DNA of 11,748 bases from Candidatus Wukongarchaeum yapensis (GTDB lineage Archaea; Asgardarchaeota; Wukongarchaeia; Wukongarchaeales; Wukongarchaeaceae): NCBI GenBank assembly GCA_016840425.1, contig JAEOSI010000049.1, positions 1-11,748 of the forward strand, written 5' to 3'. Below the pieces are notes generated by a model. The model was not told the DNA's origin. It made no database searches and worked only from the letters and a program-made list of their open reading frames with translations. Positions 1 through 11,748 of the stretch are shown here, piece by piece. How positions within the stretch are numbered: position 1 is the stretch's first letter; each line of letters opens with the position of its first letter. The position numbers and the translations under genes were made by a program.

Positions 1-928
1 AGTTGTTTATCATCGCATTAGCTTTTCTGCCTTTCACTTTCTTTCCACTGTTCTCTCTTATGCGTGTTACATCTCCTATGACGATTTCTGAAACTTCTTT
101 TTCCCAGCAGTTTTTGACAAACCTCGCTATTATCGTGTTTATCGATTGTGTGAACCTTTTCTGCCTCTTCCTAAACAATCTTCTTAGTCGTCTTGATGTT
201 TTCCTTTTCCCGTTTTTCTCCATGCTGCTTTGGTGTTCTCCTATTTTTCCGTTCCAGTACCACCAATCGCTTAACAAGCTTCTCCCAGAATATATCCATG
301 GCCTTTTTTCTCCTTCTATCCAACTGGTTATGATGTTTATGATCCCCAAGTCGACGTATGCCTTTTTATCTCCTGTTGGTTGATGTAGAGGTTTTTCTAC
401 CTCTACTGGCATATAAGCATACCATCTCCTTGAGAGGTCATCATAACTTATCTCTAACCTTCCCTGCTTTTTTCCTTCCCACCTGTTCTTTCCTTTCCAC
501 CTAACTTTTAGCCTGAAGGGGAGTTTTAGATAGTTCTCGGAAAGCTTATAACAGTTACACCTTATGAGAATGGTTAAAGCTCTCCTCCCTGTTTTCCTGT
601 CTTTCCAGTAGCTTGGAGGAGAAACTTTCCTTATCTGCCTTGGGAGTTTTCCCTCCTTTTTCAACCTTAACAAAGCGAAGAAAGACTTCCAAGCCTCGTT
701 GTTCTTCCTTGTTACTTGTTGGGCTGTAGCAGAACCTATAACCTTCTTGTATTTGTGATAGAAAAAGTCGGTGTTCCAGTCGAAGTTTCGCGAGAAAAAA
801 GACTGTCTTCTCTTATAGTTTATCTCGTTAAACATCCTTGCGCAGTTATCGGCTAACTCGAACAACCTTTGCTCTTGCACCTTATTCGGGCTTAGTCTGA
901 ACGTGTTGGTTCTTCTTCTTCTTCTCAC
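1..928 (-). CDS. tnpB: RNA-guided endonuclease TnpB (3'-truncated by window edge; 309 codons visible)
   Basis: Manual translation from GTG at 928 is open to position 2: MRRRRRTNTFRLSPNKVQEQRLFELADNCARMFNEINYKRRQSFF...IGSATAQQ...WKSFFALL...PPSYWK...AYVDLGIINI (RuvC-I Asp, codon 352-350)...EIVIGDVTRIRE...NAMINN. AGAGG lies 7 nt upstream of the GTG. Not in the ORF track, probably because it has no stop inside the window. Confidence 0.93.
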   Translation of the reverse strand, partial: MRRRRRTNTFRLSPNKVQEQRLFELADNCARMFNEINYKRRQSFFSRNFDWNTDFFYHKYKKVIGSATAQQVTRKNNEAWKSFFALLRLKKEGKLPRQIRKVSPPSYWKDRKTGRRALTILIRCNCYKLSENYLKLPFRLKVRWKGKNRWEGKKQGRLEISYDDLSRRWYAYMPVEVEKPLHQPTGDKKAYVDLGIINIITSWIEGEKRPWIYSGRSLLSDWWYWNGKIGEHQSSMEKNGKRKTSRRLRRLFRKRQKRFTQSINTIIARFVKNCWEKEVSEIVIGDVTRIRENSGKKVKGRKANAMINN

Positions 929-1040
929 TTAACAGCCTCTTTATCACGTCAGAATACGTGTCTCCTACCTTCATCATCGACTTTAGCTTGTTCGCAACTT
1001 CTCTGTCGATGGAAATCTTAACCTTATCCTTTTTATCCAT
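882..1040 (-). CDS. 52-aa ribbon-helix-helix-like DNA-binding protein (CopG/VapB-antitoxin-like pattern), overlapping tnpB start by 47 nt
   Basis: MDKKDKVKISIDREVANKLKSMMKVGDTYSDVIKRLLSEKKKKNQHVQTKPE*. It has an alternating beta-strand (VKISID), helix, G-D-T turn and YSDVIKRLL helix. ATG at 1040, TAA at 884-882, TATA box about 30 nt upstream. Confidence 0.8.
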   Translation of the reverse strand: MDKKDKVKISIDREVANKLKSMMKVGDTYSDVIKRLLSEKKKKNQHVQTKPE

Positions 1041-1070
1041 TTTACCCCAAACACCAAAAAGGATAAAAAA

Positions 1071-1078
1071 TATATAAA
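1071..1078 (-). promoter_or_regulatory. Archaeal TATA box (TTTATATA) driving the RHH-tnpB unit
   Basis: Matches the TTTAWA consensus, lies between the left-end hairpin and the RHH ATG, 30 nt upstream of the ATG. Confidence 0.6.
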
Positions 1079-1084
1079 CCTATC

Positions 1085-1132
1085 GCAATCCATCCCCGCC
1101 CTAAAGGGCTGGGGCCTTCTTGCTCACCTTCA
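1085..1132 (-). repeat. IS200/IS605 left-end imperfect palindrome
   Basis: Minus strand: TTAC|TGAAGGTGA-GCAA-GAAG-G-CCCC(A)GCCC-TTTA-GGGC-GGGG-ATGGA-TTGC. This is a GC hairpin with a one-base bulge, a GAAG foot and an outer GCAA/TTGC stem. Confidence 0.85.
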
Positions 1133-1187
1133 GTAATCTTTTTCTTTTAAACCGTCTAATAATTTTTTCGTTATTGTTTTTTTAGTG

Positions 1188-1481
1188 CTATTTACTGTAA
1201 AGGCGAGGATGGGAAGTTCTGGTTCGTTTAAGGTCGATACACTCTTTTTCTATTTGTTTAATTTCGTGGACAGGGTTTGCGTTTTGTATTGAAGATAGAA
1301 AGCCAGCAAGCAAGGCAGGAATCGCAGGGCGTGGATGAGGGAAAGCTAGAATTTTTTCCCATTTTCTATCATAAGTTAAACGGGTTAACTCTCTTAATTT
1401 TGATCTTGTTTCTGGTTCTCTGATAAAGAGGCTTTCTATAATTGTTTCAATGTTTTCCAGTAGTTTTTTCGTATTGAACAT
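1188..1481 (-). CDS. Hypothetical protein, 97 aa
   Basis: Open ATG-started frame co-directional with and 53 nt downstream of DP1, filling the gap before the IS. No recognisable motif or clear RBS. Confidence 0.5.
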   Translation of the reverse strand: MFNTKKLLENIETIIESLFIREPETRSKLRELTRLTYDRKWEKILAFPHPRPAIPALLAGFLSSIQNANPVHEIKQIEKECIDLKRTRTSHPRLYSK

Positions 1482-1534
1482 GAAAAAAAGCTCTGGAGAA
1501 CCACGGCTTATTTGGAGGTGTTTTAGTAAGTTGG

Positions 1535-3070
1535 CTAAAATTCGATCAAAGTTATTTTGAAGGTTTTTAAATTTATTATGGATACTTTTCCAGGCGTTGG
1601 ATTTATTCCTTGACTTTTTTGATAATCTGTTTGTTTTTGAAATGTTCCCGTGTTTATTAGGAAGACGCCGCGGTGTTTTGAGAAGTCGTTAACGTGAGCA
1701 TGGCCTGTTAAAAAGATGTCAGGCACGCTTTGTATTACTAACATGTCTTCCTCTCCAGCTGCTGTAGGGGTGTTCCCGCCAAAATAAGGGGCAAGATGTC
1801 TGCATTTCAAAAGTTCTTTCATGGTCTCTGCAGGCTTATCTATGCTTAAGCCAGGTATGAAGCCAATTATATCGTCCAAAATGCTGCGGCCGTGGTACAT
1901 AAGTACGTTTACTCCGTGAATTTTTAACTGTAGAGGGTTCCCGTATAGATGGACGTTGGGTAGTTCGTAGAGGGATTTTGCGAATTTTTTATTTATTGGA
2001 GGTTGGGGTTCTGCTTGGCGTGTAGCATCGTGGTTTCCAGGAATGATGATTGTTTGGATATGATCCGGTATTTCTGATAATAGGCGGGCTATTCCATCGT
2101 ATTGTTCATATATGTCGGGTATTTTGAGGTCTTTTTCTTGTCCTGGATAGATTCCCACCCCATCTACTACGTCTCCCACAACTAACAGGTATTTTATGCG
2201 TTCTGCTAATTTTTCTGCTCCATTTTTTCCTTGTAGGAAGTGGATAAAATTTTTAAAGGCCTCTTCATCAAATTTTTTGCTTCCGTAGTGGATGTCGGAT
2301 ATAAAAGCTGCGCATACCTCTTCTTTTGCACGATTTTTTTGATTTTTAAAAGGTAGATCAGGCCATGTTATGTTTGCGACTAGAAACCTGTTATTCATCC
2401 ATCGTCCGGTGGTGCATACAACTTGATCGGGTACTAATCTTTCAGCCTTTTTTTTAGATTCTGGTATTTTATCTGTTGTAAAGGCTTGGATATTTTCTTC
2501 TAGATCTTCTAATTCAAATCTTATATTTCCCGTTTTTGTGCTCCTTTTTTCTTTGACCATTCCGATAATCTTTATTTCATCTTTTGTATTAAGGTTTTTT
2601 ACCGCTTTTATTGGAATATATCCTTCAACGTCTCTTCTCATTTTTAAAAGGCTTGAAAGTTTTTCAAATCTATCTCGGAAATAGTGTAAAAAATCGTCTA
2701 TATCCTTTCCTCCCATAGTTTTTCCGCTAGGATCTGATATTATTTCAATATCAGACACTATTTCTCTTGCATTAAGATGGCTGGAAGTGTCGGTTGGAGA
2801 GATCTGCTCTTGTGTTTCTTTCTCGTAAACTTTTAAAAGTAGATTATTACTATTTTCTCCCTTTATTTCCTCAAGTTTGATAAAATCTTTAACAGTATCT
2901 TCTGAAATGATGAAAATTTCTGGCTTTAATTCTTTAACAATCTTTCCTAGTTTTTCCAGGTCTTCGTTATTTATACCTACTTTTACGATGTAATCTAAAG
3001 CTTTAGAAGTGAGACATAAACCATAATTCATTAATTCAACAATAATTTGTTCTTTTTTTAACAAGCTCAT
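1535..3070 (-). CDS. polD1: DNA polymerase D small (proofreading exonuclease) subunit DP1
   Basis: OB-fold (IKIIGMVKEKRSTKTGNIRFELED) followed by intact calcineurin-like phosphoesterase motifs SDIHYGS, VGDVVDG, PGNHD, MYHG, TGHAH, plus the INTGTFQ...PTPG tail. Confidence 0.96.
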   Translation of the reverse strand: MSLLKKEQIIVELMNYGLCLTSKALDYIVKVGINNEDLEKLGKIVKELKPEIFIISEDTVKDFIKLEEIKGENSNNLLLKVYEKETQEQISPTDTSSHLNAREIVSDIEIISDPSGKTMGGKDIDDFLHYFRDRFEKLSSLLKMRRDVEGYIPIKAVKNLNTKDEIKIIGMVKEKRSTKTGNIRFELEDLEENIQAFTTDKIPESKKKAERLVPDQVVCTTGRWMNNRFLVANITWPDLPFKNQKNRAKEEVCAAFISDIHYGSKKFDEEAFKNFIHFLQGKNGAEKLAERIKYLLVVGDVVDGVGIYPGQEKDLKIPDIYEQYDGIARLLSEIPDHIQTIIIPGNHDATRQAEPQPPINKKFAKSLYELPNVHLYGNPLQLKIHGVNVLMYHGRSILDDIIGFIPGLSIDKPAETMKELLKCRHLAPYFGGNTPTAAGEEDMLVIQSVPDIFLTGHAHVNDFSKHRGVFLINTGTFQKQTDYQKSQGINPTPGKVSIINLKTFKITLIEF

Positions 3071-3115
3071 CGTCCTTATTTTCAGCTTTGTTTTAATATT
3101 ATTTTAATTTAGTTT

Positions 3116-3592
3116 TTAGTCTATTTTTATTTTCGTTTTTTCTTCTTTTGGAATTTTTATTTGAAGTATGCCACCTTTAAAAGATGCTTTAGCTCTTTTT
3201 TCATCCAAGTAAAGAGGAAGATGTACCCTCGATCGAAAAGAGTGGAAATCAGTCTTTCGTTGGATGGTGCCCCACTTTTCAAACTTTATAACATGAGCAC
3301 ATTTTGCCGATATTTCAAGGTCTTTATTTTCTATGTGGACTTCTATGTCCTCTTTTTTTACGCAAGGTAAATCAACGTTTATTATGAATTCTTTATCTGA
3401 CTCATAAGTTTCAATCAGGGGTTCAAGACAACAGGTTTCGGGATTCCAGCTGGGCTTCATTACGTGCTCAAAACGAGCTCTAAGCCTTTCTCTGGTACTT
3501 CTCATTCTTTCTTCAACTTCTCCTAGTAGATATTTTGCCCATTTAAAAGACCACAAGTCTTTTTCTTTTTTCTTTTTTCGTTCCATACCCAT
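3116..3592 (-). CDS. hsp20: Small heat-shock protein (Hsp20/alpha-crystallin domain)
   Basis: EPLIETYESDKEFIINVDLPCVKKEDIEV...ASFKGGILQIKIPK...KIKID (ACD with C-terminal IxI motif). Confidence 0.93.
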   Translation of the reverse strand: MGMERKKKKEKDLWSFKWAKYLLGEVEERMRSTRERLRARFEHVMKPSWNPETCCLEPLIETYESDKEFIINVDLPCVKKEDIEVHIENKDLEISAKCAHVIKFEKWGTIQRKTDFHSFRSRVHLPLYLDEKRAKASFKGGILQIKIPKEEKTKIKID

Positions 3593-3608
3593 TATTAAAA
3601 TCCCCCGA

Positions 3609-4376
3609 TTATGCGTAGAAAGCAGGTAAATCTTGCTCCACAGGTTTTCCTTGTTGTACTAACCTATCCGTAGCTTGCGCCATAAGCATTTGACTCTGTT
3701 TCTCAATTTCTTCTGCATTTTCTATAAGTTTGGATACATCAAATTCCATATCCAAGATCTTGCCAATAATTTTTAAGTTTTCACTGGCGGCCAAAGGATC
3801 TGGAAATTGGTATGAAGCTTGGGTTAAAAGTGCGCAGACAGACACATTTCTCAGCCGGCCTTCAAGCAATATGGAGGCATAAGGTCCCGTAAGAAAGCCT
3901 TCTTCCAATAGAGGAACTTCTACTTTTTCTACCAACTTCAAACTTTTTTCATCTGTAACAACTGCAAATGTTTGAACTTCTTCTAAGGAAAACTTAGTCG
4001 GAATACCTCCTGGAAGAATGATCATCACATCATCGCCGTTAACTTTCTTAGCCCAATCTATCAAAGAATAGGCGTATGGATTCACTAAATTTAGAGGAAA
4101 AACGCCTTCTGAAAAAACTAGGTGAAATTTATCGTTAGTGTAAACTCTAAAAGGTGAAAAAACTTGAGAGTGATGAATAACTGCAAAGGGCGGTATCTGA
4201 GGATTAGAAATAGTGTATGTAGGCTTTAATTTCATCTCTTCTATCATATGTCCTCCTACAATTATCGGAACTAGGCCAACTTCAGGTACTGCAACTATGA
4301 CAAAATCCCTGTTTAACTTTTCCTCCCCAAAAGGAATGAAATCAAATTTTAATAGATTATTTGGCAAATATTTCAC
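3609..4376 (-). CDS. PAC2-family proteasome assembly chaperone/activator (PbaA/PbaB-like) with C-terminal HbYX
   Basis: N-terminal VAVPEVGLVPIIVGGHMIEEM, GFLTGPYASIL, FPDPLAA, FDVSKLIENAEEIE; ends ...PAFYA. GTG start. Confidence 0.88.
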   Translation of the reverse strand: MKYLPNNLLKFDFIPFGEEKLNRDFVIVAVPEVGLVPIIVGGHMIEEMKLKPTYTISNPQIPPFAVIHHSQVFSPFRVYTNDKFHLVFSEGVFPLNLVNPYAYSLIDWAKKVNGDDVMIILPGGIPTKFSLEEVQTFAVVTDEKSLKLVEKVEVPLLEEGFLTGPYASILLEGRLRNVSVCALLTQASYQFPDPLAASENLKIIGKILDMEFDVSKLIENAEEIEKQSQMLMAQATDRLVQQGKPVEQDLPAFYA

Positions 4377-4478
4377 CCTAAAAAAAGATTAATAGAAGGA
4401 TAAAATAATTTTTAGTTGGGATAAGCATTCTTTCAAAAAATTTTAAACTTTCCATTTAGTAAGCTTTTAATCACCTTG

Positions 4479-4880
4479 CTATTTTACACGCATTATTGTA
4501 TTTCTCTCCAATACCCGCCACACTTCGACGTTAACGCCTTCAACGATCTTATCTACAAGCTCTGGATCTTTCGGCATCTCCACATCAAAGACAGCATAAT
4601 CGCCGCTTGCAAGGTCCATTAGTTGAACAGTATCTCCTAAAACCGATACTACTTGAGCTTCAAATTTTTCGATTATTGGTACTTCTACTCTAGTTGTAAC
4701 AGATCCTAAAAGTTGTCTCTTACTATTGTCAAAAAGTCCTAAAGCGCTGAGGCGCACCTTTGCAGCTCCGTGTTTCCCTGGCTTAGATTTATCAGTGCTT
4801 AAAACCTTACAAGGTTCACCATCAATCAGAACATAACTTCCAACTTTCAGTTTCCCTAACTCATCAACACGTACACCCAA
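4479..4880 (-). CDS. eif5a: Translation factor aIF5A/eIF5A
   Basis: LKVGSYVLIDGEPC...SKPGKHGAAK (hypusination Lys, codon 4775-4773); TTG start with GGAGG RBS. Confidence 0.97.
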   Translation of the reverse strand: MGVRVDELGKLKVGSYVLIDGEPCKVLSTDKSKPGKHGAAKVRLSALGLFDNSKRQLLGSVTTRVEVPIIEKFEAQVVSVLGDTVQLMDLASGDYAVFDVEMPKDPELVDKIVEGVNVEVWRVLERNTIMRVK

Positions 4881-5101
4881 AATTAAAACCTCCAGATTAA
4901 TTTTTTAATTCAATTATTATTTGTAAATTTTGTGTTATGTGTTTTTTGAGTTTGTTTTATTTCTTCTGTTATCTCTGTTAATTTTTTAATAAAAAAATGC
5001 TAATAGTTCCTGTTAGAGAGTTTCAAAAAGTTGAAAAAGGCTTAAAGTCAACTTTCTAAAATATTTTACAAAGGAAAAAGTAGTATGATCATGGGGTTTA
5101 G

Positions 5102-5956
5102 TTGATGTTACGTTTGGGGATTGTGGCCAAAGCTGGAATTGATGAAGTTCCAGGCATTATTGAGAGTATTTTGGAGTGTGTACGGGGTAAAAATGTGGAG
5201 ATTATTGCTTCAGAGGGAGTTCCAGAAAATCTTCCTGTGAACGAGTACGGTTCTAATATCTCGGAGCTGGATGTGGATTATCTTATTTGTCTTGGAGGGG
5301 ACGGTACTATTTTGCGTACAATAGAGCGTTTAAAAGATCCGAGTATCCCTATTTTGGGGGTTAATTTGGGGTTTATAGGTTTTCTGGCTGAAATAAATCC
5401 GGAGGAGGTTAAAGAGAAAATTCCTTTGCTTCTTGAAGGAAAATTTGAGGTGGAAGAATGCATCAGGGTAGCTTCTGAGGTTGATGGAAAAAGATTACCT
5501 GATGCTTTAAACGAAGTAGTAATTAAATCTGCTCAGCCAGCTAAAGTTGTTCATACGAAGGTTAAAATTGATAGGGAAACTGTTGGAAGTGCGATATCAG
5601 ACGGGTTAATTATAGCTACGCCTACCGGGTCAACGGCTTACGCTCTTTCAGCAGGTGGCCCAGTGATAGATCCTAGGTTAGAAGCGCTAGTTTTGGTTCT
5701 TATTTGTCCCCTAGGAACAGGGTTACGACCGTTGGTTGTTCCTACTAAAACCCTTGATGATTCAACCCCTGTGGAGATACATATAAGTGTTAGGAAAAGC
5801 AAAAATGTGGTTTTAGTTCTTGATGGGCAATGGTACGAGACTTTTGACGTGGAACCAACTACTTTATTTAAGTTTAGAGTTTCAGAAAACCCAGTCTACT
5901 TTGTTAGATTTAAACAAGATTATTATAAACGTGTAAAGCGTAGACTGAGCGTGTGA
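5102..5956 (+). CDS. nadK: NAD(+) kinase
   Basis: GGDGT motif, GVNLGFIGFL, LNEVV, DGLIIATPTGSTAYALSAGGP. Confidence 0.96.
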   Translation: MMLRLGIVAKAGIDEVPGIIESILECVRGKNVEIIASEGVPENLPVNEYGSNISELDVDYLICLGGDGTILRTIERLKDPSIPILGVNLGFIGFLAEINPEEVKEKIPLLLEGKFEVEECIRVASEVDGKRLPDALNEVVIKSAQPAKVVHTKVKIDRETVGSAISDGLIIATPTGSTAYALSAGGPVIDPRLEALVLVLICPLGTGLRPLVVPTKTLDDSTPVEIHISVRKSKNVVLVLDGQWYETFDVEPTTLFKFRVSENPVYFVRFKQDYYKRVKRRLSV

Positions 5957-5962
5957 ACTACT

Positions 5963-6508
5963 TTGACTTTAAAAAAACTGAATAAAAAAAAACCTATTTT
6001 TAGAAAAATTGCGGTTCTTGATGCTGCAGCTTTTATCCATCGCGCCGATCTTTCAGAGTTTGAGAAAGCATATACTACATTTGATGTTATAGGAGAGCTT
6101 CAAGATGATGTAAGTGTGTGGATTTTTGAAGCTATGAAGAGTTCTAAGAAATTGGGAGTTATATCGCCTACGGAGGATTCTATAAAGAAGGTGGGAGGTG
6201 TGGCGAAAAAGTTGGGTGAAAACTTAAACCTTTCGAAGACGGATATAAGCGTTTTAGCTCTTTCCTTTGATCTTATGGCAAAAAATGAAGATGTAGTGCT
6301 TTTTGTAGACGATTATTCGGTTCAGAATGTTGCGAGTTTTATGGGTATTGCTTTTCAACCAATTCGGTTTCCGGGGATCCGGGAACGTTTTGAGTGGGGA
6401 TTGAGGTGTGAGTCTTGTGGAAAAACTTACAACGTTAAAGAGGAGGAAACTTGCCCAGAGTGTGGAGGAACGTTGAAGCGATATGTTAAAAAACGCACGA
6501 ATACTTAA
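5963..6508 (+). CDS. nob1: Nob1-type PIN endonuclease with C-terminal Zn ribbon (rRNA maturation)
   Basis: VLDAAAF, IGEL, LSKTDISVLAL, DDYSVQNVA acidic PIN residues; CESC...CPECGG ribbon. TTG start 6 nt after nadK. Confidence 0.9.
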   Translation: MTLKKLNKKKPIFRKIAVLDAAAFIHRADLSEFEKAYTTFDVIGELQDDVSVWIFEAMKSSKKLGVISPTEDSIKKVGGVAKKLGENLNLSKTDISVLALSFDLMAKNEDVVLFVDDYSVQNVASFMGIAFQPIRFPGIRERFEWGLRCESCGKTYNVKEEETCPECGGTLKRYVKKRTNT

Positions 6509-7737
6509 TGCTTAAAAACTGCGATGAAAAAACCAGGGTAGGGGTGAATATCCGGGTAAAATCGTTGAACTAGAGAAGGATTAAAATCGATGTTTTCTAA
6601 ACTTTCTCCTTCAACACCGAAAAAAAAGGATTGTTCTTCAAGCTTAAGTCCTAAATTTTTAACAGCATAATCTACAACAAGTTCATTTTCTTCAGGCTCT
6701 AACGTGCATGTAGAGTAAAGCAATCGACCTCCTTTTTTCAGCAATTTGCTTCCAGCTCTAATCAGTTGGCAAGAGTATTTCGAGATGCCTTCAACGTCCC
6801 GTAAAGTTGTCTCTTTATAGAGAGATGGGCGTATTCCAAATCCTGTACAACTTGGGTCTACGATAACTTTGTCTGCTTTGACATTAAATTTTTGGGTAAA
6901 ATATCTTGCATCTTCGAGGTAAGTAGTTACAAGGTTGTGTACTCCCATCCGTTCGAGGTTTTCTTTTAACTTTTTCATTCTGCGTGGCTTCTTTTCAACA
7001 GCGATGACCCTACACTTTCCCTCTGTTAATTCAGCTACTTGGGTGGTTTTACCGCCAGGTGCTGCACAAAGATCAACAATAATATCCCCTTTTTCGGGAG
7101 CAAGGTTGTAGACCGCTAAAGCTGCTGGTAAAGATTGAGCATAAACAATCCCTTCCTTGTAAAGGGGGGTGTTACGAATGGAGGGGGATTTATAGACAGA
7201 AGACATAGTTCTAACGGCGACGCCTTTTCTTTCCATGGCAGGTTTAATGATCATCTCTTTTCCATCCATCTCAGCCATCCCTTTTGCCACGAGAAAACAA
7301 CGTTTATTCATCACGATAACTTCATCGTTTTTGCGAACTTTATCTGCTTTTAAGACGCCAGGGGCGAAAAGATCGGCGCCAACAAAAACAGATTCTGCGG
7401 CAAATTTATCAGCAAAAACAGCCTTACATCGCTCTTCTTTTTCTATTTTAAAGGGACCTTTTACTGTCACGAAAACAAGGTCTTTTAAAATAGAGTGAAC
7501 TTCTGCCTCCCAATTTTCGCTTGTAAAAAACTCTTTAACCTTCCAAGAGTCATCTTTTAGTCGGTTAACACGGTAATTCTTCCACTTGGTTGGGGTTTTT
7601 AAACTTTTAAGAATTGCCTCTACACGCTTAAAACCGTAACGATTAATCCATCGAGTCACTATTTCTTTTTTATAATGGTGCGTTTTACTTAACTCATCGG
7701 CAATTTCTTCCAAATATTTAGATTCATCATAACTCAA
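6505..7737 (-). CDS. RsmB/NOP2/Sun-family RNA m5C methyltransferase with PUA domain (archaeal NSUN6-like, likely tRNA m5C72)
   Basis: PUA (AAESVFVGADLFAPGV), DLCAAPGGKT, VDPSCTG (motif IV Cys), YSTCTL (motif VI Cys). Stop overlaps the nob1 stop convergently (TTAA, 6505-6508). The substrate is inferred from the domain layout. Confidence 0.9.
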   Translation of the reverse strand: MSYDESKYLEEIADELSKTHHYKKEIVTRWINRYGFKRVEAILKSLKTPTKWKNYRVNRLKDDSWKVKEFFTSENWEAEVHSILKDLVFVTVKGPFKIEKEERCKAVFADKFAAESVFVGADLFAPGVLKADKVRKNDEVIVMNKRCFLVAKGMAEMDGKEMIIKPAMERKGVAVRTMSSVYKSPSIRNTPLYKEGIVYAQSLPAALAVYNLAPEKGDIIVDLCAAPGGKTTQVAELTEGKCRVIAVEKKPRRMKKLKENLERMGVHNLVTTYLEDARYFTQKFNVKADKVIVDPSCTGFGIRPSLYKETTLRDVEGISKYSCQLIRAGSKLLKKGGRLLYSTCTLEPEENELVVDYAVKNLGLKLEEQSFFFGVEGESLENIDFNPSLVQRFYPDIHPYPGFFIAVFKH

Positions 7738-8227
7738 TTATTTCGGCCTCTAGTTTGTTTAAATCTATCAAAGCTATGGTTTTTTTACCTGTAAGCCAGC
7801 CGCAAGCTTCCCCAGGGTTTACCACTAAAACACCATCAATCTTTTCTATTTTAGGCCAATGGGTATGGCCTGTTACCACCACATCAAATAGTTTTGAACG
7901 TATAATGATATCTAAAAGTAAATTATTTTCACCATGATATATGGCGATTCTCCGGTTTTCGACGGTTAAGTCGGCAAGTTTTCCACGGATTTCAGCACCA
8001 ATCTCTTCAAAACGGTTCTTTATAAGCTCTTTTTCGGCTTCGTTGTTACCAAAAACTCCTATAAGTTTGGCTTTTAATTTCTCAAAAGGCTTAGTGACAA
8101 AAGGAGACACATAATCCCCCGCATGAAGTACTAAAGCGACCTTTTCAGAGTTAAATCTTTTAACAGCAGCCTCAATGGCGTCCATATGATCATGAGTATC
8201 GGCGATACAGCCTATTACAACCATCAA
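7727..8227 (-). CDS. Metallophosphoesterase, MJ0936/YfcE/Vps29-like family
   Basis: ADTHD, HAGD, GNNE, YHG, GHTH, NPGE motifs; GGAGG RBS; overlaps the methylase start by 11 nt. The start may be the ATG at 8224. Confidence 0.92.
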   Translation of the reverse strand: MMVVIGCIADTHDHMDAIEAAVKRFNSEKVALVLHAGDYVSPFVTKPFEKLKAKLIGVFGNNEAEKELIKNRFEEIGAEIRGKLADLTVENRRIAIYHGENNLLLDIIIRSKLFDVVVTGHTHWPKIEKIDGVLVVNPGEACGWLTGKKTIALIDLNKLEAEIIEL

Positions 8228-8368
8228 AACTTACCTCCACACAATATTACAGTATACCATCCATGCAGGCAATCTTTTTTATTTTTTCTCATCTTTAACG
8301 AAAAAATTCAATAAATAAGGGGAATTGATAGATAAAAGTATGGAACGATGATTGGTGGGTTTTGAAAA

Positions 8369-8815
8369 ATGGGATCTAAAATAGGTAATAAGAAGGGGGG
8401 GATATTCAAAAAAGGCGAAGTAACGTTAGAAGAAGTGATTGCAGCTGTAAGAGAAAACTCGGATTTTTATAAAGCAGGTGCTATTGTAAGTTTTGTGGGG
8501 GTAGTTCGCGGTGTTACAAAGGAGGGAGAAGAGGTTCTAGGTTTGGAGCTTGAAGCTTATGAAGAGAAAGCTGAAGAAGTGCTTTTAGAGATAGTAAGAG
8601 AAATTGAATCAAGGGAAGATATTGTTGATGCAAGGATCTTTCACGCTGTCGGAGATTTCAGCGTGGGTGAAGATTTGGTATACGTTGTTTTAGCAGGAGG
8701 TCATAGAGAAGATCTTTTTCCAGCGCTTAAAGAAGCGGTTGAAAGTTACAAAAAAAGGGCATACATATGGAAAAAAGAGAAAACAATAAGCGGTGAGAGA
8801 TGGCTTGAAGAGTGA
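8369..8815 (+). CDS. moaE: Molybdopterin synthase catalytic subunit MoaE
   Basis: GAIVSFVGVVRG, LELEAYEEKA, GHREDLF, IWKKE...GERW. Confidence 0.92.
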   Translation: MGSKIGNKKGGIFKKGEVTLEEVIAAVRENSDFYKAGAIVSFVGVVRGVTKEGEEVLGLELEAYEEKAEEVLLEIVREIESREDIVDARIFHAVGDFSVGEDLVYVVLAGGHREDLFPALKEAVESYKKRAYIWKKEKTISGERWLEE

Positions 8816-8872
8816 TACTGCACTCTTACAGACCGAAGTTCCATACATGTCAACAGACTGTTCCATTTTTAC

Positions 8873-9083
8873 TTTGTCGGCGGGAAGTCTCCCTGTGAAA
8901 GCGGAGAGATGAAAGCCGAATAATAACAAGATATTTTATAGTCATAATAATAACAATATAAAAGCGTAGGGTAGGGATTACCCGAATTTACGCCTGCTGA
9001 GACAGAACCTCTACCAAGAGAAATCCAGGCAAGTTCAGTCGTTGAACCAAGGAAGCTCCCTGCGGCGGCTGGGAGTAGTTCAC
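8873..9083 (+). mobile_element. 211-bp non-autonomous IS200/IS605 mini-element (PATE/MITE-like): left end + AT-rich spacer + tnpB 3'-tail/omegaRNA + right end
   Basis: TTAC (8869-8872) precedes the left end TCGGC-GG-GAAG-TCTCC..GAAA..GGAGA-GATGAAA-GCCGA (8877-8919). The right end is GAAG-CTCCC..GGGAG-TAGT-TCAC (9052-9083). No transposase or nuclease ORF lies inside. Confidence 0.82.
8934..8941 (+). promoter_or_regulatory. Candidate TATA box (TTTTATAG) for the omegaRNA
   Basis: Purine-rich AACAAGA just upstream; about 25 nt upstream of G8964, where the first structured stem begins. Confidence 0.5.
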
Positions 9084-9103
9084 TTGTGCTGAAACTTTTC
9101 GAG
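8964..9103 (+). ncRNA. Putative TnpB omegaRNA (scaffold 8964-9083 plus ~20-nt guide 9084-9103 TTGTGCTGAAACTTTTCGAG)
   Basis: Nested stems GCGTA/TACGC and GGGTA/TACCC, plus CTCT/AGAG, GTTCA/TGAAC, GCCTG/CAGGC and the terminal CTCCC/GGGAG hairpin ending in TCAC. The frame from 8966 reads VG*GLPEFTPAETEPLP..QASSVVE, which I recognise as the typical tnpB C-terminal tail that overlaps omegaRNAs. Confidence 0.75.
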
Positions 9104-9121
9104 TGATAAAGAGAAAAATAG

Positions 9122-9778
9122 TTAGGGTGTGTATTCGAAGACAAGGACTTCTGTCTCTTCCGGTAGGTCATTTTTCGTGATTGTCACCGTGTTTGACCCC
9201 GCTTTTTTGACTTTTTTACCCTCTAAAAACGGCTCAAGGCTTCCGATGCCTACGGTAAGCCCTGGAAGTTTATAATGCATGGGGACTACTATGTTAGGTT
9301 TTAATTGCTCGGTGACGATAGTTGCGCTCTCAGCGTCGACTGTGTAAACTCCGCCTACTGGTACGAATAAAACGTTTACTTTTCCAATCTTCTCTATTTG
9401 TTCTTCTGTAAAAGTGTGGCCGAGATCTCCTGTATGGCAGAACTTTATCCCGTCTAATTCGAAAACAAAAACGGTATTGTCTCCTCTTAGAGATCCCCCT
9501 TTGTCATCATGCTTGACAGGTACGCCTTTAACATGAAAGTTACCAACATTGTATGATCCTGGTTTGTCAATTACTTTTTTGTAACCTTTAACCACTTCTG
9601 GATGGTTATGATCAAAATGGGAATGAGAAACAAGAACGATTTCTGCCGTAACTTCAGGCTTTTTTAGACCGATGGATACACCATCATGAGGGTCTATAAC
9701 GACGCCTAAAGTCTCCCCTTCAACTGGGGACCCCTCAACAAGCCAACACGCGTGGCCAAACCATGTTACCTTAGCCAA
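9122..9778 (-). CDS. MBL-fold metallo-hydrolase (Lactamase_B_3-like)
   Basis: WFGHAC, IDP, VSHSHFDH (HxHxDH), H..GD, PVGG, VPMHY; TTG start after GGGGGG. Confidence 0.92.
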   Translation of the reverse strand: MAKVTWFGHACWLVEGSPVEGETLGVVIDPHDGVSIGLKKPEVTAEIVLVSHSHFDHNHPEVVKGYKKVIDKPGSYNVGNFHVKGVPVKHDDKGGSLRGDNTVFVFELDGIKFCHTGDLGHTFTEEQIEKIGKVNVLFVPVGGVYTVDAESATIVTEQLKPNIVVPMHYKLPGLTVGIGSLEPFLEGKKVKKAGSNTVTITKNDLPEETEVLVFEYTP

Positions 9779-9955
9779 ATTAACGCCCCCCTTTCAGAAG
9801 GTTTTATATTTTTTACTTTCACGCAATTAAAAACTTTTACAAAAAAATTGATAACAGAAAAATTGGAAGTAGCTTAACTTTGATCTTCATTAAAAAGCTA
9901 TAAGAAAGCGGGAAACCAAACAAGTTTTACAATAGGTTTAGCTAGGGGAGAAAAA

Positions 9956-10987
9956 ATGAATTCGTTAGAAAGGTTAGAAGCAGCTATGAATTTGGAAGAG
10001 CCTGACAGAGTTCCACTTTTTTACTTATATTTTGGAGCTGGACATTCTGTGCTCAATGAACTTGGCGTTACTATGAGAGATGTCTATTATACTGCTCAAG
10101 GAATCGCGCGGACACAACTGAAAGCCAAAGAAATGTTCGGGCATGATAATATTATGTCACCATGGGGATGCATAACTGTTGAGGCTGAAGCGCTGGGTTC
10201 AAAGATTGAGATAAAGGAAATGGACTACCCTAAAATAGTTGAATATGTTGTAAAGGACCCTAGTGATGTTGATAATCTAGAGGTTGCAGACCCTTTAAAA
10301 GACGGAAGGATGCCGATAGTATTAGAGAGCTTAAAAATACTTGTAGATACTGTAGGCAAAGATATCTCGGTTGTCGGATTCATGGCCTCACCGTTTACTA
10401 TTTTAGACGGGATAAGAGGATTTGATCAAATTGCAAGAGATATGCTGCTGAACCCTGATATTTTAAAGAGGATGTTAGAGATAACAACACGCACTTGCAT
10501 AGAATATGGAAAAACCATGATAGACCAAGGAGTAAATGTAATACTGGTAAAAGACGGGTTCGCTGGCGCCGATGTAATGAGTAGGACGCAATGCTCGGAA
10601 TTCGATATAAAATACTTAAAACCAGTTGTAACATCGCTACAGAATTACGGTGCAAATGTAATAATAGGTAATGTTTCTAGTAAGCCTTACCTCGATATGC
10701 AAGCCGCCTTGAATCCGGATGCCATTTGTTTCGCAGCAGGAGATATAGGCGAAGTTAAAAAGCAGCTTAGAAATAAGGTGTGCTTAATAGGGAATGTAGA
10801 TCATGCAAAAATGCCCTTCAAGAGCGCAAAAGATGTCGAAGAAGAAGCAAAGTCTTGTATAGAGAAGGCAAAGGAGGGAGGTGGCTATGTTCTTTCTACC
10901 GGTTGCGAGATTCCATTAAAAACCCCTACAAATAATGTTAAAGCACTGCTAACAGCGATAGAACGATACGGCGTATATCGAAGATAG
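9956..10987 (+). CDS. Uroporphyrinogen decarboxylase / MtaA-CmuA methyltransferase superfamily protein, divergent active site
   Basis: MNSLERL..EEPDRVP, TVEAEALG, DGRMP, SPFT, GNVD, GGYVLSTGCEI..TP. It lacks both the HemE RQAGR motif and the MtaA HxC motif. Confidence 0.85.
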   Translation: MNSLERLEAAMNLEEPDRVPLFYLYFGAGHSVLNELGVTMRDVYYTAQGIARTQLKAKEMFGHDNIMSPWGCITVEAEALGSKIEIKEMDYPKIVEYVVKDPSDVDNLEVADPLKDGRMPIVLESLKILVDTVGKDISVVGFMASPFTILDGIRGFDQIARDMLLNPDILKRMLEITTRTCIEYGKTMIDQGVNVILVKDGFAGADVMSRTQCSEFDIKYLKPVVTSLQNYGANVIIGNVSSKPYLDMQAALNPDAICFAAGDIGEVKKQLRNKVCLIGNVDHAKMPFKSAKDVEEEAKSCIEKAKEGGGYVLSTGCEIPLKTPTNNVKALLTAIERYGVYRR

Positions 10988-11127
10988 AAATTATAAAAAG
11001 ACAAATGAATCAAAGTTTAGTCTTGACCAAAGATGTTTAAATTCCTTGGTTCTATCTAAATGCTACAGAACCTCAAACTGGTTTCTATCAGTCAAAAGAA
11101 CCGGAAAAATGCCCAACAACCCATAGG

Positions 11128-11243
11128 TGGTGCGGGGGATGGGATTCGAACCCACGCAGGCCTACGCCACTAGGTCCTAAGCCTAGCACCTCAAACCTCG
11201 TGTTTATCTTTTTTTTGGTTTGGCCGGACTCGGTCACCCCCGC
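11128..11243 (-). tRNA. trnL-TAG: tRNA-Leu(UAG) with 28-nt D-loop intron (11192-11219, position ~21/22); CCA encoded
   Basis: Acceptor GCGGGGG/CCCCCGC, A73, CCA; anticodon arm CUAGG-CU UAG GA-CCUAG; long variable arm GGC-GUAG-GCC; T-loop UUCGAAU. Removing 28 nt restores the D-loop GAGUCCGGCCAAA and gives an 88-nt tRNA. Confidence 0.93.
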
Positions 11244-11480
11244 CGCTCAAAAACGCCCCTAAAAGCCTCTACAAGCCGTTTTAGAGACTTTGAACCTTTG
11301 AGGGTGTTTTCTTTAGATCGTAGACGGTTGAAGGTAGAAAGTCCTTTATTGTTTATAAAATCTACGACAAAGCATAGCGGCTGTTTGCGTCTAGTGCTAC
11401 GACTTTCATGTAGTTCTTCAGCGTTTTCGAGGACCGAAACAGCACAGAATTAGCTACAAAAGCAACCAATCGGTTCTCAT

Positions 11481-11597
11481 AAAAACAAAATAAAAAGAAC
11501 ACAACCCCTAAAAACAAAAACAAGAATAAACCCATTACAAAAAAGAAACCAAAAACAAGAAAAAAAAGAAAAAAGCAAAACAAAGAAAAGAAAAAAA
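11481..11597. repeat. Low-complexity A-rich (plus) / T-rich (minus) tract between the two tRNAs
   Basis: About 117 nt of A-runs punctuated by C/G with very few T; no exact repeat unit. Confidence 0.7.
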
Positions 11598-11663
11598 GTC
11601 ACCTCCGCCTGTAAAAAACGCTTCATAGCGATGTTAAAAGTCGAGGGATTATGGAAGGAATGT

Positions 11664-11748
11664 TGGTGCCGCGGAGGGGATTTTCGCCATATTCTACGTT
11701 AGAAAGGTTTTAGTGATTACGGTTTCGAACCCCTGTCGCGAGGGCGAA
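11664..11748 (-). tRNA. trnE-TTC: tRNA-Glu(UUC), 3' part only, with 43-nt T-loop intron (11681-11723, position 59/60); CCA encoded
   Basis: Minus strand: UUC GC CCUCG CGAC AGGGG UUCGAA|intron|U CCCCU CCGCGGC A CCA. G37 and the 4-nt variable region place the anticodon at 11748-11746, and the strict BHB motif is visible. The 5' half is outside the window, so the identity is slightly uncertain. Confidence 0.85.

Follow-up and report, generated by a model that had tools for sequence, protein, structure and literature searches.

The window, a stretch of 11,748 nucleotides from Candidatus Wukongarchaeum yapensis, contained a precisely bounded insertion of 211 bp at 8873–9083 (212 bp if the C at 8872 is counted in). 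This insertion is a non-autonomous IS200/IS605 derivative, that is, a palindrome-associated transposable element (PATE), and it is very likely a mobilised PATE that carries an omegaRNA module. The initial annotation had described a protein-free IS200/IS605 derivative that kept both ends and the omegaRNA scaffold; this was upheld by homology to tnpB 3' ends, by the alignment of copies and by covariation, and all of the features it listed were borne out by the sequence. These features and their surroundings are as follows.

2–928, minus strand: tnpB of a different IS605 family, outside the element and not the cognate nuclease
8369–8815, plus strand: moaE, co-oriented upstream neighbour (Pfam MoaE, E = 1.7e-26)
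8867–8872, plus strand: left flank and target motif (TAM) TTTTAC (copy alignment, left ends of relatives, empty sites)
8873–8918, plus strand: left end (LE), a long imperfect hairpin (sequence, LE layouts of relatives)
8878–8881 / 8915–8918, plus strand: LE outer stem CGGC/GCCG
8884–8887, plus strand: LE GAAG foot
8888–8892 / 8903–8907, plus strand: LE inner stem TCTCC/GGAGA, with GAAA loop
8919–8966, plus strand: AT-rich spacer with TATA-like box TTTTATAG at 8934–8941
8967–9083, plus strand: omegaRNA scaffold (homology to the last ~35 tnpB codons and right end, covariation)
8969–8974 / 8978–8983, plus strand: helix P1
8993–8996 / 9048–9052, plus strand: helix P2, A9049 bulged
9001–9003 / 9038–9040 and 9005–9008 / 9033–9036, plus strand: helix P3
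9014–9019 / 9024–9029, plus strand: helix P4, mismatches A9016/A9027 and A9017/C9026
9055–9063 / 9068–9076, plus strand: helix P5, the same stem as the RE hairpin
9052–9083, plus strand: right end (RE) (GTTCAC conservation, homology stop, empty site)
9052–9055, plus strand: RE GAAG foot
9055–9076, plus strand: RE hairpin
9080–9083, plus strand: terminal TCAC, within terminal TAGTTCAC, predicted cleavage after C9083
9084–9103, plus strand: right flank TTGTGCTGAAACTTTTCGAG, predicted guide (placed by position, by analogy with characterised TnpB systems, PMC8612924)
9122–9778, minus strand: metallo-beta-lactamase-fold (MBL) gene, convergent downstream neighbour (Pfam Lactamase_B_3, E = 4e-51)

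Boundaries, ends and empty sites

An empty moaE–MBL site, anticipated by the initial annotation, was found in genome G001 of the same genus, where the spacer between the two genes is uninterrupted; the site reads CCATTTTTAA followed directly by TTGCGTC, and the guide-side sequence of this empty allele is TTGCGTCAAAATTTTCGAG. A matching skip of 212 nt was present in contigs of two metagenome runs (X4 and X7). These were considered as cases of excision within the population, which was rejected because the contigs are 6–9% diverged; the skip is therefore the empty allele of the sister species. Three further copies (C77, C168 and C177) were missing from orthologous or paralogous sites in G001, and in the reverse case G001:C79 was occupied and G000:C156 empty, giving presence/absence differences relative to G001 at five loci in all. 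The empty sites in G001 and G000 were scarless and without target duplication.

All copies lost homology exactly at the right terminus (9083 in the window copy). At the left, four occupied/empty comparisons agreed slightly better with an element that begins at the conserved C and a target of TTTAA, so that the boundary lies at 8873, or possibly at 8872; the 211-bp extent given initially thus stood as a precise insertion, with one base in question, and the final C of TTTTAC may be the element's first base. Between occupied and empty alleles, differences were in excess at two places, the final base of the TAM and the protospacer's first ~12 nt; this suggestive pattern, drawn from five loci only, mostly in fast-evolving intergenic DNA and with C168 uninformative, is a lead rather than evidence.

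The element is too short for a transposase or TnpB, and its sole tnpB-like frame is a tail of ~38 codons with an internal stop. Two minus-strand ORFs overlap it, at 8690–8929 and 8869–9171. There are no terminal inverted repeats; instead, subterminal hairpins lie on the same strand at the left (8878–8918) and right (9055–9076), each with a GAAG foot. The LE hairpin, which is followed by GATGAAAG, has a layout common to the full-length element in C137 and to distant relatives (L045, L072 and L079), and is presumed to be the binding site of TnpA. At the other end, GTTCAC was invariant in 26 homologues.

The left flank, CCATTTTTAC, ends at 8872, and TTT(A/T)AC occupied this position in all copies. 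TTAC had been named as the target word; the copy alignment and the left ends of relatives instead gave TTTAAC as the family motif, of which the TTTTAC of the window copy is a variant. IS608 of Helicobacter pylori reportedly follows a guide/cleavage pairing scheme, in which the four nucleotides at the hairpin's 5' foot act as guide. The element resembles IS608 in its top-strand hairpins at both ends, its 4-nt foot 'guide', its insertion on the 3' side of a short word, and its scarless excision, and at the right end GAAG:TCAC obeys the pairing scheme, as the initial annotation had said. However, the left foot is also GAAG, facing T(T/A)AC or TTTAA with one position unpaired, and the target word is not TTAC. 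With GAAG at both feet, the IS608-type rule fits the right end well and the left end only imperfectly.

The omegaRNA scaffold, its putative promoter and its predicted guide

The right 117–122 nt of the element matched the 3' end of tnpB plus the RE of IS1341-type tnpB elsewhere in the genome; over the right 117 nt, identity to these regions was 82–87%, and 14 tnpB-linked copies were matched in this way. The homologous segment forms the end of tnpB in C137, C59 and others. In the window copy (8967–9083) it translates as VG, a stop and then GLPEFTPAETEPLPREIQASSVVEP, while intact tnpB copies end in VLGQGLSEFTPGETEPLPREISASSVVEPGNSPR and a stop.

Five helices comprising 28 pairs were defined, and 96.5% of cells were paired across 26 homologues, against 23–43% in controls with slid partners. 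Compensatory (double) changes affected 15 of the 28 pairs, compared with 5.1 in shuffles, and none of 500 shuffles reached 15. Distant homologues carried fully compensated versions of P1 and P4. The fold of the single sequence exceeded shuffles only narrowly (z = -1.8 and -1.95); being unexceptional, it leaves covariation as the evidence for structure. If IS608 is a guide, TnpA would need the terminal RE hairpin, and P1 to P4 are not part of it. An extra helix, GAAUU:AGUUC, was proposed by RNAalifold from the type-B alignment (see below) and was not adopted; neither of its strands varies within the family, and L042 lacks the 5' strand. Comparison with Rfam, HgcC and HEARO included, produced no match at the gathering threshold over the whole window. 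At permissive E-values, only HPnc0580 and RT-3 were returned for 8800–9160, at chance level (E = 1–5), and no family, HgcC included, matched the element at E <= 10 beyond two unrelated weak matches.

The window copy has several defects, namely an off-consensus target motif, the two mismatches in P4 and the bulged A in P2. Its score under the covariance model R1 was 125.5 bits, whereas the other full-type copies, with a single exception, reached 127–149 bits; it is the second-lowest scoring copy of that type. In type-B copies, which are the commoner kind, only the apical P4 and the upper part of P3 are gone; P1, P2 and P5 remain, as does the P3 base, and a closed stem is rebuilt by the internal deletion. 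Since type-B copies are 93–97% alike, their intact pairing could reflect youth rather than selection.

Within the AT-rich spacer, the box TTTTATAG lies 34–35 nt 5' of helix P1. Thirteen copies, drawn from three genomes, carry the spacer; in 12 of them TTTATA occurred 32–35 nt before P1, and the spacing was kept in G001:C79 and G024:C32 despite spacers that otherwise differ. The LE of the full-length element has GTTTATAAAAG ahead of tnpB. The TATA-like box is a putative archaeal promoter, probably the one that formerly served tnpB in the LE, and its conserved position suggests that the retained promoter now drives the RNA. The predicted transcript would start near 8963–8965; read-through from moaE is a predicted alternative source. 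The T4 run at 9096–9099 could be the end of the transcript. In the single RNA-library (metatranscriptome) run, X20, contigs covered moaE and 55 nt of a related copy; they give neither strand nor ends and so do not constitute evidence of expression.

By analogy with known TnpB systems, the right flank behind the TAM would be the target in the empty allele. For each of 27 sixteen-nucleotide guides, the sole exact match in the assembly was the flank it came from, and no exact second site was found genome-wide. Near matches behind a TAM-like word were limited to the C177 guide with two paralogous IS copies (two seed mismatches) and one other site (two mismatches). The suggestion that multiple copies would amount to a dispersed guide library therefore holds only in a weak sense: there are 27 distinct guides, but each matches just its own flank.

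Copies of the element and candidate proteins

The further copies with different flanks and the full-length parent that the initial annotation envisaged were both recovered. In the 2.16-Mb assembly of the same genome, BLAST returned 33 matches and a covariance model built from the family returned 27 strong ones. The latter comprised 13 protein-free and ~14 tnpB-linked copies, with intact tnpB in two (C137 and C59), so that protein-free cassettes outnumber intact nuclease genes by about six to one. Copies occupied unrelated contexts, one being nested within another IS, and in C175 and C253 small TIR elements had inserted into the palindrome. Protein-free copies formed two or three lineages with common deletion junctions. 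Model matches occurred in 12 of 31 genomes of the phylum. G024:C32 and elements in G010, G020 and G030 are independent protein-free derivatives from other families of the phylum, in which the scaffold is kept.

C137 encodes a TnpB of 397 aa (P0002) with Pfam OrfB_IS605, TNB and HTH domains. It matched ISDra2 TnpB (PDB 8bf8, 8exa, 8h1j; Karvelis 2021, PMC8612924) over residues 6–361 (E = 5.8e-48), and the three RuvC (D-E-D) motifs GIDMG, AVEKLN and GRDYNS were seen by eye in the translation. C59 holds an open tnpB frame of 412 aa. These two sequences are the candidate cognate TnpBs of this genome, and appear catalytically intact. The tnpB at 2–928 was considered and rejected for this role, given 23% identity to P0002 over 203 aligned residues; its N-terminus is near-identical to that of the tnpB behind the only intact tnpA of the genome (C70), with which it groups, and there were no R1 matches next to it. 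The caution that this gene may belong to another subfamily was thus justified.

Only two Y1_Tnp genes were identified in the assembly, which is 92% complete: one intact (C70, 139 bits) and one fragment. The C70 IS belongs to another family; its ends are laid out alike (TTAC, AAAG foot, hairpin, ATGAAT), but the hairpin stems differ, being CTCAA/TTGAG in the C70 IS and TCYCC/GGRGA in the family of the element.

Origin, alternative explanations and relation to known systems

It is considered probable that the element is a PATE derived from a tnpB-only IS, moved by a TnpA in trans and with its omegaRNA used by a TnpB in trans. It would have originated by internal deletion in a tnpB-only (IS1341-type) insertion sequence that removed almost all of tnpB, so that the LE, with the promoter of tnpB, became joined to the terminal ~120 nt, where the omegaRNA scaffold and RE lie. 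A Y1 transposase (TnpA) supplied in trans would excise and insert the element as single-stranded DNA beside TTTAA(C). An RNA of ~135–140 nt would begin ~30 nt past the TTTATA box, or be processed from moaE read-through, and extend through the scaffold into the right flank. A cognate TnpB from elsewhere (C137 or C59) would then load this RNA and cut the empty donor joint (TAM followed by TTGTGCTGAAAC), after which recombination with an occupied genome copy would restore the element. That the family's RNAs are produced and serve TnpB in trans has slightly better than an even chance; whether the window copy itself is still fully competent is more doubtful, and the balance is tentatively against it.

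An alternative is passive carriage. The element would then be a deletion remnant mobilised by TnpA, with no working guide RNA and with TnpB irrelevant to its maintenance. The few protein-free lineages and their shared junctions require few founding events; indeed, all protein-free copies may derive from one or two deletions, in which case the scaffold might have been kept by the chance of where the deletion happened to end. Selection cannot be read from type-B copies, given how alike they are, the window copy is defective in P2 and P4 with its target motif off consensus, and PATEs of Haloquadratum as short as 52 bp seem mobile without a scaffold (PMC3119063). Yet the independent derivatives (G024:C32, G010, G020 and G030) also retain the scaffold, and G024:C32 the TATA-like box too; the type-B deletion takes the apical helix alone and recloses the stem, and the spacing of TTTATA and P1 is conserved across differing spacers. 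On this evidence passive carriage is rather unlikely.

Two other explanations concern the locus itself. The position between convergent genes, co-oriented with moaE and followed by a T4 run, would suit a domesticated small RNA or regulatory 3' element (a moaE 3'-UTR, terminator or TnpB-independent sRNA) instead of a homing guide, and phenotypes have been reported for a PATE-derived RNA and sotRNAs in an archaeon (PMC4615843). Such a role is very improbable, as the sister species has an empty site here, indicating no conserved host role tied to the locus, while copies are scattered in unrelated contexts, one inside another IS, and the structure is that of the tnpB-linked RNA of the family. Chance hairpins in an AT-rich intergenic spacer, with no discrete element, would be consistent with a single-sequence fold that only marginally exceeds shuffles. 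This reading is refuted by the precise presence/absence difference relative to G001 and 27 homologous copies, and opposed by homology to tnpB 3' ends and covariation; next to no probability attaches to it.

The preferred reading, a PATE whose omegaRNA is used in trans, has precedents. PATEs arise from IS605-type elements through core deletion (Dyall-Smith et al. 2011, PMC3119063). Those of Haloquadratum walsbyi and other haloarchaea are likewise protein-free, of IS605/IS1341-type origin by core deletion and without terminal inverted repeats, have similar subterminal palindromes at both ends, and insert beside a 4–6-nt word without target duplication. They also far outnumber intact transposase genes, differ in insertion between strains or species and have a palindrome targeted by small TIR elements, as in C175 and C253 here. 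In contrast, they belong to a different host lineage, and the 2011 work preceded omegaRNAs and included no RNA structure or promoter analysis. PATEs 'often encode omegaRNAs', for which TnpB must act in trans (Meers et al. 2023, bioRxiv 10.1101/2023.03.14.532601), and a passage in PMC10691335, citing Altae-Tran 2021, has stand-alone omegaRNAs functioning in trans. These stand-alone omegaRNAs and the PATE-like omegaRNA elements of Geobacillus stearothermophilus share with the element a mobilised locus lacking effector and transposase, effector-bearing copies in the same genome, a guide from the flank past the RE and proposed cutting of the empty donor joint in trans. They are bacterial and biochemically or genetically tested, whereas the element is archaeal and known from sequence; it differs also in having an apparent TATA-type promoter of its own fused to the scaffold, and in the existence of a natural shortened version.

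The reRNA/omegaRNA of ISDra2 similarly overlaps the tnpB 3' end and right end, but its TAM is TTGAT rather than TTTAA(C), the scaffolds are unrelated at the level of Rfam, and ISDra2 carries tnpA and tnpB where the parent family here is tnpB-only. In Halobacterium salinarum, a PATE-derived RNA is expressed and improved growth (Gomes-Filho 2015, PMC4615843). The sotRNAs and HgcC-type RNAs of Halobacterium are archaeal and overlap IS1341 tnpB 3' ends in sense; the RNA here is predicted and has no HgcC match in Rfam.

Protein-free guide-RNA elements have therefore been described already, and the element is a clear new example, not a new kind; it confirms in concept earlier proposals that were partly shown in bacteria and haloarchaea. 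It is a fully delimited archaeal protein-free omegaRNA transposon from a host lineage near the root of the eukaryotes, and an empty site, the parent family, intact candidate nucleases, a candidate promoter and a covariance model are all available for it. In practical terms, type B amounts to a minimal scaffold of natural origin (~105 nt), and for the 397-aa TnpB the family points to a probable TAM of TTTAA type. With many unique guides in each genome, metagenomic populations could serve to test the homing model, through TAM or seed escape at empty alleles. A bolder and decidedly unlikely view is that the guide RNA is itself the unit of selfish spread here, in self-promoted and miniaturised cassettes (type B, without P4). 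Were this true, the cassettes would depend on a foreign TnpA and on TnpB from one or two genes, and the TAM and protospacer differences would be the footprint of TnpB-driven selection at empty sites.

Structure, copies and parent of the element

The window carried a mobilised, protein-free derivative of an IS200/IS605 element that retained the structured RNA module of its family, and an intact cognate TnpB was encoded in the same genome. The features that the initial annotation had listed for this region were all present when the sequence was read.

Features of the window, with strand
2–928, minus: tnpB from another IS605 family, continuing beyond the window
about 1085–1135, minus: left end of that family's own, TTAC...AGAAG-GCCCC...GGGGA-TGGAT
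8369–8815, plus: moaE, to the left of the element
ending at 8872, plus: left flank, CCATTTTTAC
8878–8918, plus: left-end hairpin, long and imperfect
8884–8887, plus: GAAG word, abutting the 5' side of the inner stem TCTCC/GGAGA
8919–8966, plus: AT-rich stretch
8967–9083, plus: GC-richer segment, translation VG*GLPEFTPAETEPLPREIQASSVVEP
9052–9055, plus: GAAG of the second hairpin
9056–9075, plus: second hairpin, CTCCC...GGGAG
ending at 9083, plus: terminal sequence, TAGTTCAC
9122–9778, minus: metallo-beta-lactamase-fold (MBL) gene, to the right of the element and convergent with moaE

The genome's own assembly (2.16 Mb, 277 contigs, 92% complete) contained 33 BLAST matches to the element at different sites, and the parent tnpB that had been anticipated was found with them. 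Eleven were near end-to-end copies of ~200 bp each (contigs C175, C201, C160, C168, C177, C88, C77 with two, C147, C253 and the window), and two further derivatives on C144 and C154 had a different spacer. Another 14 matches covered the right 117 nt only; there, the matched segment closed a tnpB frame with the tail ...VVLKRGLEEVLGQGLSEFTP.E.EPLPREISASSVVE.G, so the proposed reading of the structured segment as a tnpB C-terminal tail was borne out by the 3' ends of tnpB frames in this genome. Two of these tnpB genes were intact, on C59 (an open frame of 412 aa) and on C137 (397 aa; protein P0002). P0002 had OrfB_IS605, Cas12f1-like TNB and HTH domains, matched the solved ISDra2 TnpB over residues 6–361 (E = 5.8e-48) and, by eye in translation, contained the RuvC motifs GIDMG, AVEKLN and GRDYNS. 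The TnpB fold stopped near residue 361, and the last ~35 codons were exactly the part retained in the miniature element. The C137 element was of the tnpB-only (IS1341) type; its left end, TTTAAAC followed by TTATTTAACGAGAAG-hairpin-GGGGATGAATC, then GTTTATAAAAG, then tnpB, had a layout in common with the window element.

Other members of this family were also observed. An intermediate or different deletion derivative of ~920 bp with a broken tnpB lay at C232:1689–2607, and the forms at C144:3474–3742 and C154:4359–4634 were of ~270 bp, with a GC-rich spacer that lacked a TTTATA box. Five cognate-family tnpB copies (C19:~960–1100, C180, C109 and C34:~9150–9280, plus C17, locus L046, of the same-genus genome G001) had a common, conserved upstream region of ~130 nt (TTTTTTTATTCGTTTGAAAGCCTAATATATTCACTTTTACCCC...TTTATATA...) in which no left-end hairpin could be recognised, and their N-terminus was extended (MKIGYQVISYKF); these copies may have lost mobility or belong to a different unit. 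Two different miniature elements were interrupted in the GAAA loop of their left-end hairpin by another element of ~306 bp, which had terminal inverted repeats, CAGTCTATCCGCGTGTTAA ... TTAAAACACGGGTAGACTG (C175:3570–3876, locus L002/L029; C253, about 10001–10271). This arrangement is reminiscent of Haloquadratum, where PATE palindromes are the target of small mobile repeats (PMC3119063).

The tnpB at 1–928 was rejected as the cognate nuclease, because its identity to P0002 was only 23% (203 aligned residues); the suspicion that it belonged to another subfamily was therefore correct, and it represents a separate IS605 family. Its N-terminus was almost exactly that of the tnpB following the only intact Y1 tnpA of the genome (C70). 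The left end in full read GATTAC followed by TGAAGGTGAGCAAGAAG-GCCCCAGCCCTTTAGGGCGGGGA-TGGAT, then TTTATATA (929–1140, minus strand), and a 52-codon ORF (MDKKDKVKISIDREVANKLK...) lay directly upstream of the tnpB start and overlapped it.

Mobility and target motif

An empty moaE-MBL site, which the initial annotation had proposed seeking in relatives, was present in G001, a genome labelled Candidatus Hodarchaeota, a phylum placed in the Asgard kingdom Promethearchaeati (NCBI). Its flanks matched at 91% identity without the 212 nt between them; the empty junction was CCATTTTTAA joined to TTGCGTCAAAATTTTCGAG, against CCATTTTTAC, element, TTGTGCTGAAACTTTTCGAG in the window. The same 212-nt skip occurred in contigs from two sediment or marsh metagenome runs. 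These were 6–9% diverged from the window, which excluded excision within one population as their source and identified them as the empty allele of a sister lineage. Three more protein-free copies (C77, C168, C177) were missing at the corresponding G001 sites, while in the reverse case a G001 copy on C79 was occupied and the site on C156 of the window's own genome was empty. Since occupied and empty sites differed in both directions, the family has moved since the two species split.

Differences between occupied and empty alleles were concentrated at the final position of the target motif (C against A, A or deleted, or G), and the initial ~12 nt on the right contained 4–6 of them, denser than further out (window 8872 and 9084–9099 against locus L034; L017 against L130; L129 against C156:~1000–1040; L014 against L135/L136). 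This could reflect escape from TnpB targeting or fast-evolving intergenic DNA; the loci are too few to tell.

The motif left of the element was TTTAAC in type B copies (see below), C175 and loci L045, L072, L079, L054, L052 and L128, with variants TTAAAC in C137 and TTTTAC in the window. TTAC was thus not the target word: the window copy was one base off the family consensus, and the IS608-like form of this word was coincidence. In IS608, guide sequences pair with cleavage sequences. GAAG stood 5' of both hairpins here, and of the pairing proposed on that scheme, GAAG:TCAC fitted, but GAAG against TAAC, TTAC or TTAA left one position unpaired or wobble. With C as the first element base and TTTAA as target, comparisons at C177, C79 and C77 needed fewer edits (the window was tied); in C177, TTTAA followed by TGCAATGCC aligned with TTTAA followed by CGCGATGCC in its paralogues with no indel. 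The left boundary is therefore given as 8873, or possibly 8872.

The conserved scaffold and its predicted RNA

Folding the 235-nt stretch alone gave only a small advantage over shuffles (z = -1.8 and -1.95), and so the single-sequence fold is not the evidence for structure. An alignment was made of 26 homologues, comprising own-genome copies, two from G001 and nine diverged sequences (Aenigmatarchaeota, Woesearchaeota, Methanocellales and other MAGs; TnpB identity 44–60%), for which RNAalifold returned five helices.

Helices of the RNAalifold consensus
P1: 6-bp hairpin
P2: CCUG/CAGG, closing a multiloop
P3: GAC.GAAC/GUUC.GUC
P4: apical hairpin, variable
P5: right-end hairpin

Standard pairs made up 96.5% of 723 pair cells, against 23–43% with partners slid by 1–3 columns. 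Both sides had changed in 15 of 28 pairs, compared with 5.1 +/- 1.5 in column shuffles (0/500 reached the observed value); among the clearest cases, GGGCAG/CUGUCC of P1 became CCGCUG/CGGCGG in locus L050 and GGGUAG/UUACCC in the window. Distant relatives had unrelated stems of 3–7 bp in place of P4. By analogy with IS608, the terminal hairpin would be the part that TnpA needs; P1–P4 lie outside it and are conserved, which argues for a function as RNA or, at the least, as a single strand. In characterised TnpB systems, the omegaRNA matches this pattern (PMC8612924).

The covariance model that had been suggested was built (R1) and gave 27 strong matches in the genome, the window copy among them at 125.5 bits. 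Across the phylum, R1 matched in 12 of 31 sampled genomes, with up to 32 matches per genome. Among those inspected, G024:C32 was a 190-bp protein-free derivative in another family with the same plan, and G010, G020 and G030 had protein-free elements of about 280 bp in other families; omegaRNA elements that lack protein genes are thus common in this phylum. Several matches in G010, G020, G030, G024, G013 and G004 (loci L120–L128) were protein-free elements of ~190–300 bp from related families, with a shorter scaffold of 99 nt.

Two scaffold versions were distinguished. Type A, the full scaffold, comprised the window copy and C175, which share 91% identity. In the nine copies of type B, upper P3 and all of P4 were exchanged for a short loop, GAU-GGAU...AUCC-CGUC closing directly, with P1, P2 and P5 unchanged; type B thus represents a scaffold miniaturised in nature, about 105 nt long. 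The window copy had P4 mismatches (A9016/A9027 and A9017/C9026), T in place of G at 8998 and, on the 3' side of P2, an additional base, A9049; other family copies in metagenomes differ at these same positions. P4 is dispensable if type B works; the window copy is still not pristine, and its off-consensus target motif could block excision and targeting alike.

In 12 of the 13 copies with an AT-rich spacer, P1 was preceded by TTTATA at a distance of 32–35 nt from its first base, the exception being TTTGTA. The spacing was conserved in G001:C79 and G024:C32, where spacers were otherwise different, and sister copies on other contigs read TATTTATA. As an archaeal TATA box at about -26, it would place the start at 8963–8965, a few bases before P1. 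Full-length left ends have GTTTATAAAAG at the corresponding place ahead of tnpB, and the simplest reading is that deletion placed the tnpB promoter before the scaffold. Alternatively, the RNA could come from transcription that continues out of moaE, which has the same orientation, with subsequent TnpB processing (PMC10278001). No RNA run containing the element itself was found; the only RNA-library run, a leaf-litter metatranscriptome (run X20), yielded a 223-nt contig with a related scaffold copy, aligning over 55 nt with 8 differences before a different right-end hairpin; this contig is unstranded and therefore no evidence of transcription.

Proposed mechanism and relation to known elements

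The following steps are modelled on characterised systems (PMC8612924; bioRxiv 10.1101/2023.03.14.532601). TnpA, acting in trans, would peel out the top strand and paste it beside a target motif, the match of the only TnpA to these hairpins being uncertain. The element RNA would run into the flank, so that its last 16–20 nt (TTGTGCTGAAACTTTTCGAG) would match the empty donor joint. The TnpB of C137 or C59 would load this RNA and cut the empty allele, and the element would be restored by recombination with an occupied genome copy. Scaffold retention may instead be mere chance, inherited from the one or two deletions that founded these copies; type B copies are 93–97% alike, too similar for a test of selection. 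As regards guides under the proposed mechanism, a search for second sites in the assembly returned a single exact match for 27 of 27, the guide's own flank, and hence no sign of RNAs aimed at other loci. At C177:4058–4258 (locus L014), a type B copy lay in antisense orientation within the 3' portion of a tnpB from a further family. The guide predicted for this copy, TGCAATGCCTACTCTT, matched two paralogues of this host IS (C61, C212) behind TTTAA with two mismatches proximal to the motif.

The PATE class was defined on protein-free elements of Haloquadratum that have subterminal palindromes; many come from IS605/IS1341 elements through core deletion, and they are far more numerous than intact transposases (PMC3119063). 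Halobacterium expresses a PATE-derived RNA and sense RNAs from tnpB 3' ends (PMC4615843). The window element has all the testable defining features of a PATE, together with those of an omegaRNA that concern structure and position. It contributes the host lineage, the conserved spacing from TATA box to scaffold and the shortened type B scaffold.
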